Sequence record: MN850651.1
Length of the DNA stretch: 64,000 nt
Strand: one strand, 5' to 3'
Source: Escherichia phage moskry
Shown: positions 1 to 64,000 of the stretch, one piece after another
How positions within the stretch are numbered: the stretch's first letter is position 1
Layout of the letters: every line of letters begins with the position of its first letter
Made by a program: the position numbers and the translations under genes
The notes under the pieces: model-generated
Told to the model about the DNA's origin: nothing
Seen by the model: the letters and a program-made list of their open reading frames with translations, nothing else
Databases searched by the model: none

Positions 1-1
1 T

Positions 2-319
2 GGGGCTACTCTAATTAGTGGGTCTCAGGTTGTTGGTTTTGGCCTAAGCAACGGTGTCGTGCCTGGTACAAGCCAATATATTGCAAAGTCGTCAACAGAA
101 GGTAACCACACCCATAGTTGGTCAGGAACTACTAGCGCTACGGGTAACCATGCTCATACTGTGGGTATTGGTGCCCATACACATACTGTAGGTATTGGTG
201 CCCACTCTCATTCGGTAGCGATTGGTTCCCACGGACATACAATAACTGTAAATGCCACAGGAAATACAGAAAACACAGTTAAAAACGTCGCTTTTAACTA
301 TATCGTTCGTTTAGCATAA
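2..319 (+). CDS. 37: long tail fibre distal subunit, C-terminal part (gp37-like); 5' end upstream of window
   Basis: Frame open from window start to stop at 317-319; His-x-His repeat block ([38 protein letters not shown]) and C-terminal ..NYIVRLA typical of T-even gp37 tip; followed by gp38 and holin as in T4. Confidence 0.7.
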
Positions 320-324
320 GGAGA

Positions 325-345
325 AGGGACTTCGGTCCCTTTTTA
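325..345 (+). promoter_or_regulatory. RNA hairpin GGGAC-UUCG-GUCCC plus U-run between the Shine-Dalgarno (GGAG near 320) and the AUG of gene 38
   Basis: Perfect stem with UUCG loop read directly; the SD is about 27 nt from the AUG and the hairpin would bring them together, as described for T4 gene 38. Could also act as an attenuator. Confidence 0.5.
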
Positions 346-349
346 TAAT

Positions 350-901
350 ATGAAACTCTATCACTATTATTTTGACACTAAAGAATTTTACAAAGAAGAA
401 AATTATAAACCATTAAAAGGCGTAGGATTTCCGGCTCATTCGACACCAAAAAAACCTTTAGACCCTAAAGAAGGCTATGCTGTTGTATTTGATGAACGCG
501 AACAAGAATGGGTATATGTTGAAGACCATCGTGGAAAAACAGTATGGACTTATGATAAGCAAAAAATTGTTATTGACACTCCAGGTGCTCTTCAAAATGT
601 TACTACAGAAGAACCCGGTGAATTTGACATTTGGACCGATGACGGGTGGAAGGAAGATGAAGCATATAAACGCGTAGTTCAACGTGATAAGAAAATTCAT
701 GAACTCTATAAATTATTCAGTGTTTTAAGTTCTCTTATTGACGCAGATGTTGCTAATAGAGAAGAAAAACGAAAATTTAAAGAGCTCAAAAAATTCTTTG
801 CTCTTTTAGAAAAACATGAACATCTTGGCGGCGAATTCCCTAAATTCCCTGACCTTGAAAACAAATCTATTATCAAAGCGATTATAAATATCTTTAAGTA
901 A
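350..901 (+). CDS. 38: tail fibre assembly chaperone gp38 (T4-type, 183 aa)
   Basis: 183 aa, N-terminus MKLYHYYFDTKEFYKEENYKP matches my recollection of T4 gp38; synteny gp37-gp38-t. Confidence 0.85.
   Translation: MKLYHYYFDTKEFYKEENYKPLKGVGFPAHSTPKKPLDPKEGYAVVFDEREQEWVYVEDHRGKTVWTYDKQKIVIDTPGALQNVTTEEPGEFDIWTDDGWKEDEAYKRVVQRDKKIHELYKLFSVLSSLIDADVANREEKRKFKELKKFFALLEKHEHLGGEFPKFPDLENKSIIKAIINIFK
883..890 (+). promoter_or_regulatory. T4 late promoter box TATAAATA upstream of holin t
   Basis: Exact TATAAATA octamer about 20 nt upstream of the t start codon, inside the 3' end of gene 38. Confidence 0.55.
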
Positions 902-910
902 GGAGGTATT

Positions 911-1570
911 ATGGCAACACCAAAAGTATCATTTTCGCCTAGTGATATTCTATTTGGGTTGCTAGATCGTATTTTCAAAGATAACGCTACTGGAAAGGTT
1001 TTAATGTCTCGAGTAGCGGTAATTATTCTTTTGTTCCTAATGGCACTAATATGGTACAAAGGAAGTATTTTGCTGGATTATTATGTAAGAGCTAAGTATG
1101 ATACTTATACTGAAATAATCCAAAAAGAACGAGCTTTACGTTTTGAATCTGCGGCTCTAGAACAACTGCAAATAGTTCATATCTCATCTGGTGCAGATTT
1201 TAGTGCTGTGTATTCTTTCAGACCTAAAAACTTAAATTATTTTGTCGACCTTATAGCTTATGAAGGCAAACTACCTAGCACAATTTCTGAAAAGTCCCTT
1301 GGCGGATTCCCAGTGGATAAAACGGCCGATGAATATATAATTCATTTAAGCGGCCGTCATTTCTCATCTAAATCAGAATTTGCATTTTTGCCTACAAAAT
1401 CTAAGACTGCCGAACTTTCTTATATGTATAGCTGTCCATACTTTAATTTGGATAACATCTATGCTGGAACTGTGACGATGTATTGGTATAAGGGGAATAA
1501 TATACTTGAGGAAGATCGCTTAGCGGCTATATGCAACCAAGCGGTCCGAATACTAGGAAGGGCTAAATAA
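911..1570 (+). CDS. t: holin T (lysis inhibition holin)
   Basis: 219 aa; N-terminus MATPKVSFSPSDILFGLLDRIFKDNATGKVL with one TM segment, matches T4 holin t as I recall it; SD AAGGAGG upstream. Confidence 0.9.
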   Translation: MATPKVSFSPSDILFGLLDRIFKDNATGKVLMSRVAVIILLFLMALIWYKGSILLDYYVRAKYDTYTEIIQKERALRFESAALEQLQIVHISSGADFSAVYSFRPKNLNYFVDLIAYEGKLPSTISEKSLGGFPVDKTADEYIIHLSGRHFSSKSEFAFLPTKSKTAELSYMYSCPYFNLDNIYAGTVTMYWYKGNNILEEDRLAAICNQAVRILGRAK

Positions 1571-1843
1571 TTAGTTGTTAGAATACATCGCTAAATGACG
1601 ATAAATATTTTCAAAACCTTCATTGAATTCACTAATCAGTGTTTTCTTTTCTTCGGCAGTTAAATTTGTAATTAGTTTTCTGAACGAATTCTGATTTAGC
1701 TGCCGACCATCTTTTTTAATTCCAATCTCATTCAAGAATCCGATGAAACTTGCTCGGTCTTCAACAATATCTTCCCTAGAGAATTTAATCAAAATAGAAG
1801 CAATAGTAATAATTTCACGTACGATTTCAATGTCTTTATTCAT
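1571..1843 (-). CDS. asiA: anti-sigma70 protein AsiA
   Basis: 90 aa, MNKDIEIVREIITIASILIKFSREDIVE.. closely matches T4 AsiA from memory; position after t as in T4. Confidence 0.9.
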   Translation of the reverse strand: MNKDIEIVREIITIASILIKFSREDIVEDRASFIGFLNEIGIKKDGRQLNQNSFRKLITNLTAEEKKTLISEFNEGFENIYRHLAMYSNN

Positions 1844-1889
1844 AACGTTTTATTCATTCCACTTAGTTGATATGGATATAGTACCATTA

Positions 1890-2105
1890 TCAGTGTTGAT
1901 TGTAAACGGCTTTTTCTACGCTTTTAACGTAATTGGTATAGTCTTCCTGTTCGTACGAGTGTAAGGCTAAGAACAGAGCTAATAATTCATTATAGACTAA
2001 GGCCTCACGCTCACGTTCGGCCTCTACTACGTTCTGAAGATTATGACTCATATCGTTCCTTATAACTATCAATGTAATCCTGTATGTCAAAGAATGACAT
2101 TTCAT
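1890..2105 (-). CDS. hypothetical small early protein (start uncertain, likely internal Met)
   Basis: ORF track only; overlaps the next ORF by about 65 nt so the 5' end is doubtful. Confidence 0.25.
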   Translation of the reverse strand: MKCHSLTYRITLIVIRNDMSHNLQNVVEAEREREALVYNELLALFLALHSYEQEDYTNYVKSVEKAVYNQH

Positions 2106-2439
2106 ATTCTAGGACATTAAGAGCCCGTTCTTCAGTATAGTCAGAACCAAAGACGATAGTGATTTCACCAGGCTTCATATGATTGAAATCGACACTAAAA
2201 GGAATACGAGAACATACTTCGTCTGCCATATCTACGATAACACTACGACACACTTCTCGGTTAACCTGATAAAGCTCTGCAAGTTCTTCACATCGAATAA
2301 CAAGTTCAGTGGCAGGATTTTCTTTGATTTTAGTAAGCATAGTCTTTACCCTTATGTTTTTGTTTACGTTTAGATTGAAGTTCTGATTTCTTTTTGTCCT
2401 TATGGACGGAAGCCTTATTGAAATCATGTTTTGCCACAA
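2041..2439 (-). CDS. hypothetical acidic early protein (occupies the arn position of T4)
   Basis: ORF track; basic N-terminal extension then acidic body; alternative start at 2340. Identity with Arn not verifiable from memory. Confidence 0.4.
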   Translation of the reverse strand: MWQNMISIRLPSIRTKRNQNFNLNVNKNIRVKTMLTKIKENPATELVIRCEELAELYQVNREVCRSVIVDMADEVCSRIPFSVDFNHMKPGEITIVFGSDYTEERALNVLEYEMSFFDIQDYIDSYKERYES

Positions 2440-2642
2440 GATTGTTCATAATGCTTTATAACCTCGTTTAAACATTTACTAGTGAAAGAAAACTTTTTAG
2501 CCACAGAACATTCGATAATGTGCTCTTTCAAATCTTTAGAGTCGGTATAACCCATCTCAATAATAAAGTGGCGAATTAAAGCTTTATTCTTATCATTAAC
2601 AGAATTAAAATAATCTGCTTTAGAATCAATTATTCTCATCAT
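2424..2642 (-). CDS. hypothetical protein
   Basis: ORF track, co-oriented with neighbours, small stop/start overlap. Confidence 0.4.
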   Translation of the reverse strand: MMRIIDSKADYFNSVNDKNKALIRHFIIEMGYTDSKDLKEHIIECSVAKKFSFTSKCLNEVIKHYEQSCGKT

Positions 2643-2907
2643 CTAATTTCCTTAATTGATATTGCAACGAGCTAATAATTTCTTCGTTCATTTTAATATA
2701 CATGTCACGCAAGAAAGGTTTTAATCCATCACGAATAATTGCTAACGTATCACCTTTACATAAATTAACCAAATAAGGATGGTCTAAAGCGTCCCAACCA
2801 GGCTGATTAGCATACATACCATAGTTTTCTTCCATCATAGCATTCAGGCGTTTGATATGATTAATGTGGGCTTCAATAGCATCAATCTGGAGTTGTTTAA
2901 GATTCAT
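2626..2907 (-). CDS. hypothetical protein
   Basis: ORF track; tight packing with neighbours. Confidence 0.45.
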   Translation of the reverse strand: MNLKQLQIDAIEAHINHIKRLNAMMEENYGMYANQPGWDALDHPYLVNLCKGDTLAIIRDGLKPFLRDMYIKMNEEIISSLQYQLRKLDDENN

Positions 2908-3368
2908 TAGTAAAGGTCCTCAGAGTAAAGTTCTTTTTCATTACCACCACGTTCAATACGTACTTGTCCAGCGTAAGTTGCAATAATCATTGCTTCTTCA
3001 CGTGTCCAGTAATTAGAGTATTGATCAATAAAGCCTTGGTCGTCGCCACAAACTTGCTGCGAGACTAATTGAGGACCAACTATATCAAGTACTTCAGCCA
3101 TATCTTTAGAGTAATGACGAGCACCTGGAATAATAAGAGTTCGTCCATCTTTTAATTTAAAACGATTAGCTGCACAGACAATTCGTCGTTGATACTTTTG
3201 GTTTTCATCCCAATACAGAGTCTGCCAACAGATTTCAGGAACTTCATCTAAAACATTTTGTTCTGTATATTCACCGCCGTAAGAAGCTAATTTAGCAGCC
3301 AGACTTTCCGGAGTCTCACGCGACAAAGCTTTATCTAACAGAGCTAAACGTTCTTTAAAAGTTTTCAT
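2907..3368 (-). CDS. hypothetical protein
   Basis: 153-aa ORF, start overlaps the stop of the upstream gene (coupled). Confidence 0.5.
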
Positions 3369-3694
3369 TTAAACCATCCTTTAATACGTTGCCAAATAGA
3401 TTTTTGTGCTTGTTTATTTACACCAATCGAACGAATAACCGGTTGTGACTGCTGATATTCTTTATAATCTTCTTTATAGATTTCGTAAGCTGCATCAACA
3501 AATGAACTGATCGCTGCCATGTAGTTTTTACGAAGGCCAAATGGCGCGTCATTATTTTCACGAATAACCGTATATTGGCCTGCTTTAATCTTTACAATTG
3601 TCCCTAAATAAGCCCCGTGGTACCAAATATCCCATCCTTCCTGAGTAGGTTCTGCACATTTACGAAGTTCGTTAATAATATTCAGCTTATTCAT
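3365..3694 (-). CDS. hypothetical protein
   Basis: 109-aa ORF immediately downstream of motA. Confidence 0.5.
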
Positions 3695-3704
3695 TATGTA
3701 TTCC

Positions 3705-4337
3705 TCACAGTACGTTAGTTACAAGGGTAATGATTTCTTTGGACACATTAGGGAAGTCAATGTAAGTATATTTACCACCGATCTTAATCTTAACATCATT
3801 TTCAAGAGAAGTAAACAGCTTTGATTCAGTTTCTGACATGTTGTATGCAAAGATTCTAAGAGAACCATCTCGACGAATTTCGATCTGACGAATACCTAGA
3901 ACTCGTTTAGCGAATCGAACTTCTAAGTTACTACGGTTTTCACCAATTTCTTTAACTTCAACTTTATCTTTAATATTTTCAAAAACAAAGTTTGCTAATT
4001 CATGCATTTCAGGAGTAACTCCACGTGCTTTTCTAGTGTTACGTTTCTGAAGAAGTTCTGGAGCATTTTCTTGGGCAAAGAGGTCTGCAGCTTTTTGGAT
4101 AATATCCATTGCTTCGCCTGTTGCTACAAGTCCATCACCGGATTTTTCGACTAAACCTTTCTTAATCAATACACCAATGTTAGAGTTAACAACCGACGCA
4201 TTGTATTCTGCTTCCAGAGCTTCACGGACATTGGCAGCAGTGGTGAAGTTGTTCTTAATGATATAAACCATTATTGCAGCAGTTTTTTCATTCAGAGCGT
4301 TTTCAGAAGCTTTGATGATGTAAGTAACTTTAGACAT
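3705..4337 (-). CDS. motA: middle-transcription activator MotA
   Basis: 210 aa; MSKVTYIIKASENALNEKTAA.. and NSNIGVLIKKGLVEKSGDGL motif match T4 MotA as recalled; SD GGAGAAA upstream. Confidence 0.9.
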   Translation of the reverse strand: MSKVTYIIKASENALNEKTAAIMVYIIKNNFTTAANVREALEAEYNASVVNSNIGVLIKKGLVEKSGDGLVATGEAMDIIQKAADLFAQENAPELLQKRNTRKARGVTPEMHELANFVFENIKDKVEVKEIGENRSNLEVRFAKRVLGIRQIEIRRDGSLRIFAYNMSETESKLFTSLENDVKIKIGGKYTYIDFPNVSKEIITLVTNVL

Positions 4338-4376
4338 TTTATTTCTCCAATTTGGGTGTTTTGTTTTGATAGGTCT

Positions 4377-4405
4377 ATACTATCATGTTTGAAGCAAAAG
4401 TAAAC
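4377..4405 (-). promoter_or_regulatory. early sigma70-type promoter for motA (GTTTAC-N17-TAGTAT)
   Basis: Read on - strand: GTTTAC, 17-nt spacer, TAGTAT, then conserved AGACCTATCAA; about 40 nt upstream of the motA ATG. Confidence 0.55.
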
Positions 4406-4424
4406 TGTTTTGTGAGAAAAATGC

Positions 4425-4448
4425 ACAAAAGGGAGCCCGAAGGCTCCC
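4425..4448 (-). terminator. rho-independent terminator hairpin downstream of gene 52
   Basis: GGGAGCC-CGAA-GGCTCCC stem-loop followed on - strand by a UUUUGU run. Confidence 0.6.
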
Positions 4449-4524
4449 TAATCATGTTTGTCCAACCAATACAGCCAAATCACTAGTACAGCTATTGCAC
4501 CGAGAAATCCTAAGGCTAGGGCAC

Positions 4525-5850
4525 TCAAAGTGCCTCCAAGTCTTTAGTGTACTCGGTCACAACATCAGTAGACTTCCAATACTCATTTTCTTCTTTCTTA
4601 GCTTTAGCTTCTTCTGCTAGTTTACGTGCTTCGTCGGAAGTGATATGGAAGATGTTAAGACCTACCAGTTTATCGACATGTTCTTTATACATTTCGATTT
4701 GTGCTAGCTCTTCAGTCAAAGCTTTACGAGTCTTGCCCTGAATCACAATTTCACCTGTAATAACTTTTTTGATGAAGTGTGCCTTAGCAAAAGCAAGTTT
4801 AAATGCTTTTTCAGATTCAAGGATTTTGTTGTCAATACGTTTCTGAACGTAAGTCTTACGGACTTCAACAAAATCTTTGATTAAGTCCACTACGTTATCG
4901 TAGACAGCTAATTTACCCTTTTCATTAATCACTGTGATGTTTTGTGAACGACGTTCGATTAGACTAAAATCTTTCATGATTTTTTCATGACGTAGCTCTT
5001 CGTCATCAGGAAGCGAGTACTCTTTACGGAACTTCACCTTAAACCCAAAGCCGTGTTCACCGCAATCATCTTCCCATGAGATTAGACCTTTGTCTTCCAA
5101 CGGGTCAAGAACCTTACTCACATACGTTTCACGGTCAAATTTATACGGGATTTCAGTTATCTGCATTTGAGTTCGAGATGTGAACTTATATGTCCCGTGA
5201 ATCTCATAACGCCCATCAACTTCATGTACTTCACCACGGAATTCCGGGAATTCAACTTTTGGCTTAGTGACATTTTTACCTTGAAGAGCTTGTAATACGG
5301 CCTTTTTGACTGATTTAAAACTATGAGGCAGAATATTTGTTGCGTAACCGGTTGCAATACCAGAGACGCCATTCAAAAGAACTGTCGGAATAATAGGAAG
5401 ATAGAATTTTGGTGGAATGTGTTCTTTATCTTCATGAGCTGGAGCATATTCAGTATCTTTATATACGTTATAGAAATTTTTACTTACACGAGCAAAAATA
5501 TAACGAGATGCTGCAGCTTTTTGGACTGTTCTAGAACCAAAGTTGCCTTGGCCATCTAACAGTGGATAGTTGTTGTTCCATGTGTTAGCCATCAATGCAC
5601 CTGCATCTTGTGCAGAAGATTCACCGTGGTGATAACCTAAATCTGCAACACCACCTGCAATTGACGCAAGTTTATGAAATTTTTCTTTATTACCACGAGC
5701 CAAATCTAACGCACGATGAACCACAAAACGTTGAACCGGCTTAAATCCATCAATCATGTTTGGGATTGCACGGTTTTCAACGGTGTACATCGCATATGCT
5801 AAGGCTTCGTTATCAATAATACTTTTTAGATTACGAGAATTCAATTGCAT
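4525..5850 (-). CDS. 52: DNA topoisomerase II medium subunit gp52
   Basis: 441 aa; GyrA-like N-terminus (..RAIPNMIDGFKPVQRFVV.., active-site region) matching T4 gp52. Confidence 0.95.
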   Translation of the reverse strand: MQLNSRNLKSIIDNEALAYAMYTVENRAIPNMIDGFKPVQRFVVHRALDLARGNKEKFHKLASIAGGVADLGYHHGESSAQDAGALMANTWNNNYPLLDGQGNFGSRTVQKAAASRYIFARVSKNFYNVYKDTEYAPAHEDKEHIPPKFYLPIIPTVLLNGVSGIATGYATNILPHSFKSVKKAVLQALQGKNVTKPKVEFPEFRGEVHEVDGRYEIHGTYKFTSRTQMQITEIPYKFDRETYVSKVLDPLEDKGLISWEDDCGEHGFGFKVKFRKEYSLPDDEELRHEKIMKDFSLIERRSQNITVINEKGKLAVYDNVVDLIKDFVEVRKTYVQKRIDNKILESEKAFKLAFAKAHFIKKVITGEIVIQGKTRKALTEELAQIEMYKEHVDKLVGLNIFHITSDEARKLAEEAKAKKEENEYWKSTDVVTEYTKDLEAL

Positions 5851-5854
5851 ATTT

Positions 5855-5995
5855 TCACCATATTAATGAACGAATAGCCATTATAACATCTGAAATGAAA
5901 AGCACTACTTGGATTAGTCCAAACATCACACCATAATACAGAACCGTAAGCAACAACAAGAGCCCGAAGGCTCCTGCTAGGATTTTCTTAATCAT
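5855..5995 (-). CDS. tiny hydrophobic protein (46 aa)
   Basis: Not in ORF track (<60 aa). MIKKILAGAFGLLLLLTVLYYGVMFGLIQVV..; start overlaps the stop of the upstream tiny ORF as TAATG; between gene 52 and ndd where T4 has 52.1/ac/stp-type small genes. Confidence 0.35.
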   Translation of the reverse strand: MIKKILAGAFGLLLLLTVLYYGVMFGLIQVVLFISDVIMAIRSLIW

Positions 5996-6141
5996 TACTC
6001 GCCTTTTAACACGTTAATAAGAGCTAAGACCGCTAAGGTGCCTTGTGATACGGCCTGTTGAAATACTGTTGTTTCGCCTGTAACTAAAGTGTTAACGAAT
6101 AAAAACGACCAACACAGCAATGCAATAATCCATGATACCAT
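5995..6141 (-). CDS. tiny hydrophobic protein (48 aa)
   Basis: Not in ORF track. MVSWIIALLCWSFLFVNTLVTGETTVFQQAVSQGTLAVLALINVLKGE; single TM helix. Confidence 0.35.
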   Translation of the reverse strand: MVSWIIALLCWSFLFVNTLVTGETTVFQQAVSQGTLAVLALINVLKGE

Positions 6142-6193
6142 TTTAATTACCTCAAAAATAAATTAAAGGCCCAACTTAATAGGCCCGTATAAA

Positions 6194-6640
6194 TTAGTAA
6201 CTCTGCAGAATGAATTTGAAATTATCTGCCAGAAGACGGTTCATTTCAGTGAGTGTTTGATATTCTGATGTATGGTTGCGAGTGAATGCCAGAGCCAATT
6301 GTCCTTTACCATAACCAGTAGTCAGGGGTTTCATGTTCTTAGCTGCAACAAAGATTACATCATATTCAATATTGTTAGTGCCCATAGTACGGGCTAGTTG
6401 CGAACGGCCTTGACGAATGTGAGAAAGAATTGCATCCAACCCTTGTTTAGAACGTTGACGTCCTACAAAGAATCGTGCTGCTACTTGTCGCCAATCAGAT
6501 GAACCTTTAACAAAGAAGTAAAAACCTTCACGAGAACGAAACTCTTTAGAAACTTCAGAACCGTATTCACCATTACGAACTACTGCAACAACTTCACCGC
6601 CAACTGCCAGAAGGTCTTTACGAGTTAAATATTTGGACAT
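6194..6640 (-). CDS. ndd: nucleoid disruption protein Ndd
   Basis: 148 aa; ..[70 protein letters not shown] matches T4 Ndd from memory. Confidence 0.85.
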
Positions 6641-6684
6641 GCTAATTTCCTCAATTGATTAATGTTTTTGTAATCCATGAGAGC

Positions 6685-6713
6685 ATTATACTCTGCTCTC
6701 AAGAGTTTGTACA
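6685..6713 (-). promoter_or_regulatory. early promoter upstream of ndd (TGTACA-N17-TATAAT) with dyad GAGAGCA/TGCTCTC flanking the -10
   Basis: Read directly on - strand. Confidence 0.5.
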
Positions 6714-6716
6714 ATT

Positions 6717-6917
6717 TTATTCGGCCATATCAGAACGTTCAAAAAGCTCTTCAACAGTTAAACATTCAGTGTCATCTTCAATAAAGAATCGAGTCCAACA
6801 CGTTGGGGCGATACAGTTATGAGTTTGTCCGGCGATAGAAGCTACACGAATAAGCTGCTGACCATTATTCAGAACAAATTTTTCACCAATTTCAACATCT
6901 TTAAAAAGCTTAGCCAT
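6717..6917 (-). CDS. hypothetical protein (66 aa)
   Basis: ORF track; SD GAGGAA before ATG; own promoter upstream. Confidence 0.45.
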   Translation of the reverse strand: MAKLFKDVEIGEKFVLNNGQQLIRVASIAGQTHNCIAPTCWTRFFIEDDTECLTVEELFERSDMAE

Positions 6918-6945
6918 TTTGTGTTCCTCATGTTTCAGTAGGACT

Positions 6946-6975
6946 ACTATACCATAATCCTACCTTGATGTAAAC
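6946..6975 (-). promoter_or_regulatory. early promoter GTTTAC-N18-TATAGT
   Basis: Consensus hexamers plus downstream AGTCCTA box; upstream of the 6717-6917 gene. Confidence 0.5.
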
Positions 6976-7167
6976 AATTAAATTACATTAAAATATGTTA
7001 AAGCCAACCATGTTCCAGTGAACGAACATGCGATGTAAAACCCCGTATCACAAATTGTTCTTAGTACAATAAGAAGTGCATTTTTCATAAGTACCTCAAC
7101 ACAATTGAAAATATTATACAAATCATAGGGATACTAAGCAACCATATTCCGATCCACATTTTAGAGC

Positions 7168-7431
7168 TCATATCTCAACTTCCGTGAGTTCCATATATCC
7201 TTTGTTGATAACCTCTTTAAGATCTTTAGAAAGAATAACACCAAAATGGTCATTCATATGTCCATTAACTAAACGAGTTATTTCGGCTTCAGATGACATA
7301 TAAGGCACGTCTGAGTCCCAATGAGATAGACTTAAATGAGTATAAATCATCCCTTCGTCATCTGCAGTGTTGTACATTGAAACAAATTCGCCTGTTACTT
7401 TATGTTTTGCGTAGAAAAATTTAAATTTCAT
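7168..7431 (-). CDS. hypothetical protein (87 aa)
   Basis: ORF track; SD AAGAGGA before ATG. Confidence 0.5.
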   Translation of the reverse strand: MKFKFFYAKHKVTGEFVSMYNTADDEGMIYTHLSLSHWDSDVPYMSSEAEITRLVNGHMNDHFGVILSKDLKEVINKGYMELTEVEI

Positions 7432-7457
7432 GATGTTATCCTCTTTTAGATAGGACT

Positions 7458-7487
7458 ACTATATCATAGTCCTACTTAGTTGTAAAC
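7458..7487 (-). promoter_or_regulatory. early promoter GTTTAC-N18-TATAGT embedded in dyad TAGGACT/AGTCCTA
   Basis: Read directly; upstream of the 7168-7431 gene. Confidence 0.5.
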
Positions 7488-7499
7488 ACTTTTATGAAA

Positions 7500-7976
7500 T
7501 TAAAGATGAAGATACCACCCGTTGTAGTTGCTCTTGCGGACGATTTTCTTTAGGTCTTCATGGTCTCCCACAAACTTTATAGAATAAGAGAAGACGTCAG
7601 GTGAGGTTTCTTTGACATCTAATATAATAATGCAATCTGCGACTCGATGATTCAAGAAGGGCCCTATATTGATTCCATTACCACCCGGATAATCACCACT
7701 GTATCCTGTGGTAACCGAAATCCATTTAGAATCTATCTGGTGTGTCTTGACTTCTACACGAATTCCACAATACTTGGGATGAGCTAACACGTCCCATGCA
7801 TACGTGTACGGGTCTTCTACGTCTTCAATACCTTTATTAACATATCCATCTAGCCAATTTGCTACTACATACTCTGCAAAGACTGCAACCTTACAACGTC
7901 GAACAACGTCTTCTTTTATTTGACCTGGATCTTGTTTCAACGAGTACCGAGCAGTATCAGCGATCTTAACCTTCAT
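7500..7976 (-). CDS. hypothetical protein (about 158 aa; track ORF extends to 8120)
   Basis: ORF track 7500-8120 overlaps the upstream gene by 128 nt; internal Met (MKVKIADTARYSL) gives a non-overlapping start. Lies at the position where T4 has denB; identity unverified. Confidence 0.4.
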   Translation of the reverse strand: MKVKIADTARYSLKQDPGQIKEDVVRRCKVAVFAEYVVANWLDGYVNKGIEDVEDPYTYAWDVLAHPKYCGIRVEVKTHQIDSKWISVTTGYSGDYPGGNGINIGPFLNHRVADCIIILDVKETSPDVFSYSIKFVGDHEDLKKIVRKSNYNGWYLHL

Positions 7977-7992
7977 TTCGCTAGTCAAAAAC

Positions 7993-8280
7993 TCATTCGA
8001 CAGGATAAATGTCGGAAGACTCTTCAGCCTCAACAGTCCCAAGTTCGTCTTTACCATAGATACCTCTGATGTGTAGTTCACCAAAATAAATGCGGTCACC
8101 TTCTTCAAGATATTCTGCATCTACAGGCGGAATTTCAATAACAACTTCGTCGCATTCTAACCAGCCGTAGTGTGCATCACCAGGATGTTTTACCAATTTA
8201 GCACAATAAACTGATTTACACTTATGATGACCACGAAGATTAGCAATTTTGGATTCTGATACGTCAAATGGATGAATCAT
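7993..8280 (-). CDS. hypothetical protein (95 aa)
   Basis: ORF track; first gene after the rIIB terminator. Confidence 0.4.
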   Translation of the reverse strand: MIHPFDVSESKIANLRGHHKCKSVYCAKLVKHPGDAHYGWLECDEVVIEIPPVDAEYLEEGDRIYFGELHIRGIYGKDELGTVEAEESSDIYPVE

Positions 8281-8295
8281 AATTACCCCTAAAGA

Positions 8296-8315
8296 AAAAG
8301 GGGACCGAAGTCCCC
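8296..8315 (-). terminator. terminator hairpin downstream of rIIB
   Basis: GGGGAC-CGAA-GUCCCC followed on - strand by UUUUUCUUU. Confidence 0.6.
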
Positions 8316-8320
8316 AATTA

Positions 8321-9268
8321 TTATTCTGTAAATAATTCAGTAACGTCTGAAATTACTTCATAACGACAAGTACGCATCTTAGCATCGCCATAGTCAACCG
8401 GGATGGATACAACATCACGTGGATGAACTTTAACCTTAACAACTTTATCTGAGCTAGAACCAAAGTAACGAATATATGATTTAGCACAAACATGTAGACC
8501 ACGGGAGCAGGTTTGAGTATCATCATCGTTAACACGAGTACGAGGCATTGAAACAACTTTACCTGGCGAGTTATCAAATGTGCCACTATAGCAATCTAAA
8601 TAGTCTTTACGAACTACTTTCCACGCATAGAAATGCCCATCTTCAGTGATTTCAATATCGTTTGCAACCAAGAAGTCGAATAAACGTTGTACAGCTTTTT
8701 CGCTTGGGTTTTCTAACAGGTTTTCAAGGAACGGCAGATAGAATTTAAAGTCTTCGCCTTTTTCCATAGAATCAATAATACGATTAACCAGTCCTGAACG
8801 AATTTCTATACCTTGATAAAATAAACTACCACCTTCAATAGTAACATTACCGTCAACAAACTTAGTAATAGCTTTCTTGATGTTAATAAGTTCGACAGCT
8901 TTACTAAGGTTTCCTGCGACCAGATTAGCTTTAATTTCTTCAAAATTTGCATGACTTGATGGGGTCGCATTGTATGCTACGCGTCCTTCAATGATTGAAA
9001 TAAATTTAGATGACGCGTTCCATACGATTTCTGGACGATGACCTGTAATAATAGGTTCATTATTTTCTGGAACTTCTTCGATTACATAAGAGGCATCGTT
9101 TGCTTCAGGGACAACGCCTTCTGCTTTAAAATTCTTAACAATCTTACGAAGAGTATCTGTTGAAATGTCGAAGTAATCGGCAATTTCTTTACGAGTCCAT
9201 TTGCCTGATTTGACCAGGCCGTAAGCTTCTAACTGTTCTTCTTGGGACAAGCATTTGATATTGTACAT
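8321..9268 (-). CDS. rIIB: rIIB protein
   Basis: 315 aa; MYNIKCL.., ..RVNDDDTQTCSRGLHVC.KSYIR.FGSSS.KVVKVKVHPRDVVSIP.. match T4 rIIB from memory. Confidence 0.95.
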   Translation of the reverse strand: MYNIKCLSQEEQLEAYGLVKSGKWTRKEIADYFDISTDTLRKIVKNFKAEGVVPEANDASYVIEEVPENNEPIITGHRPEIVWNASSKFISIIEGRVAYNATPSSHANFEEIKANLVAGNLSKAVELINIKKAITKFVDGNVTIEGGSLFYQGIEIRSGLVNRIIDSMEKGEDFKFYLPFLENLLENPSEKAVQRLFDFLVANDIEITEDGHFYAWKVVRKDYLDCYSGTFDNSPGKVVSMPRTRVNDDDTQTCSRGLHVCAKSYIRYFGSSSDKVVKVKVHPRDVVSIPVDYGDAKMRTCRYEVISDVTELFTE

Positions 9269-9277
9269 AATGTTTCC

Positions 9278-11491
9278 TTATTTGGCCGCTTCCACGGCCT
9301 TCATGAATTTAACGATTTGAGCGACCTGTTCTTTAGAAAGAGTACCACGTCGTCCCATGTATTCTGACACAATATGATAATTGGTTTCAAATTCAATAAC
9401 CATTTTATCATCATTATCGTAAGCATTATCTTTAAGCTTATCGAAAATTTTAGCACACAATTCTAACTTCTTATTCAGGTCTGTATTAGTAGCACCTGCG
9501 AATCGATTCCATCCCCAGCGATTATTTACTGTTGAGAGTTTTGCAAAGTCTTTACTGATTTCTTTGTTCTTAGAGCTAAAATACTTACTAAGGAAGTTAA
9601 GCTCTTCGTTACGAGTAATATGATTCAAATAAGGCTGTGCTCTACGACTTGGTGATACATACTCATCATAATCCACTTTATCAATTAGCGTAATATAGTC
9701 GTTAATTGATTTTTCGAACAAGCATTCTACTTCACCAAGTTTACGAACTTTCTTAGCAATCTGTGGACGGACTACAGTGAACTCTTTAATACCTGACAAA
9801 TCAGCAATACGGGTCAAGAAATTAGAGTCATAGTTCAACCAACCTTTATCTGCGTCAAGACATTCAGCATTAGAACGATTACGAACTATAGCATAACCTT
9901 GGATTTCATCAGCTTCACTCGCTGGAATAAAGAGATCTTCCGATACCCAAACATCGTTTTCATTCTTAAAGAACCGATGAGCACTTGGGGATTTAGGACG
10001 AGGCCCATTAGAACGAGTCTTGACTTCAATCCACGGCTTAACGATTTGTAAAAGCTCTGAAGTCTTGTACATGTTAATGTTGTCGCCATCAAAGATAACT
10101 TTAAGACGTTCCAGAAGTTTCATTGCATCTTCGTCTGTAGGGTCAACGAATAGTACGCTTTTACCAAAACCTCGTGGAACTTTACCGTTTAATTTAACCT
10201 CGTCTTTAGACATTTCAATTGAATTAAGAGCTCGCATTAACGGAACGCGTCCCTTAACGTCGTCAATAACAATTTCAACGTTTTTAATGTTAATGCCAAT
10301 CAGACTGTTAATTGAAATAGTTGCCGATGAGCTACCACTTTCACGAATACGACGAAGACGAGGGGATTCAACGATATCGTATACGACGCCAAGATTACAC
10401 CACTCAGGCCCCATTTTAAAACGTTTGTACAACTCAGAATAAGTTAGTTGTTCTTTAGAATATTTCAGTGATTCAATATTAGAACCAGCTTTTTCCATGT
10501 ATTTACGAGCGGTATAACCAAGAGAATCAATTTCACGGAACACATGACGTGGATATTCACAATCAATCCATTTCTTAGAATCTTCAGCAAATAATTTTGC
10601 ATCGATTTCTGCAACGCGTTTATGGATATTTGCTACTGTACGTTTATCAAATGACAATGCTTCACGAGACGGGGCTACATCTAGTTCACCCATAGGGAAT
10701 TTAATATAAGCTGTAGTGCATCGCGTCATCATCCATGTTTGTTCTTTAATAACACTTCCGATTGGATATACAATACCACCATAAACAGCCATGATATTAC
10801 CACGTTCACCCCATGGAGCTTCCTTGGCCAAATATACATCGTCAAATTCAGGAAAGTATTTAATATCTTTAACACCACGAACTTCTGCAATATCACCTAG
10901 AGGACGCATAACATATGCAATTTCGGATGCGAACTTTTCAAAATCTTCTGGGTTAACCGGTACAACTACTTCTACACCCGTACGGTCATCAGGGCCCATC
11001 TTATCTACAAAGGTTGGCTTAATCTGTGGACCACTGTCATCTTGGTAGATTACGTAACCACGAACTTCACCGTTGTGATAAGACGTAAGGTTAAACGTAT
11101 CAGTATATGCTAGTGGAGCTTTAGAGCCGAGTCCGAATCCACCAATGAAATCGTTACTCGATGTTTTAGTTGAAGCAAAATATGAGTTATAGATTCCTGG
11201 CTCTTCGTCATTACCTCGAATGGTGAAATCACTCATACCAGGACCAAAGTCTCGAACTACAAAACGTGGGTCTAAACGACCTGGAGCCTGAACAATAAAT
11301 TTATCAGTGCAACCATTAAGAATTTGTCCATCGATACAGTTTGTGATTAATTCACGTACACAAGCCAATTCTTTGTTTGTATAAAGGTCGTTAGACAAAA
11401 TCTTATAAACTTTGCTATTGCCTTGAATAGTGAATGCTGTGCTCTTACCGCCTGAACCAATAATCGTTTCTTTAGCCGTTTCAATAATCAT
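9278..11491 (-). CDS. rIIA: rIIA protein
   Basis: 737 aa; N-terminal ATPase-like region (..VRELITNCIDG..FGPGMSDF..GGFGLGSK..) matching T4 rIIA. Confidence 0.95.
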   Translation of the reverse strand: MIIETAKETIIGSGGKSTAFTIQGNSKVYKILSNDLYTNKELACVRELITNCIDGQILNGCTDKFIVQAPGRLDPRFVVRDFGPGMSDFTIRGNDEEPGIYNSYFASTKTSSNDFIGGFGLGSKAPLAYTDTFNLTSYHNGEVRGYVIYQDDSGPQIKPTFVDKMGPDDRTGVEVVVPVNPEDFEKFASEIAYVMRPLGDIAEVRGVKDIKYFPEFDDVYLAKEAPWGERGNIMAVYGGIVYPIGSVIKEQTWMMTRCTTAYIKFPMGELDVAPSREALSFDKRTVANIHKRVAEIDAKLFAEDSKKWIDCEYPRHVFREIDSLGYTARKYMEKAGSNIESLKYSKEQLTYSELYKRFKMGPEWCNLGVVYDIVESPRLRRIRESGSSSATISINSLIGINIKNVEIVIDDVKGRVPLMRALNSIEMSKDEVKLNGKVPRGFGKSVLFVDPTDEDAMKLLERLKVIFDGDNINMYKTSELLQIVKPWIEVKTRSNGPRPKSPSAHRFFKNENDVWVSEDLFIPASEADEIQGYAIVRNRSNAECLDADKGWLNYDSNFLTRIADLSGIKEFTVVRPQIAKKVRKLGEVECLFEKSINDYITLIDKVDYDEYVSPSRRAQPYLNHITRNEELNFLSKYFSSKNKEISKDFAKLSTVNNRWGWNRFAGATNTDLNKKLELCAKIFDKLKDNAYDNDDKMVIEFETNYHIVSEYMGRRGTLSKEQVAQIVKFMKAVEAAK

Positions 11492-11503
11492 ATTTTTCTC
11501 TCA

Positions 11504-11704
11504 TCACAAGTTACGTTTAAAAATTTCTGCTACTTCAAGAAGTTCTTCTTTAGTAGCTGTATCGGTTTGTATTTTATATCGAATTTCTTTAAAGCGTTCT
11601 TTAAAGGACTCTGCTGACTCGATATCAAAAAATCTTTGGATAAGCCGGAATTCCCGGAGCACTGCTTTATCAAAAAGTTCCAAGTCCACGTTATATGTTC
11701 TCAT
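11504..11704 (-). CDS. rIIA.1: rIIA.1-like small protein
   Basis: 66-aa ORF directly downstream of rIIA, as in T4. Confidence 0.55.
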   Translation of the reverse strand: MRTYNVDLELFDKAVLREFRLIQRFFDIESAESFKERFKEIRYKIQTDTATKEELLEVAEIFKRNL

Positions 11705-11796
11705 AATATTCTCTTCAGTAGATTCCTAGGGCACTATTACTAAAGACCATATAATTTATCATCTTATGTGTAATAGTGCCTCAGGCTATTCAGGAT

Positions 11797-12897
11797 TTAC
11801 GCTGTGAAGATTTTATCCCACATCGCAACAACTGCATCTCGATTATACTTCTTCCATACTGCTTCAGCACGTTTAACTCGAGCTTCGTATGTGTCAGTGA
11901 ATTCTAATACAGCTTTTGTGTAAAGCGCAACTACTTCTTTCTTAGGAGTAGAGGAATCAATTTCTACACGCACAGTATCTGGGTCGTATTCGAATGTCGC
12001 ATGAGGATAATCCTTAAAAACTAACTGGATTACAGGGACACCTTTAGAGATGGCTTCAATAGAACTATTCTCTACCGTACCTGTGTCAGGACACGTATTA
12101 ATAAGTGCTTTAGCTGTTTTAAGACATTCCATAATTTCACTGTGTGGAGCATCAATAATAACAGGATATTTAGCTGGTGGTGCCCATTTGCTTGGACAAT
12201 AACCAATACCATTTTCGCCTAGTGCTTTAATCGCTTCAAGAGCAACATCAGTACGACGCATTTTAGTGTCATAACGTTGTGCACTAATAATCAGATCAGT
12301 CGCCGGAAGAACTTCAGGTTTCTCATTCAAACAAATAACCGGATAATCTTCGGCTTCAAACAACGGATTTGCTCGCCAATAATCATAATCGATTTTGTCA
12401 GTCAGACCTGAAGTCATATAACAATATTTGCGTTCAAATTCACGGAAGGCTTTAGTAGGAGCATAACTCTTACCGCCATTCTTATGAATTTGAATAGTTT
12501 GGTCCCAAATTTGAACAATGCCACGAGATACCGGTTCAAATGGTGTTGCCATAAAATTCTTGTGAACTTTAGAGAGACCTGCGTCTTTAATTGCCTGAAC
12601 GGTTAGTTTAGTCGGTTCCATAGTAACAACAAAATCGTATTCATGGATGCCGGCTAGTTCAACAATCTTACGAGCCATAGTATAACTCATACCTAGACTG
12701 AATTTAGTCAGATGACCAACAGGATGGTGTGTAACTTTCCAGTCACCAAACGTGTCGTTATCAAAGCCGATATAATCAATATCAGCACCGATGGACACAA
12801 GATATTTCAACACGTTCAAATGAACCGCTTCAAGACCACCTTGTACACGTTCTGGGTTAAATGGGACTGCGCGAGATGGGATAAACATAACTTTCAT
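11797..12897 (-). CDS. putative glycosyltransferase (GT-B-like), candidate DNA sugar transferase
   Basis: 366 aa; C-terminal ..ENSSIEAISKGVPVIQL.. resembles the E-x-G-x-PV(I/V) region of GT-B transferases; sits between rIIA.1 and gene 39 where T4 has gene 60/mobA. Fold assignment is inference only. Confidence 0.45.
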   Translation of the reverse strand: MKVMFIPSRAVPFNPERVQGGLEAVHLNVLKYLVSIGADIDYIGFDNDTFGDWKVTHHPVGHLTKFSLGMSYTMARKIVELAGIHEYDFVVTMEPTKLTVQAIKDAGLSKVHKNFMATPFEPVSRGIVQIWDQTIQIHKNGGKSYAPTKAFREFERKYCYMTSGLTDKIDYDYWRANPLFEAEDYPVICLNEKPEVLPATDLIISAQRYDTKMRRTDVALEAIKALGENGIGYCPSKWAPPAKYPVIIDAPHSEIMECLKTAKALINTCPDTGTVENSSIEAISKGVPVIQLVFKDYPHATFEYDPDTVRVEIDSSTPKKEVVALYTKAVLEFTDTYEARVKRAEAVWKKYNRDAVVAMWDKIFTA

Positions 12898-12923
12898 AAT
12901 TAAGCCTTATTAAAATTAAAATG

Positions 12924-12941
12924 AAGCTCCCGAAGGAGCTT
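12924..12941 (-). terminator. hairpin overlapping the gene 39 stop codon
   Basis: AAGCUCC-CGAA-GGAGCUU stem-loop followed by an AU-rich tract. Confidence 0.45.
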
Positions 12942-14757
12942 AGGACATCCATTCTTTACGAAGTTCTGAATCATCACCCATCAACATTTCAAAGAGTTCT
13001 TTCCAATTTTCAGGAAGTTTAACTACGTCGTACACAGGGTTCTGAATCATTTCACGATATTCTGTCTTTTCAAGGGAGCCCAATCCCTTGATGTATCGAA
13101 TACTATGCTTAGGCAGTGTATCTTTAACTTCTTCATACTCAGCTACAGTATAAAACCATTTTTGAGTTTTGCCAATTTGTGCAATAATTACAGGCGTTTT
13201 AACAAAGCGAATACGTCCTTGTTCAAACAATTCAGGCCAATTACTAAAGAAAGCAAGCAAAGCCGGATAGATACTTCCAAGACCGTCATGATCTGCATCG
13301 GTCATAATTGCAATATTACGATAGTTCGTATTCTCTGCCTTTTCACCAAGAATAAGACCTGTGATAGCACAGATATCGAAGAGCTCTTTGTTCTTCATCA
13401 TATCAGCATATGACATACCCCAGCTATTCATCACCTTACCACGTAATGGGAATCCGCCGTGTAGTTCACGGTCACGAACATCAATGAGATAACCAATTGC
13501 AGAATCACCTTCTGTTAAGAACAATGTCGTATCTGCATCTTTACCACATTGGTTAGCTTTAATATGCTTATGAACCTTAGCTTTAGTTGCCTTTTTAGCT
13601 GCTTTAGTTTCTGCAGCCTTTTCTGCTGCCAATTTACGAGCTAATGCTGCTTCAACAATAGGCATAATCAAGGCTTCGTTTTTAAGAAGTGCCTGAGCAA
13701 TTTTCTTAGCATCTAATTGGATATGATTACGAATATCACCATACGTTGACGTTAAACGTTCTTTAGTCTGAGAATCAAAACGCATGTTGCTCATGTCTCT
13801 AATAAACATCAACATTGTGAGACATTCTTTAACACGAGCTTTAGTGACTTCAATACCCTTATATTTCTTTTTAATACCCGGCAAAAGATGTTCGCAGATA
13901 TCATCCATTACACATTCAACATGATGACCACCATTTTTAGTATGGATGTTATTCACATAAGTTAAATGACGGAAGCCGTCTGGTGATGTTGTGAATGCTA
14001 TAGAGACTTTATCATTTTCTTGAATGATGTTATCTTCGCCAAATTGTTTAGCAAATCGTTTAAAATTACCATCAACCTTTTTACCATTAAATGTGAACTT
14101 GATATCAGGATAAACGACTGCCAATGTTTGAAGTCGGTCTAAAGTAATATCTAAATAAATTTGAGATAAATTATGCTCTTCAAATGAAGAGAAATCAGGA
14201 GTGAAGATTACTTTAGTGCCTTTACCTTTAGATTTCTTAGAAGACCATGATTTGTTTTCCATTCCGTTTGAACAGTTAACAGTGATTTCATTTTCGCCAT
14301 CTGACGTGATGCCTGTAAACAACGTAGAGAAGATATTAGTTAAACTACTCCCGACGCCGTTCATACCACCAGTCTTGCGTTCAGAGTCATCACCAAAGTT
14401 ACCACCGGCCTTTGGAATAGTCCAGGCTGCTACAGGCCCAGGAATTTGTTCACCTGTTTGGTCGGTAACTAAACCTTGAGGAATACCACGTCCATTATCT
14501 TCCACCGAAACTTGATTATTTTTAATTTGCACATCAATTTTATTTGCAAACTTAAATGATGTACGAATAGCTTCATCAACCGAGTTGTCAATAATCTCAT
14601 CGATTAATTTAACCAGACCAGGAACATATTCAACTTGTTGATATTTACCAAACAAAAAACGCTCATGTGCTTCTTTAGCTGAAGAACCAATATACATACC
14701 ACTACGTTTCTTAATATGTTCTACATCTGACAATACCTTAATTTCATTTTTAATCAT
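12940..14757 (-). CDS. 39: DNA topoisomerase II large subunit gp39 (unsplit, GyrB-like ATPase + Toprim)
   Basis: 605 aa single ORF; ..DNSVDEAI.., ..ENEITVNC.., C-terminal Toprim ..IMTDADHDGLGSIYPALL..; includes the region encoded separately by gene 60 in T4. Confidence 0.95.
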   Translation of the reverse strand: MIKNEIKVLSDVEHIKKRSGMYIGSSAKEAHERFLFGKYQQVEYVPGLVKLIDEIIDNSVDEAIRTSFKFANKIDVQIKNNQVSVEDNGRGIPQGLVTDQTGEQIPGPVAAWTIPKAGGNFGDDSERKTGGMNGVGSSLTNIFSTLFTGITSDGENEITVNCSNGMENKSWSSKKSKGKGTKVIFTPDFSSFEEHNLSQIYLDITLDRLQTLAVVYPDIKFTFNGKKVDGNFKRFAKQFGEDNIIQENDKVSIAFTTSPDGFRHLTYVNNIHTKNGGHHVECVMDDICEHLLPGIKKKYKGIEVTKARVKECLTMLMFIRDMSNMRFDSQTKERLTSTYGDIRNHIQLDAKKIAQALLKNEALIMPIVEAALARKLAAEKAAETKAAKKATKAKVHKHIKANQCGKDADTTLFLTEGDSAIGYLIDVRDRELHGGFPLRGKVMNSWGMSYADMMKNKELFDICAITGLILGEKAENTNYRNIAIMTDADHDGLGSIYPALLAFFSNWPELFEQGRIRFVKTPVIIAQIGKTQKWFYTVAEYEEVKDTLPKHSIRYIKGLGSLEKTEYREMIQNPVYDVVKLPENWKELFEMLMGDDSELRKEWMS

Positions 14758-14803
14758 GTTGTCTCCTCGTTATGAAGGTATTCTATCATCCGAAATCTAA
14801 AGC

Positions 14804-14820
14804 AAAAAGGGCCGAAGCCC
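14804..14820 (-). terminator. terminator hairpin after the 14821-15243 gene
   Basis: GGGC-CGAA-GCCC preceded on + strand by an A-run (U-run on - strand). Confidence 0.5.
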
Positions 14821-15243
14821 TTATTTAAATTTAATTTTCTGAAGTGCATCAATTGCAGCCAAACGCCCTTGTTCACTTTTAACTGTAATGACCACATCGC
14901 CTGATACGATCACCGAACCATCAACAAATTCTATAGAGCCTTTTTTGAAATCGACAGCTGTATCTGGTTCCGGAACTTCTTCAAAGAATTTAAATTCTGC
15001 ACCATAAAGCAGAATATCACCTTGCATACTAATGATTGTACGTCCAGGTCCATCGGTTTCAGCGGCAATCATTGAAACACCGTAACCAATCATCTCTTCT
15101 ACAATAAAATCTCTTGATAATAAAACTGTATGCAGAGTAGTGTTAAGACGTTTACCAGTTGTATTAAGAATTCTCAAGAAATTATCTTCTTGACCTTTGA
15201 TAATACGATATTTCTTACCAACTTCAAAACCTTTAAAAGCCAT
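14821..15243 (-). CDS. hypothetical protein (140 aa)
   Basis: ORF track; position corresponds to the 39.x/goF region of T4, identity unverified. Confidence 0.5.
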   Translation of the reverse strand: MAFKGFEVGKKYRIIKGQEDNFLRILNTTGKRLNTTLHTVLLSRDFIVEEMIGYGVSMIAAETDGPGRTIISMQGDILLYGAEFKFFEEVPEPDTAVDFKKGSIEFVDGSVIVSGDVVITVKSEQGRLAAIDALQKIKFK

Positions 15244-15245
15244 AA

Positions 15246-15425
15246 TTAACCCTTCTTAAGTAAGTCGTAAAAACCACCGTTCACATGTTTAGGAGCAGAA
15301 ACCCGACGAGTAGACAGACGATGACATTCAGGGCAAACATCGTTTTCTCGTTCAGAAATTCTTTTAATTTTTTCATATTCATGACCACAATCTTCAGATT
15401 GGCATTTATAGTCGTATAACGGCAT
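15246..15425 (-). CDS. zinc-ribbon protein (FmdB-like, 59 aa)
   Basis: Not in ORF track. [47 protein letters not shown]..; CxxC..CxxC; start overlaps the upstream stop as TAATG. Confidence 0.5.
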   Translation of the reverse strand: MPLYDYKCQSEDCGHEYEKIKRISERENDVCPECHRLSTRRVSAPKHVNGGFYDLLKKG

Positions 15426-15856
15426 TATTGTTCCTTAAAGTGAGCTTTCAACATTTGATACAATGACCATGCCTGGTCATTATTTTCGATAGTAATCGTC
15501 ATCACAGGAAATTCAGACAATTCGTCAAGTTCACCAGAATCTTGCTCTTCAGACGCTTGATATGGATTTCCAACTTCATCAAAAAACTCTGCTTCATTCG
15601 TGGAGAGCCAGATAAAGTTTTCATCAAGGATATCACCGCCTGTTGCGTATCCAACCATGCCAGTAGATGTCACAATTTTAGTAGGACGACCAAGATGGTC
15701 AACATCTAATACTTTAAATGGTTCCATGCCAAGACGTCGTGCATAAATCCCATTATCAGTGTGGTCTTTAATAAACTCTTCTTGGGCACGTTTATCTTTA
15801 AATTGGTACCATGAATTAACGCGGAATTTATTAGCCATTAGTAAGTTTCCTTCCAA
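15425..15856 (-). CDS. hypothetical acidic protein (143 aa)
   Basis: ORF track. Confidence 0.5.
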
Positions 15857-16065
15857 TAAGTTGTACCGTTTTCAGTGATTTCACGGAAGATACCATAGAT
15901 AGGCATTTCATCACCGAGTTTTTCGTAAACGTAAACCACTTCAGTGTAGCATAAAAATTCAGTCCAGTTTTTCTGTACAACAACTAAATCAGGATTAAAC
16001 AGAACATCTTCAAACTCATCGATGTTTGAATCAGTAGTTACGTTTTTAATGATTTGACGTTTCAT
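15838..16065 (-). CDS. hypothetical protein (75 aa; track ORF extends to 16110)
   Basis: The track's 5' extension runs into the promoter; internal Met MKRQIIKNV.. is preceded by SD GAGGAG. Confidence 0.45.
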
Positions 16066-16093
16066 AATATTCTCCTCTTGTTTTGATAGGTCT

Positions 16094-16122
16094 ATAGTAT
16101 CATAGACCATAGTTGTTGTACA
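16094..16122 (-). promoter_or_regulatory. early promoter (TGTACA-N17-TACTAT) with dyad GGUCUAU/AUAGACC
   Basis: Read directly; followed by AGACCTATCAAAAC box. Confidence 0.5.
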
Positions 16123-16647
16123 TCATTTTAGCAAAATAAAATCAACTTGTTCTGCCAATGAACGTCTAAACATTAATTGACAACTTCCGAGGATGAAATC
16201 AGGTGCTTCATAGACCGCGATGTAGTATCCTTTAGCTTTCAAGAGTTCAACATCCACCTGGTCATCAAACCATGCATAAACCGCGTCAACACTTTCAAAT
16301 CCAAAATAGAACTCTTGAGCCCAATCTTCGTTCAATTCAAATGTGTGCTCAATTCTATAGTATCTTAAGATATTTTGTTCAAGGAGTTTGTCTTCATTTA
16401 CTGTAGGACGATTAGGGACATTATAGTTGTCGCCGTGATGGTAGAAGTTACCTGAGAGTATTCCATGTTTATCAAGGAATTCCCATGTTTCTTCAGAGTT
16501 GTCAGTGCCAGACCAACCGTATGGCGAACGAGGTTCTTTATTCCAAGAGGTTTCCCAAATTCTGACGGCTTTACCGTCTTTGATAGCAATTCCTGGTAAT
16601 GATTCACGTTGAGTACAAAAACTACGTTCTACGCGGTAAACTAACAT
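16123..16647 (-). CDS. hypothetical protein (174 aa)
   Basis: ORF track; SD GAGGAG 8 nt before ATG; own promoter. Confidence 0.5.
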   Translation of the reverse strand: MLVYRVERSFCTQRESLPGIAIKDGKAVRIWETSWNKEPRSPYGWSGTDNSEETWEFLDKHGILSGNFYHHGDNYNVPNRPTVNEDKLLEQNILRYYRIEHTFELNEDWAQEFYFGFESVDAVYAWFDDQVDVELLKAKGYYIAVYEAPDFILGSCQLMFRRSLAEQVDFILLK

Positions 16648-16652
16648 ATTAT

Positions 16653-16695
16653 TCTCCTCTGGTTGACATGGTTATAATATCAAAACCAGAGGAGA
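16653..16695 (-). promoter_or_regulatory. 13-bp inverted repeat (UUCUCCUCUGGUU / AACCAGAGGAGAA) able to sequester the SD of the 16647 gene in read-through RNA; promoter -10 lies in the loop
   Basis: Perfect complementarity read in sequence; the 3' arm contains the GAGGAG SD. Confidence 0.5.
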
Positions 16696-16702
16696 AGTAA
16701 AC
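16674..16702 (-). promoter_or_regulatory. early promoter GTTTAC-N17-TATTAT
   Basis: Consensus hexamers; transcripts starting here would lack the 5' arm of the SD-occluding hairpin. Confidence 0.5.
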
Positions 16703-16706
16703 AATT

Positions 16707-17126
16707 TTATGCGAAAGCAGCTGGGCTATATTTTTTAATTTGGAATTCAGGAACTACCATGAACTGACCAGCGAAAACGATGTTATAAAGCTTAACACCA
16801 TCTTCTACCCAACGGTCGCTAATAAATCCGGCGATTTGCTTAGTTTTCCATGGCGTTCCATCAGTTGCCGCAGCAATAGTGAATTCATGGTCTTTTTCAA
16901 CAGAAACTGATCTGCATAGTCCCCATTTGAACGCTTTTTCTTCTGGTTCAATGAACTGGCTTGAGACGTAGCCAATATTACCATTAGCATCACGAACTTT
17001 AACTTGGTTACGACCAAAAACCGGATCACTCACAGAAAGAACTTCAACCAACTTCCCGGCAACTTTAGAGCGAGAAGCAACAGATACATATACGTAATCA
17101 CCTGTAGAGAGATTTACAATATTCAT
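16707..17126 (-). CDS. hypothetical protein, member A of a tandem paralog trio
   Basis: 139 aa; shares N-terminal ..ASRSK.AGKLVEV.. and C-terminal ..GFISD.WVEDG.KLYNIVF.G.F.VV.. with the next gene. Confidence 0.55.
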   Translation of the reverse strand: MNIVNLSTGDYVYVSVASRSKVAGKLVEVLSVSDPVFGRNQVKVRDANGNIGYVSSQFIEPEEKAFKWGLCRSVSVEKDHEFTIAAATDGTPWKTKQIAGFISDRWVEDGVKLYNIVFAGQFMVVPEFQIKKYSPAAFA

Positions 17127-17135
17127 AATAATTCC

Positions 17136-17600
17136 TTAAGCTTTACGAGGAGACACATAGCGAGTGATTTCAGATTCTTTAACAACTCGGAAGTCACCTA
17201 AGAATACGATATTGTATAACTTTTCACCATCTTCAACCCATTGGTCACTAATGAAGCCACACATAGTATCAGTTTTGCTTGGATAACCGTATTCATCGAT
17301 GAAGTCAAATTCTTTATCAGTCTGGAATTCAACGCCTTTGCAAAGGGCCCATTTGAACTGTGTAGTAGGCTCAACTATATCGCTTGAAGCAAAGTGGGCA
17401 CTTACACGAGTTTCCAAGAATTTAGGACTTACATAGGCGAACTGAGTTTCAGTTTTTCCAGAACTAGGAATGATTCGAACTTTAACTTCTTTAATACGGC
17501 CCATGCCATTAGTACGAAGTCCTACTACTTCAACCAGCTTTCCTGCAGCTTTAGAACGAGACGCTGTCGATACACGTTTAATTTCACCAATATTAATCAT
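17136..17600 (-). CDS. hypothetical protein, member B of the tandem paralog trio
   Basis: Track ORF 17136-17663 begins inside the promoter; internal Met MINIGEIKRVSTASRSKAAGKLVEV.. aligns with the N-terminus of member A. Confidence 0.5.
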   Translation of the reverse strand: MINIGEIKRVSTASRSKAAGKLVEVVGLRTNGMGRIKEVKVRIIPSSGKTETQFAYVSPKFLETRVSAHFASSDIVEPTTQFKWALCKGVEFQTDKEFDFIDEYGYPSKTDTMCGFISDQWVEDGEKLYNIVFLGDFRVVKESEITRYVSPRKA

Positions 17601-17630
17601 ATTTTTTCTCTCTTTGTTTAAATTGAATTC

Positions 17631-17660
17631 ATTATACTCCATCCATCCTTGGATGTACAA
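17631..17660 (-). promoter_or_regulatory. early promoter, copy 1 of a repeated about 30-bp module (TGTACA-N17-TATAAT)
   Basis: ATTATACTCCATCCATCCTTGGATGTACAA on + strand. Confidence 0.5.
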
Positions 17661-17662
17661 CA

Positions 17663-18157
17663 TTAATTTAGAATATTAACTACTGCACTACGTGGAACAA
17701 CGCTAAAATCACCGGCATGAACAACGTTCAGAAGTTCAACCCCATCTTCAATCCACTGATCAGTTACCCATCCACTCACTGGACCTGCGAACGGACGACG
17801 AATTGAAACAGCTTTACACAACAAATCAGTAGGCTCAATAGGCTTAATCAGAGTACCGTACATACAAGCGATATCCATATCAATACAGATGTCTTTAACG
17901 GGTTCTACTTCTTCAACCAACAGTTCAAAGTCGGTGCTTGGAAGGGCGGTAGTAGAAATTGTACCATATGAATTTTTAATTTCTAAGAATAACCAAGGGC
18001 CTTCAGCTTGTTTGATGAAGTTAACAATAGTGAAACTATTACCTTGAGTGGCACCTAAAATTTCACAAAACTTTTCATAAGCTCGCACTGAAGCACCATA
18101 CCAGTTGATTTGTTTTTCGTCTTTCAGGATGTAAGTAGCCGTAGTATTGATATTCAT
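17663..18157 (-). CDS. hypothetical protein, member C of the tandem paralog trio
   Basis: 164 aa; C-terminal ..SGWVTDQWIEDGVELLNVVHAGDFSVVP.. related to members A and B. Confidence 0.5.
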   Translation of the reverse strand: MNINTTATYILKDEKQINWYGASVRAYEKFCEILGATQGNSFTIVNFIKQAEGPWLFLEIKNSYGTISTTALPSTDFELLVEEVEPVKDICIDMDIACMYGTLIKPIEPTDLLCKAVSIRRPFAGPVSGWVTDQWIEDGVELLNVVHAGDFSVVPRSAVVNILN

Positions 18158-18188
18158 AATGTTTTTCCTGTTTGGTTAAGATAGAAAG

Positions 18189-18218
18189 ATTATACTCCAA
18201 CCATCCTTGGTTGTAAAC
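18189..18218 (-). promoter_or_regulatory. early promoter, copy 2 of the repeated module (GTTTAC-N18-TATAAT)
   Basis: ATTATACTCCAACCATCCTTGGTTGTAAAC on + strand; nearly identical at about 60265 and 61285. Confidence 0.5.
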
Positions 18219-18223
18219 TGATT

Positions 18224-18901
18224 TTATCGCTGTTTTACACTTAACGGGTCAGGATTCTCAGGGACATCTTCAAGGCCAAGCGCATAACGCTGAGCATATT
18301 TTAACATCAAAATATCTTTAGCACAATCGTGAATACTATCATGGGCAACGAATCCTTTTAGCGTACCCATCGGTAATGGACACATACTTAATCCTCGTGT
18401 CAACGAGTAAGCTTCGATTGCCGTACGAATATCGCGTTGGGCCCAGAATTTAACCGGTTCTAATTTATCAGTATCAATCTCTGGTTCAAGAACACCTTCA
18501 TCACGATAGAGGTCACGAATCAAATCAACCAAGATCGGGAAGTCAAAGCTCATACCACGGCACCACATCTGTGATTTCCATTGGTCAACTTTATTAGCTC
18601 GGCAATAGTCTAAAAAGATTTTAATGCCTTCAAGCGTAGTGACATCATCTTCAGACGGAGCCAGGTTTTTACGCGCTTCAGCCGATTGTTCTTTCCACCA
18701 TTTCATAGTGGATTTAGCGAAAACTCGCTTCCCTTTCTGAGAAGCTAAATTAAATTTAATTCGCTTACCTCGTTGAACAAGTTCTTCAAATGATTCAACA
18801 ACTTCAGGGTCGGAATTATATGCAATAACCGCAAGGTCAATAACAGCCGCTTTTGATGTATTGCCGAATGTTTCAAAATCTATAATAACATCAGTGCTCA
18901 T
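18224..18901 (-). CDS. dexA: exonuclease A (DexA, DEDD-type 3'-5' exonuclease)
   Basis: 225 aa; N-terminal ..VIIDFETFGN.. exonuclease motif; immediately downstream of dda as in T4. Confidence 0.8.
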   Translation of the reverse strand: MSTDVIIDFETFGNTSKAAVIDLAVIAYNSDPEVVESFEELVQRGKRIKFNLASQKGKRVFAKSTMKWWKEQSAEARKNLAPSEDDVTTLEGIKIFLDYCRANKVDQWKSQMWCRGMSFDFPILVDLIRDLYRDEGVLEPEIDTDKLEPVKFWAQRDIRTAIEAYSLTRGLSMCPLPMGTLKGFVAHDSIHDCAKDILMLKYAQRYALGLEDVPENPDPLSVKQR

Positions 18902-18910
18902 AATTTTCTC

Positions 18911-20224
18911 TCAAATAAAATGGACGTCAAACCGGCCACGAGTTGTGCCGACATACAATAACTGTTTAGCTAATTCTGAATCGGCATAATGGATACACGG
19001 TGTATAAACAAAGGCCGTGTCAACAGACATACCCTGGGCCTTATGGAAGGTTGATACTGGTAGTGCCTTCACCTTAGTGAACATACGTTTAGCATCCCAG
19101 AATTCGCTCCATGGAGCTTTACCACCTTTATTCCAGAATTTGTATGTTTCTGCGGTCTTAGCCAAAAACAAATTGAATTTATAAAGCTCTTCTTCAGAAG
19201 AAATAACCTTTATATCTTCTCGGATATATTCTTCATCATCCCCATATGTTTCTACTGTAAGATTCCAGTATCGTATCATATATTCGCCTGAAACGCCACG
19301 TGCTTTAACGAATGTAGACGTTTCTACAGCATCTCGAATACGAACGAATTGCCCGTTATTGAAAAGCATTTCAGTCATATTTTTGCCATCTAGCTTGTAC
19401 GTCTTAGTAAACGGCTCTTGTAGAACAATGACTTCGTCTTTAATAAATGGTTTTTCTGTTTCAAGAAGTTTTCGGCGAATAATTGAATTTAACTTGTCCA
19501 CCGACTTATTTGTGAATGCCATCATTCGATTTTCGAAAAGGTCTTCAGGAGTTTTAACGACGTTAAAATAGTTCGTCATATACGATTTAAGGTCTGTATA
19601 TCCATGAACACCGTGCCCATCAACTACTTTATCGTAAATCCATTTGCCATTACGAATATCGGTCGCAACATCAATAATTGGTGCATTGCTACGTTTAACT
19701 TCTGTAAGGTTGCATTGCACGAAGTCTTTGTGAGTGAAGAAAGGACTTAGATACGCAGTTGATTCGCCTGGGTCTACCGGACGAATCTGGCATCGGTCGC
19801 CGATGCCAATTACTGTACACCATTTAGGGATACTAGCTAACATTATTTTAAACAGAGAACGGTCGCACATTGACGCTTCATCAAATAACAGTACACGACA
19901 CAAGGCTAAGTCGGGAACCTTTTTCTGTTCAAACAATACGTTTTCTTCGTATGTAGTTGGGTTGATTTTAAGAATGCTATGAATAGTCGATGCTTCTTGA
20001 CCAGCAAGTTTGCTTAGAACCTTTTTAGCAGCATGTGTAGGGGCTGCTAAAATAATACCTGATTCTCCGGCAGAAATAAGAGCTTCAACGATGAATCTAG
20101 TAAGGGTTGTTTTACCTGTACCAGCAGGCCCATTAATAGTTACGTGATGTTTCTTTTCTTTAATAGCTTTCATAACAACGTTGAAGGCGTTTTTCTGGCC
20201 TTCAGTCAAATCATCAAATGTCAT
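18911..20224 (-). CDS. dda: Dda DNA helicase (SF1B)
   Basis: 437 aa; MTFDDLTEGQKNAFNVVMKAIKEKKHHVTINGPAGTGKTTLT.. matches T4 Dda from memory; Walker A/B motifs. Confidence 0.95.
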   Translation of the reverse strand: MTFDDLTEGQKNAFNVVMKAIKEKKHHVTINGPAGTGKTTLTRFIVEALISAGESGIILAAPTHAAKKVLSKLAGQEASTIHSILKINPTTYEENVLFEQKKVPDLALCRVLLFDEASMCDRSLFKIMLASIPKWCTVIGIGDRCQIRPVDPGESTAYLSPFFTHKDFVQCNLTEVKRSNAPIIDVATDIRNGKWIYDKVVDGHGVHGYTDLKSYMTNYFNVVKTPEDLFENRMMAFTNKSVDKLNSIIRRKLLETEKPFIKDEVIVLQEPFTKTYKLDGKNMTEMLFNNGQFVRIRDAVETSTFVKARGVSGEYMIRYWNLTVETYGDDEEYIREDIKVISSEEELYKFNLFLAKTAETYKFWNKGGKAPWSEFWDAKRMFTKVKALPVSTFHKAQGMSVDTAFVYTPCIHYADSELAKQLLYVGTTRGRFDVHFI

Positions 20225-20532
20225 CGTAAAGTCCCTGCAATTGGAATACTAACAATACGGCCTGTGTCCAGGATTCGTTGATATAATCTTTGCGTCTCCG
20301 CATCTAGTTTAATGTGTTTCATTTCGAGCTTATTAAACCAGAACTTACGCGGAGTTTCGACCATTCTTAGAACTCCCATTTTTAAATCTGTTTTATACTG
20401 TGTTTTCAAAGTATCGAAAACTTTATCTGCAATATCCTTTCTAAAAAATACTGCAGGACGATGCTCATCAAGTGGAACCGGGACAGTAAATCCTTCCATA
20501 TCTCGATAAACTATTGCATATACATAAACCAT
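20221..20532 (-). CDS. hypothetical protein (dda.1 position)
   Basis: 103-aa ORF whose stop overlaps the dda start. Confidence 0.5.
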   Translation of the reverse strand: MVYVYAIVYRDMEGFTVPVPLDEHRPAVFFRKDIADKVFDTLKTQYKTDLKMGVLRMVETPRKFWFNKLEMKHIKLDAETQRLYQRILDTGRIVSIPIAGTLR

Positions 20533-20534
20533 AA

Positions 20535-21281
20535 TTAACCTTTAATCAGTTGGAATAATGATGCGCTAAGTGGTAAGCCACGTTTCAATTTTAATTTACC
20601 AATGAAACCAATCTTTTCAAAACGTTGCAGACCTTGGATAACTTTATCATATGTATCGAAAAGCGATTCAGCGTCAGTTAATTTAGTTTTAGTTTTCCAG
20701 TCAGAGCCTTTAAGAAGAACATTGAGTTTAGTAAGTTCATGGCCTTCTGCTTGATGTGAGCCATTAATGCGTGCTTTCAAAGCAACAATTCTAAGTTTAG
20801 ATTCGTTAGATAAAGGTTGATTTTTCATCATGTTCGCCATATGCTTAACACGATTTTCACGTTTTGCTCGGATTTTTAAAATAGTACCATAAACCTTTTT
20901 AATTTGGGTCCATTTCTTCTCGTCGAGATTAAGTTTCTCTACTTTACGGACAGAAGGATTAGCAATACGTCTTGCAACAGCGTCACGTTTCTCAATAAGT
21001 TCTTCTAATGTTAAATCAGAACGAGCGGTGTTATATTTTTTCTTAACTGGGATAACATTACCTTTAATGTAGCCTATATCATTATTAAAACGTTCTAAGG
21101 ATAATTTCTCACCTTCAACAGAGTTATTAAAAGATTCACCTGAGTAAGCGCAGACCTTTTGATCAAGAATGTTTTTAAGGTAATTAAAGTCTAAGTTAAA
21201 ATCCTTAGAGCGTCTCTTCGCAGAAGCTCTGGTGTGGTCAAGACGACGATTGATTTTGTTAATTTTATTATTTGATAACAT
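20535..21281 (-). CDS. srd: hypothetical basic protein; Srd-like by position and size
   Basis: 248 aa, lysine/arginine rich; position dda-srd-modA as in T4. Sequence identity not verifiable from memory. Confidence 0.4.
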   Translation of the reverse strand: MLSNNKINKINRRLDHTRASAKRRSKDFNLDFNYLKNILDQKVCAYSGESFNNSVEGEKLSLERFNNDIGYIKGNVIPVKKKYNTARSDLTLEELIEKRDAVARRIANPSVRKVEKLNLDEKKWTQIKKVYGTILKIRAKRENRVKHMANMMKNQPLSNESKLRIVALKARINGSHQAEGHELTKLNVLLKGSDWKTKTKLTDAESLFDTYDKVIQGLQRFEKIGFIGKLKLKRGLPLSASLFQLIKG

Positions 21282-21331
21282 AATATTTTCCTCTGTCTTA
21301 CGGACGTTAAGGTCATTTAGCTGATAAGCTT

Positions 21332-21360
21332 ATAATATCACGCCCTCAGGTAGTGTACAC
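21332..21360 (-). promoter_or_regulatory. early promoter (GTGTAC-N17-TATTAT) upstream of the srd-like gene
   Basis: Read directly. Confidence 0.4.
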
Positions 21361-21434
21361 TCTTTTTTCATAAAATGCTTTAATTTTTTATGTGTTATAA
21401 TGGTTCTGAGTTCCATCCGGTTATTCCAATTCAG

Positions 21435-22043
21435 TCAGTAACTGACAATAGACAGATTCCAGATTGTATAACGTCCATCTTGAATAATAGAATCTACACG
21501 CAGTGTAGTCCCTATAGGGAGCATAAATTCACATTCGTCGGATATAAGTCTAGCATTAGACCGTCTTGTCGCTTCAGGGAAAGCTCCATTGAACTCACAA
21601 GATGGCGCAGCCAGAATCATGTTAAGCATATGTTCACGGAAGTTGAAAGCAAATGGTGCATCTTTGATGCAGAACATATTAAATGTTCCGTAAAAATTAT
21701 ACGAAGCAAAGTTACGTGCTACACCGAACACTGGGCTGAAGCTCATTACTCTGTCAAATTTAATAATACTACCAATGCCTTTATCATCGAGTGTGGCCAT
21801 AGTTTTCTTAGAGATTCCACGATACATTGTCTCAGGAACAGAAGACGTCCAATTTCTACGAACGATTGAACTTAACTCCTGTTGAATACAGTCTGGCTTG
21901 TTTTCCATACACTGCCAAAGGATGCTTTGTTCATTATCGTTGAATTGACTATCAATTTCGTACTGCAATACATCTTGATATTCGGGGTTTTGAGCACGAC
22001 GAACCATTTCTTCAATTTCACACTCGTTATACGGCATAAACAT
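21435..22043 (-). CDS. modA: ADP-ribosyltransferase ModA-like
   Basis: 202 aa; R (..TMYRGIS..), S-x-S (..SFSP..) and E-x-E (..DECEFMLP..) motifs of R-S-E mono-ADP-ribosyltransferases. Confidence 0.7.
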   Translation of the reverse strand: MFMPYNECEIEEMVRRAQNPEYQDVLQYEIDSQFNDNEQSILWQCMENKPDCIQQELSSIVRRNWTSSVPETMYRGISKKTMATLDDKGIGSIIKFDRVMSFSPVFGVARNFASYNFYGTFNMFCIKDAPFAFNFREHMLNMILAAPSCEFNGAFPEATRRSNARLISDECEFMLPIGTTLRVDSIIQDGRYTIWNLSIVSY

Positions 22044-22071
22044 TTAGGTTTCTCCTGTGGTTGATAAAGGT

Positions 22072-22100
22072 ATAGTATCATCATCGGAAGAGTTTGTACA
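22072..22100 (-). promoter_or_regulatory. early promoter (TGTACA-N17-TACTAT) for modA
   Basis: Read directly; followed by ACCTTTATCAA. Confidence 0.5.
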
Positions 22101-22682
22101 CTAAAAATTCAACATTTTCAAATGAATGATTTTGTATAATCGAGATAAAGGGTCATATTCTAAGTCTTCAATTTCCACAATCTCAAATCTAGAGATACCT
22201 GAGACCATGTACTCTTGTTCAGATTCAATCATATCTAGGACGTCAACACGCTTTTCTTCCATAACATGCTTAGGGTTCTTTCCGGCGAGTACAATGTTAA
22301 CCATGTTTTGGTAGTAATCAAAAATGAATGGAGCATTCCTGAGACTAAGAATAGTGTACGTCTGATATTCCCATCTCCCGGAGAATTGACGAGCTGTACT
22401 GAAATCAGTTGTGAACGATGTTACTCGTCCAGGAGACCAATGGCATCCAACAGAAAGAAGGGAAAGACGTTCTGCTTCTTCTGGAGTTACACCACGGTAG
22501 AGTTCTACCGGTACTGTAGAAGTCATATGCTTACGAACAAGATGGTCTAATTCATAGTGGAAATCCGGGTCTTCCTTAGAATCGGTGCAAGCCCAGAGAA
22601 TGTTTTGTTCTTGGCGGGTGAATTTGCTATCAATCAGATTTGTTAGGTATTCACGTTCTTGAAGTTCAGATTGACATGTCAT
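22101..22682 (-). CDS. modB: ADP-ribosyltransferase ModB-like
   Basis: 193 aa paralog of the preceding gene; ..LYRGVT.., ..SFTTD.., ..EQEYMV.. Confidence 0.7.
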   Translation of the reverse strand: MTCQSELQEREYLTNLIDSKFTRQEQNILWACTDSKEDPDFHYELDHLVRKHMTSTVPVELYRGVTPEEAERLSLLSVGCHWSPGRVTSFTTDFSTARQFSGRWEYQTYTILSLRNAPFIFDYYQNMVNIVLAGKNPKHVMEEKRVDVLDMIESEQEYMVSGISRFEIVEIEDLEYDPLSRLYKIIHLKMLNF

Positions 22683-22709
22683 GATAGACCTCCATTTAAA
22701 GATAAGCCT

Positions 22710-22738
22710 ATCATAACACGAGAGGAGGGAATGTAAAC
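22710..22738 (-). promoter_or_regulatory. early promoter GTTTAC-N17-TATGAT for modB
   Basis: Read directly. Confidence 0.5.
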
Positions 22739-22898
22739 TACTTTTTAAGCTTTCCTACTAAAGGTCCATCAGGACCAGGTTGTTCTAACATGAATAAGGA
22801 TGCTTTAAAAAGCAATGTCAACCCTTTCACCATTCGATACCATGTCTCAAAGTCTTTTTCCTTGATTTCTAGTAAGAATTTCTCTTTAAATTTCTCTT

Positions 22899-23087
22899 TC
22901 ATTTCCAAGGACTCCATGGTGGAGGGTCGTCATAATAAGAGGCAAGGTCTTTCAGGGCTTCAACAGGTAAACTAAAGCCGTGTCGTTGTATAATACTATC
23001 TAGTTCATCAATAAGTTCACTACGATGCACTTTAGGAGCCTCAACTTCAGGCTCGTCAAACATACTCATAAGGTCCATATTATTCAC
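22899..23087 (-). CDS. hypothetical protein (62 aa)
   Basis: ORF track. Confidence 0.35.
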   Translation of the reverse strand: MNNMDLMSMFDEPEVEAPKVHRSELIDELDSIIQRHGFSLPVEALKDLASYYDDPPPWSPWK

Positions 23088-23544
23088 CTAAATAAAAACT
23101 AGCAGGTTCAGAGAATGTTTCTAGTGCTACACCTTTTGTCTTAAAAAATTTCCAAATAGCTCGTTGCAAATGGATTAAATCTGCTAATGATGTAATAAAG
23201 TATTTTTTGGCAAAATACTTATGGTCTCGCTTTTCAAACAAGTCTAAACGCTTTTCAGGATTCACATAAACTGCATTTTCCGTAGATTCATAACCTAAGT
23301 CCTTTATGCCTTCTTCAAGACTAAACGGAGAATTTTTAGAACGAGTAATAGCTCCAACTCGCTCTACACGAATTTTGTAACCTTTAGGAATCTGTAATTT
23401 GCAGAATTCTTCTACGATATATTGCGGATTATTTAGACTTTTGTTAATGAGAATAGCTATTTCTAGTGGAGTCTTATCTTCCACTGGTATATGTTTAAAT
23501 GACTTGGCTTCAAGCAAATACATTTTAAATAGCATAGCATCCAT
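23080..23544 (-). CDS. hypothetical protein (154 aa)
   Basis: ORF track; coupled to the upstream gene. Confidence 0.5.
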   Translation of the reverse strand: MDAMLFKMYLLEAKSFKHIPVEDKTPLEIAILINKSLNNPQYIVEEFCKLQIPKGYKIRVERVGAITRSKNSPFSLEEGIKDLGYESTENAVYVNPEKRLDLFEKRDHKYFAKKYFITSLADLIHLQRAIWKFFKTKGVALETFSEPASFYLGE

Positions 23545-23750
23545 TATAATTTCCTCGATGGTTCACCCATATAAAGTTTTACAATACGTTCGCCTTCATC
23601 TTCGACGAGTTTTTCTTCATGTTTCTGGAATTCTTTAGCCATATTCTCTTCAAGAACATCCAGCCAATCTTCTGGACCGACACCATCGTCCCAGCTTTTA
23701 AACCATTTAACTATCTTGTTCATTCGCAGCTCCCTGAGCTTGAACCACAA
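23544..23750 (-). CDS. hypothetical protein (68 aa)
   Basis: ORF track. Confidence 0.45.
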   Translation of the reverse strand: MWFKLRELRMNKIVKWFKSWDDGVGPEDWLDVLEENMAKEFQKHEEKLVEDEGERIVKLYMGEPSRKL

Positions 23751-23908
23751 TCAGAATAACTTGACCCGGAATCACCAGGCCAAGACGATACGTATGAATG
23801 ATTATAACTTGAAGAGTTTGAAGCAGACTTAGGACGAATAACTTCTTCCATCATGCCGTCACCAATGTATTCCCAACTTTTTTCGTGTGTATCAGGAATA
23901 GGCATCAT
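23720..23908 (-). CDS. hypothetical Ser-rich small protein (track ORF extends to 24028)
   Basis: Internal Met preceded by SD GAAGG gives a non-overlapping gene. Confidence 0.3.
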   Translation of the reverse strand: MMPIPDTHEKSWEYIGDGMMEEVIRPKSASNSSSYNHSYVSSWPGDSGSSYSDCGSSSGSCE

Positions 23909-23921
23909 ACCTTCGCCTGGT

Positions 23922-24149
23922 TTAACAGCAAATAACTTCTTCAGTATCGTAAGCATTAATTGTTCCTCGAACAAAACGAACACCACCATCATCCCAGCGG
24001 ATTTCGGCATTAAATTTGACGTCTTCACTATCCATCATGAATGAGTGTACGACTACATCATCGTAATATCCAAGACCGTATTTCAACGAAACTTCTTGAG
24101 CAATCAAAGCACCTAATGTGTTATTAGGTTTAATCCAACGATTTAACAT
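23922..24149 (-). CDS. hypothetical protein (75 aa; track ORF extends to 24218)
   Basis: Internal Met MLNRWIKPNNTLG.. preceded by SD AGAGGAG and a promoter; the track extension overlaps the promoter. Confidence 0.4.
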   Translation of the reverse strand: MLNRWIKPNNTLGALIAQEVSLKYGLGYYDDVVVHSFMMDSEDVKFNAEIRWDDGGVRFVRGTINAYDTEEVICC

Positions 24150-24177
24150 ATTGTTCTCCTCTTGAGTAAGTAAGAAT

Positions 24178-24207
24178 ATCTTAACACAGTTTTTAGTGGT
24201 TGTAAAC
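24178..24207 (-). promoter_or_regulatory. early promoter GTTTAC-N18-TAAGAT
   Basis: Read directly. Confidence 0.45.
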
Positions 24208-24215
24208 TGTAGAAA

Positions 24216-24244
24216 CAAAAAAAAAAGGAATCCCGAAGGATTCC
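24216..24244 (-). terminator. strong rho-independent terminator downstream of soc
   Basis: GGAAUCC-CGAA-GGAUUCC stem-loop followed on - strand by a run of about 10 U. Confidence 0.7.
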
Positions 24245-24253
24245 TTAAATTAT

Positions 24254-24490
24254 TTAACCACTTACTGGTGTAGGGGTAAACATTGCAGCGTTCTTAGTTT
24301 TCCAGTCAGCTGCATCAGAAACTACAGTAGAATATGCCGCCTTTTCAGAAGGAAAGGTCTGATAATGAGAATCTGCAATACGATGCTCGTTAGAATAGAT
24401 TTCAAATGGTACAGAAACTTCCATACCTTTAACTTCTTTACCTTCACCAGCAGGATGCGTAAAGGTTTTGATGTTTACATAACCACCCAT
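24254..24490 (-). CDS. soc: small outer capsid protein Soc
   Basis: 78 aa; ..GYVNIKTF.., ..HYQTFPSEKAAYSTV.. match T4 Soc from memory. Confidence 0.85.
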   Translation of the reverse strand: MGGYVNIKTFTHPAGEGKEVKGMEVSVPFEIYSNEHRIADSHYQTFPSEKAAYSTVVSDAADWKTKNAAMFTPTPVSG

Positions 24491-24492
24491 AA

Positions 24493-24813
24493 TTAACTCC
24501 TTTGTTGTTTAATTACAGGTGTATTTATAATGAATTTCTTCGGGACAATAAAATATCCGAATTTAGCTAATATAACAACATCACCGTTAATTATTACCGG
24601 AGAATAATCATCTGGAGTATTAAATTTCCAGTGGAGTCTAGTATTATATCCATCAGAGCCGAATGCTTTATTAGCCGGTCTCCCGGCTTTTTGCCATGCA
24701 TAAAAATCAAGTTTCATTTGCAACCCAATCAACCATATGTAGATTGTCTGATAATTGACTAACATGCTGAAGCTGATTAGACAGGAGCTTACAAATAAGC
24801 TCACTGTTATCAT
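24493..24813 (-). CDS. hypothetical protein with N-terminal hydrophobic segment
   Basis: ORF track 24493-24831 (TTG start in track); first ATG at 24813; weak RBS. Confidence 0.3.
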   Translation of the reverse strand: MITVSLFVSSCLISFSMLVNYQTIYIWLIGLQMKLDFYAWQKAGRPANKAFGSDGYNTRLHWKFNTPDDYSPVIINGDVVILAKFGYFIVPKKFIINTPVIKQQRS

Positions 24814-24879
24814 TTTTAAATAGCTGGTCAATACGTTTCTTGTGGGCTTTCTTAAGCTGTCGTTTATTTAAACGAGCCA

Positions 24880-25401
24880 TTAGTAACCTCGGTCTTGGCG
24901 AGCGAAGTTTTCAGCATTCTTCAGGTAATACAGTTTAAAGATTTCTTCAGCGGAAAGACCCAGACCTTGGAACATATTCAGAACAAAGTGGAGGATATCA
25001 ATCATCTCGAATTTAATTTCAAGCTGGTCTTCAGGAGACAGTTCATCGATACGACGATTTCGATATTCAGCGTGTTGTGCCTTCCACGGCTTCCATACAC
25101 TGCTGGCGGCTTTTTCACCGTTGCTCATACCACCAAGTGAAGTCAGCAGTTCACGAAATTCATCATCAATATAATCTTTCTGATTACGCAGCCAATCAAC
25201 AACATCACCAGCAGTGGCCAATTCATCAGGATGTTTGTTATGTTCAGGCTTGTCATTTGCCAGACGAACCTGTAAAGATTTCTGCATATCAAGCATTACC
25301 TGCAGTGGGTCTTTATCTTCGTGAATCAGAGCATTAAAATAAGCTTCTTCTGCTTTATCAACACCAGAAATAAGTTGTGAACATTCGTTAAAGTGTGCCA
25401 T
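24880..25401 (-). CDS. 56: dCTP pyrophosphatase (dCTPase/dUTPase) gp56
   Basis: 173 aa from MAHFNECSQLISGVDKAEE..; ..DPLQVMLDMQ..LQVRLAN.., ..LEIKFEMIDILHFVLNMF.GLG.. match T4 gp56 from memory. Confidence 0.9.
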   Translation of the reverse strand: MAHFNECSQLISGVDKAEEAYFNALIHEDKDPLQVMLDMQKSLQVRLANDKPEHNKHPDELATAGDVVDWLRNQKDYIDDEFRELLTSLGGMSNGEKAASSVWKPWKAQHAEYRNRRIDELSPEDQLEIKFEMIDILHFVLNMFQGLGLSAEEIFKLYYLKNAENFARQDRGY

Positions 25402-25489
25402 TATTTTTCCTTTCAATTCAGTATAAGAGAGTTAATTCTAACATTAATTTTATAAAGCGTAATAAATAATAGGTAACTAAGGAGATATT

Positions 25490-25687
25490 ATGTTTAAACT
25501 TCCATCGTTAATCAACGCTATTAAAGGCAATAAAAAGAAAACTGCTATCGCTGCAATAGTTGTAGGTGGCATTATTTCATGGAACTTCGGGATTGCACCA
25601 TTGTTAGTTGCCCATGGTATTATAGTTCCTTCTGTTCCATTGGATACTGTAGTTGATTTGGCCTTTGCTATTATAGGGCTTGTTTAA
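25490..25687 (+). CDS. small membrane protein (65 aa), plus strand
   Basis: Strong SD TAAGGAG 7 nt before ATG; hydrophobic (..AIAAIVVGGIISWNFGIAPLLVAHGIIV..); 3' end converges on and overlaps the primase stop. Confidence 0.5.
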   Translation: MFKLPSLINAIKGNKKKTAIAAIVVGGIISWNFGIAPLLVAHGIIVPSVPLDTVVDLAFAIIGLV

Positions 25688-26706
25688 ATCTTCGAATAAC
25701 GAGATAATCTCATTTTAGCATGCAACCCACTTGAAATATTCTGTTTCATATATTCTAAAATTTCTTGTGGTGTTGCATTTTCTTTCATTACCATATCATT
25801 CACATCCTTTGATCTCCATGGAGCTCGATCCCAGAACATGACACGTTCGCCTGCATCAACTAATCGCTTCATACGAGCTATAGTATCCGGATGCCTAGGT
25901 TCATTATCCATTACCCATACCCGACGCTCTTTAAATGGTACCACATCTAAATCTATTGAGCCGCCTGTAATAGCGATTGCATTGGGTATGAATAAACTAT
26001 CAATAGGACCTTCCATTACCCAGACGTCCCCTTCCTTAACACGTTCAACACCATAAATTTTTGTTGCAGACTCAAACGCTTTAATAGTGATATATTTCTG
26101 AGGAGCATCTTTACGAAGTGCACGTCCTTGAAATGACTCGGCCTTCCCATCTTTATTAAAAATAGGAATAACTAAACGTGGTTCGGGAATCTCTTTCTTA
26201 TACGTACCAGGTTGAATCTTGTTGACCAATTTAGGCCATTCTAATGTGAACCATAATCTGTTCCATGATTCTTTAGGAATGCATCGAGACTTAACATATT
26301 TCACAATAGGATGCTCTTCAGGCAGCTTGTCCAGACGAGAACAAGACGGCAAAGAATTTATAGTCTTTTTCTCCGGTTCTGGTTTATGTTCAGGAACCTT
26401 TTCAATCTTTGGTTCCATTCTAGCTTTTTCTTTACGAACTTCCATTAGATACTCACGATAAAGCTCTTCATCATACTCTTTTAAGTATCCGGAAATTGTA
26501 TTGTGGTATTGACAATTATAGCAATGTACATTACCAGGAGTACCGCCATAATACCATCCGCGAGCTTTCATTGCATCTGTTTGGGAGTCGCCACAAACTG
26601 GACATCGAAATGTTAATTTAAATGTGCTTGAATTATTGATTTGTCTAAAACGAGGTAGGTGAGAAAACGCACGATAAGCAAATTCATTATCTATCCATTC
26701 AGCCAT
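25684..26706 (-). CDS. 61: DNA primase gp61
   Basis: 340 aa; N-terminal zinc ribbon (CPVCGDS..CYNCQ), Toprim-like core; matches T4 gp61 in length and motifs. Confidence 0.9.
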   Translation of the reverse strand: MAEWIDNEFAYRAFSHLPRFRQINNSSTFKLTFRCPVCGDSQTDAMKARGWYYGGTPGNVHCYNCQYHNTISGYLKEYDEELYREYLMEVRKEKARMEPKIEKVPEHKPEPEKKTINSLPSCSRLDKLPEEHPIVKYVKSRCIPKESWNRLWFTLEWPKLVNKIQPGTYKKEIPEPRLVIPIFNKDGKAESFQGRALRKDAPQKYITIKAFESATKIYGVERVKEGDVWVMEGPIDSLFIPNAIAITGGSIDLDVVPFKERRVWVMDNEPRHPDTIARMKRLVDAGERVMFWDRAPWRSKDVNDMVMKENATPQEILEYMKQNISSGLHAKMRLSRYSKI

Positions 26707-26745
26707 AGTATTCTCCAGAGGCCTTATTAATTTAAGGCCATCATA

Positions 26746-27240
26746 TCACAACTTATTAATATTTACTTTAATTCGCTTTCTTTTCTTGGAAGGAATTTGT
26801 TCTGGACCTTTATTTACGACTGCACCTGTAGTTGTTCCTGATGCAATAGCTTGAGGACTGCCGCCTGAATCACCAGCAACCATATCCTCAAATAAAGGGA
26901 GTTCTTTAAATATTTCTTTCTGTTGTTCTTCCGTAATGTTATAGCGTGAAGCTACAGCACTCCAGGCAGACATCATTGAGGCCATTCCATTAAGACCCGG
27001 AACAGTGCTCATCATTCGCTTCATTGAACGAACTGAAGCATGAAAAGGTGTATACGCCGCTTTTTCTTCGGGAGTAGAAGGACGTTTAAGAACACTTCCA
27101 CGTTCATCGATGATTTTGGCTTCGTATGCTTTCCATTCGGTAAAAGGTTTTTGCATTAGTCGAATAAACTTATATGCATAAACAGAATCTATTGCAGTGT
27201 TAATAATACCCATAGGTACCTCCTGAGTATATTTAATCAA
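26746..27240 (-). CDS. hypothetical protein (164 aa)
   Basis: ORF track. Confidence 0.5.
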   Translation of the reverse strand: MIKYTQEVPMGIINTAIDSVYAYKFIRLMQKPFTEWKAYEAKIIDERGSVLKRPSTPEEKAAYTPFHASVRSMKRMMSTVPGLNGMASMMSAWSAVASRYNITEEQQKEIFKELPLFEDMVAGDSGGSPQAIASGTTTGAVVNKGPEQIPSKKRKRIKVNINKL

Positions 27241-27430
27241 TTACAAAGATCGCTTTGTCACCATTTATATCTGTGACTTCATATGTAGTGCCTTCATACT
27301 GTGGAATATTCCAAATTACACCATCATTAGCTTTTACGCTAATATGGCATTGGCGTTTTGAAACAACTTCATAATCTTCAAAACTTGTAAAAACACTAAT
27401 TTTAGAACCAGTGCAAATTGCAGTAGTCAT
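27233..27430 (-). CDS. hypothetical protein (65 aa)
   Basis: ORF track. Confidence 0.4.
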   Translation of the reverse strand: MTTAICTGSKISVFTSFEDYEVVSKRQCHISVKANDGVIWNIPQYEGTTYEVTDINGDKAIFVID

Positions 27431-27431
27431 T

Positions 27432-28091
27432 TTAACCTCGATTCATAAATGCATTAAATATTTGGTCATCAACAGAAATTTCTAATTCGACTTCAATTGC
27501 TTCAGCCTTTTCTTCAGGTGGTAATTCATATCCACACACTACAATTTTTTCATCGATATCAAAATATACAGAAGCAATACGATTAATGTTATTTTCAGTT
27601 AAGTCTAAATCAACATCAACATCTTTTTGACCTACACTTAAAGGATAACTAATACGGGTTATTTTATTATCTTTAACAAAGAGTCCACCAACATACTCTG
27701 TACTACGTTTGAAGTCTACACGTTTCCGAATTGAAAGATATGATACATCTTTACCGTGAGCTCGGCTCATAGGACATAATGAATAGCTAGAATAAGAGAT
27801 GTCAAATCCTACACCTTCAATATGAGCCAACGTGTCATGATTAAACCAATTATAATCATATGCCAAATCCATTATATTGTAATATGTGAAAGGCACAGGA
27901 TTAACATCATATGTTGTACCTTTAAAATCTGCCCAGGCAACGATTTCGTTATCTTTAACAATTACAAAAATTACACCAATATGATATCCGTTATTATTTT
28001 CGTTCGGCGTTATATTATAACATTGTGCATTAGGAAATTTACCATATTTAAATGGTGCGTTTTTGTGCATATAATAAATCATATTATTCAC
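27432..28091 (-). CDS. hypothetical protein (219 aa)
   Basis: ORF track; start overlaps the upstream stop. Confidence 0.5.
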   Translation of the reverse strand: MNNMIYYMHKNAPFKYGKFPNAQCYNITPNENNNGYHIGVIFVIVKDNEIVAWADFKGTTYDVNPVPFTYYNIMDLAYDYNWFNHDTLAHIEGVGFDISYSSYSLCPMSRAHGKDVSYLSIRKRVDFKRSTEYVGGLFVKDNKITRISYPLSVGQKDVDVDLDLTENNINRIASVYFDIDEKIVVCGYELPPEEKAEAIEVELEISVDDQIFNAFMNRG

Positions 28092-28377
28092 CTGTGATTT
28101 CGGTTACGATATCTTTGTTATCGAAATTAGGGTCACAATACAAAACATAATTGTACTGCATGATACCGCCGGACTTAAGTTGTTCAACAACTTTATTGAC
28201 CATATTAGGACGGTCTCGTTTAGTGATGTTCATGATATCAGAGAAGATTTGTTGTTCAACATCTTCTTGATTTGCAGTCATTGACCACTCACAGAGGTCT
28301 TTATCATAACCTGCCGTAACTGGAGCCGGTGCACATGATACTGCAAGTAAGATTGCTGCCAATGATAACTTTTTCAT
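28084..28377 (-). CDS. sp: Spackle-like periplasmic protein (lysozyme inhibitor / superinfection exclusion)
   Basis: 97 aa with signal peptide MKKLSLAAILLAVSCAPAPVTAG, then ..YDKDLCEWSMTA.., ..GGIMQYNYVLYCD..; size and features match T4 Sp as recalled. Confidence 0.6.
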   Translation of the reverse strand: MKKLSLAAILLAVSCAPAPVTAGYDKDLCEWSMTANQEDVEQQIFSDIMNITKRDRPNMVNKVVEQLKSGGIMQYNYVLYCDPNFDNKDIVTEITGE

Positions 28378-28406
28378 TTTAACTCCTTAGTTGATTTGAT
28401 AGGACT

Positions 28407-28436
28407 ACTATAACATAGTCCATCTATAATGTAAAC
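28407..28436 (-). promoter_or_regulatory. early promoter GTTTAC-N18-TATAGT
   Basis: Read directly, with dyad GGACUA/UAGUCC around the -10. Confidence 0.5.
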
Positions 28437-28440
28437 AAGT

Positions 28441-28689
28441 TTATTCTTTTTCGCGAATAATAATTACTTGTTGAGGCTGCTGAGCAGATTTCTTTTCGGC
28501 AACGATAGACCAAATTAAAGTTCCAATCCAACCAATCATCGTCCAGTTAAAGAGTAAAGATACAAAGAAGATTGCTGTTGTGCCTTTTGTGCCACGAATA
28601 AGTGCGATTACCCAAGGCAACATGTAAATGATGATTGAACCAATACCTGCGATTAAAACTGCTACTGAACTAGCCACGAATAATTCCAT
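28441..28689 (-). CDS. two-TM membrane protein, superinfection-immunity (Imm)-like
   Basis: 82 aa; ..YMLPWVIALIRGTKGTTAIFFVSLLFNWTMIGWIGTLIWSIV.. resembles the LPxxIA..R....NWT.IGW pattern of Imm-family proteins (from memory). Confidence 0.4.
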   Translation of the reverse strand: MELFVASSVAVLIAGIGSIIIYMLPWVIALIRGTKGTTAIFFVSLLFNWTMIGWIGTLIWSIVAEKKSAQQPQQVIIIREKE

Positions 28690-28750
28690 GTTAATTTCCT
28701 CTTGATTTGTTATGTTTATAGTATCTTGTTTTAACTTTGGTGTAAACCAA

Positions 28751-29119
28751 TTAATTAAATTTGTTTAAACGTTCAATACACTGGACGTAGTTATTCGCTA
28801 TTTGTTTCTGGGTAGGCTCTTTACCAGTTGTTTCAACATAGCGAATGAATGCGATTTCAGTAGCCTGTAAACAATGCTCTTTAACACGTTGTTCTTTTGA
28901 CAATGCTACAGTATCAGAGTCACGATAACGTTGAGCATGGGCATCAGCTTGAATCATTCGATTACCTACAGTAACCGGGTCTTCCACTTCAACTTTAGGT
29001 TGTTCATATTGTTTAACATTCGGATTGTAAATCAATTGGCCAACGTTATTAGGGATAAAGCCATGGGCACCACATCCGGTTAATCCAAATACCATTGCTA
29101 AAGCGATTAATTTTTTCAT
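28751..29119 (-). CDS. putative lipoprotein
   Basis: Signal peptide with lipobox (..AMVFGLTGC) at the N-terminus; 122 aa. Confidence 0.55.
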   Translation of the reverse strand: MKKLIALAMVFGLTGCGAHGFIPNNVGQLIYNPNVKQYEQPKVEVEDPVTVGNRMIQADAHAQRYRDSDTVALSKEQRVKEHCLQATEIAFIRYVETTGKEPTQKQIANNYVQCIERLNKFN

Positions 29120-29147
29120 TTCAATTTCCTCTGTAGTTGATAGAAAG

Positions 29148-29177
29148 ATAGTAACACAGTATGTGGGGCCTGTAAAC
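29148..29177 (-). promoter_or_regulatory. early promoter GTTTAC-N18-TACTAT
   Basis: Read directly. Confidence 0.5.
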
Positions 29178-29179
29178 AG

Positions 29180-29437
29180 CTATTTTAAACTTTTGCGAAA
29201 TTTGCGTTTTTCTTGACGAATCTGTCGTTTAGTCGGACGTACAGCAAATTTAACGAAGTCCACTTTGCCGTGTGGAAACTTTTCAGATGCTTCACAGTCC
29301 ATCATTAGTTCCCATCCTTCCAGAATAAGAGCTTTCCATTGTGTAGTTGATGCAAATTCGTATGTTGATGGTTTAAACACAGTTGAATACATATTATCCT
29401 CTGAAATCAGCTTCAAAAACTTTCTCGTCATTAACAA
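29180..29437 (-). CDS. hypothetical protein (85 aa; TTG start in track)
   Basis: ORF track; 5' end overlaps dmd by about 44 nt, start may be the internal Met. Confidence 0.35.
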   Translation of the reverse strand: MLMTRKFLKLISEDNMYSTVFKPSTYEFASTTQWKALILEGWELMMDCEASEKFPHGKVDFVKFAVRPTKRQIRQEKRKFRKSLK

Positions 29438-29588
29438 ATGCTTTAACTAATGCGTTGTTCACTTCAGCAAACTGCATGGTAGCCCACATGATATGCTCTT
29501 TGTCTGTTATATCCATGCGGATTTCTTTGGTAAACATACTACCATTTTCAAACCAACCAATAAAAACTACTTTAGCAAACTCTTCCAT
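29394..29588 (-). CDS. dmd: Dmd-like antitoxin (discriminator of mRNA degradation)
   Basis: 64 aa; ..KVVFIGWFENGSMFTKEI.., ..WATMQFAEVNNALVKAF.. resemble T4 Dmd as I recall it. Confidence 0.55.
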   Translation of the reverse strand: MEEFAKVVFIGWFENGSMFTKEIRMDITDKEHIMWATMQFAEVNNALVKAFVNDEKVFEADFRG

Positions 29589-29906
29589 TTAGATTTCCTC
29601 ACAGAACGCCCATTCAGCATGATAAACTGTAGCGCCTTTAGTATCATTCATTTGAACTACATCTACCGGAGAAATTACTCGATAGAGACGTGGTTCACCT
29701 CCATAAGAGCGTGCTGCTCGTCCTGCATAAATCTTTGCTAAACCGATATCTTCAGTAAAGAATACACGATCCAAGTTTTTCTTACGTCCAGTTTCAGACA
29801 GAACTCCTGTTTCCTCAGGAGGACAAAGCATGTTTTCGATGTTAGCTGAACTACTTGAACCGTGATAAAAAATCTTAAATTCTGCTTTACAATCGATGGT
29901 TTTCAT
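29589..29906 (-). CDS. hypothetical protein (105 aa)
   Basis: ORF track. Confidence 0.5.
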   Translation of the reverse strand: MKTIDCKAEFKIFYHGSSSSANIENMLCPPEETGVLSETGRKKNLDRVFFTEDIGLAKIYAGRAARSYGGEPRLYRVISPVDVVQMNDTKGATVYHAEWAFCEEI

Positions 29907-29932
29907 TTTGTTCTCCAGTAGTTGATAGGTCT

Positions 29933-29960
29933 ATAATAACACAACTACTGGAGAAGTAAA
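29933..29960 (-). promoter_or_regulatory. early promoter GTTTAC-N16/17-TATTAT
   Basis: Read directly; followed by AGACCTATCAAC. Confidence 0.5.
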
Positions 29961-29961
29961 C

Positions 29962-30336
29962 TTAAAAACGTAATTTAGATATATCTGCGTTGATTTCGTT
30001 TTGGTTCGCGTCATATGCAATTAAACGAACCGCTTTAGATGGGTCATTCAATGCATAGAAATGATGGAACATTGCTCGAACGATATCACCATTTACGAGT
30101 TCTACCTGGATAGGAGAACCTTTTTCGAGTTGGAAATGTTCATAAGCTTTGATGGTTCGTAGATAATCAAGTTTTTGATTTCCAGCTCCAACTATTTGTA
30201 CGATACGTTTGCCCATGTTTTCCATACGAGATACAATAGTTTTAGGAGCAAGAATAACGTAGGTTGCCAGCGGAGAAACTACTTCAACAGTTGTGTTTTC
30301 GGTGATTGCAGTAAAAATTGCTTGAGACATATTCAT
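29962..30336 (-). CDS. hypothetical protein (124 aa)
   Basis: ORF track. Confidence 0.5.
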   Translation of the reverse strand: MNMSQAIFTAITENTTVEVVSPLATYVILAPKTIVSRMENMGKRIVQIVGAGNQKLDYLRTIKAYEHFQLEKGSPIQVELVNGDIVRAMFHHFYALNDPSKAVRLIAYDANQNEINADISKLRF

Positions 30337-30365
30337 AATGTTTTCCTCTTGGTTAGTGTAAGTAC

Positions 30366-30395
30366 ATCATATCATGCCTAGAGGAAGATGTAAAC
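30366..30395 (-). promoter_or_regulatory. early promoter GTTTAC-N18-TATGAT
   Basis: Read directly, between the gene 41 terminator hairpin and the next gene. Confidence 0.5.
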
Positions 30396-30401
30396 CCCGA
30401 A

Positions 30402-30424
30402 AGGAGACCGAAGTCTCCTTTTTA
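30402..30424. terminator. hairpin AGGAGAC-CGAA-GUCUCCU downstream of gene 41, with U-run on the + strand
   Basis: Perfect 7-bp stem; T5 run follows on + strand; may stop antisense transcripts or stabilise the gene 41 mRNA 3' end. Confidence 0.5.
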
Positions 30425-31867
30425 TTAAAATTTTAACTCATTGGCTAAGCTATCTAGGTCAGCACGTGTTGCTTTGGCTTTACCTACGCGTTCCGTACGA
30501 TTCACCTCTGCCTGACGCATCTGAGCACCTGCGTTTTCATTTACTGTGTTAGGTGTGTTCATGCCTTCTTGCTCAATCTCAATCCATTTCTGGTTGCCTT
30601 TACGTACACCCATCAGGAATTTATTCCACTTATTCTTATCACCATATCGTGATTTGATTTGTTTGATAAGTTGTTGTTCAGCTTGTGCAAGTTCTTCGGT
30701 TTCAATTACGGCCAACATGAAATCTGCCGTTGCTGGTAAACCTGCTGATTCTGCAATATCGCTCATGTTCATGTCTGAAGCATCCCATGCTGCACGTCCT
30801 ACTTGAGCTGCAGTCCATAGAACTGTTTCAGATTCTACTGCTAATGCACGAAGTTCTTCTGCGATAGCTTTAACTAATGTGTAGCTATTTTCAGTGTAAA
30901 CTCTGATACGACAAGACCCACAAATACCTAAGTAATCAACCATGATTACAGATGGCACAAAATTCTTCTTAAGTTTTAACTCATTAAGCAATGCACGGAA
31001 TGTATTAGCATTAGCTCCACCAGTAGGATACTGTTTAACTACTAAACGTCCTAATGTAGATTTTGAACGCCATTTTTCCATCTTGGCTTTATATTCAGCA
31101 TAAGATACGTTACCATCATCGATATCATCGAGTGATACGTCAAGCATGTTTGCATCTATACGCTTAGCACAAACTTCTTCAGCCATTTCCATGGAAATAT
31201 AAAGAACATTATGACCTGTTTGAAGATAATCTGCAGCAAGTGAACAAAGGCCTAAAGATTTACCAACGTTAACACCAGCCATTAAAACATTCAGTGTACC
31301 TGTTTCTGCGCCGCCTTTGGTGATTTTATTCAGAATGTTTAATTTGAACGGGACCTTACGTGCTTTATTTAGATAAGAAAGCCAGCGTGCTTCGTAGTCT
31401 TCCATCCAGTCATGTCCAACATAACTATCAAACGAAATTGAAAGTGCTTGACGCATAATATCAGGAATAGCTCCTACATCAGGCATTTTCTTGTTACGTT
31501 GTTCTGGAGGTAGTTCAGCATTAGACTGAATCTCAATGATTTTGGATGTAGCATTATACATCGCTTTTTGCTGGACATATTTCTCAGTTTCTTTAACCAA
31601 CCATTCGTGGTCTTCAGGAGTATCAGCCAATTTTTCAATTAGGTCTGAAGTTCCTTTATATTCGGCTTCAGTTAAAGAACTGTTATCTAAAGCCACCTTT
31701 AATGCATTGATGGATGGCATTGCATTATATTCGTTAACGTGGCTCTTTATAATTTTAAAGACATTTTTTGCCGGTCCACGCTCAAAATACTCAGAATCCA
31801 TATAAGGCCAGACCTTAGAAAAATAAGCCTGGTCGTATACTAGATGAGACAAAATAATTTCTACCAC
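30425..31867 (-). CDS. 41: replicative DNA helicase gp41 (DnaB-like)
   Basis: 480 aa; near-identical to T4 gp41 as recalled (MVEIILSHL.., Walker A ..GVNVGKSLGL..). Confidence 0.95.
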   Translation of the reverse strand: MVEIILSHLVYDQAYFSKVWPYMDSEYFERGPAKNVFKIIKSHVNEYNAMPSINALKVALDNSSLTEAEYKGTSDLIEKLADTPEDHEWLVKETEKYVQQKAMYNATSKIIEIQSNAELPPEQRNKKMPDVGAIPDIMRQALSISFDSYVGHDWMEDYEARWLSYLNKARKVPFKLNILNKITKGGAETGTLNVLMAGVNVGKSLGLCSLAADYLQTGHNVLYISMEMAEEVCAKRIDANMLDVSLDDIDDGNVSYAEYKAKMEKWRSKSTLGRLVVKQYPTGGANANTFRALLNELKLKKNFVPSVIMVDYLGICGSCRIRVYTENSYTLVKAIAEELRALAVESETVLWTAAQVGRAAWDASDMNMSDIAESAGLPATADFMLAVIETEELAQAEQQLIKQIKSRYGDKNKWNKFLMGVRKGNQKWIEIEQEGMNTPNTVNENAGAQMRQAEVNRTERVGKAKATRADLDSLANELKF

Positions 31868-31876
31868 GATAACTCC

Positions 31877-32239
31877 TTAAAAGAATTTAAATTTTTTCTT
31901 GGTTCGTTCATTAAAAGCTTGTTGTACTTGCATTGTAACACATTTTTCAACATGTGGTGCAAGTTCTGCTTTTCTGTCCTGATCAAGAACTGCAAAGTCC
32001 ATTACGATTTTACCATCAACCCAGTCTAGTTTTGTAATATAGACTATATGATGAGAACCGTCTTCAAGTGTAATCAGAATCTCTTGAATGACATTTTCCA
32101 TTGCTGAACGGACAATTTTAAGAGATTCATTAAACACTCGTTCTTTGCGAATGTCTTCCCCTTCCGAAGAAGGGGATTCATCAACGATTTCTAGATTTAA
32201 ATCATCGAGATTATTCATCGAAATCTTCCATTTCGTCAA
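31877..32239 (-). CDS. 40: gp40-like protein (by position between gene 41 and uvsX)
   Basis: 120-aa ORF; synteny only. Confidence 0.45.
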   Translation of the reverse strand: MTKWKISMNNLDDLNLEIVDESPSSEGEDIRKERVFNESLKIVRSAMENVIQEILITLEDGSHHIVYITKLDWVDGKIVMDFAVLDQDRKAELAPHVEKCVTMQVQQAFNERTKKKFKFF

Positions 32240-33383
32240 GGTCGTTTTCTATATCTGCTGCAGACGGAGCATCAGAAGTTTTAACAGGAACTTTAGTTGT
32301 TGCTTTGCAATTAATAAGGTCGTTAACAGCGTCATCAACTTCTTTAATAGAAGAGATAGCACCTAGTTTATATTTAGTTTCAATTGCATCTCGGAAAGGT
32401 TTGTGTTTAAACAAAGGTCCCCAGAATTCTACACAATCAGTAGCTTTAGCACGCCATGATTTTTCTTCACGAATCATTTCACCTGTTTCTTCGTCAAGGA
32501 ATTCACGAGCATACCAACCGGCTTTAGGCTTAACTACAAAACCAATTTCAGTTGCCATTTCTAACAAGCCACTGAATGGGTCAATACCGCCATCAAAATT
32601 AACCGTGATTGGGAAAGTAGATTTCTCTTTAACTGTACGAGATTTTTCTGCTTTCAACGTGAAGTCATAACCGGTCAATTCTGTACCTTCTTTAACCTGA
32701 CGTTTAGAGATAAAGAATACAGTGTTAGCAGAGTAAAGAATACCTGTACCACCACCCATAATCTCTTTAGGATATAGTCCGCCGATTTCCATTGCTGTAT
32801 GGTTGATTGCAACACACGGAATATCTTTAATAGTCAGATAAGGAGTCACAATACGGAACAGAGATTTAAGTGCCTTAGCACGAGACATATCACCTACAAC
32901 TTTCTCGTTCAATGCATCTTCGGTTTCTTTCTTAGATGCAGTATTACCAATCGAGTCAATAAAGATAATAACTTTATCACCGCGTTCAATAGCGTCAAGC
33001 TGATTAGTCATATCGACTTTAAGTTGTTCGACAGACTGAATTGGTGTATGAACTACACGGTCTAAATCGACACCCATCGAACGGAAGTAAGATTCTGAAG
33101 CACCGAATTCTGAGTCATAAAACAAACAGATTGCATCTTTATATTTCTTCATATACGCTGCAACCATAGTTAGTCCAAACAATGTTTTAAAATGTTTAGA
33201 AGGTGCAGCAAAAATAGTCAAGCCTGATTGCAATCCTGCATTCAGAGCACCACCTAGTGCAATATTCAACATCGGAATACGAGTAGGGACTTCATCACGA
33301 TTATTAAACAGCTTAGACTTAGTCAAGTCTGCAGTCATTTTAGAAGTAGAAGCTTTAATCAGACGAGATTTTAAATCAGACAT
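32211..33383 (-). CDS. uvsX: UvsX RecA-like recombinase
   Basis: 390 aa; ..RIPMLNIALGG.., Walker A-like ..FAAPSKHFKT.., overall match to T4 UvsX. Confidence 0.95.
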   Translation of the reverse strand: MSDLKSRLIKASTSKMTADLTKSKLFNNRDEVPTRIPMLNIALGGALNAGLQSGLTIFAAPSKHFKTLFGLTMVAAYMKKYKDAICLFYDSEFGASESYFRSMGVDLDRVVHTPIQSVEQLKVDMTNQLDAIERGDKVIIFIDSIGNTASKKETEDALNEKVVGDMSRAKALKSLFRIVTPYLTIKDIPCVAINHTAMEIGGLYPKEIMGGGTGILYSANTVFFISKRQVKEGTELTGYDFTLKAEKSRTVKEKSTFPITVNFDGGIDPFSGLLEMATEIGFVVKPKAGWYAREFLDEETGEMIREEKSWRAKATDCVEFWGPLFKHKPFRDAIETKYKLGAISSIKEVDDAVNDLINCKATTKVPVKTSDAPSAADIENDLDEMEDFDE

Positions 33384-33481
33384 TGTATTTTTCCATAGGC
33401 ATCATTATATTTTACTCATGTTTAAAAGATAAGATGATTATATACTAAGGGTTATACAGCATTTAAAAATTTAAATGGCTC

Positions 33482-34030
33482 TTAACGAGCCCATTTAATG
33501 ATTTCTGTAATCAAATAATTACGTTCGCTTGCATTAAATCCTATAACTTTGTTAGCACCATCATGATTAAGTAATTGATACGTTTGGATTTTGTTATGAA
33601 TTGCAAACTCTTCAAAATATGAAATGACTGTATTAAAACCGAATGAAGACAAAGTAATAAGGTCGTCTTCAAAACTTTCAGTCATTTCGTTACGTGTTAA
33701 AATAATTGTGAACACATCATGGTTTTGGCAAAGACGAACATAATCCTGTTCATAAACATCAAGAACCGAGTCCGCATCTTGTCGAATACGTCCATAAACC
33801 CAGTTACTAATATATCCACGGTCTAACAGATAAATCTTAGTAGGGTCTAAATAATTCAACATCGTTTCGAAACAGCCGACTTCATTTCGAGACTTAACAT
33901 CGAAACGCCCATCAACTGTTCGTTTAGGGAAATCAATCTTTACATATCTTTCACTAATTTCCATTATGTCATTAATGAAAGTTGTTTTACCAGCATTATC
34001 CGGCCCGTCTACTAAAATAATTTTAGCCAT
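33482..34030 (-). CDS. P-loop kinase (nucleotide- or sugar-kinase-like), function unknown
   Basis: 182 aa; Walker A ..ILVDGPDNAGKTTF.. near the N-terminus, ..YLLDRGY.. downstream; not present at this position in T4. Confidence 0.5.
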   Translation of the reverse strand: MAKIILVDGPDNAGKTTFINDIMEISERYVKIDFPKRTVDGRFDVKSRNEVGCFETMLNYLDPTKIYLLDRGYISNWVYGRIRQDADSVLDVYEQDYVRLCQNHDVFTIILTRNEMTESFEDDLITLSSFGFNTVISYFEEFAIHNKIQTYQLLNHDGANKVIGFNASERNYLITEIIKWAR

Positions 34031-34031
34031 T

Positions 34032-34931
34032 TTATTCCTCGATTACGACATCTTCGTATTTAGGTATATTATACGGTGAAGAAATTAAAGCATTAAAGTA
34101 GATGAACTCACCAAGACCTGGATGGAATACTTCTTCAGGATTTTCGAAATATTGAATCTTCGGACGTCCTTTAAGAATTTGATAGTACTCAGTTTTAGTT
34201 GGATTAAAAATTCGAATCAGCGCTTCTTCAGGATACTTATTTCTGTCGAAGCTATTATTTGGATCGGTTATATAAAGCGGTTGACCTAATTGAATTGCGC
34301 ATTCAACCACTTGTTCAAAACGATAACACGGGTCACTAATTCGAAATGGATGAAAAATACCATCTAGATGAATAGGAGCCAAATCACCTACAAGACGCTG
34401 CATGATGGAAGGACGTATAACTTTCTGAGTTACGATAATCTTATTACCATCTGCACCTGCGTTAACCAGCACTTCTTTTTGACGTTCATTCAACACAGTA
34501 GTTTGAAGTGAACTATTAACTGACAACATATCGGTTTTTAAGAATTCGTCAATATAAAAACGTGGTTTATTAGGGTCTGCCGTGATATTGAAATTGAATT
34601 CTACATCAAAAGCGCCGTCATAACCAGTGATATCTGTTATTAGAAAATCACAATCATAATAAGCAATTAATGAATCAACCACAAATTCATTTTCAGACCA
34701 GAAATATTTACGAGTGTTATACGCGTTATCTTTATACCATAATGGAACAAACTTAAATTCCGGGAAAAGACGTTCACATTCTTTAATATCAGATGCATTA
34801 CGTGGATATGTAATCACATCACCTGGATTAGCACGGTGCAAATGAAGTTGGAAGTTGCCATCCTTAAGGATAGCATACTGTCCAGTTTCATAAGACCGCA
34901 TACTCAAAATAGGTACGCGGAAAATAGCCAT
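34032..34931 (-). CDS. hypothetical protein (299 aa) occupying the T4 beta-glucosyltransferase position
   Basis: ORF track; stop/start coupled to the kinase and hydroxymethylase genes; no motif I can assign with confidence. Confidence 0.5.
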   Translation of the reverse strand: MAIFRVPILSMRSYETGQYAILKDGNFQLHLHRANPGDVITYPRNASDIKECERLFPEFKFVPLWYKDNAYNTRKYFWSENEFVVDSLIAYYDCDFLITDITGYDGAFDVEFNFNITADPNKPRFYIDEFLKTDMLSVNSSLQTTVLNERQKEVLVNAGADGNKIIVTQKVIRPSIMQRLVGDLAPIHLDGIFHPFRISDPCYRFEQVVECAIQLGQPLYITDPNNSFDRNKYPEEALIRIFNPTKTEYYQILKGRPKIQYFENPEEVFHPGLGEFIYFNALISSPYNIPKYEDVVIEE

Positions 34932-35647
34932 TAGTCAAGAAATCCTTTAACATAATCAAAATCACGTTCAAACACATGGGCACTTACCATGGTATGAGTA
35001 TAATCACCAACTTCTACACCACATTCGTTAGCGATATAATGAAGTAATTTTCCTTGGAGATAAAAATCCAACTGCATAACAACAGCACAGTTCTGAGAAC
35101 GCATATGACAGTGGGTATAAAGCTTACCATCACGAATATAATAAGTCACTGAGTCAGTACATGGATATTCAAGTGTTTCGTCCGAATCAAGCAAAGCCTG
35201 ATCAGAACTTTCTAGAATTTGGAACACAACTCTTCGAGAGTTAGGTTTCTCTTTAAGTTCTTTTAGAAGAGCCGGTAATTGGGCCGCAATGCGAGGACCG
35301 TAGAAAGTGTTGAAGTTTGCAGGCAAAGCGTCTGATTTAGGTTTAGAAATAAATTTAGCGACATTAGGATATGCCTTAAACGCTTCTTCTGCATCAGTAC
35401 CACCAGAAATCATAAACTTCCAGAAGTCTTCGGCATATTCATAAGAGATGCGGTTAATACGTGGGTCGGTCATTTTGAATGATGATGGATTGTCAACAAC
35501 TACTGTCATGGACCCGATTTCATTACAACGTCCAATACGAGAATTAGTTACGAATTCGGGGTTTTCTAAAATTTCACGATTGACTGCTTTAAATGCGGTT
35601 TGAAAATCTGCGGCTTTGATATATTTCATTGTGTTATGTTTTCCCAT
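34931..35647 (-). CDS. 42: thymidylate-synthase-fold dNMP hydroxymethylase (gene-42-like, probably dCMP-specific)
   Basis: 238 aa; ..LEYPCTDSVTYYIRDGKLYTHCHMRSQNCAVVMQLDFY.. aligns with the TS/dCMP-HMase catalytic Cys segment (P-C..Y.(I/V)RD(G/K)K..(Q/N)..RS.D) with Asp at the base-specificity position. Confidence 0.65.
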   Translation of the reverse strand: MGKHNTMKYIKAADFQTAFKAVNREILENPEFVTNSRIGRCNEIGSMTVVVDNPSSFKMTDPRINRISYEYAEDFWKFMISGGTDAEEAFKAYPNVAKFISKPKSDALPANFNTFYGPRIAAQLPALLKELKEKPNSRRVVFQILESSDQALLDSDETLEYPCTDSVTYYIRDGKLYTHCHMRSQNCAVVMQLDFYLQGKLLHYIANECGVEVGDYTHTMVSAHVFERDFDYVKGFLD

Positions 35648-35689
35648 GTTTACCTCAATACAATTTATTATATACTCAATTCGTAAAGC

Positions 35690-35929
35690 TTATTTGAATT
35701 TCTTAGCAATGTTGATATAACGTAAAGCTTCAGAATCTATACTTCCAAGAACACTATGAAGGAATGCATCAGCGTAGTATTCTAGTTGAACAGGTTCTTT
35801 AATCGCTTTAGCCGCTTTAGTTTCAAACAGGCCCATAAGGGCCTTTTTAAGAATTTGTTCGTTGCTATTAATTTTTATGGTCAAAATCTCTTCATTAAGT
35901 TGGTGGTTAAAAGTTTTTCTAGAAATCAT
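35690..35929 (-). CDS. hypothetical protein (79 aa)
   Basis: ORF track; overlaps the upstream gene by 4 nt. Confidence 0.4.
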   Translation of the reverse strand: MISRKTFNHQLNEEILTIKINSNEQILKKALMGLFETKAAKAIKEPVQLEYYADAFLHSVLGSIDSEALRYINIAKKFK

Positions 35930-37104
35930 TCCGGGTACCTCAAAGCGTCGTCAGAGTTAGTTATATCAATAATAGATATAGAATTTTCTGATAACCCATT
36001 TTTAGATAACTGGCGTTTATAATATCTTTCACAATATGTACACGTCGTCCCGCAGATTTCATTAGCACAATCGAAATCTGGATGTCTGAACCACCTTTTT
36101 TCTAAAAAGCCGTCTAACAAAGAGGTTTCAATATTTACCGTATGTGAAAACTCGGTCTCATTTTCAAGAGTGAAAATGGTCTCTAAAGGCTTCCACAATT
36201 CCAACAAATTACCTTCAAACTTTTCAGAAGCATAAGCTTCAAGAACTTTCAAAATGTAGTCGGTGCTACCTGTACGTCCCGAAACTTTAAATTGAGTGAT
36301 ACCAATATCGTTATAAAGTTTCAAATCTTGGGGACGAACAAAACGAGTTCTCAACCAGTTAAATGGGTCTGTATCACGAGCTTTAATACAGTGCTGCATA
36401 GGATATCCGTTTAAGGATTTAGCATCATCAGCCGTAACATCAGTACTATGGAAAATATAGCAAGAGTCACGATAGCTACAATGTGTTGTATACCCTTTAC
36501 CAGCATTAGAACAGAACTCATTTACAAGAACTTCAAATATTATATTGTTCTTATTGCAAAACTCTGCTGCACGCTTCAGGAAAGAAACTGAACGGTTCTT
36601 ATGAATTCCACAGCAGACCTTTTTGATATTATATTGGTCATGCAAGTATTTGATTTGAGTTACAGCATCGACATGTAGAATTGTTGAAACTTCAATCTCA
36701 ATGTCTTTATTGACTTCACGAACAATTTCCATAACAACAGGGTTAGCGATAGTAATACGCCATACGCCTATTGACCAAAGATACTGAACATAATCCTGAA
36801 TAGCTTTCTTCTTCCACTCAACTAGTTCTCTTTTTGAACCAGGATTTATCGTGTTGAGTGTATAGTTAAAGCAAATACCTAATTCGTTACAACGTTTAAC
36901 GTAGTCTTCTAACATCTTTTTGTCAACGTCAGGAAGCCTAAAATCAGGTCTGGCTGCTACAAAAGCCATTTCTCTTGTAGAGCCGTATACTTCGTTTATC
37001 AAGCTATTAGGATAAGTTTTATTGAGCTCTACGATTTTATCAAGAAGAGCTAAATCAAAATTCGTTCCGATTTTAAAAGTATTCATTTTTTTTTTGCATC
37101 TCAC
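35926..37104 (-). CDS. Cys-rich protein of unknown function (392 aa); candidate metal-dependent enzyme/transferase
   Basis: ORF track; Cys clusters (..EFCSNAGKGYTTHCSYRDSCY.. and C-terminal ..CANEICGTTCTYC..); part of the sugar module. Confidence 0.5.
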   Translation of the reverse strand: MRCKKKMNTFKIGTNFDLALLDKIVELNKTYPNSLINEVYGSTREMAFVAARPDFRLPDVDKKMLEDYVKRCNELGICFNYTLNTINPGSKRELVEWKKKAIQDYVQYLWSIGVWRITIANPVVMEIVREVNKDIEIEVSTILHVDAVTQIKYLHDQYNIKKVCCGIHKNRSVSFLKRAAEFCNKNNIIFEVLVNEFCSNAGKGYTTHCSYRDSCYIFHSTDVTADDAKSLNGYPMQHCIKARDTDPFNWLRTRFVRPQDLKLYNDIGITQFKVSGRTGSTDYILKVLEAYASEKFEGNLLELWKPLETIFTLENETEFSHTVNIETSLLDGFLEKRWFRHPDFDCANEICGTTCTYCERYYKRQLSKNGLSENSISIIDITNSDDALRYPE

Positions 37105-37145
37105 GTTAATTGATGCGATGGTTTTTGCAGGTCTTACTTAAATTA

Positions 37146-37547
37146 TTATAGATTAGGTTTATATGATTTAAATGTTTCGAATTCGCCTTTATTCATAAGA
37201 GCTTTGAATTCGTCAGGACGCATAGCTTTGTCGTCGATAATCCAATCATATACTGGTTTATGTGTTAGCAAATTATGGTACTTCAAGCCAATGTTTGCTA
37301 AGTTCTGAATCAGACTTGGGAGAATGTCAATTGCTATACGACCAGGACCTACTGACTTCATACCGCGAGCAGTGTAAAGCGTTATGGTATGCCCTGCATC
37401 ATACAGGGCATTAATGGCAGACACCATTTCGACGTCTGGTTTGAAGTTCACGTAATCACGATTGTTATTCCACTCTGTTATACAATCATCGACATCAAAA
37501 CAAAGATTAAGCATGTTTTCTACACGGTGCATTAGATTCGTTCCCAT
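37146..37547 (-). CDS. HAD-superfamily phosphatase (small, cap-less)
   Basis: 133 aa; motif I ..LCFDVDDCIT.., motif II ..TLYTARG.., motif IV ..WIIDDK.. Confidence 0.55.
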   Translation of the reverse strand: MGTNLMHRVENMLNLCFDVDDCITEWNNNRDYVNFKPDVEMVSAINALYDAGHTITLYTARGMKSVGPGRIAIDILPSLIQNLANIGLKYHNLLTHKPVYDWIIDDKAMRPDEFKALMNKGEFETFKSYKPNL

Positions 37548-39217
37548 TGATGAGTGATATCGCCACCAATTGGGCGATAAGAAACACCAGTTTCTTTATC
37601 AGTTAGTACCCATTTACCAGGATTTTTTGTAATCAGAGTAGCCGTTACAGGTTCTGCTACGTCATAACTAATAGAGCCGTCTTGAAGTACACGGCCCATG
37701 TTACGTAATTGCTTAGTCAGAAGTTCCATACCTTTATAATATGCAGCTACCGCTTTAAGTGGATTATTCTTGAAATAACCACCTAATGCAATCCAGATAA
37801 TTGCCACTGCCAAATGATGATACTCGTTAAACGAACTCATCTTTCCATATTTGTAAACTAATGGATTGATGTTAATAGTCACATTACAAGTTGTTTCATC
37901 AATAGTAAACTGTCCCCAGGTCGGATTAGCGTTGAATTCATCATAACCTGAAACAGCATAAAGCACTTTAGCTTCATCGTACAATTTTGGCCCGTAAATC
38001 TTGGTTTCCCCAAAATATCCACGAGGGTCGATAAACTTGACTTCGCCGTTATCAGTAATCATAGTATTACTGAAGTTCGGGTCACCATGAATAACAGAGT
38101 ACTGTCCCTGAGAACGGTTATGATAACGAATAAGGTGTTCTAAAGCTTGTTTCAGCATTGGCTTCAGACGCCCAATCTTAGTGTAGTTCACATGGGTGAT
38201 TTTACCAAATGAATCAATCAATGGTTGAATGCTTTCACAACGATCAATAACTTTCGTATAGAATTCTTTAGTGAAATCACGGCGAACAGTTTCAGGACTT
38301 ACAAAATAAGTGTCTGTGCTGAATTTCAGTGCATCTAAAATTGCATCAACAATTTGTGGACGAGCAAGACTTGATTTGGATTTAATATATTCAAATGCCG
38401 GCTTACCTTTAATGCGTTCCATTTCAAAGTTATTTTCATTAACAGAAACTAACTGAGGAACTGAATCTGATTTCACTTTAAGATACCATGAAATCTCATC
38501 TTTCTGAAGAGCTCGACCCTGTTCGGTTAATGCGAATTTAGTTACAGTTTCTTCACCAATTTCAACTGCATTAAAACTACGATTAAGTTCACGAACTTCA
38601 TGAGCTTTTTCAAGTTTAGGCATATCACCTAAATCAATTAGATTCATAAGCTCTGATTTATTGAATGCGCTGCCGTAAAGGAATTCTACGAAATCGCGTC
38701 CTTTGCAGTATTCATGAATTTCCTCATCGGTAGAACCCATATAGAATTCCCAGTCTTTGAACTGATAAATTCCTACAACATTACCACCTGTTGAACCTAC
38801 GTTAGTGATATTTTCACCGTCGAAATTATATCGACATTCGTCACCCTTAACATAGATTGCGTTAACATTCCAAGACCATGAACCAAAATCGGGAATAATA
38901 TCACACCAGTTAACAATTACATTATGGCCGTCTAAATCTTTGTGTAATTTAGCAAGAGCATAAGCAGAACCGTACGCTTCATCAACTGTACGAATAGTCA
39001 CATTGAACCCTTCTTGCTCACAATAAGCTCGAACAGTTTCAGCAAATTTTGAATGAACTACTACAATAATTTCATCTGCGCCAAGGTCAGAATAAATTGT
39101 ATACAAATTGCTCAGAATAGTGTCTTGTTTATAGTTAACAAGCACCTTAGGAATATGATGCGTTATTGGATATAAACGAGTCGCCAGTCCAGCACCAAGA
39201 ATAACAGCTTTTTTCAT
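37532..39217 (-). CDS. bifunctional sugar-1-phosphate nucleotidyltransferase (N) / APH-choline-kinase-like anomeric sugar kinase (C)
   Basis: 561 aa; N-terminus MKKAVILGAGLATRLYPITHHIPKVLV (G-x-G-x-R-L-x-P-x-T..PK-x-L nucleotidyltransferase signature); C-terminal ..VIHGDPNFSNTMIT..VKFIDPRGYFG.. (H-G-D-x-x-x-N and I-D-x-x kinase motifs). Confidence 0.7.
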   Translation of the reverse strand: MKKAVILGAGLATRLYPITHHIPKVLVNYKQDTILSNLYTIYSDLGADEIIVVVHSKFAETVRAYCEQEGFNVTIRTVDEAYGSAYALAKLHKDLDGHNVIVNWCDIIPDFGSWSWNVNAIYVKGDECRYNFDGENITNVGSTGGNVVGIYQFKDWEFYMGSTDEEIHEYCKGRDFVEFLYGSAFNKSELMNLIDLGDMPKLEKAHEVRELNRSFNAVEIGEETVTKFALTEQGRALQKDEISWYLKVKSDSVPQLVSVNENNFEMERIKGKPAFEYIKSKSSLARPQIVDAILDALKFSTDTYFVSPETVRRDFTKEFYTKVIDRCESIQPLIDSFGKITHVNYTKIGRLKPMLKQALEHLIRYHNRSQGQYSVIHGDPNFSNTMITDNGEVKFIDPRGYFGETKIYGPKLYDEAKVLYAVSGYDEFNANPTWGQFTIDETTCNVTININPLVYKYGKMSSFNEYHHLAVAIIWIALGGYFKNNPLKAVAAYYKGMELLTKQLRNMGRVLQDGSISYDVAEPVTATLITKNPGKWVLTDKETGVSYRPIGGDITHQWERI

Positions 39218-39245
39218 GTTGAAGTCCTCATTGGTAAGTAGGAGT

Positions 39246-39270
39246 ATTGTACACTATTCTAGTTAAAGCA
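39246..39270 (-). promoter_or_regulatory. candidate MotA-dependent middle promoter (MotA box TGCTTTA, 12 nt, -10 TACAAT) upstream of the nucleotidyltransferase/kinase gene
   Basis: Read on - strand: GAATGCTTTAAC..TACAAT about 30 nt upstream of the ATG. Confidence 0.4.
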
Positions 39271-39398
39271 TTCATACTTTGCTTGTAGTCCAATCATAAT
39301 CCATCCAATTACAAGTGTTGGAATCATTACTGGAGCCGTTAAGCTCCAGTAGATAGTCATGACAAGCATCAATAGTAAAAGTCCTATTGTTATTGCTT

Positions 39399-40034
39399 TC
39401 ATTGTTCGCCTCGTAACATGGCACCTAGTGCACCGCCTGGATGGAACTTAAGGAAGTCATTAGAGGTAAATCCACGCTCAGACGAAAGGTTGATAGCGAA
39501 CGTATCGATAAGCGCTAACAACAATGTAGTGGACATAGTCGGAGCTAAAGAGTTCTCGTCAACTTCTACCGCGATACCGGTACAGAACGTATAATCAAAA
39601 AGAGCTTCGTATTCTTGTGGAATGTCAGGGTTACAATGCAACAGAATCTGTTTGACGTTCGGGCGAATCATTTTAAGATGCTTAGCCACGCCTATCATTT
39701 CTTCAGTTTTACCAGAACGACTAATATGAATCAACACATCATTAGGCGCAATGAATCCTGCATCACCGTGAGAATAATGCCCAGTGTTCAAGTACATACT
39801 AGGGATACCGAGTGAAGCAAATGTCTCAGAAGCTTTAGTTGCAATATTAGCATTCTTACCAACACCTGTAATAATTACTCGGCTTTCATAATTACTAAGT
39901 CCCGGGCGTCGAAGAGTTTCTAGAATAGCATTATAACGAGCAGGGTTTTGACTAATTACTTTGGCCATAGCGGCCAAAGAAGAAGCTTGTTTTATGATTG
40001 CGTCAATAGCGATAGTAATAGGAGTAGTTTTCAT
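39399..40034 (-). CDS. SIS-domain sugar-phosphate isomerase (arabinose-5-phosphate isomerase-like, no CBS domains)
   Basis: 211 aa; ..ITGVGKNANIATKASETFASLGIPS.., ..HISRSGKTEE.. typical SIS (KpsF/GutQ/KdsD-type) motifs. Confidence 0.65.
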   Translation of the reverse strand: MKTTPITIAIDAIIKQASSLAAMAKVISQNPARYNAILETLRRPGLSNYESRVIITGVGKNANIATKASETFASLGIPSMYLNTGHYSHGDAGFIAPNDVLIHISRSGKTEEMIGVAKHLKMIRPNVKQILLHCNPDIPQEYEALFDYTFCTGIAVEVDENSLAPTMSTTLLLALIDTFAINLSSERGFTSNDFLKFHPGGALGAMLRGEQ

Positions 40035-40074
40035 ATTTCTCTCATTTAATTAGTTTACCGTCCATGTCATTATA

Positions 40075-42786
40075 TCAAAAATCGAACATATCGAACAGAG
40101 ATGCTTTCTTCTCGTAATCGAGTTTCGCCGCTGATGTGAATCCTTCAAGTGGTTTAATAAATGTCTTCTCAAGGAGAACCGTGTAGTCCATCCAATGAAG
40201 TACATCATCTTTGATTAAATCAGTGATTTCAGTACCAGAAGGCCATGCGATACATTTATCACCGAATGGGTTTCCTTCACGTAAAGGCAGAACATATACT
40301 TTTTCACCTTCTACAACTTGTGGTGCATCGATATTACCTTTGATAGCCCGGTTATACGTCAGAATTCCACGAATATGGAACGGGCATTTAGGACCAGGGA
40401 ATCCACCTACATCATATTTAGCAATGTTATTCGCAGAAGATACCGACGCGATGCTAATATAATTCAATTGACGGAATTCTTTTTCAAACTCTTTAAAATA
40501 TTCTTGTAATGATTCTTCACCTTCTTGAAGCATACGACGAATACATTCCTTAAGAGCTTTCTGTACTGCTTTAGGGGTTGAAGATTTCTGTGTTTCGAGA
40601 CCCATGATTTTAAGCTTAGGTTCAGCGTATCTAGTTCCTTCCATATCCCACACGTTTAATGCATAACGTTTCTTACCAGTCCAAAATCCACCAATACCTT
40701 TAGAACCAAGCGGAGGTCCAGCGATAGCTTCTCGGTCCATGAACATCAAATGTTGCTTATTATTCATGTATTCGCACATTTCACGGAAACCTCTATCAAT
40801 AGCAGGTTCCATACGTTCACGAGCGAACTTATCTAAGAAGTCTACCCAATGGTTAGTATCGCGGAATTTAGATTCACCAACCTTATCAATAATTTTATCT
40901 GCAGATACGTAAATGGAGTCTGTATCACCATATAGAACGAAAGCTTCACCTTCTGTACCACAAACTTCATTCAGATATTCATTAACTTTACGTTCAATCC
41001 ACTGTAAAGCCATTTGACCAAATGTTGTGATTGCAGTAGCATTACGCAAATCGTAATAACGGAACCAAACGTTGCCAAGTGCACCATAAAGTGAGTTGAT
41101 AAGCAATTTACGGTTAATTTGGGCAGTCATACCTGCAACTTCAGTACGTTGAGCTCTAAACAACATTTCATTAAGAGATTTAGCAGACAACTTTTTAATC
41201 TTTTCTTTAATCTCATCGCTAAAGTCGAAACGATAATCAACATCTAATGGTTCGTCAACAGAAAGATTAGGATTATGCAACGCCTCTTTAATTATTTCAC
41301 CATTACGTTGAGCCGCAAGCATATAACCTTTATGTTCTTTACGTTGATTAAAGACTTTAGTGATTTCAGTTGGAACTACACCATCACGGTCTTTATAATA
41401 CATCATGCCGTTAGGAGAGCAACTGTACACATCAGAAGGACGTTCAGCAACAGCGTTAATATAATCATGCAATGGAGCTACTTTAAACGTTCCTGCTATT
41501 GTTTCTGGGCTAATATTCACTTGGCGAATAATACTTGGATACAGAGATGTAAGGTCGAAACTCATTACATATTTGTATCGATTTGGAATAGGTTCCTTAA
41601 CAAAAGCGCCAGGATAAGGTTGAACTGGATGCGAACGACCTTGTGGAATCACCTTGTTCTGCTCTTTAAGGCTATTGAAAATAATAGCGTCCCAAGTTTT
41701 AATTGGACTGAACACAGATTGAATCTGAATTTTAGCATAATACCCCATGTCCAAACTCAAGTTAATGAACTGGCGTTTAGCATCAATTTGCAATACACGA
41801 TACACGTCGATAATGTTATAAGAAATATATCGTTGGTGATTGCTTTCACGAAGCTTAGAAATAGGGCCGTCATATTTCAGTTTACCAACGTTCAATTCAA
41901 ATTCTGAAATGTAATCCAGAGAATATGACGGTTGGTTCGTGAAAGAGAACTTTTTGTAAAGGTCAATGTAATCAAGAACAGAGATACCGAACAATGTAAT
42001 GATTTCACGAGAACCATACATGTTTTCGATAACTTTAACACGAGTTTTACGATGTGGTGATAAACGTTTCGCAGTAGATTCGCCAAAAATATTCTTGATT
42101 CGGTTATACACATATGGAATATCAAATGACTCAACGTTCCATCCAGTCAAAATGACAGGAGTTTTCTGTTGCCAGAAGTTGAGATATTCCATCAATAATT
42201 CTTTTTCATTATCAAACGGCATATAAACGATTTTGTCGATAATTTCGGATGGAACTTCATCACCACCTTGTTCTTGAAGCTTAGCTGCAATTTCGATAGA
42301 CCATTCTTCTACATTACCATATGGAGAATTCAATAGATCAAATACGTAGAACCTGTCGTCAATTGAGTCATAATGGGTGATGGCATCAATTGGATGTTTT
42401 GCTTGTGACGGCTCAGGGAACCCATCCGGAGATGTTACTTCGATGTCGAAGTTAGCCACACGAATTTTTGTATGGTCGTATTTGATTTCATAGTTATAAG
42501 TGTCAGACAAATACGCCAATTTGAAATCGTCCATGCCAAGTGCTTCAAGTCCGATATCTTCCATGCGTTTAATCCATTGGGAGGCATCACGCATATTAGC
42601 GAACAACTTACGAGTACACGGCTTACCGTAGATATCGAAATATTTCGTAGCCTGACTTTCTGGACAATGAGCAAACAGTGATGGTTTATATTCTACTTCA
42701 CGAGTACGTTCACGGCCATTAGAATCGATGTAACGTTCAAAAATTGAATCACCAATCTGTTCAACCGTTAAGTAAAATTCTTTCAT
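40075..42786 (-). CDS. 43: DNA polymerase gp43 (family B, RB69-type)
   Basis: 903 aa; N-terminus MKEFYLTVEQIGDSIFERYIDSNGRERTREVEYKPSLFAHCPE.. and exo/pol motifs (..FDIEV.., ..YGDTDS..) match the RB69 polymerase sequence as I remember it. Confidence 0.97.
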   Translation of the reverse strand: MKEFYLTVEQIGDSIFERYIDSNGRERTREVEYKPSLFAHCPESQATKYFDIYGKPCTRKLFANMRDASQWIKRMEDIGLEALGMDDFKLAYLSDTYNYEIKYDHTKIRVANFDIEVTSPDGFPEPSQAKHPIDAITHYDSIDDRFYVFDLLNSPYGNVEEWSIEIAAKLQEQGGDEVPSEIIDKIVYMPFDNEKELLMEYLNFWQQKTPVILTGWNVESFDIPYVYNRIKNIFGESTAKRLSPHRKTRVKVIENMYGSREIITLFGISVLDYIDLYKKFSFTNQPSYSLDYISEFELNVGKLKYDGPISKLRESNHQRYISYNIIDVYRVLQIDAKRQFINLSLDMGYYAKIQIQSVFSPIKTWDAIIFNSLKEQNKVIPQGRSHPVQPYPGAFVKEPIPNRYKYVMSFDLTSLYPSIIRQVNISPETIAGTFKVAPLHDYINAVAERPSDVYSCSPNGMMYYKDRDGVVPTEITKVFNQRKEHKGYMLAAQRNGEIIKEALHNPNLSVDEPLDVDYRFDFSDEIKEKIKKLSAKSLNEMLFRAQRTEVAGMTAQINRKLLINSLYGALGNVWFRYYDLRNATAITTFGQMALQWIERKVNEYLNEVCGTEGEAFVLYGDTDSIYVSADKIIDKVGESKFRDTNHWVDFLDKFARERMEPAIDRGFREMCEYMNNKQHLMFMDREAIAGPPLGSKGIGGFWTGKKRYALNVWDMEGTRYAEPKLKIMGLETQKSSTPKAVQKALKECIRRMLQEGEESLQEYFKEFEKEFRQLNYISIASVSSANNIAKYDVGGFPGPKCPFHIRGILTYNRAIKGNIDAPQVVEGEKVYVLPLREGNPFGDKCIAWPSGTEITDLIKDDVLHWMDYTVLLEKTFIKPLEGFTSAAKLDYEKKASLFDMFDF

Positions 42787-42845
42787 TTAATTTCCTTTAG
42801 ACGAGTTATTGTCTTTTGTTTGTTGATGAACTTATTATACTCCAA

Positions 42846-42863
42846 ATGGGACCGAAGTCCCAT
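42846..42863 (-). terminator. hairpin AUGGGAC-CGAA-GUCCCAU between regA and gene 43 (terminator/RNA-stability element); TATAAT box follows at about 42834-42839
   Basis: Perfect stem read directly; flanks are not strongly U-rich. Confidence 0.4.
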
Positions 42864-42867
42864 TGCT

Positions 42868-43236
42868 TTAATTACCAATTGTATATTTTGCTTTCAAAGT
42901 CCAGTCATCTTTCTGTTTAAAAGAGATAACACGGAAGTTATTAGTTAGGCCAAACAGATCTTCACGAGCAGAGTCTTCAATAACAATCAATCCCCAGTCT
43001 TCAAGCAACTGGGCAATCGAATCACGTCGTTGGTAGTCTTCACCATCAATATCAACTTGACGCCCGTCCATACGCAACATTTCTTTAAAGTGGACGATGT
43101 AATATTTACCTTGCTTTTGGAGGATATGACAGGACTGATAAAGAACTTTATCCTTGTTATTAGCGATGCCCATACGGGTCAGAGTCTCTTTGACTTTAAG
43201 AAAATCTTCGGGGTTCTTCAATTTAATTTCGATCAT
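42868..43236 (-). CDS. regA: translational repressor RegA
   Basis: 122 aa from internal Met MIEIKLKNPEDFLKVKETLTRMGIANNKDKVLYQSCHILQK.. matching T4 RegA; track ORF has a 3-codon extension. Confidence 0.9.
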   Translation of the reverse strand: MIEIKLKNPEDFLKVKETLTRMGIANNKDKVLYQSCHILQKQGKYYIVHFKEMLRMDGRQVDIDGEDYQRRDSIAQLLEDWGLIVIEDSAREDLFGLTNNFRVISFKQKDDWTLKAKYTIGN

Positions 43237-43238
43237 TT

Positions 43239-43802
43239 TTACCATTCCAATGCTAATTTTTTAAATTGTTTTTGTTCTTTCACATTTTTTGTAACTTCTT
43301 TGAGAAACTCATCAGTGACCATGGCCTTCAGTTCTTTAAGGACTATTGGCAGCTTGTTATTTTTTTCAAGGAGCCGCTTATACTCGGTAGCATCATTCAT
43401 GTTGATTGTGTAACGTTTCATCAACAGTTTGATAACTAGTAACTCTGAAGTGTCTTCGACTAGTTTAGCCCATTTAGAGAATCGACGACCATGCGGAATT
43501 GCCGCCATCATATAGTTGAAGTGCGCTTCATCACTTAATTCAGAACCGACTAAGTTCATCATGTAAACGGCTGGCATACATTCCGGGAACTGTGATAATG
43601 AGTTCTCAACCATAAATTTTGAGTAGTCGACCTGAGCAATTGACATAGATTTCTTTTCATTAATAGCATTAATGATTTTAAAGAATTCATTCTCAGGTTT
43701 TTCTTTAAACATGTCAGCACATTTTTGAATCGCATCAGCGTCGTTAGACTTCCATGCGATTTGGTGCTCGTTAAGCTGGACGTCATCATCAAATAAGTTC
43801 AT
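43239..43802 (-). CDS. 62: clamp loader small subunit gp62
   Basis: 187 aa, position and size as T4 gp62. Confidence 0.85.
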
Positions 43803-43803
43803 A

Positions 43804-44766
43804 TTATTTCCAAGTCAGTTCGCAGGTCAGTTGAAGAAGCATATACATAACATGTAATTCAATATTACTTGCTAATCCATGAAACTTATTATTTTCGCCT
43901 GCAATTTCATAAAGCGAAATAATACTTTTACCAGGTGCAACTTGGTCATAACATTCTGAAACTAATTTATCGATGAACCATGAATAATCTGCAGCATATT
44001 TTGGAGCTAATGCACGAAGTTGTTTGATATCTTTGTTCTTCATTGCTTCGATAACATCAGAGACTGTGCCACGGTCATTAGTTACGATAGACAAAATACC
44101 AGCATCAAGAACACCTTTAGACGAGTACTGGTCTAATTGTCCAATTGTACGGCGAAAGTCCGGAAAGTTCTTTTTAACCAGAGCTGCAACAACTTTCATA
44201 TCAGCGATTTCGATATTTTCGTTCTTACAGATTTCAACCATACGATGAATCATTTTCTTCATCATCGAGATTTTATCTTCTTCGGTTGGACGTCCGAATT
44301 CGATAACTCGACAACGACTACGTAATGGTTCAATAATTCCATCGATGTTGTTAGCAGTAATAATAATAGAACAGTTACTAGAGAATTCTTCCATGAATGT
44401 ACGAAGATGGCGTTGTGATTCGGCGAGGCCACTACGGTCAAATTCATCGATAACGATAACTTTCGGCTTGCCTTCCATTGAGACTGAACGAGCAAATGCA
44501 GTTAACGGACCGCGTACAAAATCAATCTTACAATCAGAACCGTTGACGAACATCATTTCAGCATTGATATCATTACATAATGCTTTTGCTACGGTTGTTT
44601 TACCTGTACCAGGAGAAGGAGAGTGCAAAATAATATGAGGAAGTTTTCCTTTAGATACTAAAGACTTGAATGTTTCATGGTCATACGCAGGCAGAATACA
44701 TTCGTCAATGGAAGAAGGACGATATTTCTGTTCTAGAATGTGTTCTTTGGAATTGATAGTAATCAT
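43804..44766 (-). CDS. 44: clamp loader ATPase subunit gp44 (AAA+)
   Basis: 320 aa; Walker A ..[10 protein letters not shown].., Walker B ..VIVIDEFD.., SRC motif ..LRSRC.. Confidence 0.95.
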
Positions 44767-44841
44767 GTAATTTTCCTCATTATCATTAAACTGGAGGATT
44801 TCTCCTCCATAATCGTATCACAATAAACGTAAAGCTTTGAC

Positions 44842-45528
44842 TTAGAAGTCGTGAGTAGAATCGGCTTCCATCGCAATAACATAACTTACTTGAGAGCTTT
44901 CAAACTTGGCTGCAACTTTATCACCGGCTCCCCACAACATTACTTTATAGTTACCTGGTTGGATTTTCATATTAGCCATATTGATTACGAAGTTAAAGTT
45001 ATTAGAACCGTCATAATCAGTAAGAGTCAAAGAATACTTAGGACGAGTTAGTCCGGAATCTTCAACTTTATTGTAACCGTTGATAACAATTTTACCATCT
45101 TTATTTGTAATAGCAATTGTATCAATCTGAAGACCACGTGAAACTCGAAGCAATTGTTGAAGGTCTTCAGCTTTAATTTCAGTAATCACAGAAGCCACTG
45201 GGAATTGAATTGGCTTATTAGGAAAAACAATGGTGCTCTTGTCAGCGGCAGGCCAATAAACTGTGGAACGTGTATCTGCAATTTTAATGTTGCCATCAGT
45301 GTGCATTGAAATTTCAGCATCATCAGACACTAGACTCAAAATGCTTAAGAAGCTATTCAAATCATAAAGTGCTACGTCAAAATCAATTTCATCAGAGATA
45401 TTTGCTTCCGCATAAGTGGTGCCATTAACTGCACGAGTCATAATAAATTTACCTTGACTCAGCAGAATGCCGGAGTTAATAGAGGCAAAGTTTTTCAGAA
45501 TAGCGATAGTATCTTTAGACAGTTTCAT
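44842..45528 (-). CDS. 45: sliding clamp gp45
   Basis: 228 aa from MKLSKDTIAILKNFASINSGILL.. matching RB69/T4 gp45; track ORF has a 5-codon extension. Confidence 0.95.
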   Translation of the reverse strand: MKLSKDTIAILKNFASINSGILLSQGKFIMTRAVNGTTYAEANISDEIDFDVALYDLNSFLSILSLVSDDAEISMHTDGNIKIADTRSTVYWPAADKSTIVFPNKPIQFPVASVITEIKAEDLQQLLRVSRGLQIDTIAITNKDGKIVINGYNKVEDSGLTRPKYSLTLTDYDGSNNFNFVINMANMKIQPGNYKVMLWGAGDKVAAKFESSQVSYVIAMEADSTHDF

Positions 45529-45570
45529 TTTATTTCCTTTCAAGACAATTCAAAGTTTATAACAAATTTA

Positions 45571-45987
45571 TTATGCAGCAACCATCTGCTTTTTAATAGC
45601 TTCAGGCAGTGATTCAATATATTCTGGAATTTTAGAAGCAACAATTTCGCCAGCGGCAATTAGTTGTTCGTCGGCATCAACACAGTAGAAATCTTCCAGA
45701 CGCTCAGAACCGTCTTTATCAAGAATGATTTTTCCGCCGGCTTCAATAGAATCTTTATAGTGCTTACGCATCAGATGAATCCACATATCAGATACATCAT
45801 TATCAATAAAACCATAAATCATAAAACGAGTTTCTTGTGGCAAAGATTGGAGTTTTTTAGCACTTGCGTCATCACAATGCAGGACCCATGCTTTACGAAC
45901 ACGATTATGGTTATGTGGGTTAGCGTCAGTACGGATAGAAGTAACTTTCAGATCAGCAGCAGTGAAACCTTTAGCAGTAGTAAACAT
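45571..45987 (-). CDS. rpbA: RpbA-like protein (by position)
   Basis: 138-aa ORF between gene 45 and 45.2, as in T4. Confidence 0.45.
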   Translation of the reverse strand: MFTTAKGFTAADLKVTSIRTDANPHNHNRVRKAWVLHCDDASAKKLQSLPQETRFMIYGFIDNDVSDMWIHLMRKHYKDSIEAGGKIILDKDGSERLEDFYCVDADEQLIAAGEIVASKIPEYIESLPEAIKKQMVAA

Positions 45988-45999
45988 ATTATTTCTCTC

Positions 46000-46200
46000 T
46001 TATTCGTAGAAGTCGGTAACTGTCCATGCGGAATTGCGATTAGACATTATTTTATTATACTCATCTTTAAAAGCAGATTTGAGCATTTGTTCAGTAACAA
46101 TATGTTCTTCACCTGAAAACGTATTGGTCAAAACATATTTTTTAATTTCAGGGACAACGAGAAGATGTTGGCCAGTTGAATACTCCATGTTGTTCTCCAT
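46000..46200 (-). CDS. hypothetical protein (45.2 position)
   Basis: 66-aa ORF. Confidence 0.45.
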   Translation of the reverse strand: MENNMEYSTGQHLLVVPEIKKYVLTNTFSGEEHIVTEQMLKSAFKDEYNKIMSNRNSAWTVTDFYE

Positions 46201-46242
46201 TTAATTTGATGTGGTCATTATAACCACATCGTGTTAAAGCGT

Positions 46243-47931
46243 TTATGAAACAGTCATTACCGTAAATCGTCCAACTTTGCTCATCTGAAGATGTTGTCCA
46301 TAACGTTGAGGGTCATGGTCTCGATGAGAGATAATGAACACATTAGTATTTTGTAAACTTCCAAGAATGGTATCTATAGCCTTAACAGCCTCAGAATCGA
46401 CAGCACCATCAAAAACCTCATCAAGAATCAGAGTGTTGATTTTAACACCAGAGACCTTTTCAGCAATATCTCGCCATGTAAACAACAACGCGATATCGAT
46501 ACGTGCCTTTTCACCTTGACTAAATGAAGCATAACTAAAATCTTCACGACCACGTGATTTTATAGATTCATTGAATTCTTCATCAATAGAAAACACGTAA
46601 TCAGCTTCCATGATTTTAAGATAATGGTTAATCTGCTTGTTGAACAGAGGCACATATTTTTTAATGATAGCACCTTTAATACCAGAATCTTTTAACATAT
46701 CTGTGATAATACCACGATGGTATTTTTCAAGAACGATATCCGATTTTGTTTTAATGATTTTATCAAGTTCTTTTTGAAGCAAAGCTATCTCATCGGCATG
46801 GTCGATAAATTCCGCCGAGGCTTGTTCTATTGCAGCTTTAACTTTCTTAGCTTTATCAATAGTGGCAATCATTGCTTGTTTCTTGGTACGAATATCAGAT
46901 GCAAGGTCCTGTTTAGTCTTAACATTAGCTCTATATTCGTCCACTAGGACACTCAGATTATCTCTGTGACAGGTAAGTTGCTCGAATGAGTGATTACATT
47001 CATGAAGCTTATCGGTAATCTTAGAGACAATAGGATCACCCTGGTGCAACTGTGATGCACAAGTAGGACATGTACCACCATCATGATACATCTTAATAAC
47101 TTTGTTATATGAGTCGATTTTAGATTTAATCAAGAATGCTTCTTGTCCGATCTTGTTGAATGCCTCAGTAGGGTCTTCATCAAGAACGATATTAAGTAGT
47201 CGCTCATTAGCTTCTTCGATTTCTGCTTTTAATGAACGAGCTTCTTTGGCTAGGTCGTCATACATATTCTGTAGACGCGCTACATTATCACCAGATAATT
47301 TCTTTTGACGTTCGATATTCTCGTTATAAATCTTAATTTGTTGGATAACACCATCTTTCTTAGCATCGAGAACTTGTCCCTGGGAATTAAGTTCTCGAAC
47401 TTGAGACTTATTGATTTTATCCATTTCGGCGAGTGTGCCGACTTCTAAAAGGTCTTCGACAAGTTTTCTACGAGCAGGGGTGCTAAGAGCCATGAAAGGG
47501 GTATACCCTGCCGTCCCAAGCACAACGATCTGTTTAAAAGACGCGTATGACATTCCGATGCTACGTTCAAATTCTTCTTGGAAGTCACGACTGCTGGCAG
47601 ATTCATCAAGACGAACACCGTCAACGGAGATTTCGAAAATATTGGGCTTTTGGCCTCGTTTAATGAAGTATTTTTTATCATCGAATTCCATCCAAAGCTC
47701 AACTAAGAGCTCTTTCTTGTTCGTGCTATTAATGATTTGTCCTTTCTTAACATCACGAAATGGTTTACCGAAAAGTCCGAAAGTAATGGCTTCTAACATC
47801 GTAGATTTACCACCGCCATTTTTACCAGTGATTAATGTCTTTTGGACTTTATCTAATTGGATATCAATAGGATTCCCACCTACCGACATGATGTTTTGAT
47901 AACGAACACGATTTAATTTAAATGATTTCAT
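46243..47931 (-). CDS. 46: recombination endonuclease subunit gp46 (Rad50/SbcC-like ATPase)
   Basis: 562 aa; Walker A ..ITGKNGGGKSTMLEAI.., long coiled-coil middle, C-terminal signature/D-loop (..LILDEVFDG..). Confidence 0.95.
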   Translation of the reverse strand: MKSFKLNRVRYQNIMSVGGNPIDIQLDKVQKTLITGKNGGGKSTMLEAITFGLFGKPFRDVKKGQIINSTNKKELLVELWMEFDDKKYFIKRGQKPNIFEISVDGVRLDESASSRDFQEEFERSIGMSYASFKQIVVLGTAGYTPFMALSTPARRKLVEDLLEVGTLAEMDKINKSQVRELNSQGQVLDAKKDGVIQQIKIYNENIERQKKLSGDNVARLQNMYDDLAKEARSLKAEIEEANERLLNIVLDEDPTEAFNKIGQEAFLIKSKIDSYNKVIKMYHDGGTCPTCASQLHQGDPIVSKITDKLHECNHSFEQLTCHRDNLSVLVDEYRANVKTKQDLASDIRTKKQAMIATIDKAKKVKAAIEQASAEFIDHADEIALLQKELDKIIKTKSDIVLEKYHRGIITDMLKDSGIKGAIIKKYVPLFNKQINHYLKIMEADYVFSIDEEFNESIKSRGREDFSYASFSQGEKARIDIALLFTWRDIAEKVSGVKINTLILDEVFDGAVDSEAVKAIDTILGSLQNTNVFIISHRDHDPQRYGQHLQMSKVGRFTVMTVS

Positions 47932-48182
47932 ATGTATTCTCTTCGAATGAAGTCCTCTACATATTTTAACATGTCATCTCTATCAGCAAAATATTCATCT
48001 AGTTCTGCATACATAACAACACCTGGCGCGTACTCACAGGTAACATACATTGTTCCAAAGAAACGAGGAGTTGATTCCTCGTAATTCTCAGTCCATTCAA
48101 CGATACCAATATAACCGTCACCAATACTAAATTCATGACGATGGATTTCATAATCAGTCTTCGTCATTATACGCATCCTCAA
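47928..48182 (-). CDS. hypothetical protein (46.1 position)
   Basis: 84-aa ORF overlapping the gene 46 start by 4 nt. Confidence 0.5.
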   Translation of the reverse strand: MRMRIMTKTDYEIHRHEFSIGDGYIGIVEWTENYEESTPRFFGTMYVTCEYAPGVVMYAELDEYFADRDDMLKYVEDFIRREYI

Positions 48183-48411
48183 TACACGCTTCAGCCATTT
48201 TAAGAATAGAACTGGGAGTATCGTTGTCCATTATATTAAAGCTAAATTCAATAGCCCAGTCGGTGCAGACATGAACTGCTTTAACTTCATTGCCTTCAAC
48301 GCGTAATGGCTCAATCCAATACTTGATAGTGTTCTCGAATCCATCATCATCTTTAACGTCTATTTCAACTTCAAGCCCGAGCCCAGCATTGTTAAATTCA
48401 TCTAAAGTCAT
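48154..48411 (-). CDS. hypothetical acidic protein (46.2 position)
   Basis: 85-aa ORF. Confidence 0.45.
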   Translation of the reverse strand: MTLDEFNNAGLGLEVEIDVKDDDGFENTIKYWIEPLRVEGNEVKAVHVCTDWAIEFSFNIMDNDTPSSILKMAEACIEDAYNDED

Positions 48412-49427
48412 TGTGTTGCCTCAATATAAAGTTCGTTGGAATATTTGACCAGCGCTTCTCTGTCTTCGTCTGAGATATCTGGAATCGCGTCAATATATTC
48501 TTTAATGATATCTTGAAGTGATTTAATCTCGATTTCCTGGTCGTCATCAGATTCAACACTGTTATCAACTTTAGAAACCATACGAAGAGAGTGAACTACT
48601 TTTTCAAGTTCAGATTCAAACTTAGTCAAATCTGAATCAATTTCTGATACTATAACACGTACGGCTAGATTAGTATAATCAGAATAATTGATTTTGCCTT
48701 TAAACGGATAAGTGATTCGTCGATGCCATGTTGTTTCATTAGGAATAAATTCCATACGTTCAACATCAGTGTCAAATACCCAGAATCCTCGAGGGTCGTT
48801 CTCATCACCTGCAGTAAGGGTCCATGGTGTCCCAATATATTTGACGTTAGCAGCTTCAGAGATTGTGTGGAAGTGGCCGGACCAGACTTGTTTATAGGTC
48901 TTTAAGAAATCAGGTTCAAGCCCATGAGACTTCATTCCTTTATAGAAATAAAAGCCGTTCAGTTCCCAGTGACCAACACAATACGCAGCAGAAGAAGTCT
49001 TGATGTGCTCTAAGATTTCACCTGTATTTTCTTCACACATCCATGGAACGATATCAATCAGACATCCGTCAAAATCTACAGTAGTTGGATGTTCGTAAAT
49101 AGTAAAGTTTTCAAATTGAGTTAACAATTCAGAAACAGTGTTAGGTGTTATTGTATTTTTAAACGCCATGTCATGGTTTCCTATCGTGACATGAACGTGA
49201 ATGCCTGCTTTAGAAATCATATCAACGATTTCACGATTGAATTCCATTGTACGATGTGTTATTGCTTTACGGACGTCAAACCAATCACCGTACTGAATCC
49301 AAGTTTTAATCCCGTGTTTCTTAGAGTATTCAATTGCTTGACGAATACCGTCACGTTGAATATCTTGGACCCATGGGTCGTCTTGTTTGACTCCGATATG
49401 GAAGTCGCCTAAGTGCAAAATTTTCAT
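48408..49427 (-). CDS. 47: recombination endonuclease subunit gp47 (Mre11/SbcD-like phosphoesterase)
   Basis: 339 aa; calcineurin-like motifs ..MKILHLGDFHIG.., ..GDWFD.., ..GNHD.. Confidence 0.95.
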   Translation of the reverse strand: MKILHLGDFHIGVKQDDPWVQDIQRDGIRQAIEYSKKHGIKTWIQYGDWFDVRKAITHRTMEFNREIVDMISKAGIHVHVTIGNHDMAFKNTITPNTVSELLTQFENFTIYEHPTTVDFDGCLIDIVPWMCEENTGEILEHIKTSSAAYCVGHWELNGFYFYKGMKSHGLEPDFLKTYKQVWSGHFHTISEAANVKYIGTPWTLTAGDENDPRGFWVFDTDVERMEFIPNETTWHRRITYPFKGKINYSDYTNLAVRVIVSEIDSDLTKFESELEKVVHSLRMVSKVDNSVESDDDQEIEIKSLQDIIKEYIDAIPDISDEDREALVKYSNELYIEATQ

Positions 49428-49473
49428 ATTATTTCCTCATTAGTTAATTCATTTTATCATCCGTTTATAAAGC

Positions 49474-49499
49474 AAAAAAAAGGAACTCCGAAGAGTTCC
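49474..49499 (-). terminator. terminator hairpin upstream of gene 47 / downstream of a small ORF
   Basis: GGAACUC-CGAA-GAGUUCC followed on - strand by a U8 run. Confidence 0.6.
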
Positions 49500-49672
49500 T
49501 ATCCACATAGTACACCGTACAGAGGCTCATTTGAACTTTTAAATCGAATGGGCTTGTATGTAATAGTTCCTTCGGCTTTAGCTTTATCATAAGACTCTTT
49601 AAAACGTCTCATTCTTTCTGCTTTGCCTTTACTGATTTTATCGAAATTTTCAGAAGTCGGGATGTTCGTCAT
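49499..49672 (-). CDS. small hypothetical protein (57 aa)
   Basis: Not in ORF track; MTNIPTSENFDKISKGKAERMRRFKESYDKAKAEGTITYKPIRFKSSNEPLYGVLCG; occupies the region where T4 carries alpha-gt. Confidence 0.3.
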   Translation of the reverse strand: MTNIPTSENFDKISKGKAERMRRFKESYDKAKAEGTITYKPIRFKSSNEPLYGVLCG

Positions 49673-49711
49673 GCATAATCACCTCTCAGAAAATACCTAA
49701 ATCGATTTCTC

Positions 49712-49918
49712 TCATCGTTTCCACCATTTCTTAACTTGAAATGAATCAACCCACACGAGTTGTTTTGGGTCTGCCTTTACAATAGGCGGACAAATTTCTG
49801 TAATAGAACCGTCGTGATATTCCTTTTCGGAAATTTTAACACAAAGAGGACCACCTAATTTAATGGTGAACCCTGCGTTCAGCTTCAGACGTTTAAACTT
49901 TGTTTGAACTAGCGCCAT
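49712..49918 (-). CDS. hypothetical protein (track ORF extends to 49933)
   Basis: ORF track. Confidence 0.35.
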   Translation of the reverse strand: MALVQTKFKRLKLNAGFTIKLGGPLCVKISEKEYHDGSITEICPPIVKADPKQLVWVDSFQVKKWWKR

Positions 49919-50216
49919 TAATGATGTCCTCAATAGCCTGACGAGTAGTAATCCACTGGATTTTAATTAACTTGTCATTATATGGTTGTCGTAGAATATC
50001 CCGAGATTTCTTAATAGCATATTCATAAGCTTCGAAGTTGTTTTGAATTGCTGCTTCTTGAGCATGAGCATAAAGACGGTTTAGTTCAAAACGATTCTTT
50101 TTAAGAATCTTTTCAGATTTTTTACGTGCTTCAGCTTCATTTTTCTTTTGGATTTCTTGTAGCATTTTAGCTACTGCATCTTCTGCTTCTTTATTTTCAA
50201 TAATCTCGGTAGTCAT
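49893..50216 (-). CDS. hypothetical protein (107 aa), Lys/Glu-rich
   Basis: ORF track. Confidence 0.45.
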   Translation of the reverse strand: MTTEIIENKEAEDAVAKMLQEIQKKNEAEARKKSEKILKKNRFELNRLYAHAQEAAIQNNFEAYEYAIKKSRDILRQPYNDKLIKIQWITTRQAIEDIINGASSNKV

Positions 50217-50217
50217 A

Positions 50218-50433
50218 TTATCTCATTAAATTAAAATAAAAACGTCCATCCTCTTCAATACAGAACTCATACTCAACCGGAGTCCCATTTATCGAAAATG
50301 ACACGTCATGTGGGTTCAAAGGGTCGATGTCAAAATTAATTTTAAATTCACGACCCAACAATTTTACCAAATAAGGGATTGCTTCGTCAAAAGGTTCTTC
50401 TAAGTAGTTAGAGATGTCAATTGTCATCCTCAT
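50218..50433 (-). CDS. hypothetical protein (track ORF extends to 50511 into gene 55)
   Basis: Internal Met ([10 protein letters not shown]..) just downstream of the gene 55 stop. Confidence 0.4.
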
Positions 50434-50974
50434 ATAAAAAATCCAAACTAGGCGAATCGCTAACAACTTCCTTCTTTTCAGCCCCAGGAGCTTTATAAGC
50501 GGATTCTTCATAATGCGTCATTTTATCGTAGATGTCTTGAATAAACGTTTCATCTACCAACGCTACCATATCATCGTCATGACTGTCGTAGACATTATGA
50601 ACGAAGTAACTATATTTCTTTGCAACTTCCTTACGTTCTTTTTTGATACGTTGGACAAAAGCATTAAAACAAGCTCGAGTTATGTATGCATGTGGGTTAT
50701 TGTACTTAGTTTCGTCGAAATTATGAAGTCCCTTAATAGAGGCTTCAATCCCATCTGCAATCATCTCCTGCTTCCAAGACTGGGTATATCCTGAAAAGTT
50801 GAAACGTTTGGACAGGCCTTCGGCGATAAGCATAATTGCTAAACCGATGGTATCATTCTGACGAATAATTTTGTTTGGGTCTTTATTATTTAAGAGCTCC
50901 TTTTTCCACTCGATTATAGCGGCGAGAAGCTCTTTATTATTCACATAGTTATTTTTAGGTTTTTGTTCAGTCAT
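50417..50974 (-). CDS. 55: late-transcription sigma factor gp55
   Basis: 185 aa from ATG ([17 protein letters not shown]..); ..[49 protein letters not shown].. matches T4 gp55 from memory; the track start at 50992 is a TTG. Confidence 0.9.
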
Positions 50975-51046
50975 AAGTACCTCTTGGCTCAATTCATAGG
51001 TCTATTATATCATAATATTTAGAGACCTATCTTAAAGCACGAGATA

Positions 51047-51316
51047 CTATCGGAGCAAACAATACGCCTGGAATACTTTTTCCATTAAACGTTTGAACTC
51101 ATGGATATCGATATAAAGCTCAGTAAGACCGGCATTATAAAGAAAATCTAAAAAGTTCTCATGTGTTTCGTTATAGTCGCCTTCGTTTAATTGAGATACA
51201 TGAGTTTCCCAAAAACCAACACCTTTAACGAATGGAAAATACGTGACTTTCATGTATTCGTCAACATAAAATTCGCCCAGCTTTTCTTCAGTTATACTGA
51301 TTCGAGTTATTTTCAT
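51047..51316 (-). CDS. hypothetical protein (89 aa)
   Basis: ORF track. Confidence 0.45.
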   Translation of the reverse strand: MKITRISITEEKLGEFYVDEYMKVTYFPFVKGVGFWETHVSQLNEGDYNETHENFLDFLYNAGLTELYIDIHEFKRLMEKVFQAYCLLR

Positions 51317-51540
51317 TCTAGTTCCTTTGCTGCTTCAAGAGCAGCATCCAGCGAATCAAATTGGTCAACGAAATCAATATTCAACGCATCGTCAACCGTA
51401 GCATATAACCACCATTGTTTGAATTCGTATTCTAGGATAAATCCAGGCCCTTCAATCTGAGGAAGACCTAGGCTATTTGTACCAACTTCGTAACCAGCTA
51501 GACGCAGGTCATTAATCAAAGTTTCTGTTAATACGCTCAT
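51313..51540 (-). CDS. hypothetical acidic protein (75 aa)
   Basis: ORF track; coupled to flanking genes. Confidence 0.45.
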   Translation of the reverse strand: MSVLTETLINDLRLAGYEVGTNSLGLPQIEGPGFILEYEFKQWWLYATVDDALNIDFVDQFDSLDAALEAAKELE

Positions 51541-51869
51541 TTTACCGCCTTAACAATTTTCAGGTCAACGAATTTTTTCTTACGTTGATTTTTCATACGA
51601 CGGATAGTCTTTTCAGAGATTTCATGTTTCTGATAAGCTTTAGATTCAACACCAAATGCAGCAACGTCAAATTCAGAAAGAATATATTGTACTAGAATTT
51701 CACGAATAGAATTACGTCCAATTTTCTGGTCGTGTTTTTGCATGATTTCATAAAGACGGAATTCCCACGCATCAAGAACTTGAGGAGTAACAATATTGCC
51801 AGATTCCAGAAGAGCAACAACTTTATCGAAAGCGAAAGAATTAACTACGTTTTTGATTTTAGTAGACAT
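51537..51869 (-). CDS. hypothetical protein (110 aa; track ORF extends to 51917)
   Basis: Internal Met MSTKIKNVVN.. preceded by SD GAGGAA; the track extension overlaps the promoter. Confidence 0.45.
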   Translation of the reverse strand: MSTKIKNVVNSFAFDKVVALLESGNIVTPQVLDAWEFRLYEIMQKHDQKIGRNSIREILVQYILSEFDVAAFGVESKAYQKHEISEKTIRRMKNQRKKKFVDLKIVKAVK

Positions 51870-51906
51870 ATTATTTTCCTCGGTTATTTTATTATCCAAC
51901 GAGAGA

Positions 51907-51935
51907 ATTATACTCATCTCTCAAGAGTTTGTATA
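51907..51935 (-). promoter_or_regulatory. early promoter (TATACA-N17-TATAAT) with dyad GAGAGA/TCTCTC
   Basis: Read directly. Confidence 0.45.
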
Positions 51936-52175
51936 CTATTTTTTAAGCATGAAAAGTAAGTAATTTGTATCACGTGGAGTAATATCAACACCCATATCAA
52001 AGATGCCTTTATAGATTGGGTATTTGTTTTCGGTTGTATCGAAGCTGAAACTATTTCCATCACAACTAACAGTAATAGCATCTGTTAAAATGTCATACTC
52101 AATCCTAACAATTGAATCCCCAATTTTAACGTCGAGGTGTTTTTTGAATTTGATAAAATCTAATTCTTGGGCCAT
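51936..52175 (-). CDS. hypothetical protein (79 aa)
   Basis: ORF track. Confidence 0.4.
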   Translation of the reverse strand: MAQELDFIKFKKHLDVKIGDSIVRIEYDILTDAITVSCDGNSFSFDTTENKYPIYKGIFDMGVDITPRDTNYLLFMLKK

Positions 52176-52238
52176 GATATTTTACTCATTTTAAGACGAT
52201 AGGAAGATAATAACATGTCTTCCTATCGTTGTACATTA

Positions 52239-52451
52239 TTAACCGAACTTTTTAGCGCCTTTCCAGCCTTCGTACATAACTGCACAAGTCAATAGTACAG
52301 CGTGCTGGCATTCTTTGTATTTGTAAACCCAGAACCAGCGTAAGAAGTCTTCATCCTCAACGCCGTTGAGTTTCATATTGGCAAAGAATTCTGCACGTTC
52401 TTCACGAAGCTTTTGCGATAACATAGATTCAGGATTCATTTTGTGTTCCAC
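52239..52451 (-). CDS. hypothetical protein (70 aa)
   Basis: ORF track. Confidence 0.4.
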   Translation of the reverse strand: MEHKMNPESMLSQKLREERAEFFANMKLNGVEDEDFLRWFWVYKYKECQHAVLLTCAVMYEGWKGAKKFG

Positions 52452-52570
52452 GCCCCATTTTCATCGATGAACTTAATCCAGTCATTTACAGACCATTTAG
52501 TTGTATCACCCTTTGGATTAACATTTAAAGTGTATAATCCCTGCTTAAAAAGCATTCGTTTGATATTCAT
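52436..52570 (-). CDS. small hypothetical protein (track ORF extends to 52663)
   Basis: Track ORF overlaps the upstream gene; internal Met start suggested. Confidence 0.3.
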   Translation of the reverse strand: MNIKRMLFKQGLYTLNVNPKGDTTKWSVNDWIKFIDENGAWNTK

Positions 52571-52577
52571 AATTTCC

Positions 52578-52871
52578 TCAACTGTAACGATAACATTCGT
52601 TAGCTTTACGTTTGGCTTCAGTATGAGAAGTATTATAATCATAATCTTCTTTACTGTAAACATCTTTTTTCAACTTACGAACTTCTTTGCGGAGTTGTCG
52701 ATTCATTTCGTTCTTGACTTCAGAATCAACGCCTTTCATACGTTTCCATTTATCTGAGCGGAAGATGTTTTCAACCATGTCTTTGTGGCTAACACCGTCA
52801 GGAGCTTTACGCTTACCAAAATAGTCGTAATCGCGAACTTTCAAATCTTTACGACGATATGTTTTACCCAT
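52578..52871 (-). CDS. hypothetical basic protein (track ORF extends to 52901)
   Basis: ORF track; Lys/Arg-rich. Confidence 0.4.
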   Translation of the reverse strand: MGKTYRRKDLKVRDYDYFGKRKAPDGVSHKDMVENIFRSDKWKRMKGVDSEVKNEMNRQLRKEVRKLKKDVYSKEDYDYNTSHTEAKRKANECYRYS

Positions 52872-52878
52872 AAGTACC

Positions 52879-53127
52879 TCAGAGGTTGATTGATACGACA
52901 CGTTTGATAAAATTCACTTCACTTACTGAAAGGTCTTTAAGACCGATTGATTCTAAACGCTGAGTAAGCGTCAACATCGGGATATAATCCCAATGAGTTT
53001 TATTTGCTTGATAAGTACGGACGCCATTAGCAATTTCAACATGCAAATCGGAAATGGTAACGAATACCAGACGCTCGTCATCAACTTTAAGGGTTAGAAC
53101 AACTTTCTTTGAATCTAAACTAATCAT
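52879..53127 (-). CDS. hypothetical protein (82 aa)
   Basis: ORF track. Confidence 0.4.
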   Translation of the reverse strand: MISLDSKKVVLTLKVDDERLVFVTISDLHVEIANGVRTYQANKTHWDYIPMLTLTQRLESIGLKDLSVSEVNFIKRVVSINL

Positions 53128-53306
53128 GGCTTAATTTCCTTCGCAATTGAACAGAAGATACCACGGTCACAAAGCATTTCGCCAATTTCTGGATATTTGA
53201 TTGAACGGTACCAAACATCCAGGCTTGAAACTCTGGTTATCTGTACTGCATTACCGTTGACAGAATAGTACTGGTCAACCTTAATTTCTTTATCTTCAAT
53301 TGTCAT
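53124..53306 (-). CDS. hypothetical protein (60 aa; track ORF extends to 53468)
   Basis: Internal Met MTIEDKEIKV.. preceded by SD AGAGGA and a promoter; the track extension spans the promoter. Confidence 0.4.
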   Translation of the reverse strand: MTIEDKEIKVDQYYSVNGNAVQITRVSSLDVWYRSIKYPEIGEMLCDRGIFCSIAKEIKP

Positions 53307-53334
53307 TTTATTTTCCTCTATAGTAGATGGTTTA

Positions 53335-53363
53335 ATCTTAACACATTTATTGAGGATGTAAAC
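53335..53363 (-). promoter_or_regulatory. early promoter GTTTAC-N17-TAAGAT
   Basis: Read directly. Confidence 0.45.
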
Positions 53364-53472
53364 TGTTTTATGAAAATATTTTTTGATTTGAGAGGGGCAC
53401 AAGGAGATAGTGAAGTGAAGATTCCAATGGATTATATTAGAAATGAGATAAAGAAGACCAGGCGGCACCTGG

Positions 53473-53796
53473 TCAATCTTCTATGATATCAGAGTCATAT
53501 CCTAATGAAATCAAGGACTTTTTAAACTCTGCAATATTCTTTTGTTTCTTATCATTTAAAAATATGACAGGATAACGAATATTAAGTGAAGTGAATCCTG
53601 CACGTTTAGCAAGAGATACGATTAAAGGACGGTCATATTCAATCTTACCATTATTAGTGAGGACTTTATAAAATGTATAAGGAGCATTGAGCTCCTTTAA
53701 AAGTTTTGTAACAGTATAACATCCTGGACAACGTCCAACTTCTTCAGGGATGCCATAAATTTCAATCTTGTTCTTTAAGTTCGAGTTTTGTTCCAC
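53473..53796 (-). CDS. thioredoxin/glutaredoxin-like protein with CxxC (NrdH position)
   Basis: ..IEIYGIPEEVGRCPGCYTV.. redox motif; probable GTG start at 53796 preceded by SD AAGGAA (track ORF begins at 53925 and overlaps the upstream gene). Confidence 0.4.
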   Translation of the reverse strand: MEQNSNLKNKIEIYGIPEEVGRCPGCYTVTKLLKELNAPYTFYKVLTNNGKIEYDRPLIVSLAKRAGFTSLNIRYPVIFLNDKKQKNIAEFKKSLISLGYDSDIIED

Positions 53797-54079
53797 GAGA
53801 AATAATTCCTTGGTAAGCCCAATAAGGAGGATTAACAGAATCCTCACCAGAGTTTTCTTCAGGAAAATAAACCTGGATAACGAAGCCGGATTCATCAAAG
53901 GTAAAATAAACCGTAGGCAGTTCACCTAACAAATCGGCACGAGCGTTGATTTCTTCGAGGTCTTGTTCACGTCCAGCCCAAAAACTAGGATTTAGACTAC
54001 ATTCATAGAAATAATAGTCATTACCGAACATATCAAAACCTTTCCAACTCTCTACCACATACCGCTCAAAACTAATCAT
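53762..54079 (-). CDS. hypothetical protein (105 aa)
   Basis: ORF track. Confidence 0.4.
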   Translation of the reverse strand: MISFERYVVESWKGFDMFGNDYYFYECSLNPSFWAGREQDLEEINARADLLGELPTVYFTFDESGFVIQVYFPEENSGEDSVNPPYWAYQGIISRGTKLELKEQD

Positions 54080-54081
54080 AA

Positions 54082-54297
54082 TTAAGCCTTTTTATCAAGA
54101 ACAGAATTCAGTTTATTAGTAATTTTGTCCAAACGTTCATTGAATTCGCTGGAGGATAAACCCTTTTCTGGAGAAATTAAACTAATCACGAAAAATACAC
54201 CAGTAAAAGGAATAAGAAAAATAGCTCCAACTGCCATAAACAAAAAGAACGTTACAGTTGTAAGAAAATCAGCTAAACCTTTACGAAATTTATACAT
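54082..54297 (-). CDS. small membrane protein (71 aa)
   Basis: ORF track; central hydrophobic stretch. Confidence 0.4.
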   Translation of the reverse strand: MYKFRKGLADFLTTVTFFLFMAVGAIFLIPFTGVFFVISLISPEKGLSSSEFNERLDKITNKLNSVLDKKA

Positions 54298-54407
54298 ATT
54301 TACCCTTAATTAACTAAGCATTGATAAGCACTAAACTATATTGGGAATAAAATTCTGGACCAAAACGAAAAATCATATCATTTATAGTATCCATAATATA
54401 ATTCAAT

Positions 54408-54878
54408 TTAATCATGTTTCCACACCCCATCTGTATTTGACCAAAGTCGCTGATTATCTGATCCTCGCCACAGCTTTTTAGTCGGAAGATTTTTCTCATA
54501 CTTCCCATCAATAATAACATCAACATATTTAAGCATTTCTAGTTGTTTAATATCTTCAAACTTATATCCTGTCCACAACCAAATGCTTTTATTAGGATAA
54601 AGATTTTTTACTGTTTGAGCAATGCGATGAATAACATCTCGGTTATCAGGATAGAGAGGGTCTCCTCCTGTTATAGTTAATCCTTCTATATAATCATTAT
54701 TCAAACATTCAATTAATTGTTCTAGTGTCTCTCCAGTGAATGGAGCACCATTTCTAGCGTTCCATGTTGATTTATTATAACACCCTTCACATTTATGCAA
54801 ACAACCTGTAACGAAAAGAACGACCCTACAACCAGGGCCATTCACAAAATCGCAAGGATAAAATCTATCATAATTCAT
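54408..54878 (-). CDS. nrdG: anaerobic ribonucleotide reductase activating protein NrdG (radical SAM)
   Basis: 156 aa; CxxxCxxC (..GCLHKCEGCYN..), ..GLTITGGDP..; overlaps the nrdD stop. Confidence 0.9.
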   Translation of the reverse strand: MNYDRFYPCDFVNGPGCRVVLFVTGCLHKCEGCYNKSTWNARNGAPFTGETLEQLIECLNNDYIEGLTITGGDPLYPDNRDVIHRIAQTVKNLYPNKSIWLWTGYKFEDIKQLEMLKYVDVIIDGKYEKNLPTKKLWRGSDNQRLWSNTDGVWKHD

Positions 54879-56692
54879 TGGTGTTTAACCCTATGCATGA
54901 TTTCTTTATTTTTGCCTAGATTAAATCCGCGTTCGTTCGGGTTTCCAAGATAACCGCATGTTCTTCTTATAGTGTTCATCTTTTTAGGATCAGTTTCTCC
55001 GCAAACTGAACAAACAAATCCATTTTCGGTAGGAGTCATTTCATGAGTACTTCCACATGTAAAACATTTATCTACTGGCATATTAACACCAAAATAATCT
55101 AAATGTTGTGCAGCATAATCCCAGACAGCCTCAAGTCCCTTTAAATTGTTTTTCATATCTGGAAGTTCAACATAAGAAATGTGACCACCTGTCGCAATGA
55201 AATGATATGGCGCTTCACGAGAAATCTTTTCAAACGGAGTAATATTTTCTTCTACTGAAACATGGAAACTATTAGTGTACCAGCCTTTATCAGTGACATC
55301 CTTTACACTTCCATATTTTTCTGTATCAAGTTTACAGAAGCGATAACAAAGGTTTTCAGCAGGAGTGGAATATAAACTAAAAGCAAATCCGGTTCTTTCA
55401 GTCCACTGTTTAAGATGAGCATTCATTTTAGTTAAAATTTCTTGTCCAATATCACGACCGACAAGAATATTCAATTCGTGAATACCAATGTATCCTAGGG
55501 ACACTGAACTTCTACCGTTTTTAAATAACTCAATTATATCGTCATCAGGTTTAAGACGAACCCCGAATGCACCTTCTTGGTAAAGAATAGGAGCAACAGT
55601 CGCTTTAACTCCTTTTAAGGAACTAATTCTACACATCAAAGCTTCAAAACACAGGTCCATTCGTTCATTGAACAATTCGGCAAATTTCTGTTCATTGAAT
55701 TGTGTTCCAATATAAGAATCTAACGCAATACGAGGAAGATTCAGTGTTACAACGCCAAGATTATTGCGTCCATCAAGAATTTCATTGCCAGTTGAATCTT
55801 TCCATACGCTCAAGAAACTACGGCAGCCCATTGGAGAAACAGGAACTGAAGAACCGGTAATAGCTTTATTATTCTTAACCGAAATAATATCAGGATACAT
55901 TCTTTTGCTTGCGCACTCTAGAGCAAGCTGCTTAATATCATAGTTCGGATCATCTTTATAAAGATTAACACCTTCTTCAACAAACATAACAAGCTTAGGG
56001 AAAATAGGAGTTATTCCATCACGACCAAGACCTTTAATGCGGTTTTTAAGAATTGCTTTCTGAATCATTCGTTCAGTCCAGTCGGTTCCTGTACCAAATG
56101 TAATTGTTACAAAAGGAGTCTGTCCGTTTGAACTAAAGAGAGTATTTACTTCATATTCATAAGCTTGGAATGCATCGTATACGTCTTTTTCTGTTTTAGA
56201 TTGAGCATAATTCAACGCATCAGCGATTTGCCATTTTTCTGCATCTTCAACATGTTTAGCGTATGTGCGTTTAACATAAGGAGAAAGAACTTTATCGACA
56301 TTCGCAAATGTAGTTCCGCCATATTGGTGTGAAGCAACTTGTGCGGTAATTTGTGCCATAATTGCAGTAGCAACGCCAATAGATTTAGGCGTTTCAATTT
56401 GAGCATTGCCTAATTTAAATCCATTCTCAAGCATCCCCTTTAAATCGACTAAACAGCAATTGGTAAACGGAAGAGCAGGAGAATAATCAATATCATGCAT
56501 GTGAATGATTCCGCTTTCATGCGCATGCATAATAAAAGACGGGACCATATTTTTGGCAATGTGCTTAGACACAATACCAGCCATAAGGTCCCGTTGAGTT
56601 GGAAAAACACGAGAATCTTTATTAGCATTCTCGTTCAAAAGATCTTTATTAGTTTTATAAATTAATCCTTCAATTTCTTTTTCAATTTTCAT
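54875..56692 (-). CDS. nrdD: anaerobic ribonucleotide reductase large subunit NrdD (class III), intronless
   Basis: 605 aa uninterrupted; C-terminal Zn ribbon (CFTCGS..CSVCG) and glycyl-radical motif ..RRTCGYLG.. Confidence 0.95.
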   Translation of the reverse strand: MKIEKEIEGLIYKTNKDLLNENANKDSRVFPTQRDLMAGIVSKHIAKNMVPSFIMHAHESGIIHMHDIDYSPALPFTNCCLVDLKGMLENGFKLGNAQIETPKSIGVATAIMAQITAQVASHQYGGTTFANVDKVLSPYVKRTYAKHVEDAEKWQIADALNYAQSKTEKDVYDAFQAYEYEVNTLFSSNGQTPFVTITFGTGTDWTERMIQKAILKNRIKGLGRDGITPIFPKLVMFVEEGVNLYKDDPNYDIKQLALECASKRMYPDIISVKNNKAITGSSVPVSPMGCRSFLSVWKDSTGNEILDGRNNLGVVTLNLPRIALDSYIGTQFNEQKFAELFNERMDLCFEALMCRISSLKGVKATVAPILYQEGAFGVRLKPDDDIIELFKNGRSSVSLGYIGIHELNILVGRDIGQEILTKMNAHLKQWTERTGFAFSLYSTPAENLCYRFCKLDTEKYGSVKDVTDKGWYTNSFHVSVEENITPFEKISREAPYHFIATGGHISYVELPDMKNNLKGLEAVWDYAAQHLDYFGVNMPVDKCFTCGSTHEMTPTENGFVCSVCGETDPKKMNTIRRTCGYLGNPNERGFNLGKNKEIMHRVKHQ

Positions 56693-57162
56693 TTTAAACT
56701 CTTTCTAAGCTGCTTTTTGAATGAAGCTATTAATTGTGTTTTAGTATCAGATTCATTATATTCAAATCCTCTTTGAAGCATCTCGGTCATCATTTCCTCT
56801 TTACCTAGTCTTGAGAACTCTTTAGTTTTGTCTGGAACAAAATTAGGATGGACATTATTATCAGAATAGTCTTGTTTCAAATAAGCAAGAAGAGCTTCAA
56901 GCCATTCGAGGTAATCAACGTTTTGACCTTTAAGACCAGAACGGTTGAACTTATGCTTCATTTGACCTTCTGCTGCATTGCACAGGTTACATAGTAAACC
57001 ACGAACCTTACCAGCTTTTGGCCCGTTTAATTCATGGTCGTGGTCAAGATGGTTACCTTGAACATCAGGGTCTAATTCACGGTGGCAAATAGGACACTTA
57101 CCATTCTGTGCATCATAAAATTTTTGTTTTTCTTCTTTATATTTTGCGCCTGATAATAACAT
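56689..57162 (-). CDS. 49: endonuclease VII (Holliday junction resolvase) gp49
   Basis: 157 aa; MLLSGAKYKEEKQKFYDAQNGKCPIC.. and ..HLDHDHELNGPKAGKVRGLLCNLCNAAEG.. match T4 endo VII from memory. Confidence 0.9.
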   Translation of the reverse strand: MLLSGAKYKEEKQKFYDAQNGKCPICHRELDPDVQGNHLDHDHELNGPKAGKVRGLLCNLCNAAEGQMKHKFNRSGLKGQNVDYLEWLEALLAYLKQDYSDNNVHPNFVPDKTKEFSRLGKEEMMTEMLQRGFEYNESDTKTQLIASFKKQLRKSLK

Positions 57163-57197
57163 GATAAACCCTTACCTTAAATAGATAAGGGTATTTA

Positions 57198-57623
57198 TTA
57201 ACTTAAACGTCTTTCTAAATATTCAATGTATTCTGCGGCTGCTTGCATCAGGTTACCTTCATAGCCGTCGTTATTTTCTTGTCCGGCTAATTTAGCTAAT
57301 GCATAAGAAATTCGTTCACCTTCGAATTCACCAAGTTTACTACCTAGCACATCCGCAATATCAGCCGAATCAATTTCTTCGAGTTCATCTATTGAATGGG
57401 ATTCCCAGAAGCACCAAAGAGAAGTATCACGGTCATAGATGCAAAGTTTCTCACCTGTGTTCAACATCACTTCGATAATGCCATGGTCGCCATAACCATC
57501 TTCGGTAGTAGTACCAATTACCTTGATGATCGTATCTTTCTTTAATTCAGGAAACTTGACTTGTAGTTCTTCATCTTCTTTAACAATCTTGAACCATTTA
57601 CCGCGAGTTTCAGAAATATTCAT
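57198..57623 (-). CDS. hypothetical acidic protein (pin position of T4; track ORF extends to 57761)
   Basis: Internal Met start chosen to avoid overlap with the upstream small ORF. Confidence 0.4.
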   Translation of the reverse strand: MNISETRGKWFKIVKEDEELQVKFPELKKDTIIKVIGTTTEDGYGDHGIIEVMLNTGEKLCIYDRDTSLWCFWESHSIDELEEIDSADIADVLGSKLGEFEGERISYALAKLAGQENNDGYEGNLMQAAAEYIEYLERRLS

Positions 57624-57624
57624 A

Positions 57625-57795
57625 TCAATATTCTCTATAAAAGTTACGATGAGAACGTTTAGCTTTGCGAAGCTGACGTTTAGTAGGACGAACTGTAAAT
57701 GGTTGTCCAGAGAAAAAATTCGGATCGGTTTTAATAAGCAAATACCAATCATGTTTGCCATTTTTTAATAAACGGTACAATAATTTAACTTGCAT
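57625..57795 (-). CDS. small basic protein (track ORF extends to 57822)
   Basis: ORF track. Confidence 0.3.
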   Translation of the reverse strand: MQVKLLYRLLKNGKHDWYLLIKTDPNFFSGQPFTVRPTKRQLRKAKRSHRNFYREY

Positions 57796-57923
57796 AATAA
57801 TCTCTTCCCATTTCCATATCAATTAATTCATTTATTGAAGGTTCATCATAACACGTTTCTTCGTCGTTGTAAACTGATTCGACGTCTGGCTCGACCGTCT
57901 CCCATCGAGCCGAATACCATGGT

Positions 57924-58133
57924 TTAACCGCGGAGCTTATTGAGCTCTTCATAATCAACCCAAGATTCTAGCCCAGATGGCAAATCAGATTCAATTTCCC
58001 AAAGAAGCTCTTCAATTTTCTGAAGACGATCTAATTCTTCAACAGGAATAGTAACCATTGATGGAGCTCTTGCTGCACTAATATCGTAAATCATATTTAC
58101 CCCAGTTTGACCACACAATCGCCATATTTCCAC
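57924..58133 (-). CDS. hypothetical protein (69 aa)
   Basis: ORF track. Confidence 0.35.
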   Translation of the reverse strand: MEIWRLCGQTGVNMIYDISAARAPSMVTIPVEELDRLQKIEELLWEIESDLPSGLESWVDYEELNKLRG

Positions 58134-58312
58134 TTAGAAATAGACTTTTCGCCATTAGAATAATAAACTTCGAGTTTAGCACGATTATTTTTAATTTGAA
58201 TAACCTTGGCTGTCATCAAAGTTCCATACCCATAGTAAACTGCAACTTCATCACCTACATATACCGCGTTTCCACGGTAGTCATGGATATAATCAGTTCC
58301 TTTAAGCATCAT
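58097..58312 (-). CDS. hypothetical protein (71 aa)
   Basis: ORF track. Confidence 0.4.
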   Translation of the reverse strand: MMLKGTDYIHDYRGNAVYVGDEVAVYYGYGTLMTAKVIQIKNNRAKLEVYYSNGEKSISKWKYGDCVVKLG

Positions 58313-58572
58313 TTAAAATATTCCCGCAGTTGATCAAATCCACCAATGTGACTTCCGTCAGGAGCAAACACTTGAGGCATAGTCAATCCAACTTGTGATT
58401 TACGTCCAAGCTTAACCAGAAGCTCAGCAATTTTTTCTTCATCGAATACACCTTTTTCTGGCATAACATTAATGAATTCAAATGGCTGTTTCTTAACAGT
58501 CAGCAATCGTTTAGCATTATCACAATAAATGCATTTATGAATAGTAGAGTCATACCCGTACACTTTAAACAT
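58309..58572 (-). CDS. nrdC: thioredoxin/glutaredoxin NrdC
   Basis: 87 aa from MFKVYGYDSTIHKCIYCDNAKRLL..; ..GLTMPQVFAPDGSHIGGFDQLREYFK matches T4 NrdC from memory. Confidence 0.85.
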   Translation of the reverse strand: MFKVYGYDSTIHKCIYCDNAKRLLTVKKQPFEFINVMPEKGVFDEEKIAELLVKLGRKSQVGLTMPQVFAPDGSHIGGFDQLREYFK

Positions 58573-58978
58573 TATTTTTCCTTTCATCGATTAAATATGC
58601 AACGCCAAATACAATACATGTAATAAAACCTGTGATACAGATAGAAACCAACAACACTGTACCAAAGAACCAAATCAGGTTATCTTTAGTAGTTTGTTTG
58701 ATATCCATCTCACGAATTTCTATAGCTATCGTATCACCTTTATTCAGAAGCGTATAAAACGAAGGTGATACACGCCTGTCAAAAACTCGTCCTTGTTCAT
58801 CTTTATAAACTGCAATAAATTCTAATTTAGAATATTTTCCTGTAGATTGTCCTGAGATTAATTCCACTACCTCCACAGGAATTACTTTAGTTTCCATGTA
58901 AGTATTCTGGCTGTTCCAAATGAATGGAATGATGGCAAAAACTAAAGCTGCGATAAAACAACGAAGGCTATATCTCAT
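58565..58978 (-). CDS. membrane protein (137 aa, N- and C-terminal TM segments)
   Basis: ORF track; hydrophobic termini. Confidence 0.5.
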   Translation of the reverse strand: MRYSLRCFIAALVFAIIPFIWNSQNTYMETKVIPVEVVELISGQSTGKYSKLEFIAVYKDEQGRVFDRRVSPSFYTLLNKGDTIAIEIREMDIKQTTKDNLIWFFGTVLLVSICITGFITCIVFGVAYLIDERKNNV

Positions 58979-59283
58979 TATAATGTTCTCTCAAATTTGT
59001 GGAAGCATTTACGGCATTTCAATTTCAAGTTATCAGTGGTCCAGTTAACCAGTTGGACTTGGATAGTTCCACATTCCGGGCATGGATGTTTTGCTGCCGA
59101 TTTGGCAGCATTTTCACGTCGTTCAACCATTTTCATTATTTCGTTCCATGCCGGAGGAACGAACTCTTCTTCACCGTGGATTTTATCTCGCTGAACAAAT
59201 TCGATCTTTGAACTATCGTCAATAAACTTAACCAAGCCATGATTAGTGCTCATATCAATATCCTCTAAAAGACGTAGTTTCAT
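58978..59283 (-). CDS. zinc-ribbon protein (101 aa)
   Basis: ..CPECGTIQV..CRKCFHKF.. near the C-terminus. Confidence 0.5.
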   Translation of the reverse strand: MKLRLLEDIDMSTNHGLVKFIDDSSKIEFVQRDKIHGEEEFVPPAWNEIMKMVERRENAAKSAAKHPCPECGTIQVQLVNWTTDNLKLKCRKCFHKFERTL

Positions 59284-60233
59284 TATAACACCTCAATGGC
59301 ATTTCGTAAACCATCCGCTTTCGCATTCAGAGCTTTTAACGATTTAGTTTGTTCTGCAATCTGGGCTTCGACTTCTTTCAGACGAGATTTGAGATATTCG
59401 CGTTCTTCTCTTAAGTTATCAACTTTTTCTGCTTTAGGCTCTTTAATAGGCTTAGGCTTATACTCGTTAGGGTTCTTCAACTTAATTTGAATGCGAGAAC
59501 TGTATAACATTGAACCATTATCTTCGGTTTCATCATACATTTCTACCACGTCCATGATTCTTAACATCATGCGAAGTTTATAAGACAGCGAACGAACGGT
59601 TTTGTTGCGCTTATTAATTTCTTCGGCTTTCATGGTACCGAGATTACGTGAGTAGTAATAAGGAACCTGGATATCAATTGATAATGATGCGTTACCATTA
59701 CCGGTTGGTTTGAATACTGCAGTAACCCAATCTTTAACATGAACTTTATTTGTACGATCATCGCCGCCTGTGAATAATTTACGAGAATGTTTAAAAAGCA
59801 TATTCACTTGGTTATTGAATTCACAAGCAAATTTATCAGCAAATTTAGTTTCAGGAATGGTAGATAACCAATCAGCCAAATGAGTCTTTTTAACATCATT
59901 AACAATAGTGAATTCAACCAAATCGGTTTTAGATGTCACAGATTTAATAAAGCTCGGCTTCATAAAGTTTTTAATGTTATCGCGAGCTACAGTAGAAGAT
60001 AATAAACGAGAACGTTTGAACCATTGAAGCAACGTCCCTAACGAATGAGAATACGCATTTTGAGTATCTTTACAGATATGATTTTCTTGGCCTATGTATG
60101 TACCAAAATCGCGAAGAATACCACTTACTACATCTCGGTGTGGAACATCAAATCCTAGTGCACCAGAAGCACGTTGGGCATGAACGTTAGCGATAAGACC
60201 TGCAAAGTATTCAATGTAATGTGAACGTGTCAT
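59283..60233 (-). CDS. hypothetical protein with C-terminal coiled coil (316 aa)
   Basis: ORF track; heptad-like C-terminal 50 aa (..LKSRLKEVEAQIAEQTKSLKALNAKADGLRNAIEVL). Confidence 0.5.
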   Translation of the reverse strand: MTRSHYIEYFAGLIANVHAQRASGALGFDVPHRDVVSGILRDFGTYIGQENHICKDTQNAYSHSLGTLLQWFKRSRLLSSTVARDNIKNFMKPSFIKSVTSKTDLVEFTIVNDVKKTHLADWLSTIPETKFADKFACEFNNQVNMLFKHSRKLFTGGDDRTNKVHVKDWVTAVFKPTGNGNASLSIDIQVPYYYSRNLGTMKAEEINKRNKTVRSLSYKLRMMLRIMDVVEMYDETEDNGSMLYSSRIQIKLKNPNEYKPKPIKEPKAEKVDNLREEREYLKSRLKEVEAQIAEQTKSLKALNAKADGLRNAIEVL

Positions 60234-60260
60234 AATATTTTCCTCTCATTAAGATAGATT

Positions 60261-60290
60261 CATTATACTCCAACCATCCTTGGTTGTAAA
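60261..60290 (-). promoter_or_regulatory. early promoter, copy 3 of the repeated module (GTTTAC-N18-TATAAT)
   Basis: ATTATACTCCAACCATCCTTGGTTGTAAAC, identical to the copy at about 18189. Confidence 0.5.
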
Positions 60291-60295
60291 CTATT

Positions 60296-61255
60296 TTATG
60301 ATTTTAATGCATTCATTGCGTTAAAAAGTTTAGAATACTGCAACTGGAGATTCGTTACAACACTTTGAGCATCACGAAGTTTAGCTTGTGCTTTGTCAAG
60401 TTCAACAGACAGTTGGTCCATAGTGGCCTTGATTTGATTATAATGGTAATCTTCGGCCGGAAGAAGGTCATTAGAAACATTTAGTTTTACTGCAGACAGT
60501 TTGCACACATTTGGCAAACCTTTAAACATTGATTTACCCGAAGTAGAATAAGCACTTAGGACTTCGGCCTGTTCAATTGGGGTCCCAGTAAGCGATGCTT
60601 CAAACGTTGCATTTTCCTTTTTAAGATTTTGATAATATTCGGAGTCTTTGTGCCACCATGGCGCAGGAACCTTTTTACCAATAGATACACGAGCCTGGAT
60701 AGCGATATGGCCCTTATTCTTGATAGGGTTGATAATATTAAGCTCACGAGAATAAATTGCTTTAATCTGGTGAATATTATCACCTAAAACTTCCAACGCT
60801 TGGTGGAATACACGAGCAACGTTATCATTCTTAGGTTTATACGTAAGAGTGAACTCATTCTCACTGATAACCATGATTTCCAACTTATCGTAAGTATATT
60901 TCAAATGTTTCATGTTAATTGCTTGAGGATGAATACGAGAAGCAATGGCCATCAGATTGTTAAGGTTATTCCGGAACTGCTTAGCGAAATATTGTCCTTC
61001 ACCGCCAATACAAAAATTACGAAGTTTCTGTTTGGCTAATAAACGGCTGAACTCACCATTTTTAATGAACTCTTTAACGGGTGTGTTAGTAACGCATTCA
61101 AATTGAGTAAACTTACGAGAAGTAATCCCATAATATGAACAGACTTCCTCAATCTCTTCAGGAGTCTTTACAGGCATACGGATAGGATTAGGTCCTGGAG
61201 TATATGCGTTCGAGGTAAATTCTTTGATAAGTTCTTTACGTGTAATAAAAGCCAT
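60296..61255 (-). CDS. hypothetical protein with C-terminal coiled coil (319 aa)
   Basis: ORF track; C-terminal ..LDKAQAKLRDAQSVVTNLQLQYSKLFNAMNALKS. Confidence 0.5.
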   Translation of the reverse strand: MAFITRKELIKEFTSNAYTPGPNPIRMPVKTPEEIEEVCSYYGITSRKFTQFECVTNTPVKEFIKNGEFSRLLAKQKLRNFCIGGEGQYFAKQFRNNLNNLMAIASRIHPQAINMKHLKYTYDKLEIMVISENEFTLTYKPKNDNVARVFHQALEVLGDNIHQIKAIYSRELNIINPIKNKGHIAIQARVSIGKKVPAPWWHKDSEYYQNLKKENATFEASLTGTPIEQAEVLSAYSTSGKSMFKGLPNVCKLSAVKLNVSNDLLPAEDYHYNQIKATMDQLSVELDKAQAKLRDAQSVVTNLQLQYSKLFNAMNALKS

Positions 61256-61281
61256 TTTATATTCCTCATGTTGAAAAATTT

Positions 61282-61310
61282 ATTATACTCCAACCATCCT
61301 TGGTTGTACA
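61282..61310 (-). promoter_or_regulatory. early promoter, copy 4 of the repeated module (TGTACA-N17-TATAAT)
   Basis: ATTATACTCCAACCATCCTTGGTTGTACA. Confidence 0.5.
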
Positions 61311-62306
61311 TCATTCCTTAAGAAGTTTTACTACTTGAATAAGATTAGCTCGTTCTGTTTTATTTTTACCATTTAAGCCTGCTAATCGTGAGATTTCATC
61401 GTCAGTCTGTTGAATAGTTACATTAAGTTCGTTAATCAAAGCTTCAAAGTATTTGATTTGCTCAGCATGTTTTGATTCAAATTTCTGAACAGGAATAACG
61501 TCTTGGTTCAGTTCATCAATAAGGTCTTTAAGAGCATCTTCTTGGTTGATATCATATTCAACTTCTTTTATTTCTTCAACGAGCTCGTCTTTATATCTAA
61601 CGTCTTTTAGTCCTGGTGCTGGTCCTGAAATCTCTTCTTTAAGAGTACAAACATATCCAATACGGTATCCAATGCCGTCTCGCTTGATATCAACTTCGTC
61701 GATAAATCCACAATGTTTAAGACCAGAGCCGATTAGGTCAAAATATCCTTGACGTCGTCCTTCAAACGTTACACGAACTACTAAGACAGTTTTACCTGCA
61801 ACCTTTTGAAGCTCACATTTATAAAAGTCAGTTGAACCTGAATAACTTGGATGAGTTTTAAAGTTCATCTGACGATCTAGGCCCATTTGTAAGCGTGCTG
61901 TTACGGCCATAAAACGTGTTTGGTTCTCGTTAAGATGAGCAACAATCCATTTCAAAGGCATTTTACACTGTTCACGACCGAACAAATCAGTACGTCCTAG
62001 ATTACGCAGGATGTTGTTAGAGTTAATCATCGACAGAACGTTAAGTTTATTCAGCGCGCTGAAGATTCCATCAGCCATTGATTTTCCATAACCTTTACAC
62101 GCTTTAATAAGTGCTCGCGGCAGATTAGTATAGATTTCAGACGGCATATGAAAATCAAATTTACTAACCAGTAATTGATGAACTTGGATAGCAATTTGTT
62201 CATAATTAAGTGCTCTGCGATCGTTATGGTCTTTAAACCACACTTTAATCTGTGAAGCACATAAACCGTTAATTTCATGTTTTACCGCATCAGATGTAAT
62301 GCTCAT
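61311..62306 (-). CDS. hypothetical protein with C-terminal coiled coil (331 aa)
   Basis: ORF track. Confidence 0.5.
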   Translation of the reverse strand: MSITSDAVKHEINGLCASQIKVWFKDHNDRRALNYEQIAIQVHQLLVSKFDFHMPSEIYTNLPRALIKACKGYGKSMADGIFSALNKLNVLSMINSNNILRNLGRTDLFGREQCKMPLKWIVAHLNENQTRFMAVTARLQMGLDRQMNFKTHPSYSGSTDFYKCELQKVAGKTVLVVRVTFEGRRQGYFDLIGSGLKHCGFIDEVDIKRDGIGYRIGYVCTLKEEISGPAPGLKDVRYKDELVEEIKEVEYDINQEDALKDLIDELNQDVIPVQKFESKHAEQIKYFEALINELNVTIQQTDDEISRLAGLNGKNKTERANLIQVVKLLKE

Positions 62307-62368
62307 AACTATTTCCTCAGATTGAATTGGAACTCAAAACCATTATAACCCGTCCTTGGGTAAAGCGT

Positions 62369-62893
62369 TTATGCGTGAACCGTCTTTAAACGTTCTTCAA
62401 ATTTCCGAAGAAGTGCTTGGCGTTCTGCTCGTTGTTCCGTATAAGTTTTAATACGACCTGAAGTGAGGGCGTATTGTTCGTTTACCGATTCCTTCATAAA
62501 ATCAGGAATCTCACGACAAGCTTTTATTTCGTCGAACTTGTCAATAACTGCTTGTTGTTCTGCAATCAGATTGTTGTAGTATTCGATATCCGATTTAATG
62601 TTTTGGATATCAGACTCAGTAGGCATGTTACGTGCTTTACGTTTTGCCTGATACTCTGCGTTTGTAGCACGACTCCAGTGAAGAGTACGTTTTTTGTTAG
62701 TGTTTTTATAGACTTCCAAAATCCCAACTGAATCGATGATAACAATCCAGTTCCAACGGCTTTTGTAAATCTCTCCTCCAGAAACGGTAATCTCGTTACC
62801 GCATGCTACTTCATTAAAGAACTTGCTTTGTGCTTCAGATTTAAATTTACCGTCGTTATAATTTACCAGGTTGAAAATATCTTTAGCGTTCAT
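62369..62893 (-). CDS. hypothetical protein (174 aa)
   Basis: ORF track. Confidence 0.5.
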   Translation of the reverse strand: MNAKDIFNLVNYNDGKFKSEAQSKFFNEVACGNEITVSGGEIYKSRWNWIVIIDSVGILEVYKNTNKKRTLHWSRATNAEYQAKRKARNMPTESDIQNIKSDIEYYNNLIAEQQAVIDKFDEIKACREIPDFMKESVNEQYALTSGRIKTYTEQRAERQALLRKFEERLKTVHA

Positions 62894-62920
62894 GTTTTAC
62901 CTCCAGTAGTTGATAGGTCT

Positions 62921-62949
62921 ATAATAACATAACTATAGACCTTGTAAAC
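62921..62949 (-). promoter_or_regulatory. early promoter GTTTAC-N17-TATTAT
   Basis: Read directly; followed by AGACCTATCAAC. Confidence 0.5.
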
Positions 62950-62951
62950 AA

Positions 62952-63239
62952 CTAAAAGAAACTTTTTTCGGTATTTTTTCCACTGAACCAAACCGACTTC
63001 GGGATTTTTTGTAATTTTTCAGATTTAAGTTTCTCTTCCAGTTCTTTCTTATATACACCCTTGTCGTACTGGAGCATCTCTATGGCATTCTTTTGCAAAC
63101 GATCTAAGGTAATTAAGGCTTTAGTTTTTCCTTTCAAGGAAGAGTCCTGGCGAACCTCCTCGCTATATTGCATCGTAGAACTAACCATACGATGAGCATA
63201 CAGTTCGACTGCGGCTTTAATTTTTTGCATAAAATCCAT
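62952..63239 (-). CDS. hypothetical protein (95 aa)
   Basis: ORF track. Confidence 0.4.
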   Translation of the reverse strand: MDFMQKIKAAVELYAHRMVSSTMQYSEEVRQDSSLKGKTKALITLDRLQKNAIEMLQYDKGVYKKELEEKLKSEKLQKIPKSVWFSGKNTEKSFF

Positions 63240-63377
63240 AACATATCCTCTTTGATTTGTACATCATTATTTTTAAATATTTCTATGCCCTCAGTAGGTT
63301 CCTGGTGTCCTTCTTTGAGGTAAGCCATATGATTATTCATCTTTATGGCTTTTGTTACCTCAGAACTTCCTATAAGC

Positions 63378-64000
63378 TTATTTCAGTAAAGTTACTTCAG
63401 AGATTTCCTCCCAACCATCTTTATCAGTTGAAATAAAATCTGCTACATAAAGAGCCGTACGTAATGATACATTGCGAAGACGAGATACGTTAGCCTTCAT
63501 CCAGGACAATGCTTTATACGTTTCTGCATCAGTCAGACCACGTTTCTGCATCATGTCAGTAGATAATATTACATCTTCAACTCGAACCATAATCTCTTCA
63601 TTAGAGTGTACTCCAAGGTCGAGATACACTGAACGAGATACTAAAGCTTGAAGGTGTGGAGCAAGTTTCGAACCGCGTTCTAACTCTTTATCGATATCAA
63701 CGTTTGTAATGAAAACGATAGTACCTTCAAACTCAAATTCTTTATCAATACCCTTATCATCGAGATAAGATGACGCAGTGCTCCAACAAACTTTGCGTTT
63801 ATCTCCGGTATCTAATGCTGCTTTAAGAAGATTCAAGATGTCCATATCTGAGAATACGTCAACGTCATCGATTAAGAGAACGCTGTCTGCATCACGGTTG
63901 AGCCAAAGTTGTTCGTAAAGGCCAATACCAGAGATTTTACCATTAATGCTTTTGTATTTGATGAAACCATTATCATTAGCATTATTAAGTGCTTTATCCA
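63378..64000 (-). CDS. hypothetical protein, N-terminal part beyond window end; possible ATPase (Walker-B-like LLIDDVD)
   Basis: Track ORF 63378-63845 starts at a Met with no RBS, and the same frame stays open to position 64000 (..SINGKISGIGLYEQLWLNRDADSVLLIDDVDVFSDMDILN..). Confidence 0.45.
   Translation of the reverse strand, partial: DKALNNANDNGFIKYKSINGKISGIGLYEQLWLNRDADSVLLIDDVDVFSDMDILNLLKAALDTGDKRKVCWSTASSYLDDKGIDKEFEFEGTIVFITNVDIDKELERGSKLAPHLQALVSRSVYLDLGVHSNEEIMVRVEDVILSTDMMQKRGLTDAETYKALSWMKANVSRLRNVSLRTALYVADFISTDKDGWEEISEVTLLK

Follow-up and report, generated by a model that had tools for sequence, protein, structure and literature searches.

The window analysed here is a stretch of 64,000 nucleotides from Escherichia phage moskry (sequence record MN850651.1). 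Around the site described below, it shares 98.7% identity with Escherichia phage PhAPEC2 and 97.7% with RB69 (Mosigvirus, Tevenvirinae). In minus-strand order this region carries gene 43, an isomerase gene, a small open reading frame (ORF), a gene encoding a 561-aa protein, and genes for a HAD-type phosphatase, a U32 peptidase and a thymidylate-synthase homologue, followed by others (Table 1). The site considered below runs from the 3' end of the small ORF into the gap before the 561-aa gene. An earlier note, made from the letters of the sequence, had described the gene downstream of this site as a sugar-activation gene, and comparison with known phages agrees with that description: the 561-aa protein is the counterpart of, and 99.6% identical to, RB69 ORF053c+052c (gp52:53), which is split in the GenBank record by a sequencing error (PMC6024577). 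The function proposed for gp52:53 is that of an arabinose-phosphate kinase and UDP-arabinose pyrophosphorylase, i.e., an analogue of AfhE (PMC13326640, PMC6024577). The phosphatase encoded next has been proposed to be an AfhF analogue, and the modified base of RB69 has been revised to arabinosylated 5-hydroxycytosine (both PMC13326640).

Table 1. Genes, elements of the predicted promoter and other predicted promoter-like sites in the window, listed along the minus strand.
Feature	Coordinates	Strand	Remarks
Orthologue of the T4 gene 43 promoter P43 (predicted)	42834..42864	minus	hairpin AATGGGACTTCGGTCCCATT, then GGAGTATAAT; TATAAT at 42839..42834
Gene 43 (DNA polymerase)	40075..42786	minus	
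Perfect extended -10 element TGATATAAT	40069..40077	minus	34 nt before the isomerase ATG (40034)
SIS-domain arabinose-5-phosphate isomerase gene	39399..40034	minus	
Small hydrophobic ORF	39259..39402	minus	47 aa; RB69ORF054c homologue; its 3' end carries the MotA box
MotA box GAATGCTTTA (predicted)	39264..39273	minus	centred at about -30; core TGCTTTA at 39270..39264
12-nt spacer ACTAGAATAGTG	39252..39263	minus	holds the TAG stop of the small ORF
Sigma-70 -10 element TACAAT (predicted)	39246..39251	minus	5/6 against TAtaaT; non-coding DNA
Predicted transcript start (A at 39239 +/-1) and 22-nt 5'UTR	39218..39239	minus	placed by the T4 -10-to-start distance
Shine-Dalgarno sequence GAGGA	39229..39225	minus	within the 22-nt 5'UTR
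Gene of the 561-aa protein	37532..39217	minus	nucleotidyltransferase (N-terminal) and kinase-like (C-terminal); Pfam NTP_transferase E = 8.5e-10 and weak kinase-family matches
Second MotA-type match AAGTGCTTTATGCTGTTTCAGGTTATGAT	37940..37968	minus	within the 561-aa gene; 401 nt upstream of the phosphatase start
HAD-type phosphatase gene	37146..37532	minus	RB69 gp51 counterpart; start overlaps the stop of the 561-aa gene; the start annotated in PhAPEC2 maps to 37532
Predicted middle promoter	35667..35693	minus	13 nt before the thymidylate-synthase-like (5-hydroxy-dCMP synthase) gene start at 35647
Predicted middle promoter	34068..34095	minus	before the nucleotide kinase gene start at 34030
Highest-scoring match AAATGCTTTAATTTTTTATGTGTTATAAT	21373..21401	plus	spacer between srd and a ModB-like gene
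motA	3705..4337	minus	Pfam MotA_activ E = 2.4e-39, MotCF E = 2.1e-08
asiA	1571..1843	minus	co-activator and anti-sigma-70 factor; Pfam AsiA E = 2.4e-32

Read on the minus strand, the site and the sequence through the start codon are 5'-GAATGCTTTAAC TAGAATAGTG TACAAT ACTCCTACTTACCAATGAGGACTTCAAC ATG. The earlier note had placed a possible MotA-box middle promoter at 39246-39270, which is exactly the span from TGCTTTA through TACAAT. The published consensus for such promoters is (a/t)(a/t)(a/t)TGCTTtA separated by 12+/-1 bp from TAtaaT (PMC2988021). At this site the box core matches the MotA consensus (a/t)(a/t)(a/t)TGCTT(t/c)A at 7/7 positions, while the first of the three flanking a/t positions is a G, and the hexamer TACAAT is identical to that of the mapped T4 middle promoter PnrdG. 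The 12-nt gap named in the note is right when counted, as is the convention, from the end of TGCTTTA; after the 12-mer GAATGCTTTAAC only 10 nt separate the two blocks. The -10 element ends 28 nt before the ATG (39217..39215) of the ORF at 37532..39217, close to the "about 30 nt" given in the note. From the 6-7 nt that separate the -10 element and the start in T4 promoters, we infer that a transcript would begin near 39239, and other sites with high scores in the window likewise have predicted 5'UTRs of 13-39 nt.

To quantify the match, we used T4 middle promoters that had been identified by experiment and whose start sites are tabulated in PMC2988021 (Table 1); the T4 GenBank record AF158101, examined for annotated promoter features, contained none. 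Thirty of these promoters fall within T4 1-50000 and were aligned on their box and -10 element, and the 25 with spacers of 11-13 nt were turned into a log-odds matrix; Pdam, PsegA, P43, P55 and PnrdC1 were left out (spacers outside 11-13 nt, or ambiguous alignment). The site scored 16.2 bits with this T4-trained matrix, with 10.4 bits from the box and a modest 5.0 from the extended -10 element, compared with a range of 10.5-22.1 bits (median 18.2) in the training set. Its 12-nt spacing is also the modal one in T4, being found in 16/30 mapped promoters.

Sites of this kind are strongly enriched in the window. We found 16 matches to the loose pattern TGCTTNA-N11-13-TANNNT, 11 of them on the gene strand, as against 3.57 +/- 1.89 in 100 dinucleotide shuffles, none of which (0/100) reached 16. 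With the matrix, 18 matches of at least 16 bits lay on the gene (minus) strand and 2 on the plus strand, whereas a first-order Markov null gives 0.28 per strand. Seven of the matches of at least 16 bits, this site among them, have a predicted start that is followed 16-39 nt later by an annotated ATG; multiplying the null rate by the fraction of the window in such positions, we estimate that fewer than 0.05 would be expected there by chance. Several of the window matches are orthologous to the mapped T4 promoters P39, P52, P47, P45.2, P56, P46i2, PnrdD and P55.8(2); the genes preceded by such orthologous matches include 39, 52, 47, 45.2, 56, 46, uvsX and nrdD.

Both regulators of middle transcription are encoded in the window (Table 1). 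The window MotA is 51% identical to T4 MotA overall, with divergence spread unequally over its two domains (68/95 identical residues, or 72%, in the activation domain and 33/105, or 31%, in the DNA-binding domain). Since the T4-trained matrix recovers enriched, strand-specific sites, the box specificity of MotA has evidently been retained. Taken together, the box, the 12-nt spacer and the -10 element with no -35 element, the presence of motA and asiA, the enrichment of such sites and their conservation (see below) support the MotA-dependent reading offered in the earlier note, and we consider it very probable, judging from sequence, that a functional MotA-dependent middle promoter lies upstream of the kinase/pyrophosphorylase gene.

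A real promoter at this position could alternatively be independent of MotA, with host sigma-70 polymerase acting on the -10 element alone to give weak early or constitutive transcription. In four other genera a TGG precedes the -10 element, yielding TGgTACAAT, an extended -10 that would be workable without a -35 element, and the neighbouring isomerase gene is likewise preceded by an extended -10 without a box. In the window and in Mosigvirus generally, however, the hexamer is preceded as GTG-TACAAT, so that the TG is offset by one base from the register that an extended -10 requires. With the -10 element itself imperfect and no match to a -35 element (the best match to TTGACA at 16-18 nt spacing is 3/6, and a generic sigma-70 scan did not return this site), unaided activity should be poor. 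Moreover, T4 early promoters have a strong -35 element, TGn and UP elements (PMC2988021), all of which are absent here, and the invariant GCTT at the right 12-nt distance would be left unexplained. We therefore regard this alternative as quite improbable, and a sigma-70 early promoter was rejected for want of a -35 match. A late (gp55-dependent) promoter, or an element of some other kind such as an RNA processing site, is an extremely improbable reading: the late motif TATAAATA occurs 0 times on either strand of 36000-43500, which led us to reject a late promoter, the leader has no GGAG site of the RegB type, and the architecture is that of a two-block promoter.

We then compared the site across related phages. 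A search of viral contigs with the 561-aa protein gave 3 related loci, and phage GenBank records were used instead; homologues of the protein were present in 373 phage records, and the upstream regions of twelve were fetched and scanned. The site region itself is found in all 153 Mosigvirus records at 95-100% identity. Beyond these, box with flank, spacer and hexamer were found in Serratia phage X20 (CAGTGCTTTAAT, TAAATGATGG, TACAAT; 17.9 bits), Kosakonia phage Kc304 (GAATGCTTTAAC, TGATTGATGG, TACAAT; 19.4 bits), Enterobacter phage CIP9 (AATTGCTTCAAT, TAAATTATGG, TACAAT; 19.6 bits), Yersinia phage fHe-Yen9-01 (AATTGCTTCAAT, TGAATAATGG, TACAAT; 19.6 bits) and Klebsiella phage Potts1 (CTTCGCTTTAAT, TATTATGTAG, TACAAT; 16.6 bits), with the -10 element ending 25-28 nt before the ATG in all five. 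In nine aligned sequences from six genera (Mosigvirus, Winklervirus, Kanagawavirus, Tegunavirus and those of Kosakonia phage Kc304 and Klebsiella phage Potts1), GCTT-AA-T, GTACAAT, GAGGA and the ATG are invariant, while the sequences of the spacer and leader vary and the spacer length stays at 12 nt in all six genera. These promoter blocks are thus invariant despite the downstream proteins being only 43-73% identical. No box was found in the upstream regions of the JS98 and Proteus phage Pm5461 orthologues.

The Acinetobacter phages DLP1, Maestro and Acj9 show a different arrangement, namely a hairpin and a TGnTAT(A/T)AT promoter that precede the orthologous gene by about 30-60 nt, the element upstream of the promoter being a different one. 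DLP1 and Maestro share a conserved tACTTTA 14 nt upstream of the -10 element, which is outside the T4 spacing range, and all three phages encode only a distant MotA-like protein (~29% identity).

Conservation of this kind could in part have another source, as the box also serves as the E-C-F codons at the end of the small ORF and takes in the first base of the N codon. The match might then be a by-product of the coding end of that ORF (C-F-N-stop) next to an AT-rich spacer, with the 561-aa gene expressed solely by read-through from P43 and early promoters. The C-terminal peptide K-Y/F-x-C-F/I-N of the small ORF is conserved even in T4, and because the box overlaps the conserved C-F-N-stop codons, part of its conservation may be coding. 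That coding conservation can mimic a signal is illustrated by the internal match AAGTGCTTTATGCTGTTTCAGGTTATGAT, which lies within the 561-aa gene, scores higher than the site studied here and tracks a conserved peptide. By contrast, several observations are hard to reconcile with a coding by-product. The TACAAT hexamer is outside any ORF and is invariant across the six genera while its neighbours vary. In Potts1 the gene directly follows the polymerase gene with no small ORF in between, so that the box is non-coding there; it abuts a terminator-like hairpin, as do the boxes of T4 P39 and P47. T4 retains the peptide (...KYECIN) but encodes it with TGT ATC and has no promoter there, meaning that the peptide does not force the motif. 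In every promoter-bearing genus the Cys codon in the box is TGC, the rarer one (TGC 25%, TGT 75% of Cys codons in 97 genes of the window). Finally, the number of false positives expected per strand of the window at this score is far below the 18 matches observed. Considering this, we think it unlikely that the match is only a by-product of coding sequence, and keep to a MotA-dependent promoter as the preferred reading.

The question of read-through also bears on how much such a promoter would contribute. We found no convincing terminator between gene 43 and the 561-aa gene. The orthologue of P43 is conserved (a hairpin followed by the promoter sequence, laid out as in T4, with about 48 nt between the TATAAT and the gene 43 ATG at 42786), although the T4 P43 box is too atypical for the matrix. 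Given this conservation and the lack of a terminator, read-through from P43 probably contributes to transcription of the downstream genes, which is usual for T4 middle genes (PMC2988021), and the promoter at 39246-39270 may therefore not be needed for the 561-aa gene to be expressed.

The earlier note had further suggested that, if the promoter is real, the module is expressed in the middle mode alongside replication genes. The promoter can serve only the gene for the kinase/pyrophosphorylase and those that follow it. The isomerase gene, whose product makes the first intermediate of the pathway, is situated upstream of the site, and its transcription must begin elsewhere. The isomerase gene is preceded by the extended -10 element TGATATAAT, in which the opening two bases of the gene 43 stop codon supply the TG and which has neither a MotA box nor a -35 element; this element may serve the first gene of the pathway as a MotA-independent promoter.

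Other predicted promoters lie in the same cluster and elsewhere in the window. The internal match AAGTGCTTTATGCTGTTTCAGGTTATGAT scores 18.3 bits, above the 16.2 bits of the site, and is conserved in Acinetobacter phage Maestro (19.1 bits), a Providencia phage (18.0) and Potts1 (15.6). It is in frame with the peptide V-L-Y-A-x-S-G-Y-D and is not among the RB69 promoters listed by Nolan et al. (see below). The SA35RD record labels it a T4-like middle promoter, an annotation that the 39246-39270 site does not have there. Conservation of a peptide motif, a genuine internal promoter, or the two combined could account for it. Further matrix matches precede the 5-hydroxy-dCMP synthase and nucleotide kinase genes (Table 1) and correspond to RB69 Pm:26264 and Pm:24665, respectively, of Nolan et al. 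2006; with these, the cluster appears to be dotted with middle promoters. The top score in the window, 23.0 bits, belongs to AAATGCTTTAATTTTTTATGTGTTATAAT on the non-gene strand, which reads antisense into the ModB-like gene; we found no plausible plus-strand gene downstream of it, and it may match the weak plus-strand call Pm:12081 of Nolan et al.

If the MotA-dependent reading holds, transcription from the site would proceed as follows. AsiA and MotA would be made early in infection. AsiA would remodel region 4 of host sigma-70 such that the -35 element is no longer usable, MotA would contact the box GAATGCTTTA at about -30 as well as the extreme C-terminal end of sigma-70, and sigma-70 region 2 would bind TACAAT. 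The leader of a transcript starting near 39239 would be 22 nt long and contain GAGGA as its ribosome-binding site, and the transcript would cover the kinase/pyrophosphorylase gene, then the translationally coupled phosphatase gene, and probably extend into further downstream genes of the cytosine-modification cluster. The result would be a middle-mode (prereplicative) burst added to the read-through from the gene 43 promoter. The dependence of the site on MotA and AsiA, the timing of its expression and the extent of its transcription unit are thus what we infer from the sequence and from the T4 model.

An active promoter here would mean that synthesis of UDP-arabinose, the sugar donor for the arabinosylated cytosine in RB69-type DNA, joins the replication genes in the prereplicative programme controlled by MotA. 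This would parallel T4, in which middle promoters serve gene 42 and also the genes for the glucosyltransferases; such an outcome is expected rather than surprising. The site would have modest uses of two kinds: as a defined control point for the timing of the modification pathway, one that can be mutated synonymously (TGC to TGT), and as one clean case in which several Tevenvirinae genera have conserved a middle promoter.

How does the site relate to what is known from T4? RB69ORF054c is annotated as "similar to T4 42-imm intercistronic region". In the imm-42 spacer of T4 (AF158101 26227..26376, minus strand) we found an unannotated 49-aa hydrophobic ORF, which is homologous to RB69ORF054c and to the small ORF of the window (57% identity over 30 aa, E = 6e-14). 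The MotA-dependent T4 promoter P42 (start 26320) lies inside this homologous small ORF, just downstream of the gene 43 region, and like the window site it drives the first DNA-modification gene of its cluster. The two differ in position and in the gene that they drive: P42 (CATTGCTTTT-12-TATAAT) sits near the 5' end of the small ORF and drives the dCMP hydroxymethylase gene, whereas the window site is found at the 3' end of the ORF and beyond, about 90 nt further downstream, and drives an unrelated sugar kinase/pyrophosphorylase gene. Neither T4 nor the window has a promoter match at the position used by the other. We thus rejected the window site as a direct positional orthologue of P42, the two being about 90 nt apart and the sequences at the two positions not corresponding, and the relationship between them suggests promoter turnover rather than strict orthology.

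One could go further and envisage a mobile cassette of promoter, leader and sugar-activation gene that has moved across Straboviridae genera, replacing P42-type promoters, with MotA co-evolving with a modified box. The Potts1 copy lies directly behind a terminator with no small ORF. Under such a scenario, the promoter in Mosigvirus-like phages would have replaced an ancestral P42-type one within the same micro-ORF, which would be a case of turnover; the cytosines of the box would be arabinosylated 5-hydroxycytosine in the infecting DNA, and the diverged DNA-binding domain of MotA may read them. We consider this scenario conceivable but doubtful.

The closest known counterpart of the site is itself a prediction. 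Nolan et al. (2006; Virol J 3:30, Additional file 4) listed 32 predicted middle promoters in RB69, one of which, Pm:29842 (29802..29842, minus strand), has the same GAATGCTTTAAC-TAGAATAGTG-TACAAT before ORF053c, with box, spacer and -10 element identical to those reported here. As Pm:29842 is exactly this site, the promoter is already in the literature as a prediction, and that call is, like ours, purely computational (HMM score 17.7). It predates the recognition of the downstream gene as a single UDP-arabinose enzyme, and the window comes from a different Mosigvirus isolate with two substitutions in the leader. A literature search for transcriptomics or 5'-end mapping in RB69 or Mosigvirus found none; a September 2026 preprint on a Mosigvirus states that time-resolved RNA sequencing is still to be done for such phages, and the papers on RB69 modification do not discuss promoters. 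The T4 promoters PnrdG, P39 and P47 drive other genes and have been mapped experimentally, whereas the window site is predicted. Set beside these T4 promoters and the RB69 call, the site is an ordinary, previously predicted kind of feature.

Follow-up and report, generated by a model that had tools for sequence, protein, structure and literature searches.

[quoted passage not shown]

Results

The window, by which we mean the whole stretch of 64,000 nucleotides of Escherichia phage moskry (MN850651.1) that was analysed, belongs to an RB69-like Mosigvirus of the T4 family. Across positions 35000-43000 its identity is 97.5% with Escherichia phage RB69 and 99.1% with phage ECO26.1 3-1, and at least 80% of this interval is matched by each of 150 phage records. 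Neither tRNA genes nor Rfam matches were found in the 64-kb window. The gene considered here occupies 39399..40034 of the minus strand in the ORF listing, has its ATG start at the 40034 end, and encodes a 211-aa SIS protein that we will argue is an arabinose-5-phosphate isomerase (API). DNA polymerase gene 43 (40075..42786, minus strand) is encoded on the same strand, and the SIS gene begins 40 nt downstream of its stop codon in the direction of transcription; the placement of the SIS gene upstream of the polymerase in the preliminary description therefore holds only in plus-strand coordinates. The API gene is probably co-transcribed with gene 43. Scans for promoters and terminators performed no better than on shuffled sequence (36 promoter-like sites against 37.3 expected, and 7 terminator-like sites against 6.1), and we draw nothing from them about transcription except that no minus-strand terminator-like site was detected between the two genes.

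SIS is the sole Pfam domain of the protein (PF01380, residues 51-181, E 1.7e-10, 41.2 bits against a cut-off of 25), which places it in the SIS superfamily, and the motifs GVGKNANIATK and HISRSGKTEE lie at residues 57-67 and 103-112. Pfam detected no CBS domain within the 211 residues, and no separate CBS gene follows, the 181-nt spacer behind the SIS gene holding only a 36-aa hydrophobic ORF. The motifs, the length, and the missing CBS tandem are thus as the preliminary description had reported them. The NCBIfam models for KpsF/GutQ and KdsD match through their SIS half alone (model positions 2-153 of 268 and 47-202 of 328), and because the phage protein lacks the CBS half, its scores against the two-domain API models that we compared (TIGR00393, NF008141, and NF008581) all fall below the curated cut-offs, at 112.7 against 203.7 bits for KpsF/GutQ TIGR00393, 107 against 505 for KdsD, and 79.9 against 481 for GutQ. 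Every remaining NCBIfam SIS family scores at most 26.6 bits, compared with 112.7 for KpsF/GutQ.

That this feature lies far beyond chance is clear from the 191 homologues returned by a database search at E<=1e-5 and from an end-to-end match to PHROG 5670, 'arabinose 5-phosphate isomerase' (E 2.3e-116). The protein is 99% identical in amino acid sequence to RB69 gp55/ORF055c, with few substitutions, the same 211-aa length, and the same slot between gene 43 and gp52:53; the sister phage RB69 carries this very gene. The RefSeq entry RB69p055 (NP_861745.1) reads 'arabinose 5-phosphate isomerase', and an older note on it reads 'similar to bacterial polysialic acid capsular expression protein GutQ'. 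The API role has accordingly been described before, both in this standard annotation and in the literature since 2018: the conversion of D-ribulose-5-phosphate (Ru5P) to D-arabinose-5-phosphate (Ara5P or A5P) for NDP-arabinose synthesis was first proposed by Thomas et al. 2018 (PMC6024577), gp55 was again proposed for this step in a purely computational treatment by Lee et al. 2026 (PMC13326640), and a further 2026 paper speaks of a 'predicted isomerase' of the Mosigvirus cluster (PMC13390438). We found no direct enzymatic assay of any phage API in the literature covered.

The SIS gene is followed in the direction of transcription by further minus-strand genes, which together with it lie at 33482..40034. 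The hydrophobic 36-aa ORF behind it (39259..39369, minus strand; MLVMTIYWSLTAPVMIPTLVIGWIMIGLQAKYECFN) is a homologue of RB69 gp54 (PHROG 3610, RB69p054 annotation). Next comes the homologue of RB69 gp52:53 (37532..39217, minus strand), a 561-aa AfhE-like protein taken, by analogy to AfhE of phage HY126, to be a bifunctional sugar kinase/NDP-sugar pyrophosphorylase; it has a Pfam NTP_transferase match at residues 3-99, weak kinase-family matches at 308-409, and NCBIfam matches to sugar-1-phosphate nucleotidylyltransferases. The AfhF-like homologue of RB69 gp51 (37146..37547, minus strand) is a HAD-type sugar-bisphosphate phosphatase that matches the NCBIfam capsule biosynthesis phosphatase TIGR01689 (4.3e-13), its role being assigned as in PMC13326640. 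These two genes are the neighbouring sugar-activation genes of the preliminary description, and they are real.

Further along the minus strand are a Peptidase-U32-family protein homologous to RB69 gp50 (35926..37104; Pfam Peptidase_U32, 7.7e-11), a 79-aa gp49 homologue assigned to PHROG 8601 that has no Pfam match (35690..35929), and a thymidylate-synthase (ThyA) homologue (34931..35647; Pfam Thymidylat_synt, 2.3e-15) corresponding to RB69 gp48, an experimentally confirmed 5-hydroxy-dCMP (5hodCMP) synthase (PMC13326640). The last two minus-strand genes encode a putative DNA arabinosyltransferase 1 of 299 aa, the homologue of gp46:47 (34032..34931; assigned from Table 1 of PMC13326640), and a thymidylate-kinase-like nucleotide kinase of 182 aa, the homologue of gp45 (33482..34030; RB69p045 annotation, with structural matches given in Table 1 of PMC13326640). 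With an AfhE-like gene, an AfhF-like HAD gene, a ThyA homologue, and a DNA glycosyltransferase gene co-located, the locus has the composition of an arabinosyl-5-hydroxycytosine module. The homologues of gp52:53 and gp46:47 are each one intact ORF in the window and are split in the RB69 reference record; the splits have been explained as sequencing error (Thomas et al. 2018, PMC6024577; Lee et al. 2026, PMC13326640), and the intact ORFs lend this explanation independent support.

Among the entries of the PDB, HMMER matched only four by sequence: the Bacteroides fragilis API (3ETN, 5.5e-25), E. coli CFT073 c3406 (5UQI, 6.4e-23; also deposited as 5VHU), the SIS domain of E. coli KdsD (2XHZ, 6.5e-19), and a Listeria protein (3FXA, 2.6e-13). 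A profile built from 28 phage homologues returned the same entries at 6.5e-38 for 5UQI, 9e-37 for 3ETN, 3e-26 for 2XHZ, and 1.1e-21 for 3FXA. When an AlphaFold monomer model built with an alignment (pLDDT 94.7, pTM 0.90; a single-sequence model with pLDDT 37.8 was discarded) was compared with the PDB by Foldseek, 2XHZ came top, followed by 3ETN and 5UQI, the latter a structure with A5P bound, at about 1e-13, and then by 3FXA. About 4-5 orders of magnitude separated the APIs and 3FXA from the NanR, RccR, MurR, and RpiR regulators (E of at least 4e-8). The phosphoheptose isomerase GmhA, considered as a candidate best match by profile and by structure, scored clearly below the APIs.

The best matches in both sequence and fold are thus characterised APIs, which bears out the proposal in the preliminary description of a KdsD/GutQ-like isomerase; a regulator or other non-isomerase, the structural best match that it had named as refuting this proposal, was not seen, since the APIs come first and SIS regulators and GmhA rank lower. 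The protein also has the single-domain API form, being SIS-only, falling within the range of about 190-220 aa, and adopting in its model the API fold with the N-terminal helices and the C-terminal His-bearing helix. Enzymes of this form are homotetramers in which neighbouring subunits together build the active site. Taken together, the sequence matches and the model support the prediction that the gene encodes a single-domain, CBS-less D-arabinose-5-phosphate isomerase, with catalysis presumed from conservation of the active-site positions.

In E. coli KdsD, the catalytic residues are reportedly Lys59, His88, Glu111, Glu152, and His193, an assignment attributed to Gourlay in 2010 and Sommaruga in 2009. 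The HMMER alignment to 2XHZ, a K59A mutant in which the substitution is visible as GMGASG, pairs K60, H89, E112, and E157 of the phage protein with K59, H88, E111, and E152 of KdsD, and alignments via 5UQI and 3ETN pair H198 with KdsD H193. H89 and H198 also correspond to His79 and His186 of the B. fragilis enzyme once the 19-residue tag of 3ETN is subtracted, residues which we take to be those proposed as catalytic in that API. K60, H89, E112, E157, and H198 are invariant in all 28 phage homologues, which are 39-80% identical to the query, and equivalents of the five positions are present in 144-146 of 146 relatives. It is this conservation that we observe, and from it we infer that the five residues would be catalytic.

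HMMER, run exhaustively against 1.84 billion representatives, returned 5488 relatives at E<=1e-3 and 14 at E<=1e-30. These 14 constitute a discrete phage clade, beyond which there is a sharp drop to cellular proteins of about 40% identity. The first five cellular relatives are SIS-only proteins of 193-243 aa; among 133 cellular relatives, 31 are at most 250 aa long and 81 are at least 300 aa long, the longer ones (e.g. about 320 aa) carrying CBS domains. APIs without CBS domains are thus well established in nature, and the B. fragilis API has served as the positive control that complements an E. coli delta-kdsD delta-gutQ strain (PMC11301363). The phage clade has fixed several residues that are rare in the cellular relatives, namely N61 (Ser in 109 of 133), E70 (Ala), and N83 (His), and further H86 (Glu or Asp in cellular APIs), H103, and R106, together with a 4-residue insertion near P125. 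Judging by their position beside the catalytic motifs, the fixed substitutions N61, N83, H86, H103, and R106 could alter specificity or regulation.

Synteny was followed in three distant API homologues of 46-55% identity on long metagenomic contigs (L003, L005, and L007). In each, the SIS gene is followed directly by an NTP-transferase/APH gene, with stop and start codons that overlap or nearly abut, and the encoded proteins (510-552 aa) are 32-38% identical to the AfhE-like protein of the window. DNA polymerase is absent from beside the SIS gene at all three loci, and because the pair is kept away from the polymerase in these distant phages, the conserved functional partner of the API is the activating enzyme and its adjacency to gene 43 is incidental. 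At the L007 locus the genes for the API, AfhE-like protein, HAD phosphatase (61% identical to that of the window), ThyA homologue, and glycosyltransferase are contiguous between gp2 and the nrd genes. A fusion of an AfhE-like protein to an SIS domain has been described in Butyrivibrio (Thomas et al. 2018, PMC6024577). Among our own matches there was no such fusion: a 463-aa candidate with a C-terminal SIS domain (P0237) has no similarity to the AfhE-like protein, and the other long homologues are KdsD-type or unrelated fusions.

The phage collection contains 269 records with an API and 368 with an AfhE-like protein. About 100 records, or roughly one quarter, have the AfhE-like gene without an API, and these are mainly Klebsiella, Vibrio, and Proteus phages together with about 40 Escherichia phage records. 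The API step is therefore not obligatory in phages with an AfhE-like gene. At the one such locus that we inspected, the 43-uvsX slot of the Dhakavirus VR5, there are genes for an AfhE-like protein, a HAD protein, a kinase, a ThyA homologue, and a glycosyltransferase, and imm and a gene for a 166-aa protein take the place of the API and U32 genes. The 166-aa protein, considered as a non-homologous isomerase, gave no meaningful Pfam match. Homologues of the putative arabinosyltransferase 1 in the L007 and VR5 modules are 41-66% identical.

Discussion

In regard to the function of this gene, the reading that we favour, with a probability of roughly 85%, is that the API draws on host Ru5P to provide A5P for UDP-D-arabinofuranose, and ultimately for arabinosylation of DNA 5-hydroxycytosine, with the phage copy serving as a flux booster. 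The API would take D-ribulose-5-phosphate from the host pentose-phosphate pathway and convert it to D-arabinose-5-phosphate by a KdsD-type mechanism, with the chemistry carried out by Lys60, His89, Glu112, Glu157, and His198. In the next step C1 would receive a phosphate from the kinase domain of the 561-aa AfhE-like protein, after which the HAD phosphatase would take off the 5-phosphate, and the nucleotidyltransferase domain of the AfhE-like protein would produce UDP-D-arabinofuranose, from which phage glycosyltransferases would move arabinofuranose onto DNA 5-hydroxycytosine and so block host nucleases. We have taken the steps downstream of A5P from published work on phages HY126, RB69, and DLP3. 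In the parts of PMC13326640 drawn on here, 1-phosphorylation, 5-dephosphorylation, and uridylylation are assigned to gp52:53 and gp51 by analogy to HY126 AfhE and AfhF, and the biochemistry of HY126 is summarised as starting from Ara5P.

The end product has been characterised in RB69, whose DNA contains alpha/beta-D-arabinofuranosyl-5-hydroxycytosine as determined by LC-MS, NMR, and GC-MS, with the absolute configuration established by GC-MS (Lee et al. 2026, PMC13326640). The D configuration of this arabinose is what an API delivers. Because the modification has been shown for RB69, to which the window is 97.5% identical, we infer by analogy that the virion DNA of the window phage would also carry arabinosylated 5-hydroxycytosine. 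UDP-D-arabinofuranose is not a metabolite known in Enterobacteriaceae (PMC13326640), and RB69-like phages would for this reason make their own; the API gene would then provide the first step of a nucleotide-sugar pathway encoded by the phage itself. The preliminary description had proposed that the isomerase supplies A5P to the adjacent sugar-activating enzymes rather than to LPS or Kdo synthesis. That supply role is supported by synteny, by conservation of the catalytic positions, and by the D-arabinofuranose on RB69 DNA, and what the proposal missed was the end use in DNA hypermodification.

Since E. coli itself already possesses the APIs KdsD and GutQ (PMC11301363), and about one quarter of the records with an AfhE-like gene have no API, the phage enzyme is best seen as an accessory flux booster that raises A5P supply and not as an indispensable component. 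Rough support for this view comes from an estimate of sugar demand. A genome of 167.6 kb at 37% G+C contains about 62,000 cytosines, and with 1-2 arabinoses per cytosine and a burst of 100-200, we estimate the A5P need per burst at 0.6-2.5 x 10^7 per latent period. The Kdo need of an E. coli cell, estimated from textbook LPS numbers, is a few million residues per generation. Arabinose demand would thus stand several-fold above the per-generation Kdo demand of the host.

Alternatively, the protein may be an aldose-ketose isomerase of another phosphosugar, such as G6P/F6P or another pentose or hexose phosphate, that feeds a different sugar to the activating enzymes. Fold similarity alone would leave the substrate unfixed, as the related SIS-only Listeria monocytogenes protein lmof2365_0531 (3FXA) is a glucose-6-phosphate isomerase rather than an API. 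However, 3FXA has Thr at the position of Lys60 and Thr at that of Asp91 and is without the A-P-T motif, all of these API-type residues being retained in the phage protein; moreover, the three real APIs score better than 3FXA in all of the searches, and the sugar on RB69 DNA is D-arabinose (PMC13326640). We therefore regard another substrate as improbable. Still less probable, in our judgment, is that the protein makes A5P for Kdo, destined for host LPS or a KpsF-like capsule during infection instead of for DNA modification. It is true that KpsF, GutQ, and KdsD are the best family matches, that the early note on RB69 cites the GutQ capsular expression protein, and that the neighbouring HAD protein matches a capsule-biosynthesis phosphatase family. 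Nevertheless, the module contains no homologue of KdsA, KdsB, or KdsC, the partner in every lineage examined is a kinase/nucleotidyltransferase accompanied by a 5hodCMP synthase and a glycosyltransferase, and new LPS would be of no evident use to a lytic phage whose latent period lasts about half an hour.

The SIS fold is also that of the effector domains of RpiR, MurR, and NanR, and a non-catalytic phosphosugar sensor or regulator of this kind is the explanation to which we give the least credence of all. The protein has only 211 residues and no HTH domain according to Pfam, its scores against NCBIfam regulators do not exceed 26.6 bits, its Foldseek E-values against such regulators are about five orders of magnitude worse than against APIs, and the equivalents of the catalytic positions are invariant across the phage clade.

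Compared with known enzymes, the phage protein is like the B. fragilis API and E. coli c3406 (5UQI/5VHU) by every testable criterion, with an identity of only 28-30%. Unlike those enzymes, whose product goes to Kdo or capsule, it would have its product directed to a nucleotide sugar for DNA, and it belongs to a separate clade marked by the fixed residues and insertion described above. KdsD, GutQ, and KpsF of E. coli are its best-scoring curated families, with matching catalytic positions and with the KdsD SIS domain as the top Foldseek match, but the CBS pair is theirs alone and their downstream pathway is different; lacking the CBS pair and scoring below the cut-offs, the phage protein is not a member of these two-domain equivalogs.

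The module as a whole invites comparison with that of T4, which has a base-modifying ThyA homologue and a DNA glycosyltransferase in the same uvsX-43 slot and likewise produces sugar-coated, nuclease-resistant cytosine. The glucosyl-hydroxymethylcytosine system of T4 (gene 42 with the alpha- and beta-glucosyltransferases) draws its UDP-glucose from the host and has no genes for a sugar-nucleotide pathway. In T4 the slot from uvsX to gene 43 is filled by segA, beta-gt, gene 42, imm, and imm.1, the last two occupying the place of the API, AfhE-like, HAD, and U32 genes of RB69-like phages. From the contents of this slot, the RB69-type module appears to be a positional replacement of the T4 modification genes with a nucleotide-sugar pathway added. 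Arabinosylated 5-hydroxycytosine decides which restriction, CRISPR, and type IV defences are evaded or triggered by phages that are candidates for therapy.

Feedback inhibition by CMP-Kdo controls single-domain bacterial APIs. Because the substitutions specific to the phage clade border the catalytic Lys and His and the CBS domains are absent, we tentatively raise the rather unlikely possibility that the phage API clade is a deregulated variant insensitive to CMP-Kdo or, alternatively, one tuned for hand-off to the AfhE-like kinase. If the API were deregulated, the pentose-phosphate pool could be drained into arabinose far beyond the limit set by host regulation.

A further observation concerns the U32-family protein gp50. 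In Winklervirus, Tegunavirus, Marfavirus, and Mosugukvirus, a gene for a type II chorismate mutase lies between the gp50 and 5hodCMP synthase genes (Pfam CM_2, 44.6 bits against a cut-off of 27), and homologues of this phage chorismate mutase are present in 47 phage records. Chorismate mutase yields prephenate, which has been published as the source of oxygen in hydroxylations that proceed without O2 and depend on the U32 proteins UbiU and UbiV. The pairing of a U32 gene with chorismate mutase in these related phages suggests, by analogy, that gp50 may act as a cytosine hydroxylase that gives an O2-independent route to 5-hydroxycytosine, complementing gp48, which takes its hydroxyl oxygen from O2 in a flavin-dependent reaction (Lee et al., PMC13326640). 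Lee et al. label gp50 only as a 'sugar or heterocycle reductase' and make no mention of U32, prephenate, or chorismate (PMC13326640). No chorismate mutase profile match was found anywhere in the window, and gp49 of the window, which sits at the position taken by chorismate mutase in those related phages and was considered as a diverged form of it, was rejected (BLASTP E 0.14, hhalign probability 0.2%). At the sequence level gp50 has no match in the PDB. Its identity is 80% or higher in each of the 221 phage records that carry it, including the Klebsiella, Proteus, and Shewanella phages in which the AfhE-like protein has diverged to 43-54%, and 13 Cys residues are invariant in it across five genera, among them a C-terminal CX4CX3CX2C cluster.

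Discussion

A homologue of RB69 gp50, a U32 'peptidase', is encoded at 35926..37104 (minus strand) within the arabinosyl-5-hydroxycytosine module. It is at least 80% identical throughout the phage records that have gp50 (221 of 221) and contains 13 invariant cysteines; related loci are L010:5004-6514, L011:1103-2740, L012:1329-2731 and L013:1153-2728. In four other phage genera, a gene for a type II chorismate mutase follows the gp50 homologue and directly precedes the gene for 5hodCMP synthase, the ThyA homologue. Prephenate-dependent, O2-independent hydroxylation is linked to the U32 proteins UbiU/V, RlhA and TrhP. Because of this link, gp50 may, by analogy, represent an anaerobic route to 5-hydroxycytosine. 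This idea is absent from the study of RB69 arabinosylated 5-hydroxycytosine DNA by Lee et al. 2026 (PMC13326640). In moskry, a 79-aa homologue of gp49 (35690..35929, minus strand; PHROG 8601) sits precisely where related phages encode the chorismate mutase, and no similarity to that enzyme or to a Pfam family could be detected. The gp49 homologue may be either a non-homologous replacement of that enzyme or a very diverged form of it.

In the phage clade of arabinose-5-phosphate isomerases (APIs), to which the protein encoded at 39399..40034 (minus strand) belongs, N61, E70, N83, H86, H103 and R106 are fixed, all of them rare in 133 cellular relatives, from which a 4-residue insertion at about residue 125 also distinguishes the clade; several of these clade-specific residues flank Lys60 and His89, two of the predicted catalytic residues. 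Across the phage collection, the gene for the AfhE-like sugar kinase/pyrophosphorylase occurs in 368 records, whereas API occurs in only 269. One phage carrying the AfhE-like gene, the Dhakavirus VR5 (Escherichia phage; NC_028881.1, 15993-35663), encodes AfhE-like, HAD, kinase, ThyA-homologue and glycosyltransferase proteins in the slot between genes 43 and uvsX, and neither an API nor a U32 gene was found in that locus. Phages that have the AfhE-like gene without API presumably either depend on host KdsD/GutQ or use a different sugar.

The AfhE-like gene (37532..39217) and a second gene at 34032..34931, both on the minus strand, are single intact ORFs of 561 and 299 aa that are split in the RB69 reference record as ORF052c/053c and ORF046c/047c, respectively; the intact ORFs independently support the published claim that these splits are sequencing errors. 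The protein encoded at 37146..37547 (minus strand) belongs to a family labeled 'phosphoheptose isomerase' in RefSeq and PHROG 1238. Instead of a SIS domain, it has a match (4.3e-13) to TIGR01689, a family of HAD-type capsule-biosynthesis phosphatases, which agrees with an AfhF phosphatase role; the label looks like a propagated mis-annotation. Between the API and AfhE-like genes lies a conserved, strongly hydrophobic 36-aa ORF homologous to gp54 (39259..39369, minus strand; PHROG 3610; MLVMTIYWSLTAPVMIPTLVIGWIMIGLQAKYECFN), which looks like a single transmembrane helix.

On two distant metagenomic phage contigs, the AfhE-like member of an API/AfhE-like gene pair is followed, approximately 1-2.5 kb further downstream, by a gene for an Fpg/Nei-family DNA glycosylase with Fapy_DNA_glyco and H2TH domains (L003:14078-14929 and L005:12092-12952). 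This proximity is curious because glycosylases of this type classically act on 5-hydroxycytosine. A T4-type glucosyltransferase domain is encoded on L003 as well.

Follow-up and report, generated by a model that had tools for sequence, protein, structure and literature searches.

Profile comparisons place three consecutive genes of Escherichia phage moskry in one early-gene superfamily of the Tevenvirinae

Escherichia phage moskry carries three consecutive genes, designated here A, B and C, whose products, on the evidence of sequence comparison, are diverged tandem paralogs from a single Tevenvirinae-specific early-gene superfamily which includes NrdC.3, NrdC.4, NrdC.5 and NrdC.6 of coliphage T4. 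Profile comparisons join protein C to the rest of this superfamily transitively, via a bridge family. The three are probably fast-diverging anti-defence proteins with an oligomerising tail. The window, that is the whole stretch of DNA analysed, comprises 64,000 nucleotides of sequence record MN850651.1.

Genes and family assignment

The window belongs to a Mosigvirus, an RB69-like T-even phage: the region is 97–98% identical to Mosigvirus genomes and shows synteny with the T4 segment nrdC–nrdC.10. The first-pass annotation had listed three consecutive ORFs of about 320 codons, and these were recovered exactly, with the lengths and strand given in Table 1. They lie back-to-back, each with a Shine-Dalgarno-like AGGA/GAGG ahead of its ATG. 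The orthologs of A, B and C in phage Bas47/AlbertHofmann are bas47_0193, 0194 and 0195.

Table 1. Coordinates of the genes, C-terminal tails and promoter modules within the window
Feature	Position	Strand	Length	Description
Gene A	59283–60233	minus	316 aa	NrdC.3-type
Gene B	60296–61255	minus	319 aa	NrdC.5-type (Pfam DUF7235)
Gene C	61311–62306	minus	331 aa	NrdC.6-type
Tail of A	59286–59414	minus		residues 274–316, heptad-repeat helix
Tail of B	60299–60433	minus		residues 275–319, heptad-repeat helix
Tail of C	61314–61466	minus		residues 281–331, helix, Gly-containing break, helix
PeSL-type early promoter before A	60262–60290	minus		TTTACA, 17-nt spacer with stem-loop AACCA-AGGA-TGGTT, TATAAT
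PeSL-type early promoter before B	61282–61310	minus		TGTACA, 17-nt spacer, TATAAT; same stem-loop as before A
Variant module before C	62342–62370	minus		AAACGCTTTA, stem-loop ACCCA-AGGA-CGGGT, TATAAT

Protein A aligns with T4 NrdC.3 over its full length (316 aa, 56% identity) and matches phrog_1435 full length (E 2.6e-105), a PHROG to which T4 NrdC.4 also belongs; relatives of A carry the precomputed Pfam assignment PF26897. Protein B covers positions 1–307 of the 307 in Pfam PF23882 (DUF7235; E 5.6e-123, 410.7 bits, gathering cut-off 30 bits), a model matched by T4 NrdC.5 with an E-value of 5.3e-126 and 420.6 bits. NrdC.5 is also the best T4 match of B (24% identity, E 1e-10), and B is situated between NrdC.6-type and NrdC.3/4-type genes, the gene order being that of T4, JS98 and Bas37. 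Protein C matches phrog_2257 full length (E 1.2e-127), has the precomputed Pfam assignment PF26899, and shows 29–33% identity to the NrdC.6 proteins of Tequatrovirus and Dhakavirus. In the RefSeq entry of T4 NrdC.6 the tail is out of frame. A copy of NrdC.4 is absent from the 64-kb window.

Pfam searches with A and C gave sub-threshold coiled-coil noise only, and neither NCBIfam nor sequence searches of the PDB returned a match. Homologue searches with A, B and C did not reach beyond close relatives, with identities of no less than 55%, 79% and 68%, respectively. An exhaustive search of representatives with the C family yielded six clusters only, all NrdC.6-type, and the C-family alignment is for this reason no deeper. 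A related-locus search with the NrdC.3/4 alignment found only seven loci.

Homology of the protein bodies

The N-terminal domains had been thought unrelated. Pairwise BLASTP indeed revealed nothing significant between any of the three proteins, and hhalign with shallow profiles (Neff < 2) detected the A–B tail alone. With hhalign, NrdC.3 matched NrdC.4 with an E-value of 6.5e-13 across 211 columns, and NrdC.3+4 matched NrdC.5 with an E-value of 3.8e-7 (probability 93%, 237 columns). After removal of the last 60 residues the profile-profile E-value of the latter comparison was 1.3e-6. The bodies are diverged homologs which have their motifs and the predicted order of their secondary-structure elements in common. 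The proposal of unrelated domains fails at this point, homology being the outcome named beforehand as counting against it. The proposal that the three proteins form one family, on the other hand, is borne out by their common motifs and profile homology.

A model of three unrelated effector domains, carried on a common coiled-coil module which docks to one shared partner, is accordingly largely refuted and now highly improbable. It would account for the blank BLASTP result between the bodies, for the specific alignment of the A and B tails, and for tails that are more conserved than bodies; it conflicts with profile homology that persists when the tails are removed, with the motifs and secondary-structure order common to the bodies, and with the weak resemblance of the C tail to the other two.

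The bridge family occupies the same locus in the Klebsiella Mineola, Salmonella STML-198 and Citrobacter Merlin phages. In profile-profile comparisons it matched NrdC.5 (E 3.9e-8), NrdC.3 (E 1.9e-5) and NrdC.6 (E 5.9e-6). The last alignment spans 147 body columns and scores 47.6; shuffling the columns gave 14.2 ± 2.6, and reversing the target gave 13.6. The 260-aa genes adjoining the bridge members (Mineola_081, STML gp148 and Merlin92) are not members of the family, and no ORF in the one region of Acinetobacter phage Acj9 that was searched, a different locus, matched it.

On another reading, protein C would be a helical protein without relation to A and B which is merely close to them in size and has acquired a coiled-coil end, the profile links then being due to chance or helical bias. 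When NrdC.6 is compared directly with NrdC.3,.4 and.5, the profile matches are indeed weak and alignment-dependent (E 4e-4 to 0.1), and the HMMER hits are non-significant. The reading is nevertheless quite unlikely, given a bridge-to-NrdC.6 body match far above its shuffled and reversed controls. In a search with the NrdC.3+4+5 HMM, moreover, NrdC.6 proteins rank first among the non-members and match at colinear positions, and C has motifs, locus, size and a terminal LLK in common with the others. Foldseek with the C model also connects it with a bridge member, Mineola_080, and with other proteins of 300–335 aa from T4-like phages (E 1e-8 to 2e-4, TM 0.4–0.46); the low-confidence A model found its own ortholog and otherwise weak hits only.

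The independently made AlphaFold2 models of A and C agreed in secondary-structure order at 67% of aligned positions, compared with 42 ± 7% for shifted controls; the poor quality of the A model (pLDDT 53) makes this comparison soft. Since the bridge links, motifs, secondary-structure order and Foldseek results agree, the proteins are assigned to one superfamily present in one to four tandem copies.

An alignment of 10 sequences displays the common motifs, a near-invariant Pro and two Leu. The superfamily architecture starts with an N-terminal helical domain, with two motifs resembling S-R-L-L-S...[IL]-[KR]-N-F and N-Q..[LM]...A-[SR]-[RK]-L..G-D. A small alpha/beta part lies in the middle, and a variable linker with a conserved proline at its end leads to a terminal helix of 45–50 residues with heptad repeats, ending in L..A...LK.

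Coiled-coil tails

The heptad-rich C-termini attributed to all three proteins were found in full in two of them. Read from the sequence, residues 274–316 of A and 275–317 of B maintain an unbroken 3–4 hydrophobic spacing for about six heptads, and their heptad scores (z 4.3 and 5.0) were equalled by none of 300 shuffles each. In C the feature is partial, being shorter and interrupted: heptads run from 284 to 308, break at GLNGKN and resume at 322–329 (z 2.8; equalled by 2 of 300 shuffles). AlphaFold2 predicts a terminal helix at 275–315 in A (pLDDT 74–88) and two helices, 281–309 and 313–330, in C.

The tails had also been described as similar to one another. This holds specifically for A and B, which align in register (hhalign E 5.8e-5; tail-only E 4.2e-5 versus 0.047 for the reversed target), whereas the similarity of the C tail to either is weak (E 0.01–0.02, tail-only hhalign). 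Between orthologs, identity in tail and body is 67 versus 56% for NrdC.3, 62 versus 41% for NrdC.4, 43 versus 26% for NrdC.5 and 60 versus 29% for NrdC.6. In most ortholog pairs the tail is the most conserved segment, which fits a body that changes fast while its tail is conserved. Self-association of the tail is at least as likely as a shared docking partner.

Constraint on promoter or UP-element DNA was considered for the conserved terminal LK and rejected as its main cause, because A ends alike with no promoter downstream.

Promoter modules

Two of the three genes had been placed behind copies of a repeated promoter module, and the 26-mer ACAACCAAGGATGGTTGGAGTATAAT does occur exactly on the minus strand upstream of A (60262–60287) and of B (61282–61307). 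A further exact copy lies at 18189–18214 and one with two mismatches at 17631–17656; by chance none would be expected. The promoter before A matches the sigma-70 consensus at 11 of 12 positions. Published PeSL cassettes consist of an early promoter, TTTACW-N17-TAYWAT, with a stem-loop (Arbiol et al. 2010; Comeau et al. 2014), and the modules before A and B are cassettes of this kind, with an early promoter and an embedded stem-loop, repeated beside variable ORFs. The stems differ from one another by compensatory changes: AACCA/TGGTT and ATCCA/TGGAT, and in T4 CCACA/TGTGG, AGCCA/TGGCT and TACCA/TGGTA.

The module before C was missed by the sigma-70 scan because the spacing from TTTACC to TATAAT is just 11 nt. 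The same arrangement precedes T4 nrdC.7. To judge from its layout, this variant would resemble a MotA-type middle promoter, unlike a sigma-70 early promoter.

Locus, divergence and probable function

The hyperplastic region that holds genes A, B and C is bounded by nrdC.8/nrdC.10 on one side and by nrdC on the other. Their products are 56, 24 and 29% identical to those of T4, versus 91% for NrdC and 87% for NrdC.10, and the copy number of the superfamily varies from one to four among related phages. At the syntenic spot Serratia phage 92A1 has a NAMPT gene, which we take to be the hallmark enzyme of counter-defence by NAD+ reconstitution.

Several products of this region have been characterised. 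Gp49.2 inhibits OLD (PMC13096335). Septu is inhibited by NrdC.1, and Druantia III by bas37_0203 (bioRxiv 10.1101/2025.11.20.689424), whose coordinates identify it as the NrdC.8 ortholog. Within the superfamily, T4 nrdC.5 restores infection of cells carrying dsr1, a SIR2 NADase defence, as demonstrated by plasmid complementation (Srikant et al., eLife 2022, PMC9391042). Because this T4 member disarms Dsr1, the three moskry genes probably have anti-defence functions as well. For B such a role is inferred, and its target may differ from that of T4 NrdC.5, or have been lost, since identity is only 24%; for A and C the role is speculative. Most likely, the proteins would be made immediately post-infection and act by binding to immune proteins of the host and neutralising them, direct binding being a presumption. 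The rapidly diverging body would carry target specificity, and the conserved tail would make the protein a dimer or higher oligomer.

It is unlikely that A, B and C are homologous paralogs of a family which is not devoted to anti-defence but has another accessory early function, such as host takeover, the anti-Dsr1 effect of NrdC.5 being lineage-specific or indirect. A phenotype is known for a single member, T4 NrdC.5, and comes from plasmid complementation, and in the host comparisons examined from the HIDEN-SEQ supplementary tables nrdC.3–.6 are without significant depletion. In T4 and Bas37 nrdC.3–.6 are non-essential, and the family is dispensable on K-12. Dispensability, variable copy number and very fast divergence are, however, the usual signature of an arms race, and proven anti-defence genes are packed densely into the locus; the NAMPT gene of 92A1 argues in the same direction.

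The anti-defence reading can be extended, with considerable doubt, to a modular anti-immunity toolkit, in which the tail would assemble homo- or hetero-oligomers of paralogs and every fast-evolving body would be specific for an immune sensor of its own in the host, Dsr1-like SIR2 NADases being among these targets. The tandem array and PeSL-mediated shuffling might then let T-even phages swap specificities, as they do with tail-fibre adhesins.

The genes are already catalogued in three Pfam/PHROG families, one of which has a published anti-Dsr1 member, and do not represent a new type of system. What is new is a single superfamily, with a conserved tail and a rapidly diverging body, that unites NrdC.3,.4,.5 and.6 with the lone genes of 330 aa found at the corresponding position in T4-like phages of Klebsiella, Salmonella and Citrobacter. 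Its locus holds at least four other known anti-defence genes. Two Mosigvirus proteins, A and C, and three of T4, NrdC.3,.4 and.6, form a shortlist for counter-defence screens, and the superfamily also offers a testable structural hypothesis for the block of Dsr1 by NrdC.5.

Comparison with known systems

Among the T4 proteins A is most like NrdC.3 and is detectably related to NrdC.4, both of which belong to phrog_1435 and PF26897. Protein C is the Mosigvirus form of NrdC.6, with 58–60% identity in the tail, and differs from the T4 protein in an acidic insert of about 40 residues ahead of the tail. Protein B shares with NrdC.5 (DUF7235, phrog_2351) the full-length Pfam model, the position in the gene order, a similar length and a tail ending in ...KL.NA.NAL; it is unlike NrdC.5 in its low identity, and alleles of the B type occur in about 130 records, all of them from Mosigviruses.

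The modules before A and B agree with PeSL cassettes in their TTTACA-N17-TATAAT layout (TGTACA before B), in the stem-loop within the spacer and in their repetition beside variable ORFs of a hyperplastic region, but their stem, (N)CCA-AGGA-TGG(N), is specific to their phage group. For the proposed activity, DSAD1, a phage inhibitor of the SIR2 NADase defence DSR2 whose binding mode is known from cryo-EM structures, offers a purely functional analogy, and NrdC.5-type proteins may block their sirtuin likewise.

Gene content and arrangement

Three consecutive genes, A, B and C, lie exactly where the first-pass annotation had placed them, each with a ribosome-binding site (table). The 3.6-kb stretch that carries them shows 97–98% identity to many Mosigvirus (RB69-like T-even) genomes. 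On the minus strand the neighbourhood comprises nrdD, endonuclease VII, pin, nrdC and then the "nrdC.x" early genes, an arrangement which is syntenic with that of T4. A is of the NrdC.3 type (56% identity to T4 NrdC.3) and belongs to phrog_1435, which also includes T4 NrdC.4; no NrdC.4 copy is present in the window. B is of the NrdC.5 type: it and T4 NrdC.5 each match Pfam DUF7235 end to end (~1e-123) despite sharing only 24% identity. C is of the NrdC.6 type (phrog_2257), with 29–33% identity to other NrdC.6 proteins. The gene for an NrdC.7-like membrane protein is located between nrdC and an nrdC.2-like gene; in T4 it adjoins nrdC.8. No homolog of NrdC.1 (anti-Septu) was seen in the stretch around this gene.

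Features of the window discussed in the text
Feature	Position	Strand	Description
NrdC.7-like gene	58565-58978	-	membrane protein; 41% identity to T4 NrdC.7
A	59283-60233	-	316 aa
B	60296-61255	-	319 aa
C	61311-62306	-	331 aa
Module before C	62342-62370	-	same stem-loop; TTTACC to TATAAT spacing just 11 nt
NrdC.8 ortholog	62369-62893	-	174 aa; directly upstream of C; 73% identity to T4 NrdC.8
PeSL module copy	17631-17656	-	2 mismatches; precedes small ORF
PeSL module copy	18189-18214	-	0 mismatches; precedes small ORF

Homology of the protein bodies

The first-pass annotation was largely right, but its key claim, that the N-terminal domains are unrelated, was wrong. BLASTP found no relationship among the N-terminal parts of A, B and C, and profiles from close relatives only detected the A–B tail (the C-terminal heptad-rich helix) alone. 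Family alignments were built from this locus in 25 T-even genomes, and their profiles matched for NrdC.3 and NrdC.4 (E=6.5e-13) and, over 237 columns or nearly full length, for NrdC.3+4 and NrdC.5 (E=3.8e-7). Since matches to NrdC.5 persist after removal of the last 60 residues (E=4.5e-6 for NrdC.4, 1.3e-6 for NrdC.3+4), A and B are homologous in the body and not in the tail alone, and we are confident that they are paralogs.

The direct profile signal of C is weak and alignment-dependent (best E=4.3e-4; score 35 versus 13 ± 2 for column shuffles). C is linked to the other families through a bridge family, single genes for 326–334 amino acid proteins at the same locus of Klebsiella phage Mineola, Salmonella phage STML-198 and Citrobacter phage Merlin. 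This family matches NrdC.5 (3.9e-8), NrdC.3 (1.9e-5), the combined NrdC.3+4+5 profile (4.4e-12) and, over 147 body columns, NrdC.6 (5.9e-6; score 47.6 versus 14.2 ± 2.6 for shuffles, maximum 22.2, and 13.6 for the reversed target). Independently of the profiles, the AlphaFold2 prediction for C (pLDDT 80–90 in its N-terminal domain), used as a Foldseek query, matched the Mineola protein, as well as 300–335 amino acid proteins from T4-like phages of Enterobacter and Acinetobacter (E=1e-8 to 2e-4, TM 0.4–0.46). Secondary-structure strings from the models of A and C agree at 67% of aligned positions (shifted controls, 42 ± 7%), and a ten-sequence alignment revealed common motifs, a near-invariant proline ~50 residues before the end and a terminal L..A...LK. 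We are moderately confident that C is a paralog of A and B.

C-terminal tails

Similar coiled-coil tails had been proposed for all three proteins. Using a simple heptad score and 300 shuffles per protein, the peak fell within the C-terminal 45 residues of both A (z=4.3, 0/300 shuffles) and B (z=5.0, 0/300), where 3-4 hydrophobic spacing, judged by eye, is uninterrupted (A 274–316, B 275–317). The proposal holds less well for C, in which the peak is weaker (z=2.8, 2/300) and 3.5 heptads (284–308) are followed by a GLNGKN break and one further heptad. AlphaFold2 predicts one long helix in A (275–315, pLDDT 74–88) and two in C (281–309 and 313–330). Tail-only profiles of NrdC.3 and NrdC.5 align in register (E=4.2e-5; 0.047 with the target reversed), while NrdC.6 matches the others at just E=0.01–0.02. 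Among orthologs, sequence identity is in most cases highest in the tail (tail versus body, 67 vs 56%, 60 vs 29%, 62 vs 41% and 43 vs 26%). A conserved tail on a diverging body would fit a conserved interaction, for which self-association is the simplest candidate.

Promoter modules

The repeated promoter module reported before two of the genes was recovered as an exact 26-mer, ACAACCAAGGATGGTTGGAGTATAAT, ahead of A and of B; two further sites exist in the window, where none is expected by chance. It corresponds to the PeSL (promoter-early stem-loop) cassette, a proposed mediator of modular gene shuffling in hyperplastic regions of T4-type genomes (PMC2839356; PMC4122927). A 5-bp stem with an AGGA loop is placed between the -35 and -10 elements, and compensatory substitutions maintain the stem both in T4 and at the module's other sites in the window. 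Among these, ~42 kb from A–C, the stem differs by a compensatory pair (ATCCA/TGGAT vs AACCA/TGGTT). Before C the upstream element, AAACGCTTTA, is similar to a MotA box and lies 13 nt from the -10, from which we infer a MotA-dependent middle promoter; in T4, nrdC.7 is preceded by the same arrangement.

Divergence and rearrangement

The NrdC.3-6 family has changed far more quickly than the conserved genes around it (24–56% identity to T4, versus 91% for NrdC and 87% for NrdC.10), and its copy number varies from one in Bas43 to three in JS98 and the window and four in T4, with a deletion remnant in ACG-C40. In this natural deletion (locus L031, 3230–3638) a 71-aa NrdC.5 start fragment is followed by an unannotated NrdC.3 tail remnant, with NrdC.4 lost entirely and NrdC.3 and NrdC.5 for the most part, which shows that the array is dispensable and recombination-prone.

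For T4, the RefSeq annotation gives NrdC.6 a length of 275 aa and leaves out the coiled-coil tail (NC_000866, locus L001, 12000–12070, upstream of nrdC.5). The tail (…SKAKSEREKLIKIVDLLKS) is still encoded directly downstream in a different frame, and the protein has 295–296 aa in other Tequatroviruses and in the T4 stock used for HIDEN-SEQ, which suggests that the reference contains a frameshift or a sequencing error.

At the syntenic position of Serratia phage 92A1 there is no NrdC.3-6 family gene. A nicotinamide phosphoribosyltransferase gene, the hallmark of a putative NAD+ reconstitution counter-defence, lies there between nrdC.10 and nrdC (locus L030, 8320–9729).

Counter-defence setting

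Plasmid-borne T4 nrdC.5 allowed a deletion mutant to plate again on bacteria with the SIR2 defence gene dsr1 (PMC9391042). Genes that flank the family are by now established counter-defences: Gp49.2 counters OLD (PMC13096335), NrdC.1 counters Septu, and a 2025 preprint describes bas37_0203 as an inhibitor of Druantia III (both bioRxiv 10.1101/2025.11.20.689424). By its coordinates the latter is a 175-aa NrdC.8 ortholog, the equivalent of the gene next to C. On K-12, both T4 and Bas37 withstand transposon insertions in nrdC.3-.6. Because arms-race genes typically carry the traits seen in the NrdC.3-6 genes, all three proteins are best read as early-expressed inhibitors of host immunity, a plausible role in the case of B and a speculative one for A and C.

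The three proteins belong to already catalogued families, one with a known anti-defence member. They constitute no new kind of system; the superfamily relationship and the pattern of conserved tail and variable body are useful refinements.
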